Assembly: GCF_058153355.1 (NCBI RefSeq)
Contig: NZ_CM177019.1
Strand: one strand, 5' to 3'
DNA: 64,000 bases
Part shown: positions 1-64,000 of the stretch, piece by piece
Numbering within the stretch: position 1 is the stretch's first letter
How the letters are laid out: each line of letters starts with the position of its first letter
Made by a program: the position numbers and the translations under genes
Notes under the pieces: model-generated
Database searches by the model: none
What the model was told of the DNA's origin: nothing
The model's input: the letters and a program-made list of their open reading frames with translations, nothing else

Positions 1-3000
1 AGCGCCTTTAACAAACAGAGCATGAGCTGGAAACTGATGACTCTGCTGCCGCAATTGCTGGATCGCGAAGACTTTACCCTGTTGCGGCATTATCTGACTG
101 ACGATAGCGACAAGCGAAAACTGTTCCAGCTTTCCTCTAAAGCGGCGGACCTGTTTGACCAGTATCTGGTCTATCGCCCGGACTGGCTGGCACAGTGGGA
201 AGCCGGGAATCTGGTAGAAGGACTTGGAGAGGCGCAGGCCTGGCAAGCGCCGTTGTGGAAGGCGCTGGTGGAATATACCCATCAACTCGGGCAACCGCGC
301 TGGCACCGCGCCAATCTCTATCAGCGCTTTATCGAAACGCTGGAGTCCGCGACGACCTGCCCGCCGGGGTTACCTTCGCGCGTCTTTATATGCGGTATTT
401 CCGCGTTACCGCCTGTTTATCTCCAGGCGCTACAGGCGCTGGGTAAACATATTGAAATCCATCTCCTGTTTACCAACCCCTGCCGTTATTACTGGGGCGA
501 CATTAAAGATCCTGCTTATCTGGCGAAACTGCTGACTCGCCAGCGCCGACACAGTTTTGAAGATCGCGAATTACCGCTATTTCGCGACAGCGAAAATGCC
601 GGGCAGCTCTTTAACAGCGATGGTGAACAGGATGTCGGCAACCCGCTGCTGGCCTCATGGGGCAAGCTTGGGCGCGACTACATTTATCTCCTTTCTGATC
701 TGGAGAGCAGCCAGGTGCTGGACGCTTTTGTCGATGTGACGCCAGATAACCTGCTGCATAACATTCAGTCTGACATTCTGGAACTGGAGAACCGCGCCGT
801 TGCGGGTGTGAACATCGAAGAGTTTTCCCGTAGCGATAACAAACGCCCTCTTGATCCACTGGATAGCAGTATCACCTTCCACGTTTGCCATAGCCCGCAG
901 CGTGAAGTTGAAGTTTTACACGATCGCTTGCTGGCGATGCTGGAGGAAGACCCGACACTGACTCCGCGCGACATCATCGTGATGGTGGCCGACATCGACA
1001 GCTACAGTCCGTTTATTCAGGCTGTGTTTGGTAGCGCACCTGCGGATCGTTACCTGCCTTACGCCATTTCCGACCGTCGGGCGCGGCAGTCGCATCCGGT
1101 ACTGGAAGCGTTTATCAGCCTGTTATCACTGCCTGACAGCCGATTTGTGTCGGAAGACGTGCTGGCATTACTGGATGTGCCGGTGCTGGCGGCGCGGTTT
1201 GACATCACCGAAGAAGGGCTGCGTTATTTACGTCAGTGGGTCAACGAGTCCGGCATTCGTTGGGGGATAGATGACGATAACGTTCGCGAGCTGGAACTTC
1301 CCGCCACCGGTCAACACACCTGGCGGTTTGGCCTGACGCGCATGTTGCTGGGCTACGCGATGGAAAGCGCGCAGGGCGAGTGGCAATCGGTTCTGCCTTA
1401 TGATGAATCGAGCGGCTTAATTGCAGAACTGGTGGGGCATCTGGCTTCACTGCTAATGCAGCTAAACATCTGGCGTCGCGGGCTGGCGCAGGAGCGTCCG
1501 CTGGAAGAGTGGTTGCCGGTTTGTCGCGATATGCTCAACGCCTTCTTCCTGCCGGATGCGGAAACCGAAGCGGCGATGACGCTGATCGAACAACAATGGC
1601 AGGCGATTATCGCCGAAGGTTTAGGTGCGCAGTATGGCGACGCGGTGCCGTTGTCACTATTGCGTGATGAACTGGCACAACGTCTGGATCAGGAACGTAT
1701 CAGCCAGCGTTTTCTCGCCGGGCCGGTTAACATTTGTACTCTGATGCCAATGCGTTCCATCCCATTCAGAGTGGTTTGCCTGCTGGGAATGAACGACGGC
1801 GTTTACCCACGCCAGCTTGCGCCATTGGGCTTTGACCTGATGAGTCAGAAACCGAAACGCGGCGACCGTAGCCGTCGCGATGACGACCGCTATCTGTTCC
1901 TGGAAGCGTTAATTTCCGCGCAGCAAAAACTTTATATCAGCTATATCGGGCGTTCCATTCAGGATAACAGTGAACGTTTCCCGTCGGTACTGGTGCAGGA
2001 ACTGATCGACTACATCGGGCAAAGCCATTATCTACCGGGCGATGAAGCGCTCAATTGTGATGAAAGCGAGGCGAGGGTAAAAGCGCATCTTACTTGCCTC
2101 CATACCCGGATGCCGTTTGACCCGCAAAACTACCAGCCCGGTAACTTACAAAGCTATGCGCGCGAGTGGCTACCCGCGGCCAGTCAGGCAGGTAAGGCGC
2201 ATTCTGAATTTGTTCAGCCGCTGCCGTTTACCTTGCCGGAAACCGTGCCGCTGGAGACGCTACAACGATTCTGGGCGCATCCGGTGCGGGCGTTTTTCCA
2301 GATGCGCTTGCAGGTGAACTTCCGTACCGAAGATAGCGAAATTCCCGACACCGAACCTTTTATTCTTGAAGGGCTTAGTCGTTATCAAATCAACCAGCAG
2401 TTATTGAATGCTCTGGTCGAGCAAGATGATGCCGATCGCTTATTCCGCCGCTTCCGGGCGGCAGGGGATTTACCGTATGGCGCTTTTGGTGAAATTTTCT
2501 GGGAAACACAGTGCCAGGAGATGCAGCAGCTTGCCGACAGAGTCATTGCCTGTCGCCAACCGGGGCAAAGTATGGAAATTGATCTCGCCTGCAACGGTGT
2601 GCAAATAACGGGTTGGTTGCCGCAGGTGCAGCCGGATGGCCTGTTACGCTGGCGTCCCTCTTTATTAAGTGTGGCGCAGGGAATGCAACTTTGGCTGGAA
2701 CACCTTGTCTACTGTGCCAGCGGTGGTAATGGTGAAAGTCGCCTTTTTCTACGCAAAGACGGCGAGTGGCGTTTTCCGCCGCTTGCAGCCGAACAGGCTT
2801 TACATTACCTCTCAGAACTGATTGAGGGGTATCGTGAAGGGATGTCCACGCCGCTGCTGGTGTTACCTGAAAGTGGCGGCGCGTGGCTAAAAACCTGTTA
2901 TGACGCGCAAAACGATGCCATGCTGGATGACGATTCCACGTTGCAAAAAGCCCGTACGAAATTCCTTCAGGCTTACGAAGGCAACATGATGGTGCGTGGC

Positions 3001-3120
3001 GAAGGTGATGATATCTGGTATCAACGGCTCTGGCGGCAATTAACACCAGAGACAATGGAAGCCATCGTTGAACAGTCGCAACGTTTCCTGTTACCGCTGT
3101 TTCGCTTTAATCAGTCATGA
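1..3120 (+). CDS. recC: RecBCD exonuclease V gamma subunit RecC, 3-prime portion; gene start lies upstream of the window
   Basis: ORF 22..3120 (1032 aa) stays open to position 1; translation matches the RecC C-terminal region as recalled; conserved position upstream of ptrA-recB-recD. Confidence 0.93.
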   Translation, partial: SAFNKQSMSWKLMTLLPQLLDREDFTLLRHYLTDDSDKRKLFQLSSKAADLFDQYLVYRPDWLAQWEAGNLVEGLGEAQAWQAPLWKALVEYTHQLGQPRWHRANLYQRFIETLESATTCPPGLPSRVFICGISALPPVYLQALQALGKHIEIHLLFTNPCRYYWGDIKDPAYLAKLLTRQRRHSFEDRELPLFRDSENAGQLFNSDGEQDVGNPLLASWGKLGRDYIYLLSDLESSQVLDAFVDVTPDNLLHNIQSDILELENRAVAGVNIEEFSRSDNKRPLDPLDSSITFHVCHSPQREVEVLHDRLLAMLEEDPTLTPRDIIVMVADIDSYSPFIQAVFGSAPADRYLPYAISDRRARQSHPVLEAFISLLSLPDSRFVSEDVLALLDVPVLAARFDITEEGLRYLRQWVNESGIRWGIDDDNVRELELPATGQHTWRFGLTRMLLGYAMESAQGEWQSVLPYDESSGLIAELVGHLASLLMQLNIWRRGLAQERPLEEWLPVCRDMLNAFFLPDAETEAAMTLIEQQWQAIIAEGLGAQYGDAVPLSLLRDELAQRLDQERISQRFLAGPVNICTLMPMRSIPFRVVCLLGMNDGVYPRQLAPLGFDLMSQKPKRGDRSRRDDDRYLFLEALISAQQKLYISYIGRSIQDNSERFPSVLVQELIDYIGQSHYLPGDEALNCDESEARVKAHLTCLHTRMPFDPQNYQPGNLQSYAREWLPAASQAGKAHSEFVQPLPFTLPETVPLETLQRFWAHPVRAFFQMRLQVNFRTEDSEIPDTEPFILEGLSRYQINQQLLNALVEQDDADRLFRRFRAAGDLPYGAFGEIFWETQCQEMQQLADRVIACRQPGQSMEIDLACNGVQITGWLPQVQPDGLLRWRPSLLSVAQGMQLWLEHLVYCASGGNGESRLFLRKDGEWRFPPLAAEQALHYLSELIEGYREGMSTPLLVLPESGGAWLKTCYDAQNDAMLDDDSTLQKARTKFLQAYEGNMMVRGEGDDIWYQRLWRQLTPETMEAIVEQSQRFLLPLFRFNQS

Positions 3121-3295
3121 GTGCTGTATAAAAATTGCGCAATTCATCTGCTTACTTTATGATGCGCACCAGTCACGGACTGATGGTTAAATAGACATAG
3201 GCTGACTCGTGCAGCACAAGATTAAATTCTGCCGGATAATTTTCGTTAACGTATTGAATCTGGTTAGAAAATAAAGTTGATAATGAGGTCCGTGA

Positions 3296-6219
3296 ATGCC
3301 CCGCAGCACCTGGTTCAAAGCATTATTGTTGTTTGTTGCCCTTTGGGCACCCTTAAGTCAGGCAGAAACGGGATGGCAGCCGATTCAGGAAACCATCCGT
3401 AAAAGTGATAAAGATAACCGCCAGTATCAGGCTATACGTCTGGATAACGGTATGGTGGTTTTGCTGGTTTCTGACCCGCAGGCGGTTAAATCGCTCTCGG
3501 CGCTGGTGGTGCCCGTTGGGTCGCTGGAAGATCCCGAGGCATACCAGGGGCTGGCACATTACCTTGAACATATGAGTCTGATGGGTTCGAAAAAGTACCC
3601 GCAGGCTGACAGTCTGGCTGAATACCTCAAAATGCACGGCGGCAGCCACAATGCCAGCACGGCACCGTATCGCACGGCTTTCTATCTGGAAGTTGAGAAC
3701 GACGCCTTACCCGGTGCGGTAGACCGCCTGGCCGATGCTATTGCTGAACCCTTGCTCGACAAGAAATACGCCGAACGTGAGCGTAATGCGGTGAACGCTG
3801 AATTAACCATGGCGCGTACGCGTGATGGGATGCGCATGGCACAGGTCAGCGCAGAAACCATTAACCCGGCACACCCAGGTTCAAAGTTTTCTGGTGGTAA
3901 CCTCGAAACTTTAAGCGATAAACCCGGCAATCCGGTACAGCAGGCGCTGAAAGATTTCCACGAGAAATATTACTCTGCCAATCTGATGAAGGCGGTTATC
4001 TATAGCAAGAAGCCGCTACCGGAGCTGGCGAAGATGGCTGCTGATACTTTCGGTCGCGTGCCGAACAAAGAGAGCAAAAAACCGGAAATCACTGTGCCGG
4101 TAGTCACCGACGCGCAAAAGGGCATTATCATTCATTACGTCCCGGCGCTGCCGCGTAAAGTTCTGCGCGTTGAGTTTCGCATCGATAACAATTCAGCGAA
4201 GTTCCGTAGTAAAACGGATGAATTGATTACCTATCTGATTGGTAATCGCAGCCCAGGTACACTTTCTGACTGGCTGCAAAAGCAGGGATTAGTTGAGGGC
4301 ATTAGCGCCAATTCCGATCCTATCGTCAACGGCAACAGCGGCGTATTAGCGATCTCTGCGTCTTTAACCGATAAAGGTCTGGCGAATCGCGATCAGGTTG
4401 TGGCGGCCATTTTTAGCTACCTCAATCTGTTACGCGAAAAAGGGATTGATAAACAATACTTCGATGAACTGGCGAATGTGCTGGATATCGACTTTCGTTA
4501 TCCGTCAATCACCCGTGATATGGATTACGTCGAATGGCTGGCAGATACCATGATTCGCGTTCCTGTTGAGCATACGCTGGATGCAGTCAATATTGCCGAT
4601 CGGTACGATGCTAAAGCAGTAAAAGAACGCCTGGCGATGATGACGCCGCAGAATGCGCGTATCTGGTATATCAGCCCGAAAGAGCCGCATAACAAAACGG
4701 CTTATTTTGTCGATGCTCCGTATCAGGTCGATAAAATCAGCCCACAAACTTTCGCTGACTGGCAGAAAAAAGCCGCCCACAAACTTTCGCTGACTGGCAG
4801 AAAAAAGCCGCCAATATTGCGCTCTCCTTACCGGAGCTTAACCCTTATATTCCTGACGATTTCTCGCTGATGAAGTCAGAGAAGAAATACGACCATCCAG
4901 AGTTGATTGTGGATGAGGCGAATCTGCGCGTGGTGTATGCGCCGAGCCGTTATTTTGCCAGCGAGCCTAAAGCCGATGTCAGCCTGATTTTGCGTAACCC
5001 GAAAGCCATGGACAGCGCCCGCAATCAGGTGATGTTTGCGCTTAATGATTATCTTGCCGGACTGGCGCTTGATCAGTTAAGCAACCAGGCGTCGGTTGGT
5101 GGCATAAGTTTTTCCACCAATGCTAACAACGGCCTTATGGTTAATGCCAATGGTTACACCCAGCGCCTGCCGCAGCTGTTCCAGGCTCTGCTGGAGGGCT
5201 ACTTTAGCTATACCGCTACGGAAGAGCAGCTTGAGCAGGCGAAGTCCTGGTATAACCAGATGATGGATTCCGCAGAAAAGGGCAAAGCGTTCGAGCAGGC
5301 GATTATGCCCGCGCAGATGCTCTCGCAAGTGCCGTACTTCTCGCGAGATGAACGGCGCAAAATTTTGCCTTCAATCACTTTGAAAGAGGTGCTGGCCTAT
5401 CGCGACGCCTTAAAATCAGGGGCTCGACCAGAGTTTATGGTTATTGGCAACATGACCGAAGCCCAGGCAACAAAGCTGGCACGCGATGTGCAAAAACAGT
5501 TGGGCGCTGATGGTTCGGAGTGGTGTCGTAACAAAGATGTCGTGGTCGATAAAAAACAATCCGTCATCTTTGAAAAAGCCGGTAACAGCACCGACTCCGC
5601 ACTGGCAGCGGTATTTGTACCGACTGGCTACGATGAATACACCAGCTCAGCCTATAGCTCTCTGCTGGGGCAGATCGTACAGCCGTGGTTCTACAATCAG
5701 TTGCGTACCGAAGAACAGTTGGGCTATGCCGTGTTTGCGTTTCCAATGAGCGTGGGACGTCAGTGGGGCATGGGCTTCCTGTTGCAAAGCAATGATAAAC
5801 AGCCTTCATTCTTGTGGGAGCGTTACAAGGCGTTTTTCCCAACCGCAGAGGCAAAATTGCGGACGATGAAGCCAGAAGAGTTTGCGCAAATCCAGCAGGC
5901 GGTAATAACCCAGATGCTGCAGGCACCGCAAACGCTCGGCGAAGAAGCATCGAAGTTAAGTAAAGATTTCGATCGCGGCAATATGCGCTTCGATTCGCGT
6001 GATAAAATCGTGGCCCAGATAAAACTGCTGACGCCGCAAAAACTTGCTGATTTCTTCCATCAGGCGGTGGTCGAGCCGCAAGGCATGGCTATTCTGTCGC
6101 AGATTTCCGGCAGCCAGAACGGGAAAGCCGAATATGTGCATCCTGAAGGCTGGAAAGTGTGGGAGAACGTCAGCGCGTTGCAGCAAACAATGCCCCTGAT
6201 GAGTGAAAAGAATGAGTGA
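3296..6219 (+). pseudogene. ptrA: Protease III (pitrilysin) gene disrupted by a 35-bp tandem duplication; reads as two ORFs 3296..4870 and 4870..6219
   Basis: N-terminal ORF has a signal peptide and the HxxEH zinc motif (HYLEHM); it terminates 20 codons after the duplication; the second ORF continues in another frame; removing one 35-bp copy gives a single 962-aa ORF. Confidence 0.85.
4741..4810 (+). repeat. Perfect tandem duplication, 2 x 35 bp (cccacaaactttcgctgactggcagaaaaaagccg), inside ptrA
   Basis: Positions 4741-4775 and 4776-4810 are identical; the length is not a multiple of 3. Confidence 0.95.
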
Positions 6220-9200
6220 TGTCGCCGAGACACTAGATCCTTTGCGCTTGCCCTTACAGGGCGAGCGCCTGATTGAAGCCTCTGCCGGCACAGGCAAAAC
6301 CTTTACGATTGCGGCGCTCTATTTGCGCCTGTTACTTGGACTAGGCGGTTCTGCCGCCTTTCCCCGCCCGCTGACCGTTGAAGAACTGCTGGTGGTGACC
6401 TTTACCGAGGCTGCCACGGCAGAATTGCGCGGTCGTATCCGTAGCAATATCCACGAGTTGCGCATCGCCTGTCTGCGTGAAACCACCGACAATCCACTGT
6501 ACGAACGCCTGCTGGAAGAGATCGACGATAAAGCGCAAGCCGCGCAGTGGTTGTTGTTAGCCGAACGGCAGATGGATGAAGCGGCAGTCTTTACTATTCA
6601 CGGTTTTTGCCAGCGCATGCTCAACTTGAATGCCTTTGAATCCGGCATGCTGTTTGAGCAGCAGCTGATTGAAGATGAGTCTCTGCTACGCTACCAGGCC
6701 TGCGCCGATTTCTGGCGTCGCCACTGCTACCCGCTGCCGCGTGAAATTGCCCAGGTGGTCTTTGAAACCTGGAAAGGGCCGCAGGCGTTGCTGCGCGATA
6801 TTAATCGTTATCTGCAAGGCGAAGCACCGGTTATCAAAGCACCGCCGCCCGATGATGAAACGCTGGCTTCCCGCCACGCGCAAATTGTGGCGCGTATTGA
6901 TACGGTAAAACAGCAGTGGCGCGACGCAGTGGGTGAACTGGATGCGCTGATCGAATCTTCTGGTATTGATCGACGCAAGTTTAACCGTAGCAATCAGGCT
7001 AAATGGATCGAGAAGATCAGTGCCTGGGCAGAAGAAGAGACCAACAGTTATCAGTTACCGGAGTCGCTGGAAAAATTCTCTCAGCGTTTCTTAGAAGATC
7101 GCACGAAAGCCGGGGGGGAAACCCCGCGACATCCACTGTTTGAGGCGATCGATCAACTGCTTGCAGAACCATTGTCGATCCGTGATCTGGTGATCACCCG
7201 CGCATTGGCTGAGATCCGCGAAACAGTAGCGCGTGAAAAACGCCGCCGTGGCGAATTGGGTTTTGATGACATGTTAAGTCGGCTCGATTCCGCGCTGCGT
7301 AGCGAAAGCGGCGAGGTGTTGGCAGCGGCGATCCGTACGCGATTCCCGGTGGCAATGATTGATGAATTTCAGGATACCGACCCCCAGCAGTACCGAATAT
7401 TTCGCCGTATCTGGCACCATCAACCGGAAACTGCATTGTTGCTGATTGGCGACCCGAAACAGGCTATATATGCATTCCGTGGAGCGGATATCTTCACTTA
7501 TATGAAGGCGCGTAATGAAGTTCACGCGCACTACACCTTAGACACCAACTGGCGCTCAGCACCTGGAATGGTGAACAGCGTGAATAAGCTTTTCAGCCAG
7601 ACTGATGACGCGTTCATGTTTCGCGAAATACCATTTATTCCAGTGAAATCAGCCGGCAAAAATCAGGCGTTACGTTTTGTATTTAAAGGTGAAACGCAGC
7701 CTGCGATGAAAATGTGGCTGATGGAAGGCGAAAGCTGCGGCGTTGGCGATTATCAAAGTACCATGGCGCAGGTATGTGCTGCGCAAATCCGCGACTGGCT
7801 ACAAGCCGGACAGCGGGGCGAAGCGTTGCTGATGAACGGCGACGACGCGCGTCCGGTGCGTGCTTCGGACATCAGTGTGCTGGTGCGCAGCCGCCAGGAG
7901 GCCGCTCAGGTGCGCGATGCCTTAACGCTGCTGGAAATCCCTTCCGTTTACCTTTCGAACCGCGACAGTGTTTTTGAAACTCTGGAAGCGCAGGAGATGC
8001 TTTGGCTGTTGCAGGCGGTGATGACACCAGAACGTGAGAACACCCTGCGCAGTGCGCTGGCAACGTCAATGATGGGGCTGAATGCGCTGGATATTGAAAC
8101 GCTGAATAATGACGAACATGCGTGGGATGCGGTAGTCGAAGAGTTCGATGGTTATCGGCAAATCTGGCGCAAACGTGGCGTTATGCCGATGCTGCGGGCG
8201 CTGATGTCGGCGCGTAACATTGCAGAAAACTTGCTGGCAACAGCAGGCGGTGAGCGGCGTCTTACCGATATCTTGCATATCAGCGAATTGCTACAAGAAG
8301 CCGGAACGCAGCTGGAAAGTGAACATGCGCTGGTACGCTGGTTATCGCAACATATCCTCGAGCCAGACAGTAATGCCTCCAGCCAACAAATGCGTCTCGA
8401 AAGTGATAAACATCTGGTGCAGATTGTCACGATCCACAAATCGAAAGGGCTGGAATATCCATTGGTCTGGCTGCCGTTTATCACCAATTTCCGCGTCCAG
8501 GATCAGGCGTTTTATCACGATCGCCACTCGTTTGAGGCTGTTCTGGATCTTAATGCTGCGCCAGAAAGCGTCGACCTCGCGGAGGCCGAACGTCTGGCGG
8601 AAGATCTGCGTTTGCTTTACGTGGCGCTGACGCGTTCGGTTTGGCATTGCAGTCTCGGCGTTGCACCGCTGGTGCGCCGTCGTGGCGATAAAAAAGGTGA
8701 CACCGACGTCCACCAAAGTGCGCTCGGGCGTTTGCTGCAAAAAGGGGAACCGCAAGATGCGGCAGGGCTTCGCACCTGTATTGAAGCGTTATGCGATGAT
8801 GATATTGCCTGGCAAACGGCACAAACTGGTGATAACCAGCCCTGGCAGGTTAATGATGCTTTAACTGCAGAACTGAATGCGAGGACGCTACAACGATTGC
8901 CCGGCGATAACTGGCGTGTCACCAGCTACTCCGGTTTGCAGCAGCGTGGTCACGGTATCGCTCAGGATCTGATGCCACGGCTGGATGTTGATGCCGCAGG
9001 CGTGGTCAGCGTCGTTGAAGAACCGACGTTAACACCGCATCAGTTCCCGCGTGGTGCGTCACCAGGGACGTTTTTGCACAGTTTGTTTGAAGACCTCGAT
9101 TTTACCCAGCCGGTTGACCCGAACTGGGTACAGGAAAAACTGGAACTCGGCGGCTTTGAATCGCAGTGGGAACCAGTGTTGACCGAGTGGATCACGGCTG

Positions 9201-9754
9201 TCCTCCAGGCACCTCTCAATGAAACGGGTGTTAGCCTGAATCAGCTTTCCGACCGCGATAAACAGGTGGAGATGGAGTTTTACCTGCCGATTAGTGAACC
9301 GCTCATCGCCAGCCAGCTTGATGCACTAATTCGCCAGTTTGATCCGCTATCCGCTGGCTGCCCGCCGCTGGAGTTCATGCAGGTACGCGGCATGTTAAAA
9401 GGCTTTATCGACCTGGTATTCCGCCACGAAGGGCGTTATTACCTGCTCGACTATAAATCCAACTGGCTGGGTGAAGACAGTTCGGCTTATACCCAACAGG
9501 CTATGGCAGCGGCGATGCAGGCACACCGCTATGATCTGCAATATCAGCTTTATACCCTGGCGCTGCATCGTTATCTGCGCCATCGCATTGCTGATTACGA
9601 CTATGATCGTCACTTTGGCGGCGTTATCTATCTGTTCCTGCGTGGCGTTGATAAAGAACATCCGCAACAAGGGATTTACACAACCCGACCCAACGCCGGG
9701 TTGATTGACCTGATGGATGAGATGTTTGCCGGTATGACCCTGGAGGAGGCGTAA
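6212..9754 (+). CDS. recB: RecBCD helicase/nuclease beta subunit RecB
   Basis: 1180 aa from [10 protein letters not shown]; Walker A motif GTGKTF; start overlaps the ptrA stop; UvrD-like helicase plus C-terminal nuclease region. Confidence 0.95.
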
Positions 9755-11580
9755 TGAAATTGCAAAAGCAATTACTGGAAGCTGTGGAGCACAAACAGCT
9801 ACGCCCGCTGGATGTGCAATTTGCCCTGACCGTGGCGGGAGATGAACATCCTGCCGTCACCCTCGCGGCAGCCCTGTTAAGCCACGACGCCGGGGAAGGG
9901 CATGTCTGTTTACCGCTCTCACGACTGGAAAATAACGAGGAGTCACATCCGCTGTTAGCAACCTGCGTCAGCGAAATTGGTGAGTTACAAAATTGGGAAG
10001 AATGCTTGCTGGCTTCACAAGCGGTCAGCCGGGGAGATGAACCAACGCCGATGATCCTCTGTGGTGATCGTCTTTATTTGAATCGCATGTGGTGTAACGA
10101 GCGCACAGTGGCACGCTTTTTCAACGAAGTGAATCATGCCATTGAGGTTGATGAAGCTCTACTGGCGCAAACCCTGGACAAACTTTTTCCAGTAAGCGAT
10201 GAAATTAACTGGCAAAAAGTGGCGGCGGCAGTGGCGCTGACGCGGCGGATCTCGGTGATTTCCGGCGGCCCTGGCACCGGTAAAACGACCACCGTAGCGA
10301 AGTTGCTGGCAGCGTTAATTCAAATGGCAGACGGCGAACGCTGCCGTATCCGTCTGGCTGCACCAACGGGTAAAGCTGCCGCGCGCTTAACCGAATCTCT
10401 CGGCAAGGCTTTGCGCCAGTTACCGCTGACCGATGAACAAAAGAAACGCATTCCGGAAGATGCCAGCACTTTGCACCGATTGCTGGGTGCGCAGCCGGGT
10501 AGCCAGCGTTTACGTCATCATGCCGGTAACCCGCTGCATCTTGATGTGCTGGTGGTAGATGAAGCGTCAATGATCGATCTGCCTATGATGTCGAGACTGA
10601 TCGACGCCTTGCCCGATCATGCGCGAGTGATCTTTCTCGGCGATCGTGATCAACTGGCCTCGGTTGAGGCTGGGGCTGTGCTGGGCGATATCTGCGCTTA
10701 TGCCAACGCGGGCTTTACCGCCGAGCGTGCCGGGCAGTTGAGCCGCCTGACGGGAACTCACGTTCCGTCAGGAACTGGCACAGAAGCGGCATCTTTGCGC
10801 GACAGTCTCTGCCTGCTGCAAAAAAGCTATCGTTTCGGCAGCGATTCTGGCATTGGTCAGTTAGCTGCGGCGATCAACCGTGGTGATAAAACGGCAGTGA
10901 AAACCGTTTTTCAGCAGGATTTTACTGATATCGAAAAACGGCTTTTACAGAGCGGCGAAGACTATATTGCGATGCTTGAGGAGGCTCTTGCGGGTTACGG
11001 GCGTTATCTGGATCTGCTGCAAGCGCGTGCCGAGCCGGATTTAATCATTCAGGCGTTCAATGAATACCAGCTTTTGTGCGCCCTGCGGGAAGGGCCGTTT
11101 GGCGTGGCTGGATTGAATGAGCGAATTGAGCAGTTTATGCAACAGAAGCGCAAAATTCATCGTCATCCGCACTCACGCTGGTACGAAGGCCGGCCGGTAA
11201 TGATTGCCCGCAATGACAGCGCGCTTGGGTTGTTTAATGGTGATATCGGCATTGCGCTGGATCGTGGGCAGGGGACGCGCGTCTGGTTTGCGATGCCGGA
11301 TGGCAATATTAAGTCTGTGCAACCGAGCCGCCTGCCAGAACACGAAACCACGTGGGCGATGACGGTACATAAATCGCAGGGATCGGAGTTTGACCATGCG
11401 GCGTTGATTTTACCGAGCCAACGCACGCCAGTTGTAACGCGAGAGCTGGTTTACACTGCGGTGACCCGCGCGCGTCGCCGTCTGTCGTTGTATGCCGATG
11501 AGCGCATATTAAGTGCGGCAATCGCCACTCGTACTGAGCGGCGCAGTGGTCTGGCGGCGTTGTTTAGTTCGCGGGAATAA
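9754..11580 (+). CDS. recD: RecBCD helicase alpha subunit RecD
   Basis: 608 aa; Walker A motif GGPGTGKTT; start overlaps the recB stop. Confidence 0.95.
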
Positions 11581-11584
11581 ACGT

Positions 11585-11850
<266 letters not shown>

Positions 11851-13154
11851 CGCTGGTAGTTGTACAACTGCTTTTTGCTCTCGGGCAGTAAATCAATATC
11901 CACCGGGGTAAATCCACGTTCCTGGAACCAGTGAATACTGCGCGTGGTCAGTACAAACAATTTGCTTAATCCGCTTTGCTTCGCCTGAGCGGCAATGCGC
12001 TCCAGCAAAACCTCGCCCCTTGATGAGCTGCGGTAATCCGGGTGAACGGCCACACAGGCCATTTCCCCAATCTTCTCTTCCGGGAACGGATAGAGTGCTG
12101 CGCAGGCAATAGTCGTGTTATCGCGCTGAATAATAGTGAATTTGTCGATTTCCATCTCCAGTTGCTCGCGAGAACGGCGTACCAGAATACCTTGCTGCTC
12201 CAGTGGGCGAATCAACTCCAGAATGCCGCCAATATCGTTGATGGTTGCGCGACGAATTTGCTCGGCGCTTTCCATCACAATCTGCGTACCGATACCGTCA
12301 CGTGAGAACAACTCTTGCAACAGCGCGCCATCTTCCTGGTAACTAATTAAATGACAGCGACGTACGCCGCTGCGGCAGGCTTTCACCGCACCACGCAAAA
12401 AGCGCACCGTACCGGAGTTGTAATCGCCTTTCTCTTCCTGAGCTTCTACCCGTGCTTGTGCTTCGTTAGGGAAAAGCTCGGAGACAATATCGCCGTCGTC
12501 ATTAGTGACGCCCTGTGAAGAGCAAAAACCAATCATCTTTTCAGCTTTCAGTTTGATGGCCAGTTGAGTGGCGATCTCTTCCGAGGTCAGATTAAAGCTC
12601 TCGCCAGTGACTGAAACCGCGACCGGCCCCAGCAGCACTATCGCACCGCTGTCCAGTTGACGATGAATCGCATCTTCGTCAATCCGCCGGATACGCCCGC
12701 TATGGCAGTAATCCACACCGTCATCCACGCCCAGCGGCTGGGCAATAATAAAATTGCCACTGACGACGTTGATATGCGCGCCCTGCAGCGGCGTGTTATT
12801 GAGACTCATCGACAGGCGAGCAGTAATATCCAGTTGCAATGTTCCCGCAGCCTGCTTCACCAGTTCTAGTGTTTTGGCGTCGGTCACGCGTATATTTTTG
12901 TGATATAGCGGTTCGTGGTGATGCGCTGCCAGATTCGCATCGATCTGCGGGCGCGCTCCATAGACCACGACCAGACGGATGCCGAGGCTGTGCAGCAACC
13001 CGATATCATTAACGATACTGGAGAAATTCTCATGCTCAATGGCTTCACCGCCGAGCATGATGACAAACGTTTTTCCCCGGTGGGTATTGATATAAGGAAC
13101 CGAATGGCGGAATCCCTCGACCAACTCGGTTTTACGTTCCTTCACCACGGCACA

Positions 13155-13200
13155 CCTCTTTGCATGATTATTCGTAATTATTGTATTTTTATTCTGTTTT
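13155..13200 (-). promoter_or_regulatory. Putative ArgR operator (ARG boxes) overlapping the argA promoter
   Basis: AT-rich imperfect palindromes (reverse strand: cagaataaaaataca, aattacgaataatcatgca) just upstream of the argA RBS; resembles the ARG box consensus TnTGAATwwwwATTCAnw. Confidence 0.4.
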
Positions 13201-13378
13201 TTCACTGGGTGCAAGTGCAAATTTTACGCATGAGCAACTTTTTTATCAGTAATGCCGTGAATATAAAAAGAATGTTTACCGTTTATTAGATGACAGATTA
13301 TGCGTCTTTCGCTAAAGTTTCCGGTCAAATTAGTCGTTTATTTGTTACACAGCTTAGATTTTTTTGCTCGGGAGATGC

Positions 13379-14632
13379 ATGTCGGGATCCAACACAGCAA
13401 TCAGCCGTCGTCGTTTACTGCAAGGCGCGGGTGCCATGTGGCTATTGAGCGTAAGTCAGGTCAGTCTGGCTGCGGTCAGCCAGGTCGTGGCGGTGCGCGT
13501 CTGGCCTGCGTCCAGCTACACCCGTGTGACGGTAGAATCTAATCGTCAGCTGAAATATAAGCAGTTCGCGTTGAGTAACCCTGAACGCGTGGTGGTGGAT
13601 ATCGAAGATGTAAACCTGAACTCAGTGCTCAAGGGGATGGCGGCACAAATTCGTGCTGATGACCCGTTCATCAAGTCGGCGCGCGTCGGGCAGTTTGACC
13701 CGCAAACCGTGCGGATGGTTTTTGAGTTAAAGCAAAACGTAAAACCGCAGCTGTTTGCCCTTGCTCCGGTCGCCGGGTTTAAAGAGCGTCTGGTGATGGA
13801 TCTCTATCCTGCCAATGCTCAGGACATGCAGGACCCGCTGCTGGCGCTGCTGGAGGATTACAATAAAGGCGATCTCGAAAAGCAGGTGCCGCCTGCGCAG
13901 AGTGGCCCGCAGCCAGGCAAAGCAGGGCGCGATCGTCCGATTGTCATTATGCTTGACCCTGGCCATGGCGGCGAAGACTCCGGTGCGGTGGGGAAATACA
14001 AAACGCGTGAAAAAGACGTGGTATTGCAAATTGCCCGCCGTTTGCGCTCTCTGATTGAGAAAGAGGGCAATATGAAAGTTTACATGACCCGTAATGAAGA
14101 CATCTTCATTCCGTTGCAAGTGCGCGTAGCAAAAGCACAGAAACAGCGTGCTGACTTGTTTGTCTCTATTCATGCCGATGCCTTTACCAGTCGCCAGCCG
14201 AGCGGTTCCTCTGTGTTTGCGCTCTCTACCAAAGGTGCAACCAGTACCGCGGCAAAATATCTGGCGCAAACTCAGAACGCCTCGGACTTGATTGGTGGCG
14301 TGAGTAAGAGCGGCGACCGTTATGTCGACCATACTATGTTCGATATGGTGCAGTCGCTGACCATTGCCGACAGTCTGAAGTTTGGTAAAGCTGTGTTGAA
14401 TAAGCTCGGTAAAATCAACAAGCTGCATAAAAATCAGGTTGAACAAGCCGGGTTTGCCGTGCTGAAAGCGCCTGATATACCCTCCATTTTGGTCGAAACG
14501 GCGTTTATCAGTAACGTTGAGGAAGAACGTAAACTGAAAACGGCAACCTTCCAGCAGGAAGTTGCGGAATCAATCCTCGCAGGGATAAAAGCGTATTTTG
14601 CCGATGGGGCGACGCTGGCGAGAAGGGGATAA
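13379..14632 (+). CDS. amiC: N-acetylmuramoyl-L-alanine amidase AmiC (Tat-exported)
   Basis: 417 aa from [20 protein letters not shown] (twin-arginine signal); AMIN domain and amidase_3 domain; divergent from argA. Confidence 0.93.
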
Positions 14633-14805
14633 TGTTTTTATTTATTCAATGAATTTATATTTCGTTGAATAGATAATATTTACCTGAATATTAGACGTTG
14701 GTTTTGTGACTGATGTCGAATATTTGAATGTCGGCTTGAAAAATAAGCCGACCATCTCTTTAATTAAGCACAATTCCGTGTAATGTATATGCATTAGTTA
14801 ATCAT

Positions 14806-14878
14806 CTTGTAACTGTTAAATCAGGCAAGGCAATGTTTGAAGTAATTATTACTTCTGACGTGCCTTGCCTTTTTTTTT
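14806..14878 (+). promoter_or_regulatory. RAT-like antiterminator target overlapping an intrinsic terminator, in the leader of the antiterminator gene
   Basis: cttGTAACTGttaaatCAGGCAAGGCA resembles the RAT consensus GGATTGTTACTG...GCAGGCAAAACC; stem caggcaaggca / tgccttgcc with nested palindrome gaagtaat-t-attacttc, followed by a run of 9 T. Confidence 0.6.
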
Positions 14879-14889
14879 GGAGCTATGGA

Positions 14890-15714
14890 ATGATCATCGA
14901 AAAAGTCATGAACAATAATTGTGTACAGGCATCGATGAATGGACAGGAGGTTATCATTTCTGGGCCTGGCGTCGGTTACAACAAAAAATATGGAATGTCG
15001 GTCCCTGAGCATCCGGCTAACCGGATTTTTTATGTCAGAAATGAACAAAAAAATAAACTCTACAAATTGATTGAACATGTGGATATTGAGTATGTTTTTG
15101 TTGCCGAAAAAATAGTGCAATATGCGGAGAACAATCTCGAAAAAAATCTCAATCCATCGCTACTATTGATTCTTGCTGATCATATTTCGAATGCAATATC
15201 CCGAGTCGCTTCAGGCATACAAATTAATAATGTTTTCCTTGATGAAATCAAAGCGTTGTACAAAGCAGAGTATGCGATAAGTCGCGATGCATTAACTATC
15301 ATTAATGAGCAATTCAGCGTTCAACTTCCTGATGATGAGATTGGTTTTATAGCATTGCATATTTTAAATAATTATGAAAATTCAGTTGATTATGAATCAG
15401 TACGGATTATTGAGTTGTCGCAAATAATCACGGGGCTTATTGAAGTTGTTTATAACAGAAAGGTGGACAGAAGTTCATTTAATTATTCCAGGTTCATGAT
15501 ACACCTTAAATATTTTTCAAGTCGCGTATTATGCAATGAAAAAATAAAACAGAAAGATATTGGTGATCTCTATGAACAGTTTCTTGAGAAAGACATTCTG
15601 TTACAGCGCGCAATTCATGAAATTGAAAGGTATTTGTACGCCACTTTTAAATATGAATTGATTTTGGAAGAAAAACTATATCTCTCTATTCGCACCAAAG
15701 TATTAATGGACTAA
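14890..15714 (+). CDS. BglG/LicT/SacY-family transcription antiterminator (CAT RNA-binding domain plus two PRD domains)
   Basis: 274 aa from MIIEKVMNNNCVQASMNGQEVIISGPGVGY (typical CAT N-terminus); RBS GGAG about 10 nt upstream; ORF track start at 14833 lies inside the leader hairpin. Confidence 0.85.
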   Translation: MIIEKVMNNNCVQASMNGQEVIISGPGVGYNKKYGMSVPEHPANRIFYVRNEQKNKLYKLIEHVDIEYVFVAEKIVQYAENNLEKNLNPSLLLILADHISNAISRVASGIQINNVFLDEIKALYKAEYAISRDALTIINEQFSVQLPDDEIGFIALHILNNYENSVDYESVRIIELSQIITGLIEVVYNRKVDRSSFNYSRFMIHLKYFSSRVLCNEKIKQKDIGDLYEQFLEKDILLQRAIHEIERYLYATFKYELILEEKLYLSIRTKVLMD

Positions 15715-15745
15715 TTATATATAACATTTATATGAGATAACCCGC

Positions 15746-17326
15746 ATGAAACAAAAGAAAGCCTGGAGTTTTTTTCAGAGCCTGGGAAAGGCATTTATGT
15801 ATCCCATCGCTCTGCTAAGTGTATGTGGCATGATGTTAGGGCTAGGAAGTGGTTTAGCCAGCGATGATATGGCAAAATTAATTCCACTACTGGCTATTCC
15901 CGTAATTAAAACCATTCTTGATTTTATTGTTAGCCTTGGTTTGTTTGCCTTTGTCAATTTACCTGTATTGTTTGCGATAGCTATACCTCTGGGGTTATTA
16001 AAAGAGAAAGAGGATAAAGCCTATGGCGCTTTTTCTGGCTTAATTGGTTTCATGGCGATGCATCTGGGAACGAACTTTTATCTTAAACAACATGACTTAT
16101 TGGTCGCTGCTGATCAAATGTCGACACATGGGCAAACCATTATTCTGGGAATCCAGTCCTACAATACCAGTGTGTTGGGTGGGATTATAGCAGGATTATT
16201 AGTCGCCAGTATGTATAAAAAGATCGTTAACTTACGTATTCCTGAATCATTAGGATTTTATAGTGGCCCACGCCTGGTGCCTATTATTACACTGATTGTG
16301 ATGAGCGGATTTGGTCTGATCATCCCTTTTATCTGGCCGCCATTTTTCAATCTTTTCATGCTCATTGGCCACTGGATTTCAACTTCCGGTCCTGTTGGCT
16401 ATTTTTTCTATGCAGTCGCCGAACGCGTGACGATACCTTTTGGTTTAAATCACCTGGTGACGTCAGTTTTCCGCTTTACCCCCATCGGCGGATCGGCAGT
16501 GATCGGCGGAGAAGAGTATTATGGCACCCTGAACATGTTTATGGCGTACGTCAAAGAGAATGCGGTCATTCCGCTGGATTTGGCGGGGAAAATGGAACAG
16601 GGCAAACTGATGATTCAGTATGGTCTGGCTGGTGCCGCGCTGGCGATGTATCGCACTGCTCATGCTCAAAACAGAAAAGCTATCAAAGCATTGCTTATTT
16701 CCGGGGTGCTTACAGTCATTATTGGCGGCGTCAGCGAACCGATTGAGTTTCTGTTCTTATTTGTCAGTCCACTGCTATTTGTCTTCCATGCTTTTATGAA
16801 TGGATTCGCCAACATGGTCTTGCCATATATGGGCGTGAAGATGGGATTTACTGGCGATCTGATTCAATTTATTAGCTTTGGCGTATTGCGTGGCACAAGA
16901 ACAGGTTGGCCAATAGCGGTGTGTGTCGAAGTGGCCTATTTCTTTATTTATTACTTTGTGTTCCGTTGGACTATTCTCAAATTTAACCTGATGACGGTAG
17001 GCCGTGAAGAGTCCAGTCCTGTCACGCTGAACGCTCATGAGGATACGGCTATAGCGGATATCCCAACGCTTGATAAATCAGAGCTGCAAGCAGCGGAGCA
17101 GATGGTTAAGGCACTTGGTGGTAAAGAGAATATTAAATCCCTGGATAATTGCGTAACTCGTTTACGTTTAACAATCGCAGATATGGGATTGATTGACGAG
17201 GCAGCAATAAAAAGAGCTGGCGGAATTGCGGTTGTTAAACTTGATCAAAATACCCTACAAGTCATTATCGGTACTAAAGTCATCGCCTTGCGTCGGGATA
17301 TGGATAACTACATGGGGATATGCTGA
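15746..17326 (+). CDS. PTS glucose-family EIICB component, MalX-like, no EIIA domain
   Basis: 526 aa; multi-pass EIIC; C-terminal EIIB with phosphorylatable Cys in LDNCVTRLRL; several blocks resemble E. coli MalX as recalled. Confidence 0.88.
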   Translation: MKQKKAWSFFQSLGKAFMYPIALLSVCGMMLGLGSGLASDDMAKLIPLLAIPVIKTILDFIVSLGLFAFVNLPVLFAIAIPLGLLKEKEDKAYGAFSGLIGFMAMHLGTNFYLKQHDLLVAADQMSTHGQTIILGIQSYNTSVLGGIIAGLLVASMYKKIVNLRIPESLGFYSGPRLVPIITLIVMSGFGLIIPFIWPPFFNLFMLIGHWISTSGPVGYFFYAVAERVTIPFGLNHLVTSVFRFTPIGGSAVIGGEEYYGTLNMFMAYVKENAVIPLDLAGKMEQGKLMIQYGLAGAALAMYRTAHAQNRKAIKALLISGVLTVIIGGVSEPIEFLFLFVSPLLFVFHAFMNGFANMVLPYMGVKMGFTGDLIQFISFGVLRGTRTGWPIAVCVEVAYFFIYYFVFRWTILKFNLMTVGREESSPVTLNAHEDTAIADIPTLDKSELQAAEQMVKALGGKENIKSLDNCVTRLRLTIADMGLIDEAAIKRAGGIAVVKLDQNTLQVIIGTKVIALRRDMDNYMGIC

Positions 17327-18501
17327 TGGATGTTTTTAATACTCCTATTTCCCGCAAAGGAACATATTGTACCCAATGGGACTTTTGCGAGGACAGATTT
17401 GGTGTAAAAGATGTATTACCATTCTCTATTTCAGATATGGATCTTCCGATACCGGAAGCTATCATCAGGGCATTAAGAAAACGTCTGGAACACCCGATTT
17501 TAGGGTACAGCCGTTGGCAGCATGATGACTATCTGAATGCGATAGTCAATTGGTATCATCAACAATATAAAACTGAAATCAAACCAGAATGGATCACCTA
17601 TAGCCCAAGCGTGATGTACTCCATTGCTAAAGCAATAGAGTTATTGACATCGCATGGTGATAATATTCTCGTTTTTACACCTGTCTATAATGCATTTTTT
17701 GATATAATTAAACATAGCGAGAGAAATATTCTGACAGCCTCTTTGATTATAAAAAATGAGGGGGGCTACGCTATCAATTGGCAAGATTTTGATCTTAAGA
17801 TTCAAAGCGCAAAGATGGTGTTATTATGTAATCCTCATAACCCGACAGGAACCGTCTGGTCGGAAGAAGAGCTGCATAAAATCGCTGCAAGCTGTGCAAG
17901 ACATAATGTCTGGTTATGTTCAGATGAAATTCACAGTGATTTTGTTTTTAATCGTAGCTTTACATCTGCGCTTAAAATAAAAAAAGAAAAAGTAGTGGTG
18001 TTTAATTCGATATCGAAGACATTTAATGTTCCTGCGCTAACAGGATCGTATATGATTTCAACTGACGATAATTTTAATCATAAGTTCAGAACGATATCAA
18101 GATATCGCGATTTTGTAAACTCCCCATCCGTACTGAATATAATTGCAACTATTATTGCCTATAACGAATGTGAGGGATGGTTAACGTCATTAAAGGCACA
18201 TATTGCCTCTAACATTCAATTCACCCAGCAGTATCTGAACGAAAATACTCCAGAATTGATCGTAAGGCCAGCTGATGGTTGCTATTTTTCGTGGATAGAT
18301 TGCTCTGCTATTGGTTATCCCTTTGATGAATTCTACAGTCGATTAATTCATGAAGGCAAAGTGGGCATTATGGCGGGGAATGTCTATGGAACGGAGGGGG
18401 AGGGCTACCTTCGTCTGAACCTGGCCTGCGGTCGAGAAAAATTATATATGGGGCTTACGCGTCTTGCGAGTGTAATTAAAAATATTAATCAAGGAAAATA
18501 A
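17326..18501 (+). CDS. PLP-dependent C-S lyase of the MalY/PatB family (class I/II aminotransferase fold); alternative start 17320
   Basis: GTYCTQWDF motif near the N-terminus and SISKTFNVPALTGSY with the PLP lysine, both parallel to MalY as recalled; ATG overlaps the PTS stop (TGATG), suggesting translational coupling. Confidence 0.85.
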   Translation: MDVFNTPISRKGTYCTQWDFCEDRFGVKDVLPFSISDMDLPIPEAIIRALRKRLEHPILGYSRWQHDDYLNAIVNWYHQQYKTEIKPEWITYSPSVMYSIAKAIELLTSHGDNILVFTPVYNAFFDIIKHSERNILTASLIIKNEGGYAINWQDFDLKIQSAKMVLLCNPHNPTGTVWSEEELHKIAASCARHNVWLCSDEIHSDFVFNRSFTSALKIKKEKVVVFNSISKTFNVPALTGSYMISTDDNFNHKFRTISRYRDFVNSPSVLNIIATIIAYNECEGWLTSLKAHIASNIQFTQQYLNENTPELIVRPADGCYFSWIDCSAIGYPFDEFYSRLIHEGKVGIMAGNVYGTEGEGYLRLNLACGREKLYMGLTRLASVIKNINQGK

Positions 18502-18503
18502 AA

Positions 18504-19100
18504 ATGAACAGCACGGATCTTATCCATCTCATTAAACATTTTATGCGTAACGAACATAAAGCAGTTGAAGAAGTTATTGATTCTCCCCTTTCGGAGGTCG
18601 CAAATTTAATTAAAGTATTACAGTCTTGTCAGGGGAAAGTTGTTTTTATTGGTGTCGGTAAGTCCGGTATTATTGCCCGAAAACTCGCCGCAACATTTGC
18701 CAGCACTGGAACTCCCTCGTTTTTTGTTCACGGTACTGAAGCCGTACACGGCGATCTTGGGATGGTGGCGAAAGATGATGTTGTTATTCTTATTTCAAAC
18801 AGTGGTGAGACGACAGAAATCCTGGCAACACTACCTAGTCTGAAAAAAATGGGTAATTATTTGATCTCCTTTACCCGCAGTCATCGCTCATCGCTTGCGA
18901 TAAGTTGTGATTTATCCGTTGAAATTCCCGTAAAAAGTGAGGCGGATAATTTAGGTTTAGCGCCGTCATGCTCATCAACAGTCGTTCTGGTTGTTGGTGA
19001 TGCGGTGGCGCTTGCGCTCTCCGAATTGAAAAAGTTTACTCGTGCTGATTTCGGCTTATATCATCCAGGAGGTGCGCTCGGTATTAAAGCAAACTCATAA
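18504..19100 (+). CDS. Stand-alone SIS-domain sugar-phosphate isomerase, similar to the KpsF/GutQ catalytic domain, without CBS domains
   Basis: 198 aa; motifs VVFIGVGKSGIIARKLAATFASTGTPSFFVH and ILISNSGET resemble the SIS domain of arabinose-5-phosphate isomerases; starts 2 bp after the lyase stop with RBS AAGGAAAA. Confidence 0.8.
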   Translation: MNSTDLIHLIKHFMRNEHKAVEEVIDSPLSEVANLIKVLQSCQGKVVFIGVGKSGIIARKLAATFASTGTPSFFVHGTEAVHGDLGMVAKDDVVILISNSGETTEILATLPSLKKMGNYLISFTRSHRSSLAISCDLSVEIPVKSEADNLGLAPSCSSTVVLVVGDAVALALSELKKFTRADFGLYHPGGALGIKANS

Positions 19101-19170
19101 TTTTAGAATATAAAACAGTAACCGGTCACGCCATCTTTTGGGGTGGCGTTCATTGATGTGAGTGTCAGCT

Positions 19171-20118
19171 ATGAAAAACGTTCTGGTCACCGTTCCCAGC
19201 TTTTCAGCGCGTTGTGTTTCTGCCAGCAAGCTGCTAAGAGAAAATCATTTTAACCTTATTATCAAGAATAATGTGGAGCATCTGGTTAAATCAGAATCCA
19301 CAGTATTACGAGAATCTATTTGCGCAGTCATTGCCGGAAAAGATTGTTATCAAGCGGATACGTTATCGCGACTACCAGGAGTGAAAATAATATCGAGATT
19401 CGGGACAGGGATTGATAATATTGATCTTCATACGGCTCGACAATCAGGTATTGTGGTCAATAATGCTGTTGGGATTAATTCAAATGCAGTCGCGGAATTT
19501 ATCATTGGTCTTATTTTTGCGAGCATGAGAAATATCCCCGGTAGCTATCATGCAATGCAAAATGGTTATTGGGGCGAGTCGCATGGCTGCGAGTTACAAG
19601 GTAAACGTATTGGCCTGCTTGGCTATGGCAATATTGGCAAAACACTGGCGAAAAGGTTATCTGGTTTTGATGTTGAGCTTTTAGCTTTTGACAAACAACC
19701 CGATTTCCAGGCCGCAGGCAAAGATGGAGTTCAGTTCGTATCAATTGAAGATATCTTTATGCAGTCTCATGTCATCATCGTTCTTTTGCCATTTTCTCCG
19801 GAGCTGGAGAACTTCATTAGTCATAAATATTTGTCGATGATGCGCAATGGTGCTCTTATCATCAACGCCGCAAGGGGAAAGTTGCTGGATGAGGGTGCTT
19901 TACTTCAGGTAATTGAAGAACGAAATGTTTTTGCAGCACTGGATGTGTTTAGCTCTGAACCGCTAGCGCAATTTAGCCCATTGCTACATGCCAGGAATAT
20001 CATTACAACGCCGCATATTGCGGCCGCCACCGTTGAGTCATACCAGCAAACCGGGATATACGTTGCCAGGTCGATAATAGATTTCTTTGCAGGAAGGGAG
20101 ATAAAAAACGTGCTGTGA
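19171..20118 (+). CDS. D-isomer-specific 2-hydroxyacid dehydrogenase family protein (NAD-binding)
   Basis: Rossmann motif GLLGYGNIGKTLAKRL; family hallmarks of catalytic Arg, Glu and His appear present; ORF track offers a GTG start at 19162. Confidence 0.8.
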   Translation: MKNVLVTVPSFSARCVSASKLLRENHFNLIIKNNVEHLVKSESTVLRESICAVIAGKDCYQADTLSRLPGVKIISRFGTGIDNIDLHTARQSGIVVNNAVGINSNAVAEFIIGLIFASMRNIPGSYHAMQNGYWGESHGCELQGKRIGLLGYGNIGKTLAKRLSGFDVELLAFDKQPDFQAAGKDGVQFVSIEDIFMQSHVIIVLLPFSPELENFISHKYLSMMRNGALIINAARGKLLDEGALLQVIEERNVFAALDVFSSEPLAQFSPLLHARNIITTPHIAAATVESYQQTGIYVARSIIDFFAGREIKNVL

Positions 20119-20143
20119 GGTCAGCTAAGGAAGATTTCAGGTA

Positions 20144-20177
20144 CAAAAAAACCGCAATCTGTGAAACACATTGCGGT
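20144..20177 (-). terminator. Intrinsic terminator of the tRNA-fMet operon; also the right boundary of the accessory cassette
   Basis: Hairpin accgcaat...attgcggt with a run of 7 T on the minus strand. Confidence 0.7.
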
Positions 20178-20196
20178 TTATCAGCATCATAAGTGT

Positions 20197-20273
<77 letters not shown>

Positions 20274-20316
20274 TCACCGTACTGCTTTACTTCATCAAAT
20301 TTTGATTGGTTGCGGG

Positions 20317-20393
<77 letters not shown>

Positions 20394-20591
20394 CGCACTA
20401 TACTCCGCTCGCGTTTTCATGCAACCTTTTTTTTACCCGGATCACGGATTTGGCATGATTTTGAGCAAAAACAAATCACTAAAGCCTGTTTTTTGTGCAA
20501 AATTTGCGTCAGGGAGAGGCTGCTCATTTCATTAAACGCGGCGGTTTGTTATCTTCATTGCGCCTTATTTTTTAAACTGAAGAAGAGAACA

Positions 20592-21689
20592 ATGAAAGGA
20601 CGTTGGGTAAAGTACCTTCTTATGGGCACGGTTGTGGCAATGCTTGCCGCCTGCTCTTCCAAACCAACCGATCGCGGACAGCAATATAAAGACGGGAAAT
20701 TTACCCAGCCTTTCTCTCTGGTAAACCAGCCAGATGCCGTTGGCGCGCCAATTAACGCCGGTGATTTTGCCGAGCAAATTAACCATATCCGTACTTCGTC
20801 ACCGCGTCTGTATGGCAACCAGAGTAATGTTTATAATGCGGTGCAGGAGTGGCTACGCGCAGGCGGTGATACCCGCAATATGCGTCAGTTCGGCATTGAC
20901 GCCTGGCAGATGGAAGGTGCCGACAACTATGGCAACGTGCAGTTTACGGGCTATTACACGCCTGTCATTCAGGCGCGCCATACCCGTCAGGGCGAGTTCC
21001 AGTATCCTATTTACCGTATGCCGCCAAAACGTGGTCGTCTGCCGTCTCGTGCGGAGATCTACGCGGGAGCATTGAGCGATAAATACATCCTCGCTTACAG
21101 CAACTCTCTGATGGATAACTTCATTATGGATGTGCAGGGTAGCGGGTATATCGATTTTGGTGATGGCAGTCCGCTTAACTTCTTCAGCTATGCCGGAAAG
21201 AATGGTCATGCCTATCGCAGTATTGGTAAGGTGCTGATTGACCGTGGCGAAGTGAAAAAAGAAGATATGTCGATGCAGGCGATTCGTCACTGGGGTGAAA
21301 CACACAGTGAAGCCGAGGTTCGCGAGCTGCTGGAACAGAACCCGTCTTTCGTCTTCTTTAAACCGCAATCTTTTGCTCCGGTGAAAGGGGCAAGTGCGGT
21401 GCCGCTGGTTGGTCGCGCTTCAGTTGCGTCCGATCGTTCCATTATCCCGCCTGGTACAACCTTACTGGCAGAAGTGCCGCTGCTGGATAATAACGGCAAA
21501 TTTAACGGTCAGTACGAACTGCGGCTGATGGTGGCGCTGGATGTCGGTGGTGCAATCAAAGGCCAACACTTCGATATTTATCAAGGTATCGGGCCGGAAG
21601 CCGGACACCGCGCAGGTTGGTACAACCACTATGGACGTGTTTGGGTGCTGAAAACCGCCCCGGGCGCAGGTAACGTCTTTAGCGGCTGA
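20592..21689 (+). CDS. mltA: Membrane-bound lytic murein transglycosylase A (lipoprotein)
   Basis: 365 aa from MKGRWVKYLLMGTVVAMLAACSS (lipobox); the longer ORF from 20310 runs through the tRNA genes and is spurious. Confidence 0.92.
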   Translation: MKGRWVKYLLMGTVVAMLAACSSKPTDRGQQYKDGKFTQPFSLVNQPDAVGAPINAGDFAEQINHIRTSSPRLYGNQSNVYNAVQEWLRAGGDTRNMRQFGIDAWQMEGADNYGNVQFTGYYTPVIQARHTRQGEFQYPIYRMPPKRGRLPSRAEIYAGALSDKYILAYSNSLMDNFIMDVQGSGYIDFGDGSPLNFFSYAGKNGHAYRSIGKVLIDRGEVKKEDMSMQAIRHWGETHSEAEVRELLEQNPSFVFFKPQSFAPVKGASAVPLVGRASVASDRSIIPPGTTLLAEVPLLDNNGKFNGQYELRLMVALDVGGAIKGQHFDIYQGIGPEAGHRAGWYNHYGRVWVLKTAPGAGNVFSG

Positions 21690-21765
21690 TGTGTTATTCT
21701 GTATACCGTTTTGACGGATACGACAGGGTGAGGGATAACCTCGCCCTTTTTAATTCTGAGGTGCT

Positions 21766-22572
21766 ATGTCTGTGGTAATTAGTGATGCATGGCGTCAGCG
21801 TTTTGGTGGCACTGCGCGTCTGTATGGTGAAAAAGCGTTGCAACTGTTTGCTGATGCGCATATTTGTGTGGTCGGTATCGGTGGCGTTGGTTCCTGGGCG
21901 GCGGAAGCGCTGGCGCGCACGGGTATTGGCGCAATCACACTTATCGATATGGATGATGTGTGCGTCACTAATACCAATCGGCAAATTCACGCGCTGCGAG
22001 ATAACGTCGGGCTGGCCAAAGCGGAAGTCATGGCCGAACGTATTCGCCAGATTAACCCGGAGTGCCGTGTAACGGTGGTGGATGACTTCGTGACGCCGGA
22101 TAACGTAGCGCAATATATGAGTGCCGGTTATTCGTACGTGATTGATGCCATTGATAGTGTGCGACCCAAAGCGGCGCTGATTGCTTATTGTCGGCGCAAC
22201 AAAATCCCTCTGGTCACGACTGGTGGTGCTGGTGGGCAGATTGATCCGACGCAGATTCAGGTTACCGATCTGGCGAAAACGATTCAGGACCCGCTGGCGG
22301 CGAAGTTGCGCGAGCGCCTGAAAAGCGATTTTGGCGTAGTGAAAAACAGCAAAGGTAAGCTTGGCGTGGATTGCGTGTTCTCTACCGAAGCGCTGGTGTA
22401 CCCGCAGTCAGACGGTACGGTGTGCGCGATGAAAGCCACGGCAGAAGGGCCGAAGCGGATGGATTGTGCATCTGGATTTGGTGCGGCGACGATGGTGACC
22501 GCCACCTTTGGTTTTGTTGCGGTTTCTCATGCGTTGAAGAAGATGATGGCGAAAGCGGCGCGTCAGGGGTAA
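21766..22572 (+). CDS. tcdA: tRNA threonylcarbamoyladenosine dehydratase (ThiF/MoeB-like E1 fold)
   Basis: 268 aa; nucleotide-binding motif VVGIGGVGSW; convergent with csdE. Confidence 0.9.
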   Translation: MSVVISDAWRQRFGGTARLYGEKALQLFADAHICVVGIGGVGSWAAEALARTGIGAITLIDMDDVCVTNTNRQIHALRDNVGLAKAEVMAERIRQINPECRVTVVDDFVTPDNVAQYMSAGYSYVIDAIDSVRPKAALIAYCRRNKIPLVTTGGAGGQIDPTQIQVTDLAKTIQDPLAAKLRERLKSDFGVVKNSKGKLGVDCVFSTEALVYPQSDGTVCAMKATAEGPKRMDCASGFGAATMVTATFGFVAVSHALKKMMAKAARQG

Positions 22573-22578
22573 ACAATC

Positions 22579-22613
22579 AGGTCGGATGCGACGCGAACGT
22601 CTTATCCGACCTG
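22579..22613. repeat. REP palindromic element between tcdA and csdE
   Basis: caggtcggatgcgacgcgaacgtcttatccgacctgg. Confidence 0.5.
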
Positions 22614-22622
22614 GTTTTGTGC

Positions 22623-23066
22623 TTAACCCTGCTTTGCCGCCGCGATAATCGCCTCGCTTAACGCATTCAACCCCTGACTGCGAGAGGCGCTAAGTTGCGC
22701 ACGCAATCCCAGCTCATCAAACAATGCCAGCGGCGACTGTGCTTGCAATTCGGCGGCGGTTTTCCCCTCAACGGCAGTCAACAACACCGCCAGCAGGCCG
22801 CGCACAATGCGTCCTTCGCTGTCGCCAAAGAAATGCATCGTGCCGTTTTCAGCCACGGTATACCCCAGCCAGACGCGGTTTTCGCATCCGGCAATCTCTT
22901 TAGCCTGCGCTTTTAACTCGTCTGGCAAAGCTGGAAGCTGTTTCCCCAACATAATTAGCTGACGATATTTGTCTTCCCATTGAGTCAACGGCGCGAAAGT
23001 TTCGTGTAACGTCTTTACGGTAACGGTTGTGCCGAACGGGTGTCCGGCGTATTGCTGGTTCGTCAT
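22623..23066 (-). CDS. csdE: Sulfur acceptor protein CsdE (SufE-like)
   Basis: 147 aa; start overlaps the csdA stop. Confidence 0.9.
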
Positions 23067-24271
23067 TAATCCACCAATAATTCCAGCGCGCGGTCAACGG
23101 CGTTCACCAGCGCATCCACATCATTCTTTGTATTATATGGCGCAAACGAGGCGCGCAGAGTGCCGGTTACGCCTAATTCTGCCAGTAGCGGCTGCGCGCA
23201 ATGCTGCCCGGCGCGCAGGGCAATACCGTACTCTGCCAACAGCGTCACCATATCGCTGTGATGAACTCCCGCGAAATCAAAGGCCAGCAGGCTGGAATCC
23301 TGGCAGCGGAATGAACGAAAACCTGGACGTTTCGTCAGCGCATCTTCCGCCAGCGTTGCTAAGCTACGGCTCCAGCTTTCGGCCTGGTTGATATCGTAAT
23401 CTGCCAGCCATTCCAGCGCCGCGCTTAATCCTATGACACCAGCGACATTTGGCGTTCCAGCTTCCAGTTTCCACGGCGCAGATTGAGTCGTGAAGCCGTC
23501 AAAACTCACTTCGTGAACCATTTTGCCGCCGCCCAGCCAGGGCGACATCGCTTCCAGCAGTTCTGATTTGCCATACAGCACGCCGATACCTGTCGGGCCA
23601 TACAGTTTGTGACCTGAAAAAGCATAGAAATCAATATCCAGTTGCTGAACATCCGCGGGGAAATGCACCGCCCCCTGAGCACCATCAACCATCACCACCA
23701 TCCCGGCTGAATGAGCAAAGGTAATCGCTCGCGCCAGATCCGGGCAACCGCCAGTAACGTTCGACATCTGACCCAACGCCAGAATCCGACTACGAGGTGT
23801 GATCAGTTCTGGCAACAAATCGACATCCGGCAGTCGCTGTGCATTCAGCGGCAATTTCACCACTTTGGCTCCAGTTTGTTGGGCGACCATCAGCCAGGGG
23901 ACGAGGTTGGCGTGGTGCTCTGCCACACTGACAATAATTTCATCGCCCGGTTGCAGACGCGGACGCGCATAGCATTGTGCCACCATGTTGATGGATTCAG
24001 TGGTGCCGCGCGTCCAGACGATATTTTTGTCATCTGATGCATTCAGTAATTGCGCCACTTTCTCCCGCGCAGCTTCATAACGCGCGGTCAGGCGTTGGGC
24101 TTCGGCAAACTGGCTGCGATGGACGTTTCCGGCGCTCAGGCTGTAAAACTGTCGGGTGGCTTCAACCACGGCTTCAGGTTTAAGCGCGGTCGCGGCGCTG
24201 TCGAGATAGACGCCCGCATCCTGTAGCGCGGGAAACTGGGCGCGAAACTGCGCGGGATTAAAAACGTTCAT
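23066..24271 (-). CDS. csdA: Cysteine sulfinate desulfinase / cysteine desulfurase CsdA
   Basis: 401 aa from [16 protein letters not shown]; class V aminotransferase with PLP lysine in FSGHKLYGP; ORF track extends 12 codons upstream. Confidence 0.92.
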
Positions 24272-24462
24272 GGTACTCCTCGGCTTGATGCACCGATCGT
24301 GACGCAAAATTCACTTCGATACAAGGAGAGTGCTAACCATCAGAATTATCTGGATATCCTGGCGAAGCCGCGTCAGTAACATATGCTGAATAGTGTTAGG
24401 CGTTAATTTTAGCCTGTTAATCAATACTATTAAGATTTATTAATCGCTTTAAGGAGAAGATG

Positions 24463-24690
24463 ATGAAAAAGACTGCCGCAATTATTTCTGCCTGTATGCT
24501 GACTTTTGCCCTGAGCGCCTGTTCCGGTTCGAACTATGTGATGCACACCAATGACGGACGTACCATCGTCTCTGACGGCAAACCACAGACTGATAACGAT
24601 ACCGGTATGATTTCGTATAAAGACGCTAATGGCAACAAACAGCAGATCAACCGTACCGACGTGAAAGAGATGGTCGAACTGGATCAGTAA
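24463..24690 (+). CDS. ygdI: Small lipoprotein YgdI (DUF903)
   Basis: 75 aa with lipobox LSAC. Confidence 0.85.
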
Positions 24691-24706
24691 TTCGCGATCG
24701 CAAGGT

Positions 24707-24912
24707 AAAAAAAAGCACCGCAATTAGGCGGTGCTACATTAATCACTATGGACAGACAGGGTAAATGTACAGGAAGTGAAAAAAGGTAGCTTTGCTACCA
24801 TGGTCTGAATCGCAGACCAATTGCAAACACAACAACACAACATCACAACCGTAAGCCAAAAGTTCACCAGAACACGCATTCCGATAAAACTTTTCGTTCC
24901 GGCTCAGGAAGT
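24707..24912 (-). ncRNA. gcvB: GcvB small regulatory RNA, divergent from gcvA
   Basis: Minus-strand sequence from acttcctgagccggaacgaaaag through the GU-rich region gttgtgatgttgtgttgttgtgtttg to the terminator agcaccgcctaattgcggtgcttttttt matches GcvB as recalled. Confidence 0.9.
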
Positions 24913-25040
24913 GCCGCCACTATAGGTATTTGCTGGTAGAAGCTCAACGGACAATTTATAATGGCTCAGATTAAAAAAACTAATAGGTTACACAGTGTGA
25001 TCTAATTGTTAAATTCATTTAACATCAAAGTTTAAAAGCC

Positions 25041-25958
25041 ATGTCTAAACGATTACCACCGCTAAATGCCTTACGAGTTTTTGATGCCGCAGCACGCCAT
25101 TTAAGTTTCACTCGCGCAGCAGAAGAGCTTTTTGTGACCCAGGCCGCAGTAAGTCATCAAATCAAGTCTCTTGAGGATTTTCTGGGGCTAAAACTGTTCC
25201 GCCGCCGTAATCGTTCACTCCTGCTGACCGAGGAAGGTCAAAGCTATTTCCTCGATATCAAAGAGATATTTTCGCAATTAACCGAAGCGACGCGTAAACT
25301 CCAGGCCCGTAGCGCCAAGGGGGCGTTGACGGTCAGTTTACTCCCCAGTTTCGCCATACATTGGTTGGTTCCACGACTTTCCAGCTTTAATTCAGCTTAT
25401 CCGGGAATTGACGTTCGCATCCAGGCGGTTGATCGTCAGGAAGATAAGTTGGCGGATGATGTTGACGTGGCGATATTCTATGGTCGGGGCAACTGGCCGG
25501 GGCTACGGGTGGAAAAACTTTACGCCGAATATTTATTGCCGGTGTGTTCGCCGCTACTGCTGACAGGCGATAAACCCTTGAAGACCCCTGAAGACTTGGC
25601 TAAACATACGTTATTACATGATGCGTCTCGCCGTGACTGGCAGACATATACTCGCCAATTGGGGTTAAATCATATCAACGTTCAGCAAGGACCAATATTT
25701 AGTCATAGCGCCATGGTGCTGCAAGCGGCTATCCACGGGCAGGGAGTGGCGCTGGCGAATAACGTGATGGCGCAATCTGAAATCGAGGCCGGACGTCTTG
25801 TTTGCCCGTTTAATGATGTTCTGGTCAGTAAAAATGCTTTTTATCTGGTTTGTCATGACAGTCAGGCAGAACTGGGTAAAATAGCCGCCTTTCGCCAATG
25901 GATCCTGGCGAAAGCCGCTGCTGAACAAGAAAAATTCCGCTTTCGTTATGAACAATAA
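25041..25958 (+). CDS. gcvA: LysR-family glycine cleavage system regulator GcvA
   Basis: 305 aa; N-terminal HTH and LysR substrate domain. Confidence 0.93.
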   Translation: MSKRLPPLNALRVFDAAARHLSFTRAAEELFVTQAAVSHQIKSLEDFLGLKLFRRRNRSLLLTEEGQSYFLDIKEIFSQLTEATRKLQARSAKGALTVSLLPSFAIHWLVPRLSSFNSAYPGIDVRIQAVDRQEDKLADDVDVAIFYGRGNWPGLRVEKLYAEYLLPVCSPLLLTGDKPLKTPEDLAKHTLLHDASRRDWQTYTRQLGLNHINVQQGPIFSHSAMVLQAAIHGQGVALANNVMAQSEIEAGRLVCPFNDVLVSKNAFYLVCHDSQAELGKIAAFRQWILAKAAAEQEKFRFRYEQ

Positions 25959-25976
25959 TTTACGTAGGGTACGACC

Positions 25977-26372
25977 ATGACCAGCCGTTTTATGCTGATT
26001 TTCGCCGCCATTAGCGGCTTCATTTTTGTGGCGCTGGGCGCTTTTGGCGCGCATGTGTTAAGTAAAACCATGGGGGCCGTTGAGATGGGCTGGATCCAGA
26101 CCGGCCTCGAATACCAGGCGTTCCATACGCTGGCGATCTTAGGTCTGGCGGTGGCAATGCAGCGTCGCATCAGTATCTGGTTTTACTGGAGTAGCGTTTT
26201 CCTCGCGTTAGGCACGGTGCTGTTCAGCGGCAGCCTTTATTGCCTGGCGTTGTCGCATTTGCGTTTGTGGGCATTTGTCACACCGGTTGGCGGCGTGAGC
26301 TTCCTCGCGGGCTGGGCGCTAATGTTAGTCGGAGCTATCCGTTTAAAGCGCAAGGGCGTAAGTCATGAATAA
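25977..26372 (+). CDS. ygdD: DUF423 inner membrane protein YgdD
   Basis: 131 aa, hydrophobic, conserved position. Confidence 0.85.
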
Positions 26373-27465
26373 GGTTGTATTGCTGTGCCGTCCGGGCTTT
26401 GAAAAAGAGTGCGCCGCAGAAATTACCGATAAAGCCGGCCAGCGGGAAATTTTCGGTTTTGCCCGCGTGAAAGAGAATGCGGGTTATGTCATTTATGAAT
26501 GTTATCAACCTGATGATGGCGATAAGTTAATCCGTGAGCTGCCGTTCAGTTCATTAATTTTTGCCCGCCAGTGGTTTGTGGTTGGGGAGCTTTTGCAGCA
26601 TTTGCCGCCAGAAGATCGTATTACCCCCATTGTCGGCATGTTACAGGGCGTAGTAGAGAAGGGCGGTGAACTGCGTGTTGAAGTTGCCGATACCAACGAA
26701 AGCAAAGAGTTGCTGAAATTCTGCCGTAAATTCACCGTGCCGCTACGCGCTGCCTTGCGCGATGCCGGGGTGCTGGCGAACTATGAAACGCCGAAGCGTC
26801 CGGTTGTGCATGTATTCTTTATTGCACCAGGTTGCTGCTATACCGGTTACTCATACAGCAACAATAATTCGCCGTTCTATATGGGCATTCCGCGTCTGAA
26901 ATTTCCGGCAGATGCGCCGAGTCGTTCCACGCTCAAACTGGAAGAGGCATTTCATGTGTTTATTCCGGCGGATGAGTGGGATGAACGTCTGGCGAACGGG
27001 ATGTGGGCGGTGGATTTAGGTGCTTGCCCAGGCGGCTGGACCTACCAACTGGTGAAGCGCAACATGTGGGTATATTCCGTTGATAACGGCCCGATGGCAC
27101 AAAGCCTGATGGATACCGGGCAGGTGACGTGGCTGCGGGAAGACGGTTTCAAATTCCGTCCGACACGCAGCAATATCTCCTGGATGGTATGCGATATGGT
27201 TGAAAAACCGGCGAAAGTTGCGGCATTGATGGCGCAGTGGCTGGTTAATGGCTGGTGCCGTGAAACCATTTTCAACCTCAAACTGCCGATGAAAAAACGC
27301 TACGAAGAAGTGTCACATAATCTGGCGTATATTCAGGCACAGCTTGATGAACATGGCATAAATGCTCAGATTCAGGCGCGACAGTTGTATCACGATCGTG
27401 AAGAAGTGACGGTGCATGTCCGCCGCATCTGGGCTGCGGTGGGAGGCCGTCGCGACGAGCGATAA
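26365..27465 (+). CDS. rlmM: 23S rRNA 2-prime-O-ribose C2498 methyltransferase RlmM
   Basis: 366 aa; start overlaps the ygdD stop. Confidence 0.9.
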
Positions 27466-27508
27466 CTAACAAGGCCGGGGCGTCGTCTCCGGCCTGCTCC
27501 CATTTCTG

Positions 27509-28240
27509 TCAGGCTGTTACCAAAGAAGCCGCAACCTGGCGCTCATCAGAAATAATGTGCGTGACCTCATCCAGATGCCCGATGCGGGCTTCCCCTGAAC
27601 GATTAAATTTACTTTTATCAATCAATAACAACGATTGCGCGGCACGTTTTAATAGCATCGATTTGTAATCAGCGTTGATGGCATTGGAGTCCCACAGTGC
27701 ACCGCTGCTATCGATCCCTTCACAAGAAAAAATAAACAGATCGATTTCCAGCGATTTAAGTTGGGAAATCAGCGAGGGATTGACGTAACAGCCATATTTG
27801 CGCTCAAGTGTGCCGCCGGAACTGATCAGTTGAATGCGTTCACGTTTACCGAGTTCATGGCAAATCGGATGGCTATTGGTGAAGACCTGAATGTCGATGT
27901 CAGGCAACTGGCGTGCCAGATACCAGCAGGTTGAACTGGCGTCTAAGGCTATCACCATCCCTTCTTCAATCCACGCGAGCGCTTCGCGCGCGATATCTGC
28001 TTTATGCGCATAATGGCTTTTCAGCCGGATGTGAAAGGGATCGCCACTGTCTTGATTTTGACGGTGGATATATTTAGCGCGCCCATGATTGCGCAGAATT
28101 TTACCCTGCGTCTGTAATTCATTGAGATCGCGACGAATGGTTTCTTTACTGACCTTTAGCTGTTCAGAGAGCGCTTCCGTGGTCAGGCTGGTATGGTTCA
28201 GCAGCAGGTCGACTATCGCTTGCTGGCGTGCCGCTTTCAT
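27509..28240 (-). CDS. fucR: DeoR-family L-fucose operon activator FucR
   Basis: 243 aa from MKAARQQAIVDLL. Confidence 0.92.
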   Translation of the reverse strand: MKAARQQAIVDLLLNHTSLTTEALSEQLKVSKETIRRDLNELQTQGKILRNHGRAKYIHRQNQDSGDPFHIRLKSHYAHKADIAREALAWIEEGMVIALDASSTCWYLARQLPDIDIQVFTNSHPICHELGKRERIQLISSGGTLERKYGCYVNPSLISQLKSLEIDLFIFSCEGIDSSGALWDSNAINADYKSMLLKRAAQSLLLIDKSKFNRSGEARIGHLDEVTHIISDERQVAASLVTA

Positions 28241-28297
28241 ATTTTTCACCCCATCATTCGATAACCGCCCGCGTCATGCGGGCGTACCGGTATGAGA

Positions 28298-28720
28298 TTA
28301 CGGTGTTACCCCTTTTTTTAAAAGAATATTCCCGTACTTCGCTCGTTCGCCTGTGATAACGATCGCAAAGGCTTTTTGCGCCCGTTCATAAAACGCAAAA
28401 CGATTGATGCGGATGATGTCAGGACAGGGGGCTTGTAGTGAAAGCGCATTTCGATAACGTCGTTCTACTTCAGGATCGAGAGTGTCACCCTCTACCGCTG
28501 CCATCATCACCAGCGGCGGTGCATAACTGTCCAGTTCAAATAACGGGATAATCGCCTGGAGTAAGTCGCTCACCAACAGGCCATCAGCACGGATCACCTG
28601 CGGTCCCATCGAATGGGCGGGAAAGTGAGCATCGGAAAAAATAATTTCATCTCCATGTCCCATCTCTGCCAGCACTTTCAATAGTTCGGGAGAAATTAAC
28701 GGCGAAATAGTTTTCAGCAT
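28298..28720 (-). CDS. fucU: L-fucose mutarotase FucU
   Basis: 140 aa, RbsD/FucU family. Confidence 0.92.
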
Positions 28721-28721
28721 T

Positions 28722-30140
28722 TCACACTTCCTCTATAAATTCAGGTTCAGTTTGTGGGTAGAAATAACGGTACTGATAATGAATCTGCGCGCGAGCTTCT
28801 TCCGGGCTGTTAAATTCCCCTACGCCATACCAACCGAACAGCGCAGCTCCTGCGACGGTCGTTTCGGCGTCGTCGAGAACTTTTACCGGAATATCAAGCA
28901 TATTGGCTTTAATCTGATTCCACAATGTGTTGCGACTTCCTCCACCGACTAACAATAATTCAGAGGCTTTAAAGTGCCCGATTTTTTCCAGCATCTGTAG
29001 ATTGCGCTGTAATTGCGCGGTTAACCCTTCCAGCGCCGCGCGATAGAAATGCCCCCGCGTGGTATTAAGCGTCACTCCTTGCCAGCCAGCGTTCTGACAC
29101 GACAATAAATCACACTGCATTTTCACGCCATCCGCGCCAGGCGCGATCAGACGAGCCTCTTCAATCAACATTTGCCAGGGCGTTTCAGTAGTCCAGAACA
29201 GTTTTCTCACCCATTCCAGCACGCCGGATGCCAGCCATTGCATACCGGGGTTATACAATCCTGCCTGGCTATCCAGTTCGCAGGTGGAACCGGCGTACTG
29301 ACTTAGCAGTGAAGTATCAACATGCGTACTGCGGACCATTAAAATTTCCCAGGTACCGGAAGAGAGCACGGGTTCATTTTGTTCGGCACCAGCACCAAAA
29401 AGGGCGAACTGGGTATCATGACCTGCAGAAATTACCGGTATGCCAACGGGTAAGCCGAGCATTGCTGCGGCGCTGTTCTGTAGCGTACCTATCTGTTCAC
29501 CCGCTTCCACCAGACGAGGGAAGAGTCGGCGTGGAATACCGGTGGCTTGTAAAATTTGCGGACTGAAATCGCGTTGCTGGATATCCAGCATCTGGCTGGT
29601 TCCGGCCATGGTGATATCAGTAGTCAATTCGCCGGTTAAACGGTGGTTAATCAGCGACGAAATAAAGAGCCAGGCGTGCGCGCGTTCCAGCAGTTGTGGA
29701 TGATTTTCTTTCAACCACACCAATTTATATAACGTATTGAAACTAAAGGCTCCGACGCCAGAAATAGCCTGCAACTGCTGTGCGGAGATCAACCGTTCAA
29801 TATTGTCCATTACCGCTGCTGTTCGCGGACATTTCCAGCTAATGATCGGATAGAGCAAATCGCCTTGCTTATCTACCAGAGCGCCATCCACACCAAAGGT
29901 GGTGACGGCGATACCGCGGATGTGGCATTCAGTCAGTTCACTATTGATTTGCCGACAGCAATCAGCAAAGCGTTGCAAAATGGCGTCTAAAGACCACTGG
30001 TGCCAGGTGTTGTTTTCCATCGCGATATCGCTGGCATTAGGCGTTGAGGCGCGGGCAACAATTTTTCCCTGCCGATTAACCGCGATGGCCCTGACATTGG
30101 TTGCGCCACAGTCGAGTACCAGGATAACTTCTTGTTTCAT
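28722..30140 (-). CDS. fucK: L-fuculokinase FucK
   Basis: 472 aa from [15 protein letters not shown] (FGGY kinase family); ORF track extends 10 codons upstream. Confidence 0.92.
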
Positions 30141-30248
30141 AATCGCTCCTGCAATATAGCCGGATAACATTGCTTATCCGGCTAACCACTCTTGCTTGTT
30201 CAGGCCCGGAAGCCGGAGCGACCGGGCATCACATCAGGGAGTAATGTA

Positions 30249-32024
30249 TTAACGCTTGTACAACGGGCCGTAGTTCTGGCAAGCGCGGTAATCCTGGCCT
30301 TCAATATCCATGCCGTGCGCAGCCCAGGCAGAAGGACGATACACTTTGGTCTCTTCAACGTTGTGCATACATACCGGGATACGCAGCATGGAGGCGAGAG
30401 TGATAAAGTCTGCGCCAACGTGGCCGATGGTCAGAACCCCATGGTTAGCGCCCCAGTTCGCCATTACCGAGTACACATCCGTAAACGGCCCTTTACCGGT
30501 GAGGCGCGGTGCAAACCAGGTGGTTGGCCAGGTTGAGTTGGTGCGTTTGTTGAGGATGTCATGCACATCCTTCGGTAACTCAACGCTCCAGCCTTCCGCG
30601 ATTTGCAGTACCGGTCCCAGGCCTTTGATGATGTTGACACGGGTCATGGTGAACGGGACACCGCCTTCAGTAAGGAAGCGGGAAGAGTAACCACCGCCAC
30701 GGAAATATTCGTGGATAGCCGGGCACCATTCGGTCGCGGCGAGGCAAGCGTCAGCCTCTTGCTGAGAGATTTCCCAGTGCGGCTTCATCGTCGGTTTACC
30801 TTCGCTGTCGCGTTGTTTACAGGAACCGTCCAGCGCAGCAGAACCGGAGTTGATCAAGTGGATAATGCCGTGTTCTGCCAGTCCGTCCAGTTTATGCCCC
30901 GTTACACGCTCAATTGCTTCTGGTGACCAGTAGGTACGCACATCGGCAAATACCTGAGCGGTGCCGGTGAGCTGGTGACCCATTAGCATTGCCACGCCGT
31001 TAAGACTGTCGTTTTCGGTCGCCACGACAAAGGGTTCGCGTACGCCATTCCAGTCAAATGAACTGTTGAGGATCGCTTCGGCGGTGTCGCCATTGGGATA
31101 TTGATCGGTCCAGTGACGTTGCCCCTGGAAGCCCGCAGCGATGGCGTTGTAACCAAGAGATTCTTCCACGCGACCAATATCGGCCAGTTTGCTGTTGCCT
31201 TGCATCATGTCGCGGATACACATCGCCATCAGTAAACTTTCGCGTAGAACTGCGCGGCTTTGCTCGGCATTGCGTTGATACTGTTTGTTATTTTCATCTT
31301 CGCCATAGCGGAAGTTTTTATCAGCCCAGGCCAGCGCCATTTCCAGTTCTGCTTCGTCGTAAATCTTCTGATCAATACGGCGACGCAGTTCGGTCATATC
31401 CACCGCCTGGACTTTCATTCCCAGCCAGGATTCAAAGAAGTTGTGGTCAACGATGGAACCGGCGATCCCCATCGAAACGCCGCCCAGCGACAGATAGCTT
31501 TTACCTTTCATACTGGCGACTGCCAAACCGGCGCGGGCAAAGCGCAGCAGTTTTTCTTCAACGTCGGCAGGAATCGATGTGTCATCGGCATCCTGAACGT
31601 CATGACCGTAAATGGAGAATGCCGGGATTCCTTTCTGACTGTGAGCTGCCAGAGCTGCGGCGAGGTAAACAGCGCCTGGGCGTTCAGTGCCGTTAAAGCC
31701 CCAAATGGCTTTCGGGCGGGTAGGGTCCATGTCAATGGTTTCACTGCCATAGCACCAGCAAGGCGTTACCGTAATGGTGAGGCCTACATTCTGGCTGCTG
31801 AATTTTTCTTCGCAAGCAGCAGCTTCAGCCATACCCGCGATACAGGTATCGGAAATGACACACTCGACGGCAGCTCCGCAGGCATGGCGCAGTTTCTCGG
31901 TCAGCAGTGCGGCCGTAGCTTTCGCCATATTCATTGTTTGTTCTTCAAGCGACTCACGAACACCCATGCGACGACCGTCAATAACCGGGCGGATACCAAT
32001 TTTCGGTAAGCTGATTTTTTTCAT
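30249..32024 (-). CDS. fucI: L-fucose isomerase FucI
   Basis: 591 aa. Confidence 0.95.
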
Positions 32025-32056
32025 TACAGATTCCTCACTTTATTCGGAAAATATGT

Positions 32057-33373
32057 TCAGTTAGTTGCCGTTTGAGAACGGAAACGGGCAAAGATAAAGA
32101 TGACCGCGAAGCAGAGTGCGGGGATCAGTTCGGCTGTGGGGATGTTGCCCGCCGCGTCACTGACAAAACCCATGACCGGAGTGACAATACCGCCGCCAAT
32201 AATGGTCATAACGATGAAGGACGAGCCGTATTTGGTGTCCTGGCCGAGATTCTTTATGCCCAGCGAGAAGATTGTTGGGTACTGAATCGACATAAAGGCG
32301 CTGCATAAAGTCAGGGCTATTAAACCCACATGACCGCCAGCGAAGGCTGAGATCAGGCACAGTGCCATAGCGATTAATGCGTAGGCTGCCAGGACTTTGT
32401 GTGGTGCGAAGCGACTGATGAGCCAGGTGCCGGTGAAACGACCAATAAAGAAGCACACCATGGTTCCGGTTAAATAGTTAGCGGCAAAGCCTGCGGTCAT
32501 ACCTGGAATTTCTTCTACAGCGTAGCGAATCAAATAGCTCCAGCAGGCCGTTTGCGCGCCGACGTAGCAGAATTGCGCTAATACTGCCCAGCGCCAGTGG
32601 CGAATACGCGCCAGGCGAGAAAGCGATGCGGAGAACGATCCTTGTTTGGCGTCACTGTGATTATCACTCTGCAATGCCGGGAATTTCGTCAGCATGATCA
32701 GCAGGGCGACCAGTAACACGATAGCCACGATGATCATATAAGGTGTCTGTACCGATAATACCAGGCTGTGTTTATACGCACTCAATTGCTCTGGTGACAT
32801 TTTATCGAGAACGTCTTGCGATTGATGTGGCACGTTAGACAAAATAAGACTTTGCCCAAAGACAACCGCAATAATTGCGCCAAATGAGTTAAATGTTTGC
32901 GCAAGATTTAAGCGAAAGTGACCGCTGCTTTCTGGTCCTAATACCGTAACGAAAGGGTTTGCGGCAGTTTCCAGACAACCTAATCCGGCTGCAATAATAA
33001 ATAGGCCAATTAAAAATAAGGTGTAGTTCATTATTTCTGCGGCGGGCCAGAATAATGCAGCGCCGAAGGCATATAAAAACAATCCGGTAATAATCCCTGC
33101 TTTATAACTGAGTTTTTTCATCAATATCCCGGCAGGGATTGGGATAATGAAATAACCAAAGTAAAAGGCCGATTGGATCAGACCTGCCTGAAAGTTTGTC
33201 AGCGTAAAAGCCTGCTGAAATTGAGGCAATAAAATGTCGTTAAGGTTATTGGCTACCGCCCAAAGAAAAAACAGTGAGCACAGCAGCGCGAATGGAATAA
33301 TGTAACTTCTGCTTTGCCCTGCATCTTTATCTACCGCACGGTAACTCTGCGTTTGTATTGATGTGTTTCCCAT
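32057..33373 (-). CDS. fucP: L-fucose:H+ symporter FucP (MFS)
   Basis: 438 aa, 12-TM MFS transporter. Confidence 0.95.
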   Translation of the reverse strand: MGNTSIQTQSYRAVDKDAGQSRSYIIPFALLCSLFFLWAVANNLNDILLPQFQQAFTLTNFQAGLIQSAFYFGYFIIPIPAGILMKKLSYKAGIITGLFLYAFGAALFWPAAEIMNYTLFLIGLFIIAAGLGCLETAANPFVTVLGPESSGHFRLNLAQTFNSFGAIIAVVFGQSLILSNVPHQSQDVLDKMSPEQLSAYKHSLVLSVQTPYMIIVAIVLLVALLIMLTKFPALQSDNHSDAKQGSFSASLSRLARIRHWRWAVLAQFCYVGAQTACWSYLIRYAVEEIPGMTAGFAANYLTGTMVCFFIGRFTGTWLISRFAPHKVLAAYALIAMALCLISAFAGGHVGLIALTLCSAFMSIQYPTIFSLGIKNLGQDTKYGSSFIVMTIIGGGIVTPVMGFVSDAAGNIPTAELIPALCFAVIFIFARFRSQTATN

Positions 33374-33919
33374 AGCATCCTCTTAGGTTCAGAAGCTTAA
33401 GCACGTAATCGGTTATGTTTTCAAAAGTGCAAAACCAGCGAGTTCGGGCTTCATATCAGTGAATATTTGCCTGTCTGAAATGAACTCATGGATTCATTTT
33501 CAAATAAAAAACGCTCTGTAATATGACGGCGGTCACACTTATTAGCTGGAAGGTGACTTTATGTGACTACCATCACTTTAATAATCGAAATTTCATGCCC
33601 GTTTCAGAAAATAAATCATAAAAAACACAAACCCGATGACCGTATTAATTGTTTGTGCCGAAAACGGGCATTTCTGGCGAGGGGGAATGGAAAAATGACC
33701 GTTTTGATAAATATTTTTAAGAGCGGTCATTTTTAATAGGGTTATAAAAAGAGAACTTGCAGTTATTTACTGTGATTAGTTGAACCAGGTCACAAAATAT
33801 AAGCTTGTGAATTTCTTTCTGGTTAATCAGGAAGAAGATGGTGGGTAATTAAACGGCTAATTCAATAGTGTGAAAGGAACAACATTATTGCCCTGTTTTG
33901 AATCAGAGAGAGGTAGCTA
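33374..33919. promoter_or_regulatory. Divergent fucPIKUR / fucAO control region
   Basis: 546-bp AT-rich intergenic region between divergent operons; individual CRP or FucR sites not resolved by eye. Confidence 0.5.
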
Positions 33920-34567
33920 ATGGAACGAAATAAACTTGCTCGTCAGATTATTGACACTTGCCTGGAAATGACCCGCTTGGGACTGAACCAGGGGACAGCG
34001 GGTAACGTCAGTGTACGTTATCAGGATGGGATGCTGATTACGCCTACAGGTATTCCATATGAAAAACTGACGGAGTCGCATATTGTCTTTATTGATCGCA
34101 ACGGTAAACATGAGGAAGGAAAGCTCCCCTCAAGCGAATGGCGTTTCCATATGGCGGCCTATCAAAGCAGACCGGATGCCAACGCGGTTGTTCACAATCA
34201 TGCCGTTCATTGCACAGCAGTTTCTATTCTTAACCGACCAATCCCCGCTATTCACTACATGATTGCGGCGGCTGGCGGTAATTCTATTCCTTGCGCGCCT
34301 TATGCGACCTTTGGAACTCGGGAACTTTCTGAACATGTTGCGCTGGCTCTCAAAAACCGTAAGGCAACTTTGTTACAACATCATGGGCTTATCGCTTGTG
34401 AGGTGAATCTGGAGAAAGCGTTATGGCTGGCGCATGAGGTTGAAGTGCTGGCGCAGCTTTACCTGACGACCCTGGCGATTACGGACCCGGTGCCAGTGCT
34501 GAGCGATGAAGAGATTGCCGTAGTGCTGGAGAAATTCAAAACCTACGGGTTACGGATTGAAGAGTAA
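33920..34567 (+). CDS. fucA: L-fuculose-1-phosphate aldolase FucA
   Basis: 215 aa, class II aldolase. Confidence 0.95.
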   Translation: MERNKLARQIIDTCLEMTRLGLNQGTAGNVSVRYQDGMLITPTGIPYEKLTESHIVFIDRNGKHEEGKLPSSEWRFHMAAYQSRPDANAVVHNHAVHCTAVSILNRPIPAIHYMIAAAGGNSIPCAPYATFGTRELSEHVALALKNRKATLLQHHGLIACEVNLEKALWLAHEVEVLAQLYLTTLAITDPVPVLSDEEIAVVLEKFKTYGLRIEE

Positions 34568-34594
34568 TTTCGTAAAGCAAAAAGGAGCAGGATG

Positions 34595-35743
34595 ATGGCT
34601 AACAGAATGATTCTGAACGAAACGGCATGGTTTGGTCGGGGAGCTGTTGGGGCCTTAACTGATGAGGTGAAACGCCGTGGTTATCAGAAGGCACTGATCG
34701 TCACCGATAAAACGCTGGTGCAATGCGGCGTGGTGGCGAAAGTGACCGATAAGATGGATGCTGCAGGGCTGGCATGGGCGATTTACGATGGTGTAGTGCC
34801 CAACCCGACAATTACTGTCGTCAAAGAAGGGCTTGGTGTATTCCAGAGTAGCGGTGCGGATTACCTGATCGCTATTGGTGGTGGTTCTCCACAGGACACG
34901 TGTAAAGCGATTGGCATCATCAGCAACAACCCGGAATTCGCCGATGTGCGCAGTCTGGAAGGGCTTTCCCCGACCAATAAACCCAGTGTACCGATTCTGG
35001 CAATCCCCACCACAGCAGGCACTGCGGCAGAAGTGACCATTAACTATGTGATTACTGACGAAGAAAAACGACGCAAGTTCGTTTGTGTTGATCCGCATGA
35101 TATCCCGCAGGTGGCATTTATTGACGCTGACATGATGGATGGTATGCCGCCTGCGCTGAAAGCCGCGACGGGTGTCGATGCGCTCACTCATGCTATTGAG
35201 GGGTATATTACTCGTGGTGCGTGGGCGCTAACCGATGCGCTGCACATTAAAGCGATTGAAATTATTGCTGGGGCGCTACGAGGATCGGTTGCTGGTGATA
35301 AGGATGCCGGAGAAGAAATGGCGCTCGGGCAGTATGTTGCGGGTATGGGCTTCTCGAATGTTGGGTTAGGGTTGGTGCATGGTATGGCGCATCCACTGGG
35401 CGCGTTTTATAACACGCCACACGGTGTTGCGAACGCCATCCTGTTACCGCATGTCATGCGTTATAACGCCGAATTTACTGGCGAGAAGTACCGCGATATT
35501 GCGCGTGTAATGGGCGTAAAAGTGGAAGGTATGAGCCTGGAAGAGGCGCGTAATGCCGCTGTTGAAGCGGTGTTTGCTCTCAACCGTGATGTCGGTATTC
35601 CGCCACATTTGCGTGATGTTGGGGTACGCAAGGAAGACATTCCGGCACTGGCGCAGGCGGCACTGGATGATGTTTGTACCGGTGGCAACCCGCGTGAAGC
35701 AACGCTTGAGGATATTGTAGCGCTTTACCATACCGCCTGGTAA
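34595..35743 (+). CDS. fucO: L-1,2-propanediol oxidoreductase (lactaldehyde reductase) FucO
   Basis: 382 aa from MANRMILNETAWFG; iron-containing alcohol dehydrogenase family. Confidence 0.93.
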   Translation: MANRMILNETAWFGRGAVGALTDEVKRRGYQKALIVTDKTLVQCGVVAKVTDKMDAAGLAWAIYDGVVPNPTITVVKEGLGVFQSSGADYLIAIGGGSPQDTCKAIGIISNNPEFADVRSLEGLSPTNKPSVPILAIPTTAGTAAEVTINYVITDEEKRRKFVCVDPHDIPQVAFIDADMMDGMPPALKAATGVDALTHAIEGYITRGAWALTDALHIKAIEIIAGALRGSVAGDKDAGEEMALGQYVAGMGFSNVGLGLVHGMAHPLGAFYNTPHGVANAILLPHVMRYNAEFTGEKYRDIARVMGVKVEGMSLEEARNAAVEAVFALNRDVGIPPHLRDVGVRKEDIPALAQAALDDVCTGGNPREATLEDIVALYHTAW

Positions 35744-35797
35744 ATGCGCTGATGTGATAATGCCGGATACGACGTTTGCGGCGTATCCGGCACGCCG

Positions 35798-36664
<867 letters not shown>

Positions 36665-38032
36665 TTAATCGCAGGCAACGATCTTCATCGCCAGGCCACC
36701 ACGAGAGGTTTCGCGGTACTTGGCATTCATATCTTTACCTGTTTCGTACATGGTTTCGATAACTTTATCGAGGCAGACACGAGGTTCGCTGGTACGGCGT
36801 AGCGCCATACGTGCAGCGTTCACCGCTTTTACTGCCGCAATGGCGTTACGCTCAATGCACGGTACCTGAACTTGTCCAGCAACCGGGTCACAAGTCAGAC
36901 CGAGGTTGTGTTCCATGGCGATTTCCGCCGCGATGCACACCTGCGCCGGGCTTGCGCCTAACAGTTCTGCCAGACCAGCTGCCGCCATAGAGCACGCCAC
37001 GCCAACTTCACCCTGGCAACCCACTTCGGCACCAGAAATCGAGGCGTTCATCTTATAAAGAGAACCAATCGCGCTTGCTACCAGCAGGTAACGAGCCAGT
37101 GAGTTAGCGTTCACTTCGCGGATAAACTTGTCGTAGTACGCCAGCACTGCCGGGATAATCCCGCACGCACCGTTAGTCGGCGCAGTCACCACGCGACCGC
37201 CCGCAGCGTTCTCTTCGTTCACTGCCAGCGCAAACATGTTGATCCAGTCAACAACTGCCATCGGATCAGTGGTGGTTTTATCCTGGCTAACCAGCATCCG
37301 GCGCAGTGCCGCAGCGCGGCGTGGAACGCGCAGTTTGCCTGGCAACACGCCTTCGGTGGCAATACCGCGCTCAATACCGCCACGCATTACTTCCCAGACG
37401 TTCGCCAGGTGCTGTTCCAGTTCTTCTTTGCTGTGCAGCGCCAGCTCGTTTTTCATCATCAGACCAGAGAGTGACAGCCCGGTCTCCTGACAATGTTTTT
37501 GAAGATCGGCAGCGGAACTGTACGGATAAGGAACTTCAACCGGTGCGCTATCCTGCTGGCCAAAATGTTCTTCATCAACGATAAAGCCACCGCCGATAGA
37601 GTAGTAAGTCTGGCTGTAAACGACTTTATCGCCCGCCAGCGCGGTAATGCGCATGCCGTTTTCATGCAGAGAAAGGTTATCGGCATGGAAGTTCATGCAC
37701 TGATCAACCGGGAACTCCACTTCGTGCTGACCGTTTGCCAACATCAGGCGACCATGAGTATTCACATCCTGAATAAAACCAGGGATGGAATCGATATCCA
37801 CGGTATCCGGCAGGTTACCCGCCAGACCCATAATTATGGCGATATCTGTGTGGTGGCCTTTACCGGTCAGAGAGAGCGAGCCGTACACGTCAACCACCAC
37901 GCGGGTCACGTCTTTAAGCAGGTTACGGGCAATCAGATCGTCGGTAAATTGCTTACCCGCTTTCATTGGTCCAACGGTATGAGAACTGGAAGGGCCAATG
38001 CCGATTTTGAAAATATCGAATACGCTAATCAT
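36665..38032 (-). CDS. sdaB: L-serine dehydratase 2
   Basis: 455 aa; Fe-S L-serine dehydratase family. Confidence 0.93.
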   Translation of the reverse strand: MISVFDIFKIGIGPSSSHTVGPMKAGKQFTDDLIARNLLKDVTRVVVDVYGSLSLTGKGHHTDIAIIMGLAGNLPDTVDIDSIPGFIQDVNTHGRLMLANGQHEVEFPVDQCMNFHADNLSLHENGMRITALAGDKVVYSQTYYSIGGGFIVDEEHFGQQDSAPVEVPYPYSSAADLQKHCQETGLSLSGLMMKNELALHSKEELEQHLANVWEVMRGGIERGIATEGVLPGKLRVPRRAAALRRMLVSQDKTTTDPMAVVDWINMFALAVNEENAAGGRVVTAPTNGACGIIPAVLAYYDKFIREVNANSLARYLLVASAIGSLYKMNASISGAEVGCQGEVGVACSMAAAGLAELLGASPAQVCIAAEIAMEHNLGLTCDPVAGQVQVPCIERNAIAAVKAVNAARMALRRTSEPRVCLDKVIETMYETGKDMNAKYRETSRGGLAMKIVACD

Positions 38033-38089
38033 AGGAAATACATCGCGTTAAAACGGAGGAAGCGCCGCCCGAAAGCGGCGCGAAAGGAC

Positions 38090-39379
38090 TTAGCTGAACA
38101 GAGAGTAGAAGATTGCGGAGATTGCAATCAGACCCATCACGACAACGAATACGTTGCTGATGTGACCGCTGTACTTACGCATTGCCGGTACTTTCTGGAT
38201 TGCGTACATCGGCATCAGGAACAGGATCATCGCGATGATTGGGCCGCCCAGGGTTTCAATCATACCCAGGATGCTCGGGTTCAGGGTGGCAACAATCCAG
38301 GTCGTTACCAGCATGAACAGCGCAGTGATACGGTTCAGCTTGTTGATTTCGATAGACTTACCTTTACCACGCAGAGATTTAATCACCATACCGTTGAAGC
38401 CTTCACGTGCACCCAGGTAGTGGCCGAGGAAGGATTTGGTGATAGCGATAATCGCGATAATCGGAGCCATCCACGCGATGATCGGCGCGTTAAAGTGGTT
38501 AGCCAGGTAAGACAGAATAGAGATGTTCTGCTCTTTAGCCGCAGCCAGGTCTGCCGGAGTCAGGCTCAGTACGCAGCTGAAGACGAAGAACATTACGGTC
38601 AGCACCATCATGATGTGTGCGAATGCCAGGATCTTCGAGCATTTCTGTTCTGCCATATCGCCGTACTCTTCACGCTTCGCAACGGCGAAAGAAGAGATGA
38701 TCGGAGAGTGGTTGAACGAGAACACCATGACCGGAATCGCCAGCCACAGGGTCATCCACAGACCGTTGCCGGTTGCCGATGCAGTGTCCAGAGACAGCGT
38801 TTCCAGTGCTGCGCCGTTCCACTGAGGGATCAGGTACAGAGCCAGCAGCATCAGTACACCAACAAACGGGAATACCAGAATACTCATCGCCTTCACGATC
38901 ATCTGCTCACCGAAGCGAACAATGGTCATCATACCCACAATCAGGATCAGAGACAGAATCGCACGCGGCGGCGGCGTCATACCCAGCTGGTGAGACATGA
39001 AGCTTTCAACCGTGTTGGTGATTGCCACACTGTAAACCAGCAGGATCGGGTAGATAGCAAAGAAGTAGAGCAGGGTAATCAGTTTACCTGCACCAATACC
39101 AAAGTGTTCTTCTACAACCTCGGTGATGTCTTCGCCTGGGTTTTTACCAGACAGTACGAAGCGAGTCAGGCCGCGGTGAGCAAAAAACGTCATCGGGAAC
39201 GCAAGGATAGCCATGATGATCAGCGGGATCATACCGCCAACACCGGCGTTGATTGGCAGGAACAGCACGCCCGCGCCGATTGCCGTGCCGTAAAGGCCCA
39301 GCATCCACATGGTGTCTGTCTTGCGCCATGCACTACGTGAGTCTTTCGACACAATCGTGCTGGTTTGAGTCGTTTCCAT
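38090..39379 (-). CDS. sdaC: Serine:H+ symporter SdaC
   Basis: 429 aa from [13 protein letters not shown]; HAAAP family transporter. Confidence 0.93.
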
Positions 39380-39935
39380 CAATTTCTCCTGGAGGAATGC
39401 AAATAATTCAGCTTTTAGCCAGTTCAGCCCGGGAAGGTGCCTGACCGTAAAAATGAAATCTGTCTATCGGCGATGGCTTAATCATTTTCCGCCGTAATAA
39501 TTTGAGGGCGGAAAGATACACACAAGTTATGTATCTATCAGTGATCTTGATCTCAAATACAATAATCTACTTGGAAGATAGATAATCTCAACGCTTTACT
39601 CTGTAAATCAAAAGTAAAAGAGAATTTAAGGGCAATATTTGCCCATTAAACGACATCTGACCTCTTCCGGGGCGCGCAATATATGTAGGTTGAGCTGAAA
39701 AAATCAATACTTTTAGTGAATAATGTGGATAATTTATTTTTCATAGCGATAAAATGTGGTTTGTGAAAACAGGGAAACGTTTGCGTTGCAATATAAATTG
39801 TATGACATATTAACTGTGATGATATTTATCGCGTGAGGATGGTAAGAAACATTTATATAACAAATGAAATGAATTGATGAGTAAGTAACCAAAAACGAGA
39901 AAACCCGGCAACAAACGTCACCGGGGAAGGGGAGA

Positions 39936-41300
39936 TTACGTGCAGATTTCGTAGCAAGGGATGTAGGCTGAGCCTGGCAACTTCATACGATGCTGGGCAA
40001 CAAAACCCTGTAGCAGGTCGTCCATACGACGCATAATCTCTTTATCGCCGTTGATTTTGTAAGGACCAAACTCTTCAATGGCGCGAATACCGACTTCTTT
40101 TACGTTACCCGCCACAATACCGGAGAACGCACGACGCAGATCAGCGGCCAAAACTTCTACTGGCTGATCCGGATACAGTTTCAGATTAGCCATGTTCTCG
40201 TGAGACGGCTCAAACGGCATTTGCAGATCGGGCGCAATGCGCATTGACCAGTTAAAGCTGTAGGCATCGCCCGTATCGCGACGGTTTTCTTTCACCAGCG
40301 GCATCGATTTTTTCATCTGACGAGCGACTTCAGCGGCGTCATCAATGATGATGCGATAATGGCGTCGCGCGTTTTCTCCCAGCGTATGCACGACAAACTC
40401 GTCCAGTACGCGGAAGTAGTCTGCGCTCTCTTTCGGGCCGGTGAGGATCAATGGTAAAACCTGATCTTTGTTGGCCGGGTTCATTAAAATTCCCAGCAAA
40501 TACAGCAACTCTTCTGCCGTACCCACACCGCCAGGGAAGATAATGATACCGTGAGCGATACGGACAAACGCTTCCAGACGTTTTTCGATATCTGGCATGA
40601 TGATCAATTCGTTGACCAGCGGGTTAGGCGGTTCAGCGGCGATAATCGACGGCTCTGTCATACCAATAAAACGACTGTCTTTGTAACGCTGCTGTGCGTG
40701 TCCGACCGCAGCACCTTTCATCGGCGCTTCCATCGCTCCCGGACCACAGCCGGTGCAGATATTCAGCTCACGCAGGCCCAGCTGATTCCCGACGCGACGG
40801 GCATACAAATACTCGTTTTCGTTAATTGAGTGCCCGCCCCAGCAGACCACCATATTTGGCGCTTCACCGACATGCAGTGCGCGAGCGTTACGCAAGATGG
40901 AAAAGACCAGGTTAGTGATGTGGACGGAGTTGTCGAGATTCAGGTTGGGAAAACGAACGGTGTTATGGATTTGCCCGTAAACGAAGAGAATGTCACGCAG
41001 AACCGCGAACAAGTTGGCCTGCAAAGCGCGGATAATACGCCCATCGACAAAAGCTTCTTCCGGGGGATTAATCAGTTCCAGCTTTACGCCGCGTTCACGG
41101 CGCAGGACGTTAATATCGAAATTTTCAAAACGAGACAGCAATTCTTTGCTGTTATCGGTCAAACTACCGGAGTTCAGTACGGCAAGTGAACAGTTGCGAA
41201 ACAGTTGATAGAGGTCGCTGCTGGCGGTGCGTTTAAGCATATCCACTTCCAGCTGCGACAACATATCCATGGAGCCAAGCGGGCTAATATGTGTAATCAA
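39936..41300 (-). CDS. ppnN: Nucleotide 5-prime-monophosphate nucleosidase PpnN (YgdH; LOG family)
   Basis: 454 aa. Confidence 0.9.
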
Positions 41301-41411
41301 GAAAAACTCCTTATGGGACGAATATCGTCATTCCCTTTGATTACAATAGCCCTGCCTGATGACCTTTCACAACCTTCTGCGTGAATCCAGCACGCAAAAT
41401 TGAGAAAAAAT

Positions 41412-42260
41412 TTATTGCCGAACCAGTCTTGTGGTCGATGGGACAAAATCGCTATTACTGCGCCACGGGTTAATGTCCAGACCGCCACGACGGGTATAAC
41501 GTGCGTAAACGCTCAATTTCTCTGGCTGGCAGAAGCGTAACAGGTCATTAAAGATGCGTTCCACGCACTGTTCATGGAACTCGTTGTGATGACGGAAAGA
41601 GACCAGGTAACGCAGCAGTTTTTCCCTGTCAATTTGGCGTCCGCGATACTGAATTTGGATCGAACCCCAATCTGGTTGATGGGTGATCAGGCAATTTGAT
41701 TTCAGCAGGTGGCTGACAAGCGTCTCTTCTACTACTTTTTCGCCACTGGTGGCATTCTCCAGATAGTCAGTAGTGAATTCATAGTTATCGATAGTGATAT
41801 CCTGGTTATCAATGCAAGTGCCATTGAAATGACCTATCGGTTGGCCTTCCAGTTCATCAAGGCGATATAACGCCACGCTAACATTACCCTGGGCGCAAGT
41901 GCTTAAGTCGCGCTCCAGCGTCTGGCGCACCTCATCCCAGTTATTAAAACGCGTCTGGTTAAAACTGTTGAGATAGAGCTTAAAACTCTTCGACTCAATC
42001 AGATTTGCGCTGGTGTAATCAAGTTCAACATGACCGACGGCGACCTGCGGCAAACCTTTCGCATTCAGCCAGGAAAGTTCATATAGCGTCCAGATATCCG
42101 TACCATGAAATGGCAGGTTATCCGCTTTCAGACCCAGCGGATCGCGATTCAGACTACGCGGAACGCCTTGTAGCAGGCTGGCGTCATAGGTATCCCGGTA
42201 ATCGGTTGATTTTCCAAGAGTCAGGCCCGCAAGTGCCTGATGGTTTGCATAAGAAGACAT
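41412..42260 (-). CDS. queF: NADPH-dependent 7-cyano-7-deazaguanine reductase QueF
   Basis: 282 aa, two-domain QueF type. Confidence 0.9.
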
Positions 42261-42327
42261 GTTTCACCGTCATAAACCAGATAAACTAAACGACAAGTGT
42301 ATCTGGTTTAAGTGAAGAGAGAAATTA

Positions 42328-42873
42328 GTGGACGATTTGACCGCACAAGCCTTGAAAGATTTTACTGCACGCTACTGCGATGCGTGGCATGAAGAGCATA
42401 AAAGCTGGCCGTTAAGTGAGGAACTGTACGGCGTTCCTTCACCGTGCATTATTTCAACTACTGAAGATGCCGTATACTGGCAACCCCAGCCGTTTACCGG
42501 GGAACAAAATGTAAACGCGGTTGAACGCGCTTTTGATATTGTGATACAACCCACAATTCATACCTTTTATACGACTCAGTTTGCCGGGGATATGCACGCG
42601 CAGTTTGGCGATATCAAACTGACATTGCTGCAAACCTGGAGTGAAGACGACTTCCGTCGGGTGCAGGAAAATCTGATTGGTCATCTGGTGACTCAGAAAA
42701 GGCTAAAACTGCCGCCCACGCTATTTATCGCGACGCTGGAAGAAGAGTTAGAGGTCATCTCGGTGTGTAATCTCTCCGGTGAAGTGTGCAAAGAGACGCT
42801 GGGAACACGCAAACGGACGCATTTAGCCTCAAATCTTGCGGAATTCCTTAATCAACTTAAGCCTCTTCTGTAA
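42328..42873 (+). CDS. syd: SecY-interacting protein Syd
   Basis: 181 aa; divergent from queF. Confidence 0.9.
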
Positions 42874-42892
42874 TCCAAATACCCCATCTTGT

Positions 42893-42910
42893 TGTGAGAG
42901 ATCTCTTACA
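42893..42910 (+). promoter_or_regulatory. UvrY (BarA-UvrY) binding palindrome upstream of csrB
   Basis: Perfect 18-bp palindrome tgtgagagatctcttaca about 170 bp upstream of the csrB start. Confidence 0.8.
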
Positions 42911-43082
42911 GACTCTGTAGGAGATCGCCAGGAAATAAGCGAATACTTAAAAAGATAAGAATCGTTATTTTCATTTAAAATCAATATATTGCTTGTTAAT
43001 TCTTAACTTTCATATGAAATTTTCCTTAAGGCATTGTCTGTAAGCGCCTTGTAAGACTTCGCGAAAAAGACGATTCTATCTT

Positions 43083-43449
43083 CGTCGACAGGGAGTCAGA
43101 CAACGAAGTGAACATCAGGATGATGACACTTCTGAAGGACACACCAGGAGGGTGTTTCAGGGAAAGGCTTCTGGATGAAGCGAAGAGGATGACGCAGGAC
43201 GCGTTAAAGGACACCTCCAGGATGGAGAATGAGAACCGGTCAGGATGATTCGGTGGGTCAGGAAGGCCAGGGACACTTCAGGATGAAGTATCACATCGGG
43301 GTGGTGTGAGCAGGAAGCAATAGTTCAGGATGAACTATTGGCCGCAAGGCCAGAGGAAAAGTTGTTAAGGATGAGCAGGGAGCAACAAAAGTAGCTGGAA
43401 TGCTGCGAAACGAACCGGGAGCACTGTGAATACAGTGCTCCCTTTTTTT
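43083..43449 (+). ncRNA. csrB: CsrB, the CsrA-sequestering sRNA
   Basis: About 367 nt with many repeated GGA-containing motifs (caggatg, aaggaca, aggatga); terminator ccgggagcactgtgaatacagtgctccc plus T run; location between syd and yqcC. Confidence 0.92.
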
Positions 43450-43494
43450 ATTCCTGCTATCCTTCGCGGCAGTTTTTCTTATTGAGGTTGCTTT

Positions 43495-43824
43495 ATGACC
43501 ACTCATGACCGCGTTCGTCTCCAGTTGCAGGCGCTTGAAGCGTTACTACGTGAACATCAGCACTGGCGAAACGATGAACCCCAGCCGCATCAATTTAACA
43601 GTACCCAACCGTTCTTTATGGACACCATGGAACCACTGGAGTGGTTGCAGTGGGTGCTGATCCCGCGAATGCACGATTTGTTAGATAACAACCAGCCGTT
43701 ACCGGGCGCTTTTGCCGTTGCACCCTATTATGAAATGGCGCTGGCGACGGACCACCCGCAACGCGCGCTTATTCTGGCTGAGCTGGAAAAACTGGATGCT
43801 CTTTTTGCGGATGATGCGAGCTAA
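43495..43824 (+). CDS. yqcC: DUF446 protein YqcC
   Basis: 109 aa. Confidence 0.85.
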   Translation: MTTHDRVRLQLQALEALLREHQHWRNDEPQPHQFNSTQPFFMDTMEPLEWLQWVLIPRMHDLLDNNQPLPGAFAVAPYYEMALATDHPQRALILAELEKLDALFADDAS

Positions 43825-44606
43825 TGCTGGAAATACTCTATCAGGATGAATGGCTGGTTGCGGTAAATAAACCCTCCGGCTGGCTGGTTCACCGCAGCTG
43901 GCTGGATCGCGACGAGAAAGTAGTGGTCATGCAAACCGTGCGTGACCAGATAGGCCAGCATGTTTTTACTGCTCATCGTCTGGACCGACCAACTTCTGGT
44001 GTGTTGTTGATGGGATTATCCGGCGAGGCCGGACGGCTGCTGGCACAACAGTTTGAACAGCACCAAATCCAGAAACGTTACCATGCGATTGTGCGCGGCT
44101 GGTTGATGGAAGAAGCAGTTCTGGATTATCCACTGGTGGAAGAACTGGACAAAATCGCTGATAAATTCGCCCGCGAAGATAAAGGTCCACAGCCAGCGGT
44201 GACACATTATCGCGGTCTGGCGACCGTAGAAATGCCTGTAGCGACCGGACGTTACCCGACTACGCGCTACGGTCTGGTGGAACTGGAGCCGAAAACAGGA
44301 CGCAAGCATCAGCTCCGTCGCCATCTTGCCCACTTGCGCCATCCGATTATTGGCGACAGCAAACATGGTGATTTACGTCAGAATCGTAGCGGTGTTGAAC
44401 ATTTTGGCCTTCAGCGGTTAATGCTGCATGCCAGTCAGTTGTCATTGACACATCCATTTACTGGCGAGCCGCTGACTATTCACGCGGGCCTGGACGACAC
44501 CTGGATGCAGGCGTTATCACAATTTGGCTGGCGTGGTCTGCTTCCTGAAAATGAAAGGGTTGAGTTCAGCGCGCCATCGGGTCAGGATGGAGAGATAAGT
44601 TCCTAA
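43824..44606 (+). CDS. truC: tRNA pseudouridine(65) synthase TruC
   Basis: 260 aa; RluA-family motif HRLDRPTSG. Confidence 0.92.
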
Positions 44607-44623
44607 TCCAGGGAGAAAACGGT

Positions 44624-45073
44624 ATGGCGGAAATTGGTATTTTTGTGGGCACCATGTACGGAAATTCACTGTTAGTGGCGGAAGAAGCGGAAGCAATTCT
44701 GACCGCGCTGGGCCACAAAGTAACGGTATTTGAAGATCCTGAATTAAGTGACTGGCTGCCCTATCAGGATAAGTTCGTTCTGGTGGTTACGTCCACGACC
44801 GGGCAGGGCGACCTTCCTGATAGCATTGTGCCGCTCTTTCAGGGAATTAAAGATACCCTGGGCTTCCAGCCGAATCTGCGTTATGGCGTGATTGCGCTCG
44901 GCGACAGTAGTTATGTGAATTTCTGCAATGGCGGCAAACAGTTCGATGCCTTGTTGCAGGAACAGAGCGCTCAGCGAGTTGGCGAAATGCTGTTGATTGA
45001 CGCCAGTGATAACCCGGAACCGGAAACGGAATCAAATCCGTGGGTCGAACATTGGGGCACGCTGTTGTCCTGA
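44624..45073 (+). CDS. yqcA: Flavodoxin-like protein YqcA
   Basis: 149 aa, FMN-binding flavodoxin fold. Confidence 0.88.
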
Positions 45074-45492
45074 AAAATTGCCGTTTTAAGCAAACTGAAT
45101 CGAATCTTTTCAGGCAAATGCCAGTAAAAACTGCTTCATAGCGCGGATTTTTACTGGCGTTTGCCTGGAGTCAAGCGATCCATTTCATACTCTTCTTTAT
45201 TTCTTCGTTTTAATCCTTCCTTTCTTGTTCTTGTTTTCATTTCCGTGAAGTGGATTCCACCGTCCAGGGCTAATGCCAAAATCGGGCCTCATTGAACGCA
45301 TTAATGTTGTGTTGTTGCACGGTGAGCCGCTATGGCGCGCTTTTTATACTGTTATTGCCAGATATAAACACGCGCCGTATTCGGCGAACGACCTATAAAA
45401 ACGGCAAAAAATACCCTACGTCACCTCTGATTTCCTGGCGATGTCGCAGTCCAGAGTGAGCGTGGCTAACGCGAATTTTCAGGAGTGCAACA

Positions 45493-46845
45493 ATGAGTTC
45501 TTTAAGTCAGGCTGCGAGCAGTGTGGAAAAACGCACGAATGCTCGTTACTGGATAGTGGTGATGTTGTTTATCGTCACATCCTTCAACTACGGCGACCGC
45601 GCTACGCTCTCTATCGCCGGTTCGGAAATGGCCAAAGATATCGGCCTTGATCCTGTGGGAATGGGCTATGTGTTCTCTGCTTTCTCATGGGCTTATGTTA
45701 TCGGGCAGATCCCTGGTGGCTGGTTGCTGGACCGTTTTGGTTCAAAACGCGTCTACTTCTGGTCGATCTTTATCTGGTCGATGTTTACCTTGCTGCAAGG
45801 CTTCGTCGATATCTTTAGTGGATTCGGCATTATCGTTGCCCTGTTTACGCTGCGCTTCCTGGTCGGGCTTGCTGAAGCGCCATCTTTCCCCGGTAACAGT
45901 CGCATTGTAGCGGCCTGGTTTCCGGCGCAGGAAAGGGGAACTGCAGTGTCTATTTTTAACTCCGCCCAATACTTCGCAACAGTGATCTTCGCGCCGATTA
46001 TGGGCTGGCTGACTCATGAAGTGGGTTGGTCACATGTCTTCTTCTTCATGGGCGGTCTGGGCATTGTCATCAGCTTTATCTGGTTGAAAGTCATCCATGA
46101 GCCAAATCAACATCCGGGCGTAAATCAGAAAGAGCTGGAGTACATCGCCGCGGGTGGTGCGCTGATCAATATGGATCAGCAAAACACCAAAGTTAAAGTA
46201 CCGTTCAGCGTGAAGTGGGGGCAGATCAAACAGCTGCTCGGGTCACGGATGATGATCGGCGTTTATATCGGTCAGTACTGTATCAACGCCCTGACTTACT
46301 TCTTTATTACCTGGTTCCCGGTTTATCTGGTGCAGGCACGCGGGATGTCGATTCTGAAAGCGGGCTTTGTGGCTTCCGTTCCGGCGGTTTGCGGTTTTAT
46401 CGGCGGTGTGCTGGGTGGGATTATTTCCGACTGGCTGATGCGCCGCACGGGATCGCTGAACATTGCGCGTAAAACACCGATCGTAATGGGCATGTTGCTG
46501 TCGATGGTGATGGTGTTCTGCAACTACGTCAACGTTGAGTGGATGATCATCGGCTTTATGGCGCTGGCCTTCTTCGGTAAGGGCATCGGGGCGCTGGGTT
46601 GGGCAGTAATGGCAGATACCGCGCCAAAAGAGATCAGCGGTCTTTCCGGTGGCCTGTTCAATATGTTTGGTAACATTTCCGGTATCGTCACGCCAATCGC
46701 AATTGGTTATATCGTTGGCACGACTGGCTCCTTTAATGGGGCGCTGATTTATGTTGGTGTTCATGCCCTAATCGCGGTACTGAGCTACCTGGTGCTGGTG
46801 GGCGATATCAAGCGTATCGAGCTGAAACCTGTTGCGGGGCAATAA
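45493..46845 (+). CDS. gudP: Glucarate/galactarate MFS transporter GudP
   Basis: 450 aa, 12-TM MFS. Confidence 0.9.
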
Positions 46846-46846
46846 G

Positions 46847-48187
46847 ATGGCGACACAATCCAGTCCTGTTATTACTGATATGAAAGTCATTCCGGTGGCC
46901 GGGCATGACAGCATGTTGCTTAATATTGGTGGGGCACATAACGCATATTTCACCCGCAATATTGTGGTACTCACCGATAACGCCGGGCATACCGGTATTG
47001 GTGAAGCGCCCGGCGGAGAGGTGATTTATCAGACACTGGTCGATGCTATTCCGATGGTGCTGGGCCAGGAGGTCGCACGCCTGAATAAAGTGGTTCAGCA
47101 GGTGCATAAAGGTAATCAGGCTGCCGATTTTGATACCTTCGGCAAAGGTGCCTGGACTTTTGAATTGCGCGTTAATGCCGTGGCGGCGCTGGAAGCCGCC
47201 TTGCTTGACCTGCTAGGTAAGGTGCTGAATGTTCCGGTCTGCGAACTGCTAGGGCCAGGCAAGCAACGTGACGCTATTACCGTCCTCGGTTATCTGTTTT
47301 ATATCGGTGATCGGACTAAAACCGATCTTCCTTATCTGGAAAATACGCCGGGCAACCATGAGTGGTATCAGTTGCGCCACCAAAAAGCGATGAACAGCGA
47401 AGCCGTTGTGCGTCTGGCGGAAGCCTCACAGGATCGCTATGGCTTTAAAGATTTCAAACTTAAGGGCGGCGTGTTACCTGGCGAGCAAGAAATCGACACT
47501 GTTCGTGCATTGAAGAAACGCTTCCCGGATGCGCGAATTACCGTTGATCCCAACGGTGCATGGCTGCTTGATGAAGCCATTTCTCTGTGCAAAGGGCTGA
47601 ATGATGTTCTCACCTATGCGGAAGACCCGTGCGGCGCTGAGCAGGGTTTCTCCGGACGTGAAGTGATGGCGGAGTTTCGACGGGCGACCGGATTGCCCGT
47701 CGCGACTAACATGATCGCCACCAACTGGCGCGAAATGGGCCATGCGGTGATGCTCAATGCGGTAGATATTCCACTTGCCGATCCGCATTTCTGGACGCTT
47801 TCCGGTGCAGTCCGCGTGGCGCAACTTTGCGACGACTGGGGGCTGACCTGGGGCTGCCATTCCAATAACCACTTTGATATCTCTCTGGCGATGTTTACCC
47901 ATGTGGGTGCGGCGGCACCGGGTAATCCTACCGCTATCGATACCCACTGGATTTGGCAGGAGGGAGATTGTCGCCTGACCAAAAATCCGCTGGAGATTAA
48001 AAACGGAAAAATTGCCGTTCCTGATGCGCCCGGTCTGGGCGTGGAACTGGACTGGGAGCAGGTACAAAAGGCGCATGAGGCCTATAAACGTCTGCCTGGC
48101 GGTGCGCGTAACGACGCGGGCCCGATGCAGTACCTGATCCCCGGCTGGACCTTTGACCGTAAACGTCCCGTTTTCGGCCGTCATTGA
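46847..48187 (+). CDS. gudX: Glucarate dehydratase-related protein GudX (enolase superfamily)
   Basis: 446 aa from [24 protein letters not shown]; paralog of gudD. Confidence 0.9.
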
Positions 48188-48207
48188 TTTTGAAAAAGGA
48201 CATAGAT

Positions 48208-49548
48208 ATGAGTTTTCAATTTACGACGCCTGTTGTTACTGAAATGCAGGTCATCCCGGTGGCGGGCCATGACAGTATGCTGATGAATCTGAGTGGTGCA
48301 CACGCACCGTTCTTCACGCGTAATATTGTGATTATCAAAGATAATTCTGGTCACACTGGCGTAGGGGAAATTCCCGGCGGCGAGAAAATCCGTAAAACGC
48401 TGGAAGATGCAATTCCGCTGGTGGTGGGTAAAACGCTGGGTGAATACAAAAACGTTCTGACGCTGGTGCGTAATACATTTGCCGATCGTGATGCCGGCGG
48501 GCGCGGTTTGCAGACATTTGATTTGCGGACCACTATTCATGTGGTTACTGGGATAGAAGCGGCAATGCTGGATCTGCTGGGGCAGCATCTGGGGGTTAAC
48601 GTGGCATCGCTGCTGGGCGATGGTCAACAGCGTAGCGAAGTCGAAATGCTCGGTTATCTGTTCTTCGTCGGTAATCGCAAAGCCACACCGCTGCCGTATC
48701 AAAGCCAGCCGGATGACTCATGCGACTGGTATCGCCTGCGTCACGAAGAAGCGATGACGTCGGATGCGGTGGTGCGCCTGGCGGAAGCGGCATATGAAAA
48801 ATATGGCTTCAACGATTTCAAACTGAAGGGCGGTGTACTGGCCGGAGAAGAAGAAGCCGAATCTATTGTGGCACTGGCGCAACGCTTCCCGCAGGCGCGT
48901 ATTACCCTCGATCCTAACGGTGCCTGGTCGCTGAACGAAGCGATTAAAATCGGTAAATACCTGAAAGGTTCGCTGGCTTATGCAGAAGATCCGTGTGGTG
49001 CGGAGCAAGGTTTCTCCGGGCGTGAAGTGATGGCAGAGTTCCGTCGCGCGACTGGCCTGCCGACCGCAACCAATATGATCGCCACCGACTGGCGGCAGAT
49101 GGGCCATACGCTCTCGTTACAATCCGTTGATATCCCGCTGGCGGATCCGCATTTCTGGACGATGCAAGGTTCGGTACGTGTGGCGCAAATGTGCCATGAA
49201 TTTGGCCTGACCTGGGGGTCACACTCTAACAACCACTTCGATATTTCCCTGGCGATGTTTACCCATGTAGCCGCTGCTGCACCGGGTAAAATTACTGCTA
49301 TTGATACGCACTGGATCTGGCAGGAAGGCAATCAGCGTCTGACCAAAGAACCGTTTGAGATCAAAGGCGGGCTGGTACAGGTGCCGCAAAAACCAGGATT
49401 GGGCGTAGAAATCGATATGGATCAGGTGATGAAAGCCCACGAGCTGTATCAGAAACACGGGCTTGGCGCGCGTGACGATGCAATGGGAATGCAGTATCTG
49501 ATTCCTGGCTGGACGTTCGATAACAAGCGTCCGTGCATGGTGCGTTAA
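48208..49548 (+). CDS. gudD: D-glucarate dehydratase GudD
   Basis: 446 aa from [25 protein letters not shown]. Confidence 0.92.
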
Positions 49549-49558
49549 GACAGAAAAC

Positions 49559-49588
49559 CAAAACCGGCTCTGTCAGGAGCCGGTTTTT
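49559..49588. terminator. Bidirectional intrinsic terminator between convergent gudD and barA
   Basis: Hairpin aaccggctc tgtcagg agccggtt flanked by A and T runs. Confidence 0.7.
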
Positions 49589-49605
49589 ACTGGATAACAT
49601 ATTTA

Positions 49606-52362
49606 TTACCCAAGAATTTTGCTGGCTTCGCGCGCTACATTATCCATCTCGTCCAACAGTTCCAGCAGCTCCGGCTCCAAATCTTCTTCTTTAGTACCGC
49701 TGCGTAGCTGTTGTTCGATCAGTTGGCAGAGATTCTTCATACGCGGCACACCGCTATAGCCGCAACTGCCATGCAGTTTATGAATCAAATCAACCAGGCC
49801 TTCCGGGTTTTCTCCAACCAGCTGTTCCTCAACTTTGTTGCGAACTTCAGGCAGGAAATCGAGTAACATTTGCAGCATATCGCGCGCTAAATCGGTTTTT
49901 CCTGCTGCCTGGCGTAGTGCCAGTTGCCAGTCGAGGGTCGCATTCGGGTTCACCACAATTTCATTGACTTCGGGGGTCACGACGCGAGAGGAAATACCGC
50001 TGCCAGGCTTGTAGCGCAACAGCAAATTATGCAATCGTTCTTCTTCAATCGGTTTCGCCAGATAATCGCTCATCCCTGCGCCAAGCAGCTTCTCTTTTTG
50101 CCCGGCCATTGCATGCGCCGTTACCGCGATAACCGGCGTTTGTTGCTGATGGGGGAGCTGGTGGATGAGTTCGCAGGCCCGAATACCGTCCATGTCCGGC
50201 ATTTGAATATCCATTAAGATCAAATCGAACGGCATCTGTTTCGCCCGTTCAACCGCCTGATGCCCGCTATCGCAAAGTTCCACATGTTGCACCATATCTT
50301 CCAGCAATGCGCCGATAAGTTTCAGGTTAGCGGGGTTGTCATCAATCGCCATGACTGTCATTGCCAGCTTACTTTCATCGGTTACAGGCAAAAGCGTGTT
50401 TTGTTTGTGATGACAAAATTCCGTCAGGGCAGGGAACAGGCGCGTAGGTGTTAATGGTTTCAGCAGACACGCGCCGATACCATCTTGCTTAAGTTTTTCA
50501 GCATTGACTTGTGCATGGCAAGGAAGTGCCAGCATCAGAAAATCGGTCATCGATACCGCTTTCGCTAATCGCTCATGTTGCATTGTTAGCGGCTCGCGGA
50601 AGGTCACCGCAATGCCTAATAACATCATGTCGTAATGCGCGGGAGGCAGCGCGGAGAACGTTGGGCTATAAACCACTTCCAGCGGCGTTTCACTTAAAAT
50701 ATCCAGCGTGCATTGCGCTGCTGCGGAGTTTGGTTCGACATAGGCCAGGCGCTTGCCGGCGAGGCACTGGGTGGATGGCCCTTCGATAATAATGTTCGGA
50801 TTCAGATCGAGATTAATGTGGAACCAGAAAGTTGAACCGCGATTCGGCTGGCTATGGAACGAAATATCGCCGCCCATTTCATTAACCAGTTTTTGTGTAA
50901 TCACCAGCCCCAGCCCGGTGCCACCATGACGGCGGGAAATACTGGCATCAGCCTGTCGGAAGGCCTGGAATAAGCGCGATTGATCGCGTTCAGGAATACC
51001 AATGCCGGTATCCCGAATCTGCACTTCAATCTGCACTTTGGTATTACTCAGCGCACGTTTTTCTACCAGAATATCAATGTTGCCATTCTCGGTGAATTTA
51101 ATTGCATTCCCTACCAGGTTAGTGATGATTTGCTGTAATCGCAGTGGGTCGCCAATTACGTTATCGGGCACGTCGCTCTTAATATTGAGCGTCAGTTCCA
51201 GCCCTTTATCGTGAGAAGAATGTGCCAGCAGGGTAACGACTTCATCCAGCGTGCTGCGTAGTGGGAATGGAATACTTTCCAGAATCAGCTTACCTGCTTC
51301 CAGTTTCGAGAAGTCGAGAACATCATTAATAATTGCCAGCAAATTATTTGCCGAACGTTCAATCGTATTCAGGTGGTCGCGCTGCGTTGGCGTTAATTCT
51401 GTTTTCAGCGTCAGGCGGGTAAAGCCAATAACGCCATTGAGCGGAGTTCGCAGCTCGTGGGACATATTTGCCAGAAACTCAGACTTAATCCGCGCCGCTT
51501 CCTGGGCACGTTTTTTCGCCAGATCCAACTCAACGTTCTGAATTTCCATCTGCTCCAGCGTTTCACGCAGATCGGACGTCGCCTGGTCGATATTGTGTTG
51601 CATCTCTTCGTGATAAGCAGCCAGCGACATTGCCATCGAGTTGATGCCATTTTTCAGCATATCCAGCTCGCCGAGCATAAATCCTTCCACTCGGCTGTCG
51701 AGTTGTCCGCGACGGATACGGTCGACGGTATTTACCATGTTGCGAATTGGACCGGTTACATCACGCATGAGTCGCCAGCCAAAAATAAGCGCAATACCGA
51801 TACAAAACAGCATCATCACGCTGGAAATAAAGATCTCTTTATATTGCTGCAAGCGAACCGATTTAAGATCCAGCTCAAGCGCAATATATCCCAACATATT
51901 TTGACTATTTTTGGCATCGCTACTGGGCGATTCGTCGGGGGAGTAACTCTCAGAAATAATCGGCGTGCGGAGGATCATAATATCGCCGTCACGAGTGACA
52001 GTGAGCTGGCGAGGAAACGGCACGTTGCTGCCGAGCTGCATTGATGAGGGATCAAGATGAAAATTGGAGGTGACAAAGAGTCGGTTATTTTCATCATAAA
52101 CCGAAATCGCGCGAACAATATCGGAATGGCGACGATGCAGCACGCTTATTAACTGACCGATAGATTCGCGATTTTGCAGGCTCATGCCATATTCAGTAGA
52201 AACTGCAAGCGGCTCAATAATGCTGGCTCCGGCATCTTCCAGTTGACGCTGCAAGTCGTTATAGCGATGCACAACGAAAAAGATACTCAGCAATAAACCA
52301 ATAAGGACGGTCGGTGCCAGGATCAGAATCATCATGCGTGCGCGCAGGCTGTAGTTGGTCAT
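49606..52362 (-). CDS. barA: Hybrid sensor histidine kinase BarA (HAMP, HisKA, HATPase, receiver, HPt)
   Basis: 918 aa; H-box SHELRTPLN; receiver and HPt domains. Confidence 0.95.
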
Positions 52363-52418
52363 GGAGTTCCGTTATGGGACAATTAAGGTCACACTGTTAA
52401 ATTGAGAAAGTCTCGCCA

Positions 52419-53720
52419 ATGGCGCAATTCTACTCTGCAAAACGACGCACGACGACGCGTCAGATCATAACTGTTTCAGTCAACGACCTCGACTCTTTTG
52501 GTCAGGGCGTGGCACGACATAACGGCAAAGCGTTATTTATTCCTGGATTATTGCCACAGGAAAACGCGGAAGTTACTGTTACTGAAGATAAAAAACAGTA
52601 CGCCCGCGCTAAAGTCGTGCGCCGGTTAAGCGATAGCCCGGAACGCGAAACGCCACGCTGCCCTCATTTTGGCGTATGCGGTGGCTGTCAGCAACAACAC
52701 GCCAGCGAGGATTTACAGCAGCGAAGCAAAAGTGCGGCACTCGCCCGATTAATGAAACACGAAGTCTCTGAAGTGATCGCCGATGTTCCCTGGGGCTATC
52801 GCCGTCGCGCGCGTTTAAGTTTGAACTACTTACCGAAAACACAGCAACTTCAGATGGGGTTTCGCAAAGCTGGCTCCAGTGACATTGTCGACGTTAAACA
52901 ATGCCCCATTTTAGTGCCCCAACTTGAAGCATTGCTGCCCAAAGTCAGGGCATGCCTGGGCAGCTTACAAGCTATGCGCCATCTTGGTCATGTTGAACTG
53001 GTACAAGCAACCAGCGGTACGCTGATGATTTTGCGCCATACCGCACCGCTAAGTTCGGCAGATCGCGAAAAACTGGAACGCTTTTCGCATTCTGAAGGCC
53101 TGGATCTGTATCTCGCCCCCGATAGTGAGATACTCGAAACCGTCTCTGGTGAGATGCCCTGGTATGACTCAAACGGGTTGCGCTTAACTTTTAGCCCGCG
53201 CGATTTTATTCAGGTCAATGCGGGTGTGAACCAAAAAATGGTAGCGCGTGCGTTGGAATGGCTGGATGTACAACCTGAAGATCGCGTACTGGATCTGTTC
53301 TGCGGTATGGGCAACTTTACACTGCCATTGGCGACACAAGCTGCCAGTGTGGTGGGTGTAGAAGGCGTTCCGGCGCTGGTTGAAAAAGGCCAGCAGAATG
53401 CGCGTCTTAATGGCTTACACAATGTGACGTTTTATCACGAAAATCTTGAAGAAGATGTCACAAAGCAGCCGTGGGCGAAAAACGGCTTCGATAAAGTGTT
53501 GCTGGACCCGGCGCGAGCAGGTGCCGCAGGTGTTATGCAGCAAATTATAAAACTGGAACCTATTCGTATAGTTTATGTATCCTGTAATCCTGCAACGCTG
53601 GCTCGGGATAGCGAAGCGTTATTAAAAGCAGGATATACCATTGCGCGACTGGCGATGCTGGATATGTTCCCACACACGGGACATCTGGAATCGATGGTAC
53701 TTTTCTCGCGCGTTAAATAG
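52419..53720 (+). CDS. rlmD: 23S rRNA (uracil1939-C5)-methyltransferase RlmD
   Basis: 433 aa; TRAM domain, Fe-S cysteines and SAM-dependent methyltransferase fold. Confidence 0.93.
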
Positions 53721-53767
53721 TTACGATTTGCCGATTTCGGCAGGTCTGGTCCCTAAAGGAGAGGACG

Positions 53768-56002
53768 ATGGTTGCGGTAAGAAGTGCACATATCAATAAG
53801 GCTGGTGAATTTGATCCGGAAAAATGGATCGCAAGTCTGGGTATTACCAGCCAGAAGTCGTGTGAGTGCTTAGCCGAAACCTGGGCGTATTGTCTGCAAC
53901 AGACGCAGGGGCATCCGGATGCCAGTCTGTTATTGTGGCGTGGTGTTGAGATGGTGGAGATCCTCTCGACATTAAGTATGGACATTGACACGCTGCGGGC
54001 GGCGCTGCTGTTCCCTCTGGCGGATGCCAACGTAGTTAGCGAAGATGTGCTGCGTGAGAGCGTCGGTAAGTCGGTCGTTAACCTTATTCACGGCGTGCGT
54101 GATATGGCGGCGATCCGCCAGCTGAAAGCGACGCATACTGATTCTGTTTCCTCCGAACAGGTCGATAACGTTCGCCGGATGTTATTGGCGATGGTCGATG
54201 ATTTCCGCTGCGTGGTCATCAAACTGGCAGAGCGTATTGCTCATCTGCGCGAAGTAAAAGACGCGCCGGAAGATGAGCGCGTACTGGCGGCAAAAGAGTG
54301 CACCAATATCTACGCGCCGTTGGCGAACCGTCTTGGGATTGGGCAACTGAAATGGGAGCTGGAAGATTACTGCTTCCGTTATCTCCACCCGACCGAATAC
54401 AAACGCATCGCAAAACTGCTGCATGAACGCCGTCTCGATCGCGAACACTATATCGAAGAGTTTGTCGGCCATCTGCGCGCTGAGATGAAAGCTGAAGGCG
54501 TTAAAGCTGAAGTGTATGGCCGTCCGAAACACATCTACAGTATCTGGCGCAAAATGCAGAAAAAGAACCTCGCCTTCGATGAGCTGTTTGATGTGCGTGC
54601 GGTACGTATTGTCGCCGAGCGTTTACAGGATTGTTATGCCGCACTGGGGATAGTGCACACTCACTATCGCCACCTGCCGGATGAGTTCGATGATTACGTT
54701 GCGAACCCGAAACCGAACGGTTATCAGTCTATTCATACTGTGGTGCTGGGGCCGGGCGGTAAAACCGTTGAAATCCAAATCCGCACCAAACAGATGCATG
54801 AAGATGCAGAGTTAGGTGTTGCTGCGCACTGGAAATATAAAGAAGGCGCGGCAGCTGGCGGTGCACGTTCGGGACATGAAGACCGAATTGCCTGGCTGCG
54901 TAAACTGATTGCGTGGCAGGAAGAGATGGCTGATTCCGGCGAAATGCTCGACGAAGTACGCAGCCAGGTCTTTGACGACCGGGTGTATGTATTTACGCCG
55001 AAAGGTGATGTCGTTGATTTGCCTGCGGGATCAACGCCGCTGGACTTCGCTTACCACATCCACAGTGATGTCGGACACCGCTGCATCGGGGCAAAAATAG
55101 GCGGGCGCATTGTGCCGTTCACCTACCAGTTGCAGATGGGCGACCAGATTGAAATTATCACCCAGAAACAGCCGAACCCCAGCCGTGACTGGTTAAACCC
55201 AAACCTCGGTTACGTCACAACCAGCCGTGGGCGTTCGAAAATTCACGCCTGGTTCCGTAAACAGGACCGTGACAAAAACATTCTGGCAGGGCGGCAAATC
55301 CTTGACGACGAGCTGGAACATCTGGGGATCAGCCTGAAAGAAGCAGAAAAACATCTGCTGCCGCGTTACAACTTCAATGATGTCGACGAGTTGTTGGCAG
55401 CGATTGGTGGCGGGGATATCCGTCTCAATCAGATGGTGAACTTCCTGCAATCACAATTTAATAAACCGAGTGCCGAAGAGCAGGATGCCGCCGCGCTGAA
55501 GCAACTTCAGCAAAAAAGCTATACGCCACAAAACCGCAGTAAAGATAACGGTCGGGTGGTGGTTGAAGGTGTCGGCAACCTGATGCACCACATCGCGCGT
55601 TGCTGCCAGCCGATTCCTGGAGATGAGATTGTCGGCTTCATTACCCAGGGGCGCGGTATTTCAGTACACCGCGCCGATTGCGAACAATTGGCGGAACTGC
55701 GCTCCCATGCGCCAGAACGCATTGTTGACGCGGTATGGGGCGAGAGCTACTCCGCCGGATATTCGCTGGTGGTCCGCGTGGTGGCTAATGATCGTAGTGG
55801 GTTGTTACGTGATATCACGACCATTCTCGCCAACGAGAAAGTGAACGTGCTTGGCGTTGCCAGCCGTAGCGACACCAAACAGCAACTGGCGACCATCGAC
55901 ATGACCATTGAGATTTACAACCTGCAAGTGCTGGGCCGCGTGCTGGGTAAACTCAACCAGGTGCCGGATGTTATCGACGCGCGTCGGTTGCACGGGAGTT
56001 AG
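53768..56002 (+). CDS. relA: GTP pyrophosphokinase ((p)ppGpp synthetase I) RelA
   Basis: 744 aa. Confidence 0.95.
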   Translation: MVAVRSAHINKAGEFDPEKWIASLGITSQKSCECLAETWAYCLQQTQGHPDASLLLWRGVEMVEILSTLSMDIDTLRAALLFPLADANVVSEDVLRESVGKSVVNLIHGVRDMAAIRQLKATHTDSVSSEQVDNVRRMLLAMVDDFRCVVIKLAERIAHLREVKDAPEDERVLAAKECTNIYAPLANRLGIGQLKWELEDYCFRYLHPTEYKRIAKLLHERRLDREHYIEEFVGHLRAEMKAEGVKAEVYGRPKHIYSIWRKMQKKNLAFDELFDVRAVRIVAERLQDCYAALGIVHTHYRHLPDEFDDYVANPKPNGYQSIHTVVLGPGGKTVEIQIRTKQMHEDAELGVAAHWKYKEGAAAGGARSGHEDRIAWLRKLIAWQEEMADSGEMLDEVRSQVFDDRVYVFTPKGDVVDLPAGSTPLDFAYHIHSDVGHRCIGAKIGGRIVPFTYQLQMGDQIEIITQKQPNPSRDWLNPNLGYVTTSRGRSKIHAWFRKQDRDKNILAGRQILDDELEHLGISLKEAEKHLLPRYNFNDVDELLAAIGGGDIRLNQMVNFLQSQFNKPSAEEQDAAALKQLQQKSYTPQNRSKDNGRVVVEGVGNLMHHIARCCQPIPGDEIVGFITQGRGISVHRADCEQLAELRSHAPERIVDAVWGESYSAGYSLVVRVVANDRSGLLRDITTILANEKVNVLGVASRSDTKQQLATIDMTIEIYNLQVLGRVLGKLNQVPDVIDARRLHGS

Positions 56003-56097
56003 TCTTACATAGCTGGATATGGCGTCAGCCGTATCCAGCGATATCTTTTACTCGAAGGTATTACACCTGACAGACCCGCAATTTTCAGGACATTCTA

Positions 56098-56889
56098 ATG
56101 AATCAAATCGACCGTTTGCTCACTATTATGCAGCGTCTTCGCGACCCGGAAAACGGCTGCCCGTGGGATAAAGAGCAGACATTTGCCACCATTGCACCTT
56201 ACACCCTTGAAGAAACCTACGAAGTGCTGGACGCCATCGCCCGTGAAGATTTTGACGATCTGCGCGGTGAGCTCGGCGATCTATTGTTTCAGGTGGTGTT
56301 TTACGCGCAAATGGCTCAGGAAGAAGGGCGCTTTGATTTTAATGATATCTGCGCCGCGATTAGCGATAAGCTAGAACGTCGCCATCCACATGTTTTTGCA
56401 GGCAGTTCTGCCGAAAACAGTAATGAAGTGCTTGCCCGTTGGGAGCAAATCAAAACCGAAGAGCGCGCGCAGAAAGCGCAGCATTCGGCGCTGGACGATA
56501 TTCCTCGTAGTTTACCGGCTTTAATGCGTGCGCAAAAAATCCAGAAACGTTGCGCCAACGTTGGCTTCGATTGGACGACGCTTGGTCCGGTAGTCGATAA
56601 AGTCTACGAAGAGATCGACGAGGTGATGTACGAGGCGCGGCAGGCTGTTGTCGACCAGGCTAAACTGGAGGAGGAAATGGGTGACCTGCTGTTTGCCACG
56701 GTCAACATGGCCCGCCATTTAGGGACAAAAGCAGAGATTGCACTACAAAAAGCCAATGAAAAATTCGAGCGCCGTTTTCGCGAAGTGGAGCGTATTGTTG
56801 CCGCGCGTGGACTGGAAATGACAGGTGTTGACCTCGAAACAATGGAAGAAGTCTGGCAACAGGTAAAACGGCAGGAAATTGATCTCTAA
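56098..56889 (+). CDS. mazG: Nucleoside triphosphate pyrophosphohydrolase MazG
   Basis: 263 aa from MNQIDRLLTIMQRLRDPENGCPWD; starts only 95 bp after the relA stop. Confidence 0.93.
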   Translation: MNQIDRLLTIMQRLRDPENGCPWDKEQTFATIAPYTLEETYEVLDAIAREDFDDLRGELGDLLFQVVFYAQMAQEEGRFDFNDICAAISDKLERRHPHVFAGSSAENSNEVLARWEQIKTEERAQKAQHSALDDIPRSLPALMRAQKIQKRCANVGFDWTTLGPVVDKVYEEIDEVMYEARQAVVDQAKLEEEMGDLLFATVNMARHLGTKAEIALQKANEKFERRFREVERIVAARGLEMTGVDLETMEEVWQQVKRQEIDL

Positions 56890-57101
56890 GGGAATTACGT
56901 GGTCAAGCGCGATTTGTGTCATTTTTTAAATGACAAGCGCTTGATTTGCGTCAAAAACATTTACCCCAAAGGGGCTATTTTCTCACTCCTGATTTCAATA
57001 GTGCGCTGGCGAAGAGGAGGGATAATGAAAGTTTGTGGCACAGGTCATGTTCGGGTATACTGCTTTCCCGTCCTGGTTATTCCATCGTCTTTTCAACCTA
57101 A

Positions 57102-58754
<1,653 letters not shown>

Positions 58755-58826
58755 GTAAAAAAGTTAGAACGGCAACGCGTACCCAGGGTACGCGTTGTTT
58801 GTCTGGAGTTTCAGTTTAACTAGTGA

Positions 58827-60140
<1,314 letters not shown>

Positions 60141-60181
60141 GTCTGACTTTATCTGATTTAAAAATGCCAGCCTTCGGGCTG

Positions 60182-61607
60182 TAATGCCGATCAGTTAAGG
60201 ATCAGTTGACCGATCCAGTGGCTGTGTAAGAATCCGGAAACGCTCACTTGTTTCCGGATTTTTTTATGCACATTGGACAGGCTCTTGATCTGGTATCCCG
60301 TTACGATTCTCTGCGTAACCCACTGACTTCTCTGGGGGATTACCTCGACCCCGAACTCATCTCTCGTTGCCTTGCCGAATCAGGTACTGTAACGCTACGC
60401 AAGCGCCGTCTTCCCCTCGAAATGATGGTCTGGTGTATTGTTGGCATGGCGCTTGAGCGTAAAGAACCTCTTCACCAGATTGTGAATCGCCTGGACATCA
60501 TGCTGCCGGGCAATCGCCCCTTCGTTGCCCCCAGTGCCGTTATTCAGGCCCGCCAGCGCCTGGGAAGTGAGGCTGTCCGCCGCGTGTTCACGAAAACAGC
60601 GCAGCTCTGGCATAACGCCACGCCGCATCCGCACTGGTGCGGCCTGACCCTGCTGGCCATCGATGGTGTGTTCTGGCGCACACCGGATACACCAGAGAAC
60701 GATGCAGCCTTCCCCCGCCAGACACATGCCGGGAACCCGGCGCTCTACCCGCAGGTCAAAATGGTCTGCCAGATGGAACTGACCAGCCATCTGCTGACGG
60801 CTGCAGCCTTCGGCACGATGAAGAACAGCGAAAATGAGCTTGCTGAGCAACTTATAGAACAAACCGGCGATAACACTCTGACGTTAATGGATAAAGGTTA
60901 TTACTCACTGGGACTGTTAAATGCCTGGAGCCTGGCGGGAGAACACCGCCACTGGATGATACCTCTCAGAAAGGGAGCGCAATATGAAGAGATCAGAAAA
61001 CTGGGTAAAGGCGATCATCTGGTGAAGCTGAAAACCAGCCCGCAGGCACGAAAAAAGTGGCCGGGACTGGGAAATGAAGTGACAGCCCGCCTGCTGACCG
61101 TGACGCGCAAAGGAAAAGTCTGCCATCTGCTGACGTCGATGACGGACGCCATGCGCTTCCCCGGAGGAGAAATGGCGGATCTGTACAGTCATCGCTGGGA
61201 AATCGAACTGGGATACAGGGAGATAAAACAGACGATGCAACTGAGCAGGCTGACGCTGAGAAGTAAAAAGCCGGAGCTTGTGGAGCAAGAGCTGTGGGGT
61301 GTCTTACTGGCTTATAATCTGGTGAGATATCAGATGATTAAAATGGCGGAACATCTGAAAGGTTACTGGCCGAATCAACTGAGTTTCTCAGAATCATGCG
61401 GAATGGTGATGAGAATGCTGATGACATTGCAGGGCGCTTCACCGGGACGTATACCGGAGCTGATGCGCGATCTTGCAAGTATGGGACAACTTGTGAAATT
61501 ACCGACAAGAAGGGAAAGGGCCTTCCCGAGAGTGGTAAAGGAGAGGCCCTGGAAATACCCCACAGCCCCGAAAAAGAGCCAGTCAGTTGCTTAACTGACT
61601 GGCATTA
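60182..61607 (+). mobile_element. IS4 insertion sequence, complete (1426 bp) with terminal inverted repeats
   Basis: Left end taatgccgatcagttaagg and right end ccttaactgactggcatta are inverted repeats; flanked by direct repeats cagccttcgggctg at 60168-60181 and 61608-61621; joining the flanks gives aaaaatgccagccttcgggctggcatttttt. Confidence 0.9.
60266..61594 (+). CDS. insG: IS4 transposase (DDE family)
   Basis: 442 aa from [16 protein letters not shown]; enclosed by the IS4 terminal repeats. Confidence 0.9.
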
Positions 61608-61639
61608 CAGCCTTCGGGCTGGCATTTTTTATGGCTGAG

Positions 61640-62545
61640 TTACCAGCGACCGGAAGCACCGCCACCGCCAGAAGAACCGCCACCTCCGCTAAATCCGCCG
61701 CCACTTGAGCCGCCACCGGAAGAGGATGAAGAAGAACCTTTTCTTGAAGCTCTTTCTTTACCGAGCGTCTTGTATTTGGCTCGTAGCTTTTTATTAACGA
61801 TAAGCCAAAAGATAAGCAGCGCTACGATCGCAAAAGGCGTTAACATACCGCAGGCAACGATTAAATTCGTCCATGGTCCTGGCTCGGCAACATAGAGGAA
61901 TACCATCCCGTAAATTGCGGCAGTGAGAGTTATCCAGGGTAGATTCGACGGATCGGTAAAAACAACAAAATATGAAAGCACTGCCAGCAATATAAGTACA
62001 GCAAGCGAAAATGGGATAGGGGGATTGATACTGTAATAATTCCCCCTGCCTTCCGGTAATTCACCATTCATCAGAAGTGCGCCGATATTTTCGCTTGCCA
62101 GTGTTAACCCCCCCATCAGGTCATCACTTTTGAAAGCAGGGATTAATATGTCACGGATAATCTTTGCCGCTTGCAGGTCGGTAACCACCCCTTCCAGCCC
62201 ATAGCCGACTTCTATACGAACAGCATGATCTTCCCAGGCAACCAGAAGTAAAATGCCATCGTTTCGCTGCTTATCTCCCAGTTTCCAGCTATCAAAAACG
62301 CGTGTTGCATATTGTTCAATAGAATCGTCTCCGGTGGATGGCACTATTAATACGGCGACCTGTGCCCGTGTTTTTTGTGTAATATCCTGCAGCTGTTGTG
62401 TCAGTGATTGTTGTTCAGACGTGCTTAAGGTACCAGTAATATCGGTCACCTGTTGGCGCAGCTCCGGCACAGCAATTTGCTGGGCAAGCACAGGAAGGCA
62501 CCATAAAGTGAGTAGAAAAAGGATTATACGCATAACGATCACCAA
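61640..62545 (-). CDS. TPM-domain (YgcG-like) membrane protein with a Gly/Ser-rich C-terminal tail
   Basis: 301 aa; signal peptide, TPM-type region (ILLLVAWEDHAVRIEVGYGLE), two or three TM helices, tail SSSSSSGGGSSGGGFSGGGGSSGGGGASGRW. Confidence 0.75.
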   Translation of the reverse strand: MVIVMRIILFLLTLWCLPVLAQQIAVPELRQQVTDITGTLSTSEQQSLTQQLQDITQKTRAQVAVLIVPSTGDDSIEQYATRVFDSWKLGDKQRNDGILLLVAWEDHAVRIEVGYGLEGVVTDLQAAKIIRDILIPAFKSDDLMGGLTLASENIGALLMNGELPEGRGNYYSINPPIPFSLAVLILLAVLSYFVVFTDPSNLPWITLTAAIYGMVFLYVAEPGPWTNLIVACGMLTPFAIVALLIFWLIVNKKLRAKYKTLGKERASRKGSSSSSSGGGSSGGGFSGGGGSSGGGGASGRW

Positions 62546-63687
62546 CGGCCGGATGAACTGCCGCCTCCTGAAGAACCGCCGCCACCGCGGAAAGAATTTT
62601 TCGACGAAGAGCGAGAATGAGCATTACGATTCCCCGTTTTCCTGTTGCTTTTATGTCCTGATCCCAGTTTAAGATTGCCAGTAAATTTGGCCACAATGAT
62701 CAGCAGAACGATGCCTGCAATGGTTATTGGGCCGATAAAATGATCAATTAGCCCAATAATTGTTGAGATGAATGCTATATCTTTATTACTGGCGAACACC
62801 AGGCACCATCCCACAACAATTATCAGCAGCACGACAAACAATGAGTTTCGTTCGGATTGAGAAAACTGCTGAGTCGTCTTTTGTTTTTTCACTTTAGCGT
62901 TTTTATTTTGGGGGGCCAGCATCATAGGAAATGCGCGGCATATATTAAAAACTACCGCGAGACGCTGCCAGCAGATTGCTGCGAAAAATAAACTAAAACA
63001 AACGACCGATACCCGCCGAATGATGACATCGTCCTGAAAGGAGAAAAACCAGACCATAGGAGTAATCATCGATATCATCCATATGCCAGGCCCGGGACGG
63101 CTGGTAAATCGCCAGAGGACAACGATGGCAACGATCATCAGTAATGTCCAGGCAAGACATGGCAGCGAGCGTTGCGGATTAGCAAACAGATGATTGGCTA
63201 AAGCATCCAAAGGGCTAAGGTTCGCTTTGATATGGGTAAACTGTGCGATGCTTTCAATTCCCTGCGTTAACCCGGAGAAGAGATTATTTTTTTTGAATTC
63301 CGGTTGCATATGGTAATGAACAATTTGCGCAGCTTGTTCCGGTGGCAGCATCTCTTCCAGTCCATGCCCAATCTTCATTGACGCCAGCCCTTCCGGCCAA
63401 ACGACGAGAATTAAGATACCTTCGCCGTACCGCTTCTCTCCAACAGGTTTCCAGTGATATATCCCGTAGCTTTGCGAGGCTGCAAGTTTAATGTCTTTAC
63501 CCCCAGTGGTCGGCGTTACCAACACGGCCACCTGAAAGTGGTTTTGCTGCTCGAGAGTCTGTAATTGTTGATTTAAAGCAGTTTGTTCTTCTGTCGTTAA
63601 TGTCCCGGTTAAGTCAGTTACTGAAGGCAATTGTTCAGCGAATGCCTGGAAACCACATAGCATCAGAAGTAAGAGAAAAATACGCAT
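62539..63687 (-). CDS. Paralogous TPM-domain polytopic membrane protein with a Gly/Ser-rich tail
   Basis: 382 aa; signal peptide, TPM-type region (ILILVVWPEGLASMKIGHGLE), several TM helices, tail GGGGSSGGGSSSGRW; stop overlaps the start of the downstream gene. Confidence 0.7.
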   Translation of the reverse strand: MRIFLLLLMLCGFQAFAEQLPSVTDLTGTLTTEEQTALNQQLQTLEQQNHFQVAVLVTPTTGGKDIKLAASQSYGIYHWKPVGEKRYGEGILILVVWPEGLASMKIGHGLEEMLPPEQAAQIVHYHMQPEFKKNNLFSGLTQGIESIAQFTHIKANLSPLDALANHLFANPQRSLPCLAWTLLMIVAIVVLWRFTSRPGPGIWMISMITPMVWFFSFQDDVIIRRVSVVCFSLFFAAICWQRLAVVFNICRAFPMMLAPQNKNAKVKKQKTTQQFSQSERNSLFVVLLIIVVGWCLVFASNKDIAFISTIIGLIDHFIGPITIAGIVLLIIVAKFTGNLKLGSGHKSNRKTGNRNAHSRSSSKNSFRGGGGSSGGGSSSGRW

Positions 63688-63714
63688 TTCAATTCCTTTT
63701 GTTACCAGCGCCCG

Positions 63715-64000
63715 GAGGCGCCACCGCCGCCAGATGAACCGCCGCCGCCGCTGAAATTATCATTGTCAAAAGAGGATGAAGAGGAAGATGACGACGATGA
63801 TGAAGAACGCCTGGAGGCCGAGTTACTTCTTTCGTAATGTGACGGTCGGTTGGCACTGCGCATCGAATCCCGAACCTTTTTGCCGAAGGGGGTAAAAGCG
63901 ATGGCGACAGCCAGGAACGGTGTGGCGAAGCAGAGTAATGTTGCGAGTACTCCCCAGCTTCCGCTGAAACCTGCTATAGGTAAAACAAAGGCCAGTACAA
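63715..64000 (-). CDS. C-terminal portion of a third paralog; gene continues beyond the window
   Basis: Minus-strand reading frame open to the window edge; ends ...DNDNFSGGGGSSGGGGASGRW, the same tail as the two upstream genes. Confidence 0.55.

Follow-up and report, generated by a model that had tools for sequence, protein, structure and literature searches.

The 95 bp between relA and mazG in the 64-kb stretch of DNA analysed here (the window) are an ordinary mazEF-free relA-mazG allele, common in E. coli. Such an arrangement is already known from the literature, so that it carries little weight as a discovery, and it is likewise known that mazEF is an accessory, horizontally moving module. 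What is useful here are the frequencies of the two alleles (81.4% with mazEF and 18.5% without), their exact boundaries, and the indication that the mazEF-free, or empty, allele is ancestral and holds a REP-type hairpin, not a scar. We consider it very probable that the account given below is correct as a whole, i.e. that this is the ordinary ancestral mazEF-free allele, that the two alleles are swapped by recombination, and that mazG is most likely expressed from a relA-mazG bicistron.

The relA-mazG interval and its K-12 counterpart

Gene order in the window is that of K-12: barA (- strand), rlmD, relA, mazG, pyrG and eno. relA (GTP diphosphokinase; 53768-56002, + strand, 744 aa), taken from the open reading frame (ORF) list, matches the NCBIfam equivalog NF008124 over its full length (1678 bits) and ends in a TAG stop at 56000-56002. 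The intact mazG (nucleoside triphosphate pyrophosphohydrolase; 56098-56889, + strand, 263 aa) matches TIGR00444 over its full length (416 bits), and its Shine-Dalgarno sequence is the AGGA at 56087-56090, 7 nucleotides 5’ of the ATG. The spacer between the two genes (56003-56097, + strand), which constitutes the mazEF-free or “empty-site” allele, is exactly 95 bp long; this distance between the relA stop and the mazG start had been given in the first-pass annotation of this DNA, and is borne out by both the ORF coordinates and the NCBIfam matches. An 82-codon mazE is too long for such a spacer. The same annotation had reported that no ORF of the window resembles MazE or MazF, and we reached the same result using MazE and MazF sequences translated from the record of the K-12 derivative DH1 as tblastn queries against all six frames of the 64 kb: neither a MazE antitoxin (AbrB/MazE fold, PF04014; best E = 0.90) nor a MazF/PemK endoribonuclease (PF02452; best E = 0.37) was found in the window. 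The imperfect palindrome that had been noticed in the interval was also confirmed, at 56012-56039.

In the RefSeq annotation of DH1, the order is relA-mazE-mazF-mazG, as had been correctly stated for K-12, and relA and mazG are separated by a spacer of 731 bp. The first-pass annotation had suggested that an alignment with this interval would locate the boundaries of the missing segment and any scar. We aligned the window with three empty-allele E. coli and DH1. The alleles part at the first base 3’ of the relA stop codon and rejoin about 42 bp 5’ of the mazG ATG, with clear common sequence starting from the AGGT at 56056. Between these two points, the window contains an allele-specific segment of about 53 bp that includes the hairpin and has no K-12 counterpart (56003-56055, + strand, its left edge directly after the relA stop), versus about 690 bp in K-12 that comprise the mazE promoter region, mazE and mazF. 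Nothing in the window corresponds, in this alignment, to the autoregulated mazE promoter/operator that lies downstream of relA in K-12 (AAATTTGCTCGTATCTACAATGTAGATTGATAT…). The mazG leader that follows (56056-56097, + strand, …CACCTGACAGACCCGCAATTTTCAGGAC…) is common to both alleles, being conserved in E. albertii as well as in K-12, the window and the other E. coli with an empty allele. The boundaries were thus located, and no excision scar was seen. Judged from these alignments, the window and K-12 carry alternative alleles of a replacement-type polymorphism, not an insert facing a clean empty site or a scar.

Distribution and ancestry of the two alleles

A survey of the locus across E. coli, also suggested in the first-pass annotation, was carried out on 5,426 complete genomes. 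A 697-bp query spanning the K-12 insert detected the K-12-type mazEF segment in 4,419 of them (81.4%), and an 81-bp query made of the window’s junction and hairpin, i.e. most of the spacer, detected the empty allele in 1,006 (18.5%), each matching over the whole query, in 304 cases with an identity of at least 99%. The two counts add up to 5,425 genomes holding the locus, so that the two alleles split the collection exactly. Strain 042 carries the empty allele and is annotated with relA followed by mazG, as are other empty-allele examples; ATCC 25922 is also among the matches, and the spacer of E. coli WP8-S18-ESBL-07 is identical to that of the window over all 95 bp. One of the few partial matches to the K-12 mazEF segment is E. 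coli SW07163 (NZ_CM129852.1, ~1018132-1019058), where the segment is covered at 56% in two places and where the locus may be interrupted or rearranged.

We also searched representative genomes with the window’s MazG and retrieved 80 Enterobacterales loci, from Escherichia, Citrobacter, Salmonella, Klebsiella, Enterobacter, Kosakonia, Pantoea, Erwinia, Pectobacterium, Serratia and other genera. At every one of these loci where both genes could be placed, mazG is immediately preceded by relA, most spacers measure 43-140 bp, and a MazE or MazF match between relA and mazG at E ≤ 1e-3 was obtained at none of the 80. REP-like palindromes (GTAGGCCGGATAAGGCG…) fill the spacer in Citrobacter, Klebsiella, Salmonella, Enterobacter and Leclercia. 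The Citrobacter gillenii spacer is also 95 bp long; its first palindrome, GCCGGATAAGGCGT-GCCGCCATCCGGC, aligns with the window’s hairpin and is followed on its 3’ side by the same (A/G)ATATC. Two species representatives labelled E. coli, SCPM-O-B-8794 (relA 92% identical) and E69 (relA 96%), carry the 95-bp empty allele as well. Because the 80 loci are without MazE/MazF, because the C. gillenii palindrome aligns with that of the window and because divergent Escherichia share the 95-bp allele, relA-mazG without mazEF is the ancestral and most widespread enterobacterial arrangement, and mazEF a derived insertion confined to the neighbourhood of E. coli.

These results bear on two claims of the first-pass annotation. 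The view that mazG is here deprived of its usual upstream partners turns out to be K-12-centric, the adjacency of relA and mazG being the ancestral and most widespread state. The proposal that this genome never had mazEF holds for the type of allele, which is free of mazEF in 80 of 80 species and has a hairpin similar to the C. gillenii REP, but is less certain for the lineage, which has mazEF-positive nearest relatives and may have re-acquired the empty allele by recombination (see below). K-12 is thus the derived state at relA-mazG. Roughly one-fifth of E. coli genomes, and apparently all other enterobacterial genera sampled, have no mazEF at this locus, and caution is warranted when mazEF phenotypes or mazEF-linked mazG regulation are extrapolated from K-12.

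A number of spacers in the outgroup set are occupied differently. In E. albertii NBRC 107761, i.e. DSM 17582 (locus L007, 2240-2500), the spacer measures 261 bp and retains two stretches known from K-12, one of about 30 bp from the mazE promoter region (AAATTTGTTCGTGTCTACAAGTAGATTGA, 27/30 identical) and one of about 25 bp from the sequence 3’ of mazF, while REP/BIME-like palindromes have replaced its interior. It has the look of a genuine scar left by deletion of mazEF, in which case the cassette would once have been at the locus there too, or would have been exchanged with E. coli. Superficieibacter sp. 1612_C1 (locus L020, 1566-2500) has a parD/parE pair in the spacer (Pfam 1e-18 and 1e-11). 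The spacer of Buttiauxella agrestis (locus L044, 713-2497) holds Hcp, a DUF4225 protein and a small membrane ORF, and that of S. electus (locus L018, 1551-2500) holds a membrane ORF of ~112 aa which, compared by eye and unaligned, is like the Buttiauxella agrestis one. Small accessory modules have landed repeatedly in the relA-mazG spacer.

History of the locus in this lineage

Compared kb by kb with E. coli E400634, most of the 64-kb window is 98-100% identical, with divergent patches in between, and on this ground we rejected its assignment to a non-coli Escherichia. Most E. coli are not close to it: over either of the 24-kb stretches compared, the best complete E. coli match reaches 96.8-98.6% and none reaches 99%. 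The patches that diverge from E400634 include 4001-5000, 23001-24000 and 43001-45000, at 92.9%, 94.3% and about 96% per kb, respectively; within relA, at 54703-54991, nine substitutions private to the window fall at multiples of 3 and are presumably third-codon and synonymous. Such patches point to import from divergent Escherichia. Inside ptrA (3296-6219), the window has a perfect 35-bp tandem duplication at 4740-4809 (GCCCACAAACTTTCGCTGACTGGCAGAAAAAAGCC) that is missing from the E400634 ptrA; its second copy was read for 26 bases, as far as 4800. The resulting frameshift divides pitrilysin into two ORFs, of 524 and 449 aa, which reflects either a pseudogene or an error in the sequence. An IS4-family transposase ORF (60248-61594; NCBIfam NF033592, 9e-91) separates eno from the TPM-domain genes; E400634 and WP8-S18-ESBL-07 have no insertion there.

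Closest to the window around the spacer are nine complete genomes of the E400634 cluster, which are 99.7% identical to it in mazG-pyrG. All three that were examined carry mazEF, as does the near-identical AP025754.1. The window’s exact MazG protein occurs in 713 blocks, and those of its contigs that were examined all carry mazEF. Site by site, the window follows the E400634-cluster background as far as 55840 and returns to it at 56124; in between, positions 56003-56096 are the empty allele, identical to that of a distant empty-allele strain. The allele difference therefore lies on a tract with at most ~350 bp of flank, which indicates that the alleles are exchanged by homologous recombination. 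Between K-12 and the E400634 cluster, the mazEF insert differs by 1.2% (9/732 sites), relA by 3.0% and mazG by 4.5%; the common ancestry of the cassette is therefore younger than that of its flanks.

The direction of the exchange in this lineage admits two readings. The ancestor shared with the E400634 cluster may have had mazEF, which the window’s lineage then lost secondarily by importing the empty allele from another E. coli, on a recombination tract running roughly from 55841 to 56135-56195. We give this course of events a nearly even chance. It agrees with the 98-100% per-kb and 99.7% mazG-pyrG identities to relatives that, where examined, are mazEF-positive, and with a spacer of a distant allele type set in cluster background on both sides. 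It also agrees with the junction variants of the E400634 cluster, which are found only in 12 genomes of the local cluster and make mazEF look resident there, and with the many other divergent, recombinant-looking patches of the window. However, these 12 genomes share identical 271-bp junctions in spite of flanks that are 1-1.8% apart, and a recent spread of the mazEF tract among them would explain this equally well. Moreover, no exact donor or relative of the window’s junction tract was found among complete genomes (best 98.4% for 55590-56150 and 98.9% for 55560-56002), and the argument rests on local similarity, which is not genome phylogeny. Even if secondary loss did occur, the sequence is still an ordinary empty allele and its history alone differs. 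A more specific version, which we put forward tentatively, is that a resident mazEF addiction module was cleanly removed by a very short recombination tract importing the ancestral REP-bearing allele, the hairpin of which then sets the relA:mazG expression ratio. If true, this would be a natural case of a toxin-antitoxin module purged by allelic replacement, not by decay.

Loss by another route, i.e. a precise excision or deletion of mazEF de novo from a K-12-like allele with a scar left behind, was one of the two origins proposed in the first-pass annotation, and was not borne out. It accounts for an absent module between two intact flanking genes, but nothing specific speaks for it. The spacer contains about 53 bp, hairpin included, that are foreign to K-12, at the place where K-12 has its ~690 bp; the mazE-promoter and mazF-downstream remnants expected of a deletion are missing from it; a true scar of this kind, that of E. 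albertii DSM 17582, looks quite unlike it; and the same 95-bp allele is shared by 1,006 E. coli genomes and extends to divergent Escherichia. We therefore regard excision as highly improbable and, going by the alignments, as effectively refuted. Collapse of the mazEF region as an artefact of assembly or sequencing, to which the duplication breaking ptrA lends some colour as another oddity in the window, has a negligible probability, the spacer being base-for-base identical to the allele of hundreds of independently finished genomes and the allele-specific hairpin being a feature that would not arise from an artefact.

The spacer hairpin, mazG transcription and known systems

The hairpin sits 9 nucleotides 3’ of the relA stop (56012-56039, + strand). 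It is a REP-type palindrome, GCTGGATATGGC-GTCA-GCCGTATCCAGC, with a 12-bp stem including one G-U pair and a 4-nucleotide loop, and is followed by a T-rich tail, GATATCTTTT (56040-56049, + strand). Folding of the spacer yields -33.2 kcal/mol, against -16.3 ± 2.8 for shuffled sequences (z = -6.0). When eight distinct sequences are compared, in-register pairing covers 95.8% of cells, versus 25-42% with the partner slid. One compensatory pair, U-A to C-G, is seen in a divergent Escherichia, and four pairs have a one-sided change, three to a G-U wobble and one from U-G to C-G. These data lend modest support to a conserved structure, eight sequences being a small and related sample. Rfam, in E-value mode, returned no family match on 55900-56200.

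The palindrome is extragenic and imperfect, has GCCGGAT-type arms that are degenerate at one pair, and has related copies within the 64 kb. The arm motif has 9 matches in the window against 1.0 expected, and these include two intergenic palindrome pairs, one after recD (11702/11719, spanning 11702-11731; GTCGGATAAGGCG…CGCCGCATCCGAC) and one after fucO (35762/35779, spanning 35762-35791; GCCGGATACGACG…CGGCGTATCCGGC), both of which are of the same family as the relA-mazG hairpin. Because the motif recurs in this way, the hairpin is one of the genome’s REP-type palindromes. REP elements affect mRNA stability and attenuation. The hairpin is a candidate relA 3’-end attenuator or mRNA stabiliser.

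In K-12, mazEF is in an operon with relA and is transcribed together with relA and mazG (PMC7167474; PMC5120126); for co-transcription of mazG with mazEF, PMC5120126 in the relevant passage cites Gross et al. 2006. The transferable cassette consists of a promoter and the toxin-antitoxin ORFs and has no terminator, so that the downstream gene is co-transcribed (PMC5120126). In K-12-type E. coli, such a cassette of ~690 bp (mazE promoter, mazE and mazF) takes the place of the ~53-bp hairpin segment, and both alleles segregate in E. coli and are exchanged by homologous recombination via the conserved relA and mazG flanks. Since no mazE promoter is present in the empty allele, mazG would most likely depend on the relA promoters for its transcription, in a bicistron with relA, and would be free of MazE-MazF autoregulation. 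Without this promoter and this autoregulation, it is reasonable to infer that transcription of mazG is altered. The hairpin may act here as a partial terminator or as a 3’-end stabiliser of the relA mRNA. A terminator pattern scan flags it (12 pairs, 7 of them G-C, with GATATCTTTT as the tail), but the T run begins 6 nucleotides past the stem and is only 4 long. As hairpin and tail fit the terminator pattern, read-through could be low and mazG might use an unrecognised promoter. A sigma-70 scan of 53000-57200 gave no + strand site upstream of mazG and none in 55700-57200, a weak negative because the known K-12 mazE promoters are themselves only loosely matched by the scan.

The window’s locus can be compared with four known systems. 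Firstly, the K-12 relA-mazEFG operon shares with the window its flanking genes, the position of the relA stop and the mazG leader of ~42 bp, but has the autoregulated mazE promoters, mazE and mazF where the window has its REP-type hairpin. Secondly, many strains are without mazEF, e.g. UTI89, and relA-mazG is there an undisturbed bicistronic operon, according to the review by Fraikin, Goormaghtigh and Van Melderen 2020, which cites earlier surveys (PMC7167474); CFT073 is without a classic mazF (PMC7232551). As in UTI89, relA is directly followed by mazG in the window, with no toxin-antitoxin pair, and nothing substantive sets the two apart, although the genes on either side of the spacer in the window belong to a less common background, the closest complete relatives of which are mazEF-positive. 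Thirdly, toxin-antitoxin sites are known to be occupied alternatively: mazEF insertion is probably independent of function, Salmonella has parDE in the relA-mazG spacer, and REP can occupy toxin-antitoxin insertion sites, as at folA-apaH, where ccd in O157:H7 stands against REP (all PMC7167474). The likeness lies in a single site holding either REP or a small cassette; the cassettes and loci are others, and the window itself is without a cassette. Finally, the hairpin resembles the REP/BIME elements of enterobacteria in being an intergenic, imperfect palindrome of ~28 bp just after a stop codon, with GC(C/T)GGAT…ATCC(G/A)GC arms, in having related copies elsewhere in the window, and in the palindromes found in the same spacer of Citrobacter, Klebsiella and Enterobacter. 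It differs from them in its degenerate arms, GCTGG/CCAGC instead of GCCGG/CCGGC, and in being a single unit.

Follow-up and report, generated by a model that had tools for sequence, protein, structure and literature searches.

IS4 in a terminator-like hairpin between eno and a convergent ygcG-like gene: a recurrent insertion site in Escherichia coli

Introduction

An insertion element lies directly downstream of eno, the enolase gene, in a 64,000-nucleotide stretch of RefSeq assembly GCF_058153355.1 (contig NZ_CM177019.1), hereafter called the window. This locus raises the questions of which element was inserted, what kind of sequence it entered, whether it entered the site by preference, and what the insertion means for transcription of the two genes beside it. 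The first of these genes, eno (58842..60140, plus strand), was identified by the NCBIfam profile TIGR01060 eno with 682.7 bits and is annotated as eno in homologous loci. The second, which is convergent with eno, is a ygcG-like gene (61640..62542, minus strand) encoding a TPM-domain protein of 300 aa from a GTG start; its product matched Pfam TPM_phosphatase (8.8e-39), and its homologues are annotated as ygcG or as TPM domain-containing protein.

Identity of the inserted element

The element is located at positions 60182..61607 on the plus strand and is an intact unit of 1426 bp. It is 99.9% identical to the annotated 'IS4-like element IS4 family transposase' (insG), and no differences were found between the copy in the window and the consensus of 22 other full-length copies. 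The left inverted repeat, IRL (60182-60199, plus strand), reads TAATGCCGATCAGTTAAG, and the right inverted repeat, IRR (61590-61607), reads TAATGCCAGTCAGTTAAG on the minus strand. The two repeats match at 16 of 18 positions, and both fit -AATR--------WTW, the end signature of the IS4 subgroup (PMC2266710, Table 1). A search of the window with the terminal inverted repeat pattern returned two sites, which are the two ends of the element, against a chance expectation of 0.01.

The transposase gene is an intact plus-strand open reading frame of 442 aa that extends from the ATG at 60266 to the stop at 61594. The predicted protein matched the Pfam profiles Nterm_IS4 (3e-33) and DDE_Tnp_1 (8.7e-32), and scored 304.5 bits against a cutoff of 115 for the NCBIfam equivalog transpos_IS4_1. 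The IS4 family is defined by D(60~110)D(100~150)E spacing together with a Y(2)R(3)E(6)K motif, and its IS4 subgroup comprises elements of 1400-1650 bp with a single transposase open reading frame and the ends -AATR--------WTW (PMC2266710). The candidate catalytic residues D133, D209 and E314, which were assigned by motif, have spacings of 75 and 104 and fall within the family range; the Y(2)R(3)E(6)K motif was found at residues 307-321 as Y307-R310-E314-K321; and the single 442-aa open reading frame, the 1426-bp length and the expected ends together give the layout of the IS4 subgroup.

Judged by its sequence, the element is IS4 itself, in an active-looking copy. A sequence-only reading of the window, which had recognized an IS4-type element with a 442-aa transposase, is borne out by the Pfam and NCBIfam profiles, the inverted repeats and the identity to annotated IS4. 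IS4 of E. coli K-12 (insG) and the RefSeq copies have the same 1426 bp, inverted repeats and 442-aa transposase. Of 5426 complete E. coli genomes, 2686 have annotated copies of IS4, at 5468 places in all.

Structure of the insertion site

IS4 is flanked by two exact 14-bp copies of CAGCCTTCGGGCTG, at 60168..60181 on the left and at 61608..61621 on the right. The repeats are not extendable in either direction (the next letters are c and a on the left side, t and g on the right), and the probability of a 14-bp match by chance at fixed positions is ~4^-14. The left boundary, after eno, reads TTTAAAAATGC CAGCCTTCGGGCTG before the junction and TAATGCCGATCAGTTAAGG after it, and the right boundary reads CTTAACTGACTGGCATTA before the junction and CAGCCTTCGGGCTG GCATTTTTTATGG after it. 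Outside the duplication lie a left target arm of A5 + TGC (AAAAATGC, 60160..60167), which is the same as in the empty sites of two other loci (L004 and L005), and a right target arm of GCA + T6 (61622..61630), also the same as in empty sites. The layout of the target is AAAAA-TGC-[14 bp]-GCA-TTTTTT, with a spacing of 20 between the A and T tracts (3 + 14 + 3), and the span 60160-61630 corresponds exactly to the stretch from the A-run through the T-run. The A-run begins 19 nt after the eno stop, and the stop of the ygcG-like gene is 9 nt from the T-run.

When the flanks of IS4 were joined, the reconstructed target, AAAAATGCCAGCCTTCGGGCTGGCATTTTTT, was identical to the uninterrupted intergenic site between eno and the TPM gene of strain Z0117EC0005, and the empty eno site of K-12 MG1655 has the same sequence except for the loop, which is TCCG. 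In empty sites the intergenic region measures 59 nt, and the hairpin is kept in the sampled E. coli strains that are free of the insertion, including K-12 and Z0117EC0005. Folding predictions for the reconstructed site gave a stem of 13 bp closed by a 4-nt loop, with energies of -20.7 kcal/mol for the plus strand and -20.3 kcal/mol for the minus strand, and 0 of 200 shuffled sequences folded as well. The duplicated segment forms the hairpin core, with a 5-bp stem and the TTCG loop.

On the basis of sequence and folding, the target shows all the sequence features typical of a bidirectional intrinsic terminator and would be expected to act as one for both genes. Both the flanking 14-bp direct repeats and a GC-rich palindrome of terminator form, placed between A and T runs and shared by convergent genes, had been proposed in the sequence-only reading; the repeats proved to be exact, and the palindrome was found again in real empty sites and as a 13-bp fold on both strands. 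Transposition into this site would have involved two staggered cuts, one in the A-run and one in the T-run, each 3 bp inside the run, and subsequent repair would have duplicated the 14-bp hairpin core.

Repeated occupation of the eno site

IS4 occurs at the eno site in the orientation seen here in 83 of the 5426 complete E. coli genomes, with the same count for the left and the right junction, and in the opposite orientation, at the identical junction position, in 78 of the 5426, as counted by matches of up to 100% identity to a synthetic junction. The site is occupied in a total of 161 of the 5426 complete genomes (~3%), and annotations of the insertion already exist in public genomes, among them CE10, IAI39 and SMS-3-5. 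In IAI39, the eno-side and ygcG-side IS4 junctions are now 258 kb apart. Over 20 kb, the window is ~98.6-98.7% identical to the best-matching complete E. coli genomes, and its right junction had no match above 98.3% identity among complete E. coli genomes. The exact TPM protein, including its GTG start, was found in the Logan assembly SRR8656992 on a contig that ends in the same IS4 junction (L107).

The occupied sites differ from one another in several respects. In SMS-3-5, IS4 is in the opposite orientation and is flanked by the same repeat of 14 bp. In AMSCJX02 the repeat is 13 bp long, CAGCCTCCGGGCT, and both of its copies contain TCCG, the loop allele of K-12. One metagenome contig (L038) contains a TTCG-allele junction that ends in ...GGGCT, and another (L094) contains a TCCG-allele junction that ends in ...GGGCTG. 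Because junction position, loop allele, orientation and repeat length (13 or 14 bp) all vary, the data point to at least five independent insertions at the eno hairpin, a count which assumes that matched changes in both repeats and shifts of the junction cannot arise after insertion.

Identical junctions are common among the occupied genomes (22 at 100% identity) and recombination of flanking DNA is common in E. coli, as would be expected if a single ancient insertion had been inherited vertically or spread by homologous recombination, in which case eno would not be a hotspot. Such an origin is hardly credible, however, because both orientations occur between the same flanks in similar numbers of genomes (83 versus 78), because two left-junction positions (...GGGCTG and ...GGGCT) coexist with two loop alleles, TCCG being present in both repeats of AMSCJX02, and because the eno site also matches the general target profile of IS4 described below. 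Restriction of the insertion to one clade with a single junction type, which would undo the hotspot, is already contradicted by the orientation and junction variants. The proposal that the site might be a preferred one, made at first from the window alone, has thereby gained considerably: occupation of 161 genomes in both orientations, with duplications of 13 and 14 bp and two loop alleles, strongly supports the eno terminator as a preferred and recurrent IS4 site.

Target preference of IS4

In order to place the eno site among other IS4 insertions, the left end of IS4 was scanned in public genome and metagenome contigs, which yielded 77 unique flanks from both ends of the element, 69 of them non-redundant. 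The scan of genome contigs mostly returned contig-end IS4 copies from one Kosakonia draft, which were usable as single flanks only. Another 12 IS4 sites were taken from complete genomes, and 18 complete sites were available in all.

Reading into the IS end, the 69 flanks had A at 52-87% at positions -21 to -16, were C-rich at positions -14 to -9, and had G at 72% at position -4 and 80% at position -1. The trinucleotide AAA was present at the expected distance in 56 of the 69 flanks, compared with 15% of control positions, and a stem of at least 4 bp closing at the IS boundary was found in 28 of the 69, compared with 9% of controls. Furthermore, a codirectional open reading frame of at least 100 codons ended no more than 120 nt upstream, mostly at 19-46 nt, in 29 of 67 flanks (12% in controls). 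Insertions were located 36-59 nt after adhE, aroA, bamD and typA, and one was located between the convergent genes tynA and feaB; the targets reconstructed after tynA/feaB, adhE, aroA, bamD and typA had a textbook arrangement of A-run, hairpin and T-run. A minority of IS4 sites were in coding sequence (ygeA and a PTS IID gene) or lacked a hairpin, as at the K-12 site, for which the minimum free energy was -0.8 kcal/mol.

These surveys show that IS4 usually inserts just after genes, into sites that consist of an A-run, a GC-rich hairpin and a T-run. The comparison of the reconstructed target with other IS4 sites, suggested as a check in the sequence-only reading, placed the eno site in agreement with the profile of the 69 flanks and the 18 complete sites. 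The eno site would be a hotspot because it has the general form of an IS4 target, with an A-tract, a GC-rich dyad of ~20 bp and a T-tract. Mayaux and co-workers reportedly derived an AAA-N20-TTT consensus in 1984 from an IS4 insertion in the pheST attenuator; the eno site, A5-N20-T6, fits this consensus exactly, and the profile of the 69 flanks agrees with it.

The target preference of IS4 has been published in outline (De Palmenaer et al. 2008, PMC2266710), and an explicit statement that bidirectional terminators at the 3' ends of genes are preferred IS4 targets was not found in the literature examined. Lee et al. (2016) report eight new IS4 insertions in K-12 mutation-accumulation lines, four of which were non-coding. 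The resemblance of the target arm to the end of IS4 (AAATGCC versus TAATGCC) was also considered as a general rule and was rejected, as no more than 6 of 56 flanks had TGC after the A-run, and this was not the commonest trinucleotide there.

The existence of non-hairpin and coding targets (the K-12 site, ygeA and the PTS IID gene) indicates that recognition takes place at the level of DNA, through the A and T tracts and their spacing, and not via terminator function. It could accordingly be argued that the palindrome at eno is a DNA motif read by the IS4 transposase, comparable to an attachment site, rather than a terminator, and that its intergenic position is incidental. This is quite improbable for the eno site, at which a GC-rich 13-bp stem, a tetraloop and A5/T6 tracts are placed 19 and 9 nt past two convergent stops and at which the hairpin is conserved in the insertion-free strains sampled, K-12 and Z0117EC0005 included. 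The motif and terminator readings are not exclusive, as a transposase can recognize features of DNA that terminators happen to have.

Length of the target duplication

Repeat lengths at the 18 complete IS4 sites were 11 bp (three sites), 12 bp (nine), 13 bp (four) and 14 bp (two), and both 14-bp repeats were at the eno site. The K-12-type IS4 copy differs from the one described here in that it lies elsewhere, in a target that is not a hairpin, and has a duplication of 12 bp, acAAAcacCAGAACCAAGATgcctaTTT. The range tabulated for target duplications of the IS4 subgroup is 10-13 bp (PMC2266710), and the eno duplication, which is 14 bp here and in SMS-3-5 and 13 bp in AMSCJX02, exceeds it by 1 bp at most. 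This is a minor point; the range is descriptive, being empirical and about one helical turn, and does not define the subgroup.

A cut 3 bp inside the tract was seen on the A side in 8 of 11 sites and on the T side in 6 of 12. Repeat length increased with the spacing between the A and T tracts (Spearman 0.67, p = 0.03, n = 10; one site contributed two of the events). At the eno site a spacing of 20 bp goes with a duplication of 14 bp, which is the longest observed and lies outside the range in the literature. The link between spacing and length is suggestive and is a lead rather than a result.

Terminator-like structures within and around IS4

Putative terminators were identified just inside both ends of IS4. 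On the plus strand, AAGAATCCGGAAAC / GTTTCCGGATTTTT and the T7 run behind them (60228..60265) make up a terminator-like hairpin that folded at -21.0 kcal/mol with a z score of -6.95. The hairpin (60228-60263) lies 47-82 nt inside the left end, and its T-run ends at the base before the transposase ATG. This hairpin was not among the matches of a simple terminator scan, probably because the maximal stem absorbs part of the T-run. On the minus strand, a terminator-like hairpin that overlaps IRR, GCCAGTCAGTT AAGC AACTGACTGGC followed by TCTTTTT (61570..61603, with the hairpin at 61603-61578), folded at -18.7 kcal/mol with a z score of -5.4; it lies 5-30 nt inside the right end, and the terminator scan gave it 11 pairs plus TCTTTTTCGG. 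Transcripts coming from the ygcG-like gene would be halted at this hairpin.

A consensus scan detected a promoter-like site made up of TTGACC, a 16-nt spacer and TG-AAGAAT (60206..60233, plus strand), from which the transposase gene is probably transcribed and whose -10 hexamer lies within the 5' arm of the left internal hairpin. The transcript of the element itself would start inside this hairpin and would escape it, and transcripts arriving from outside, such as those of eno, would be stopped there.

The two copies of the duplicated hairpin core retain U-tracts in the outward direction. The half-site on the plus strand (61608-61621, tail GCATTTTTT) and that on the minus strand (60181-60168, tail GCATTTTT) were both flagged as terminator-like by the scan, and these outward half-sites, with their U-tracts kept, would probably stop transcripts that leave IS4.

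Predicted effects on transcription of eno and the ygcG-like gene

For transcripts that enter IS4 from either side, the stem is reduced from 13 bp to 5 bp (CAGCC/GGCUG) and is followed by UAAUGCC with no U-tract, the U-tract being displaced by 1.4 kb. It is therefore probable that neither eno nor the TPM gene can still use the original terminator. This part of the sequence-only reading, that the two genes no longer have their intact terminator, was retained. Its further expectation, that read-through into IS4 and antisense transcription were likely, is probably overstated because of the inward terminator-like hairpins inside both ends of IS4 and the outward U-tracts on the half-sites. From the positions of the internal hairpins, we would expect short 3' extensions only, with eno transcripts lengthened by ~85 nt and those of the TPM gene by ~50 nt, and neither long read-through nor antisense RNA.

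If the insertion had abolished termination altogether, transcripts of eno and of the ygcG-like gene would run deep into or through IS4, antisense RNA would be produced and the transposase gene would be driven from outside. The shortened hairpin, with nothing but UAAUGCC behind it, is in keeping with this outcome, which we nevertheless regard as unlikely, because strong hairpins with U-runs (-21 and -18.7 kcal/mol) are present just inside both ends of IS4 on the relevant strands, and because 161 genomes keep the insertion, in one orientation or the other, beside the highly expressed eno, which fits a low cost. Short 3' extensions would explain why an insertion next to eno is tolerated in so many genomes. 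A literature search on IS4 polarity and terminators, and on Term-seq data for the eno terminator, returned nothing specific.

The reading we prefer, and consider very probable, is that IS4 transposed into the apex of the bidirectional terminator hairpin shared by eno and the ygcG-like gene, that this is a recurrent hotspot, and that the insertion is probably nearly neutral. Near-neutrality would follow from the position between convergent genes, the inward hairpins of IS4 and the outward half-sites. The inward-facing hairpins would be likely to replace the terminator destroyed by the insertion and to shield the transposase gene from outside transcription.

A more far-reaching extension of this reading is that IS4 is a specialized terminator-swapping element. 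It would cut ~3 bp inside the tracts, which would steer it into bidirectional terminators at the 3' ends of genes; the spacing of the tracts, and not a fixed stagger, would set the length of the duplication (11-14 bp); and its own inward terminators would replace the one destroyed, with outward half-terminators left behind. We regard this extension as possible, though we are somewhat more inclined to doubt it than to accept it.

Comparison with other insertion sequences

Hallet and co-workers reportedly found in 1994 that IS231A, another member of the IS4 family, targets GGG-N5-CCC flanked by AT-rich bent DNA. The likeness to the eno site, which consists in a duplicated GC-rich dyad core, AT-rich arms and a duplication of about one helical turn, is only a lead, and IS231A is a different element with a different core consensus and different hosts. 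Insertion sequences that target REP elements, including ISRm22 of the IS4 family, likewise use intergenic palindromes downstream of genes as low-cost sites (PMC1525189). The targets of IS4 are unique terminator-like hairpins with A and T tracts, whereas REP-targeting elements use the repeated REP family (PMC1525189).

Conclusions

The insertion downstream of eno is that of a known element at a recurrent, already annotated site, and the finding is real but ordinary. What is possibly under-described is the link between IS4 and bidirectional terminators at the 3' ends of genes, with its logic of terminator replacement, and the 14-bp duplication. Little follows directly from the presence of a standard IS4 copy where ~3% of complete E. 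coli genomes have one. The locus illustrates cleanly, in a natural setting, how an insertion sequence chooses a site of low cost, here the apex of a terminator between convergent genes. IS4 at eno is a recurrent, homoplasic marker, and its presence or absence should therefore not serve to define clones unless orientation and junction are checked. IS4 copies at such sites are also substrates for inversions, as in IAI39 (258 kb). If the tract-spacing rule is true, it would add detail to the understanding of how transposases of the IS4 family capture their targets.

Recombination between IS4 copies and apparent interruption of IS4

In E. coli IAI39 (L001, NC_011750.1 3330608-3336907), the junction between eno and IS4 was found to be intact, and on the far side of the IS4 copy adjoining eno lie a truncated gene and then ysgD and corA. 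The ygcG-IS4 junction of this genome is located approximately 258 kb from the eno-IS4 junction (3075155 versus 3333608). This arrangement in IAI39 indicates an inversion via recombination between two IS4 copies.

The direct repeat was absent around several IS4 copies (loci L097, L049, L050, L088, L100 and L114), and the two flanks of these copies were halves of two different terminator-like targets. L097 is one example: its IS4, 1422 bp in length, has the ygcG-side half of the eno site on one flank and another site on the other. Such copies, lacking the repeat and having mismatched flanks, are footprints of IS4-IS4 recombination.

In E. coli O39:NM F8704-2 and E110019, the spacing of the two eno-site junctions exceeds that of a 1426-bp IS4 by approximately 1.26 kb, and the only gene annotation at the site is "IS4 family transposase". 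A second insertion seems to interrupt IS4 itself in these two strains.

Gene content and relatedness of the window

On its right side, IS4 is bordered by two adjacent genes encoding TPM-domain proteins of 300 and 382 amino acids (window 61640-63687). Contig L107, which matches the window here, continues after the two TPM-domain genes with a gene encoding a 302-aa protein, a LemA gene and queE, whereas in K-12 (L004) the order ygcG-yqcG-queE is found in their place, and the locus to the right of IS4 is therefore an allelic gene-cluster variant. Elsewhere in the window, Rfam identified the small RNAs CsrB (43093-43452, plus strand) and GcvB (24707-24912, minus strand) and two tandem tRNA genes (20200-20383, minus strand), which together with barA, relA, pyrG and gud genes are the expected content of this region of the E. 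coli chromosome.

Since, among 5426 complete E. coli genomes, even the best matches to the 20 kb on the eno side of IS4 (window 40000-60181) reached only 98.4-98.7% identity, and none had an exact match to the ygcG-like allele, the window is placed by sequence comparison in an Escherichia/Shigella lineage without a representative among them.

IS4 outside E. coli

In the draft genome of Kosakonia oryziphila REICA_142, a rice-associated enterobacterium, the exact IS4 left end was found on 16 contigs (L006-L021), in nearly all of them near a contig end, which suggests a large IS4 expansion beyond Escherichia; most flanks carried the A-run/GC-dyad target seen elsewhere for IS4. In Photorhabdus khanii NC19 (L022), an IS4 left end lies inside a 1.07-Mb scaffold. 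The 265-bp contig of Methylobacterium mesophilicum NBRC 15688 (L023) is probably E. coli contamination of the assembly, because it carries IS4 with a flank identical to the one that adjoins IS4 in E. coli K-12.

Promoter-like site and hairpin at the IS4 left end

At the left end of IS4 (window 60206-60265), a hairpin that ends in U7 directly ahead of the transposase ATG shares part of its 5' arm with the -10 hexamer of a promoter-like site, and the GGA 5' of this ATG lies within the 3' arm. With this layout, the IS4 transcript itself would be able to escape a hairpin that would stop transcripts from outside and might also mask translation from them.

Follow-up and report, generated by a model that had tools for sequence, protein, structure and literature searches.

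The end of the window (the whole 64,000-nucleotide stretch of DNA analyzed here) carries three tandem, paralogous membrane protein genes of the TPM family, all on the minus strand and convergent with eno (Table 1). Open reading frames and matches to PF04536 bore out this arrangement, which the initial annotation had proposed, including the truncation of the third gene by the window edge. Besides the TTG of the ORF listing, gene 1 has alternative starts at GTG 62542 (RefSeq-style) and ATG 62533, the latter being probably the true one. The stop codon of gene 2 abuts or overlaps the start of gene 1, and a 14-nt gap with an AAGGAA sequence just 5' of the gene 2 ATG follows gene 3; spacing between the genes of the operon ranges from a 4-nt overlap up to a 14-nt gap. 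The readable portion of gene 3 covers its last transmembrane (TM) helices, then a poly-Ser linker and then the tail FSGGGGSSGGGGASGRW. The complete gene was recovered from the closest genome, where its homolog encodes 302 aa (L001:10098-11003). Between eno and gene 1, an IS4 copy sits within the bidirectional terminator common to both genes, 32 nt past the gene 1 stop, and is flanked by a 14-bp duplication (CAGCCTTCGGGCTG, positions 60168-60181 and 61608-61621). This insertion is not a component of the TPM array system.

Table 1. Features of the TPM array and of its eno-side flank in the window
Feature	Coordinates	Strand	Description
eno	58842..60140	+	Conserved flank, convergent with the array
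IS4 copy	60182..61607	+	1426 bp; transposase ORF 60248..61594
Gene 1	61640..62545	minus	eno-proximal TPM gene; ORF listing, 301 aa from TTG 62545
Gene 1 terminal motif	61643..61693	minus	17 codons; FSGGGGSSGGGGASGRW
Gene 2	62539..63687	minus	TPM paralog; ORF listing, 382 aa
Gene 2 terminal motif	62542..62592	minus	17 codons; FRGGGGSSGGGSSSGRW
Gene 3, 3' part	63702..>64000	minus	Frame open up to the window edge; 98 C-terminal residues readable
Gene 3 terminal motif	63705..63755	minus	17 codons; FSGGGGSSGGGGASGRW

The TPM profile (PF04536, Pfam TPM_phosphatase) matched gene 1 (E = 1.2e-38, residues 33-156), gene 2 (E = 1.4e-22), and the full-length gene 3 of the closest genome (E = 6.7e-41). All three proteins have a Sec-type hydrophobic leader at the N terminus, and hydropathy together with AlphaFold gave about 5 TM helices in gene 2 but 3 in gene 1 and in gene 3, in agreement with the signal peptides, TPM domains, and differing helix numbers first ascribed to the two complete genes. 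The layout of gene 1 is a signal peptide, a periplasmic TPM domain, three TM helices, and a basic Ser/Gly tail. Its AlphaFold model (mean pLDDT, 81.6) places the helices at residues 179-196, 199-220, and 224-250 and contains a TPM domain with pLDDT above 90. In Foldseek searches, carried out for gene 1 only, this model superposed on 5ANP, 7TBR, 2KW7, and 3PVH and also matched 8C7I and the supercomplex subunits 8OVC_V/6ADQ_J. The best structural match was BA41 of Bizionia argentinensis (5ANP; E = 1e-10; TM-score of 0.92 normalized to the target; rmsd of 1.6 Å over 145 columns with 30% identity). The best profile matches were also 5ANP, 7TBR, 2KW7, and 4OA3, and the solved chains hold the TPM domain only, the tail being absent from them. 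A Pfam YxzE "bacteriocin" match on gene 1 (E = 4e-4) was put down to Gly-rich composition. In NCBIfam, the Psb32 equivalog model NF047379 gave 32.7 and 34.3 bits, below its cutoff of 160 bits. Neither the three TPM proteins nor LemA, the partner protein described below, matched a defense-system profile of PADLOC-DB, and membership in a known antiphage defense system was rejected on this ground.

Amino acid identity among the three paralogs is 33 to 50%, gene 2 being 33 to 36% identical to genes 1 and 3. Gene 2 is a fast-evolving TPM paralog: it lies on a long branch of the neighbor-joining tree, it has a K-rich internal loop, and its TPM domain is strongly diverged, its ortholog having no precomputed Pfam match. 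A distant Escherichia has an identical array layout with a gene 1 only 70% identical to that of the window. Judged from this divergence and from the conservation of the array in distant Escherichia, the paralogs are old.

The queE-eno interval of related genomes contains lemA followed by gene 3, gene 2, and gene 1. The lemA gene lies directly upstream of gene 3 in five loci (L001, L003, L004, L006, and L093), a position outside the window, and the set of lemA plus three TPM genes was found in the closest genome, in UPEC, in O157:H7, and in distant Escherichia. The LemA protein of this locus matched PF04011 (E = 1.8e-48) and has the lipobox LSGC. It scored 90.8 bits against the MamQ model NF040966, below the cutoff of 250 bits, and is a LemA-family protein, not MamQ. 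The array in the window is the downstream three genes of this four-gene lemA/TPM unit. The full unit occurs in about 20% of 5,426 complete E. coli genomes, TPM genes at the locus number between 1 and 3 in different E. coli, and no short tail-less TPM gene was found between queE and eno in the Escherichia loci examined. As an operon that is annotated, ancestral, and variable between strains, the array does not represent a new kind of element, and its three tailed copies without a short TPM look Escherichia-specific.

The initial annotation had tentatively given K-12 a single ygcG at this place, and this is what we saw in DH1. K-12-type strains have one divergent ygcG plus yqcG, a 46-codon 5' remnant of lemA whose upstream region is nearly identical to that of lemA; the initial ~35 nt of lemA and the lemA upstream region are all that remains beside ygcG. 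K-12 YgcG is like gene 1 in its slot next to eno, signal peptide, TPM domain, approximately 3 TM helices, and tail. Its last 25 residues are identical to those of gene 1, and the DNA of the tail and 3' flank is about 93 to 96% identical, but the bodies of the two proteins are just 42 to 44% identical. K-12 has one TPM gene, versus three in the window, and its lemA is reduced to yqcG. In laboratory K-12 the locus is reduced to yqcG and ygcG. Because all four genes of the unit are retained in the window strain, in O157:H7, and in many UPEC, these are better suited than K-12 to genetic work. In RefSeq, YqcG is called a cell envelope stress response protein, and phosphorylated PhoP binds DNA upstream of yqcG-queE (PMC4974570).

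The three proteins end in basic, Ser/Gly-rich tails with the shared ending ...ASGRW. Translated in the correct frames, the last 17 residues are identical in genes 1 and 3 (FSGGGGSSGGGGASGRW), and gene 2 differs by 3 substitutions (FRGGGGSSGGGSSSGRW), which upholds the common tail described initially. A homolog search with the TPM domain alone (no tail) retrieved 22,051 cluster representatives at E ≤ 1e-3. Among the best 149 of these, the motif is carried by 112, with 109 ending exactly in W, and there is hardly any variation at -8 to -6 (G), -5 (A), and -4 (S). Six of those lacking it result from frameshifted reading of the Gly tract, and many of the remainder are short. The family consensus, built from 109 representatives, has 17 residues: [FWY]-S-GGGG-x-[SF]-GGGG-A-S-G-x-W-COOH. 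The motif is position specific and conserved across phyla, far beyond chance. By this sequence conservation, the ...ASGRW ending is a strictly conserved hallmark of YgcG-type TPM proteins in general and does not single out this array. A Gly-rich extension was already noted in a Psb32 preprint. Profile and structure-sequence searches found no solved structure with a tail-like sequence, and the profile matches to GPCR fusion constructs were to artificial Gly-Ser linkers.

Comparison of the final 17 codons of genes 1 and 3 shows 9 synonymous and 0 nonsynonymous differences. This indicates that the tail peptide is under purifying selection, and not kept alike by gene conversion, and it agrees with conservation of the terminal motif by selection. 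The 3' DNA of the genes, initially called nearly identical, is less similar than those words imply, since the 55-nt tail repeats are 84% identical between genes 1 and 3 and 75% between genes 1 and 2, and the longest exact run common to two paralogs is 11 to 13 nt. With identical runs of at most 13 bases, the paralogs would be poor recombination substrates, and tail-to-tail recombination between them is unlikely. Some observations are nevertheless those expected if the tails owed their likeness to recent tandem duplication or to gene conversion, drove unequal recombination, and served otherwise as a flexible spacer. The TPM copy number varies between strains, and gene 1 alleles show mosaic exchange whose breakpoints fall at the conserved TPM core and where the tail starts; at the latter, the DNA identity of window gene 1 to K-12-type ygcG jumps from 27-66% to 92-93%. 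In-frame slippage occurs within the Gly tract, one strain having lost a GGGGSS block. Gene conversion would, however, erase the synonymous differences seen in 9 of the 17 codons, exact shared runs are short, the paralogs are divergent within an array kept in distant Escherichia, and unrelated phyla conserve the motif in genes that are single copy. Nor is K-12 ygcG a simple gene 3/gene 1 fusion through tail or domain recombination, as its first ~240 nt match no sampled paralog. We regard likeness of the tails through recombination as highly improbable. From the initial proposal that the tails are recombination substrates varying copy number, the variation itself (1 to 3) stands, and exchange between the tails is unlikely.

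The topology was predicted from hydropathy and the positive-inside rule only. Past the last TM helix, the three proteins have 7 to 9 K+R versus 0 to 4 D+E, and 44 homologs average a net charge of +2.4 in this segment versus -0.6 before the first helix. A crude count gave 3 helices in 32 of the 44 homologs and an even number in 10. Because the helix count ahead of the motif is odd and the intervening segment is rich in K/R, the tail is predicted to be cytoplasmic, which argues against a sorting signal. The initial annotation had suggested that the shared ending is a signal for sorting, anchoring, or processing. Such a signal, or a tag for a protease or PDZ domain acting outside the cytoplasm, would account for a motif at the extreme C terminus that is invariant across phyla and closes with an aromatic residue, as do several C-terminal recognition tags; LPXTG, PEP-CTERM, and GlyGly-CTERM likewise involve a short conserved C-terminal motif including glycines. 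These known signals need a TM helix and basic residues after the motif as well as a sortase-type enzyme, but the TPM tail has none of these: its motif comes after 1, 3, or 5 TM helices and the K/R-rich stretch, and nothing follows it. No sortase, rhombosortase, or exosortase was annotated near the operon (within 8 kb in the closest genome) or among the called genes of the other taxa examined. A sorting-type role is thus very unlikely.

A different role is suggested by two AlphaFold monomer runs. In the full-length gene 1 model, the tail had pLDDT values of 80 to 95 and a β-strand at residues 297-300; when the TPM domain was deleted, these values fell to 45 to 55 and the strand was gone, in a run with a shallower alignment (44 versus 88 rows). 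Because the last ~12 residues were placed confidently only with the TPM domain present, the models suggest that the tail may be a docking peptide for the TPM fold, a concrete and testable idea. Docking in cis conflicts with the predicted topology, which puts the membrane between the TPM domain (periplasmic) and the tail (cytoplasmic). The Gly tracts might instead associate with each other in polyglycine-II-type or β bundles, oligomerizing the paralogs in the cytoplasm with the terminal W at the membrane interface. The two regularly spaced GGGG blocks of the motif would suit such bundles, as would the coexpression of three tailed proteins in Escherichia, where there is no short TPM, and the retention of the tail in operons without one. 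The tail is, however, predicted to be disordered without the TPM domain, and similar sequences are absent from solved structures, which leaves association through glycines with little probability.

As for the TPM domains, they could, in line with the Pfam name TPM_phosphatase, make these proteins periplasmic phosphatases or nucleotidases, present as three isozymes with a tail that merely regulates or anchors them. In vitro ATPase/ADPase or phosphatase activity has been reported for solved bacterial TPM domains, and works cited in PMC11237479 describe weak phosphatase or ATPase activity in some TPM domains. The reported activities are nevertheless low (Psb32 preprint), the structurally characterized members are noncatalytic subunits or assembly factors, and the TPM domain of gene 2 is strongly diverged (E = 1e-22). 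A phosphatase function has been judged unlikely and membrane-complex assembly favored (bioRxiv 10.1101/2025.01.14.632903), and we also consider the enzymatic reading quite unlikely. By analogy with Psb32/TLP18.3, MSMEG_4692, and CcoZ, an assembly or stabilizing role for the TPM domains is most likely, as has been proposed for TPM proteins (PMC11237479; bioRxiv 10.1101/2025.01.14.632903).

The explanation toward which we lean, with somewhat more confidence than doubt, combines this assembly-factor role with a docking tail in a four-gene LemA/TPM unit that would be an Escherichia-specific expansion of a widespread LemA/TPM envelope module. LemA would be a periplasmic lipoprotein. The TPM proteins would be exported through their signal peptides, with the TPM domain facing the periplasm, and inner-membrane helices in odd number (3, ~5, and 3) would anchor them, so that the basic, disordered Ser/Gly linker and the invariant 17-residue ending would reach the cytoplasm. 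With LemA, the periplasmic TPM domains would act as nonenzymatic assembly or stabilizing factors for inner-membrane complexes in an envelope stress response. This link to stress is supported by the RefSeq name of YqcG, the remnant of lemA with its nearly identical upstream region, by PhoP binding upstream of yqcG-queE, and by a Flavobacterium sppA mutant that shows induction of lemA and of a TPM gene. The tail may act as a tethered cytoplasmic docking peptide, its terminal A-S-G-x-W adding a strand and plugging into a TPM-fold partner. This partner could be, in the usual operon of other bacteria, the short signal-less TPM paralog, but the Escherichia operon has no such gene. The operon-encoded short TPM cannot be the sole partner, because Escherichia, other enterobacterial lemA-TPM pairs, and at least 16 of 80 loci compared across many phyla keep the tail without it. 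A bolder proposal is that ...GGGG-A-S-G-x-W-COOH is a tethered TPM-fold ligand through which the TPM/LemA module in the periplasm is coupled to a TPM-fold partner in the cytoplasm (in most bacteria the short paralog), and that Escherichia was rewired to three tailed paralogs whose operon encodes no cytoplasmic partner. We hold it to be unlikely; if true, it would reveal an unrecognized trans-membrane coupling device, and well over ten thousand protein clusters would have it. Few bacterial gene sets without an assigned function are as widespread as LemA/TPM operons, as the number of representatives matching the TPM domain illustrates, and our literature search found no functional study of YgcG or of LemA-associated tailed TPM proteins. 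For these proteins, an exact conserved C-terminal motif is now defined, which is under purifying selection and is predicted to lie on the cytoplasmic side.

The TPM fold is known from several other systems. Psb32/TLP18.3, implicated in photosystem II assembly and repair, resembles the proteins described here in having a TPM fold on the lumenal side of an energy-transducing membrane and a membrane anchor, but it has no Gly-rich C-terminal extension, and E. coli has no photosystem. MSMEG_4692, of the mycobacterial III2IV2 supercomplex, and Campylobacter CcoZ (Cj1484), of the cbb3 oxidase, are TPM-fold accessory proteins of respiratory complexes (PMC8267372); their similarity to gene 1 is remote (Foldseek E of 0.009 to 0.05, ~20% identity). 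Bacillus subtilis YdjH, a PspA partner, has PspA, a band-7 protein, and zinc-ribbon proteins as partners, and not LemA. A parallel in gene content is the usual operon of LemA, long tailed TPM, and short TPM (e.g., L007, L009, and L016-L092), in which lemA is immediately upstream, as in Escherichia, and the long TPM has the signal peptide, TM helices, and terminal motif seen in Escherichia. Among the 80 loci, LemA was present in 67, exactly one tailed TPM in 73, a short untailed TPM in 57, and all three in 48; two tailed copies occurred in one locus and three in none. Three of the short TPMs, read by eye, were without an N-terminal hydrophobic leader. The usual operon has one tailed and one short TPM, whereas the Escherichia unit has three tailed TPMs and zero short ones.

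The array of TPM-domain genes at the end of the window is real and mostly ordinary, being an annotated, ancestral operon that varies between strains and belongs to a very common, uncharacterised family. The initial annotation had described three paralogous TPM membrane protein genes with a common tail, and the open reading frames, Pfam, hydropathy and C-termini confirmed this. The genes are numbered from the eno side. The frame of gene 3, which is cut by the window edge, is open to base 63998, so that 98 C-terminal residues are readable. The candidate GTG/TTG starts of gene 1 overlap the stop codon of gene 2, and an ATG at 62533, nine bases downstream, gives gene 1 an alternative N-terminus (MRIILFLL...) paralleling the other paralogues. 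The gene 3 stop and the gene 2 ATG are 14 nt apart, with AAGGAA in between, so that the genes have operon-like packing. Pfam identified the TPM domain in both complete genes (gene 1, E = 1.2e-38; gene 2, E = 1.4e-22) and in the full-length gene 3 homologue of the closest E. coli genome (E = 6.7e-41). All three proteins carry a Sec-type leader. By hydropathy, the TPM domain is followed by three membrane helices in genes 1 and 3 (three also in the AlphaFold model of gene 1) and by about five in gene 2. The last 17 residues of genes 1 and 3 are identical (FSGGGGSSGGGGASGRW), and gene 2 ends in FRGGGGSSGGGSSSGRW. PGAP calls gene 3 "incomplete, missing C-terminus" in the closest genome (L001 10332-11003) and in strain EC974 (L004) despite an intact reading frame, probably because the low-complexity region misled the annotation.

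Coordinates of the TPM genes and neighbouring features in the window
Feature	Position	Strand	Description
Gene 1	61640..62545	minus	ORF, head to tail with genes 2 and 3
Gene 2	62539..63687	minus	ORF
Gene 3	from 63702 past window edge	minus	ORF, partial
IS4 copy	60182-61607		1426 bp
Duplication flanking IS4	60168-60181 and 61608-61621		14 bp, CAGCCTTCGGGCTG
relA-mazG gap	56002-56098		96 nt

To keep the tail itself from biasing the outcome, its conservation was assessed with a TPM-domain-only query against 1.84 billion cluster representatives. Among the 149 best representatives of the 22,051 hits (E ≤ 1e-3), 112 carried the motif and 109 had W exactly at the terminus, the last 17 positions being [F64 S14 W10 Y8]-[S74 G21 R11]-G-G-G-G-[S/G/R]-[S69 F38]-G-G-G-G-[A98 S10]-S108-[G97]-x-W109. 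Six of the 37 representatives without the motif (P0180, P0200, P0212, P0216, P0231 and P0257) have Arg/Trp-rich ends that result from reading the GGN tract out of frame, so that public protein sets hold frameshifted versions of the tail; many of the remainder are short. Judging from these sequences, the tail is a hallmark of the family, conserved position by position and not a product of low complexity. A search of solved structures did not recover the tail sequence.

The initial annotation also saw nearly identical DNA at the 3' ends and proposed the tails as recombination substrates. The tails are in fact 75 to 84% identical over 55 nt, and the longest exact runs between paralogues are 11 to 13 nt. 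Exact matches this short, 13 bases at most, offer homologous recombination a poor substrate, and tail-driven recombination is not supported as stated. Nine of the last 17 codons differ between genes 1 and 3, all synonymously, which indicates that the peptide is under purifying selection. Recent gene conversion between the tails was rejected, since it would have erased these nine differences. The paralogues are 50% (genes 1 and 3), 36% (1 and 2) and 33% (2 and 3) identical. A neighbour-joining tree of TPM domains placed genes 1 and 3 and K-12 ygcG inside a small clade of ten, whose named members include Klebsiella spallanzanii, Yersinia and Yokenella/Serratia; gene 2 formed a long branch with gene 1 as its nearest relative. 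Window gene 1 and the K-12-type ygcG are 27 to 77% identical in the body, rising to 92 to 93% at the tail and 3' flank, and the gene 1 of a UPEC strain is of window type on one side of the conserved YATRVFD segment in the TPM core and of K-12 type on the other. The data show exchange between alleles of gene 1. In-frame slippage of the Gly tract was found in EC974 gene 3 (L004 3590-3650), which lacks one GGGGSS block and ends in FSGGGGGASGRW.

The best match among 5,426 complete E. coli genomes was only 97.9% identical. In this closest genome, eno is followed by genes 1, 2 and 3 and a LemA-family gene (PF04011, E = 1.8e-48; lipobox LSGC) on the opposite strand, and then by queE. The same four genes were found in the UPEC strain, EC974 and O157:H7, and with the same flanks in a distant Escherichia that has a gene 1 with only 70% identity to that of the window; the array is therefore old in the genus. 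Among the 5,426 genomes, gene 2 was present in 1,104 (20%), lemA in 1,451 (27%, at ≥80% coverage) and the K-12-type ygcG body in 3,934 to 4,290 (73 to 79%). Further states of the locus have a mosaic gene 1 together with lemA and genes 3 and 2, or an unrelated 120-codon ORF together with lemA and gene 3. Copy number thus varies as anticipated, from one to three TPM genes among the E. coli states examined. In O157:H7 MB9-1, an in-frame stop in gene 3 after ...GVLAT (L006 4587-5495) leaves a product of 224 aa without the last TM helix and tail, and the gene 2 tail (L006 3439-3500) ends in SSVRW, with V replacing the near-invariant G at position -3; both hint at decay of the unit in this lineage.

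As the initial annotation tentatively stated, K-12 has a single ygcG: the DH1 locus carries one, together with the 46-codon yqcG. The region adjoining queE is almost identical between the yqcG and lemA loci (L097 3300-3440 versus L001 11540-11660), and the hydrophobic stretch of YqcG (KTFTKIIFIFSVLVFNDNE) aligns in the same frame with the signal peptide of LemA (RTFIVIIFIFNLSGCGYND), with loss of the lipobox. On this alignment, yqcG is a 5' remnant of lemA, and the K-12 yqcG-ygcG pair is a reduced form of the unit of lemA and three TPM genes. We found no paper stating that YqcG derives from lemA. Sequence comparison rejected K-12 ygcG as a simple fusion of the sampled paralogues.

The IS4 copy lies within the hairpin of the bidirectional terminator common to eno and gene 1. 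Several E. coli genomes with K-12-type ygcG have the same eno/IS4/ygcG junction (99.7% identity), and this terminator looks like a recurrent IS4 target. As the narrow relA-mazG gap shows, the window lacks the mazEF toxin-antitoxin pair that the related genomes L001 and L002 carry. The arrangement recurs in some complete E. coli genomes, with a best identity of only about 97%, and the window lineage seems somewhat apart from most sequenced E. coli. Just past queE, outside the window, related genomes carry a strain-variable CRISPR array annotated at 273 to 883 bp (L001 12802-13257; L002 8209-9091; L097 4590-4983), absent from the UPEC locus L003.

The shared tail had been proposed as a sorting, anchoring or processing signal. 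C-terminal to their last membrane helix, the three proteins carry 7 to 9 K+R versus 0 to 4 D+E, and 44 homologues average a net charge of +2.4 there and -0.6 before the first helix; a crude count gave three helices in 32 of the 44. With a TPM domain exported by its signal peptide and an odd number of helices, the tail is predicted to be cytoplasmic, and the sorting-signal idea is not supported as stated. In the AlphaFold model of gene 1 (88-sequence alignment; mean pLDDT, 81.6), pLDDT is below 50 in the disordered stretch 260-288 and climbs to 80 to 95 over the last ~12 residues, with a strand at 297-300. When the TPM domain was deleted (residues 166-301; 44-row alignment), the tail fell to 45 to 55 without a strand. 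Model confidence in the tail hence depends on the TPM domain, both predictions being monomer models of unequal alignment depth, and the models suggest that the tail may add a strand to the TPM sheet. As modelled, such docking in cis contradicts the predicted topology. Docking would be plausible in trans, on a cytoplasmic TPM fold, e.g., the short, untailed TPM paralogue of the usual operon; the tail nevertheless persists in operons without a short TPM.

Foldseek matched bacterial TPM domains (5ANP, 7TBR, 2KW7 and 4OA3), TLP18.3, Psb32, LMTP1 and a subunit of the mycobacterial III2IV2 supercomplex. Campylobacter CcoZ, modelled on the supercomplex subunit MSMEG_4692, is needed for normal cbb3 oxidase activity (PMC8267372), and TPM domains have been proposed as chaperone-like assembly factors for membrane-linked complexes, not phosphatases (bioRxiv 10.1101/2025.01.14.632903; PMC11237479). 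By analogy, and with moderate confidence, LemA/TPM would be an inner-membrane module for assembly or maintenance that faces the periplasm; we hypothesize that the cytoplasmic tail could be its docking peptide. Links to envelope stress are circumstantial: the RefSeq name of YqcG is "cell envelope stress response protein", PhoP binds DNA upstream of queE, reaching into the yqcG side (PMC4974570), and a Flavobacterium sppA mutant induces lemA and a TPM gene together.

Context look-ups, together with 80 loci drawn from 100,044 scanned species genomes, sampled the operons of other bacteria, covering lineages that include Pseudomonadota, Bacteroidota, Acidobacteria, Elusimicrobia, Nitrospinota, Chlorobi, Spirochaetes, Actinomycetota, Planctomycetota and candidate phyla. 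LemA was present in 67 of the 80 loci and a short TPM in 57; 48 combined LemA with a tailed and a short TPM. Three short TPMs inspected by eye had no N-terminal hydrophobic leader and are presumably cytoplasmic. Type VI secretion genes lie beside the lemA-TPM pair in Yokenella/Serratia, Buttiauxella and GCA_025642115 (L095 1-5975; L096 4393-7210; L007 3414-8855), where one genome has VgrG, DUF4123 and PAAR immediately upstream of the pair, another has ImpA_N/VasL immediately downstream, and the third has VgrG at a distance of 3.8 kb; an association cannot be claimed from three cases. Worth keeping are the precise, highly conserved C-terminal motif with its apparent dependence on the TPM fold in structure prediction, the recognition of K-12 yqcG-ygcG as a reduced unit and the unusual triple-tailed architecture of Escherichia. 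Exactly one tailed TPM was found in 73 of the 80 loci, two in 1 and three in none, and other Enterobacterales (Brenneria, Yokenella and Buttiauxella) have lemA and a single tailed TPM without a short one. Three tailed TPMs without the short one were found only in the Escherichia unit, an architecture that therefore looks specific to this genus.
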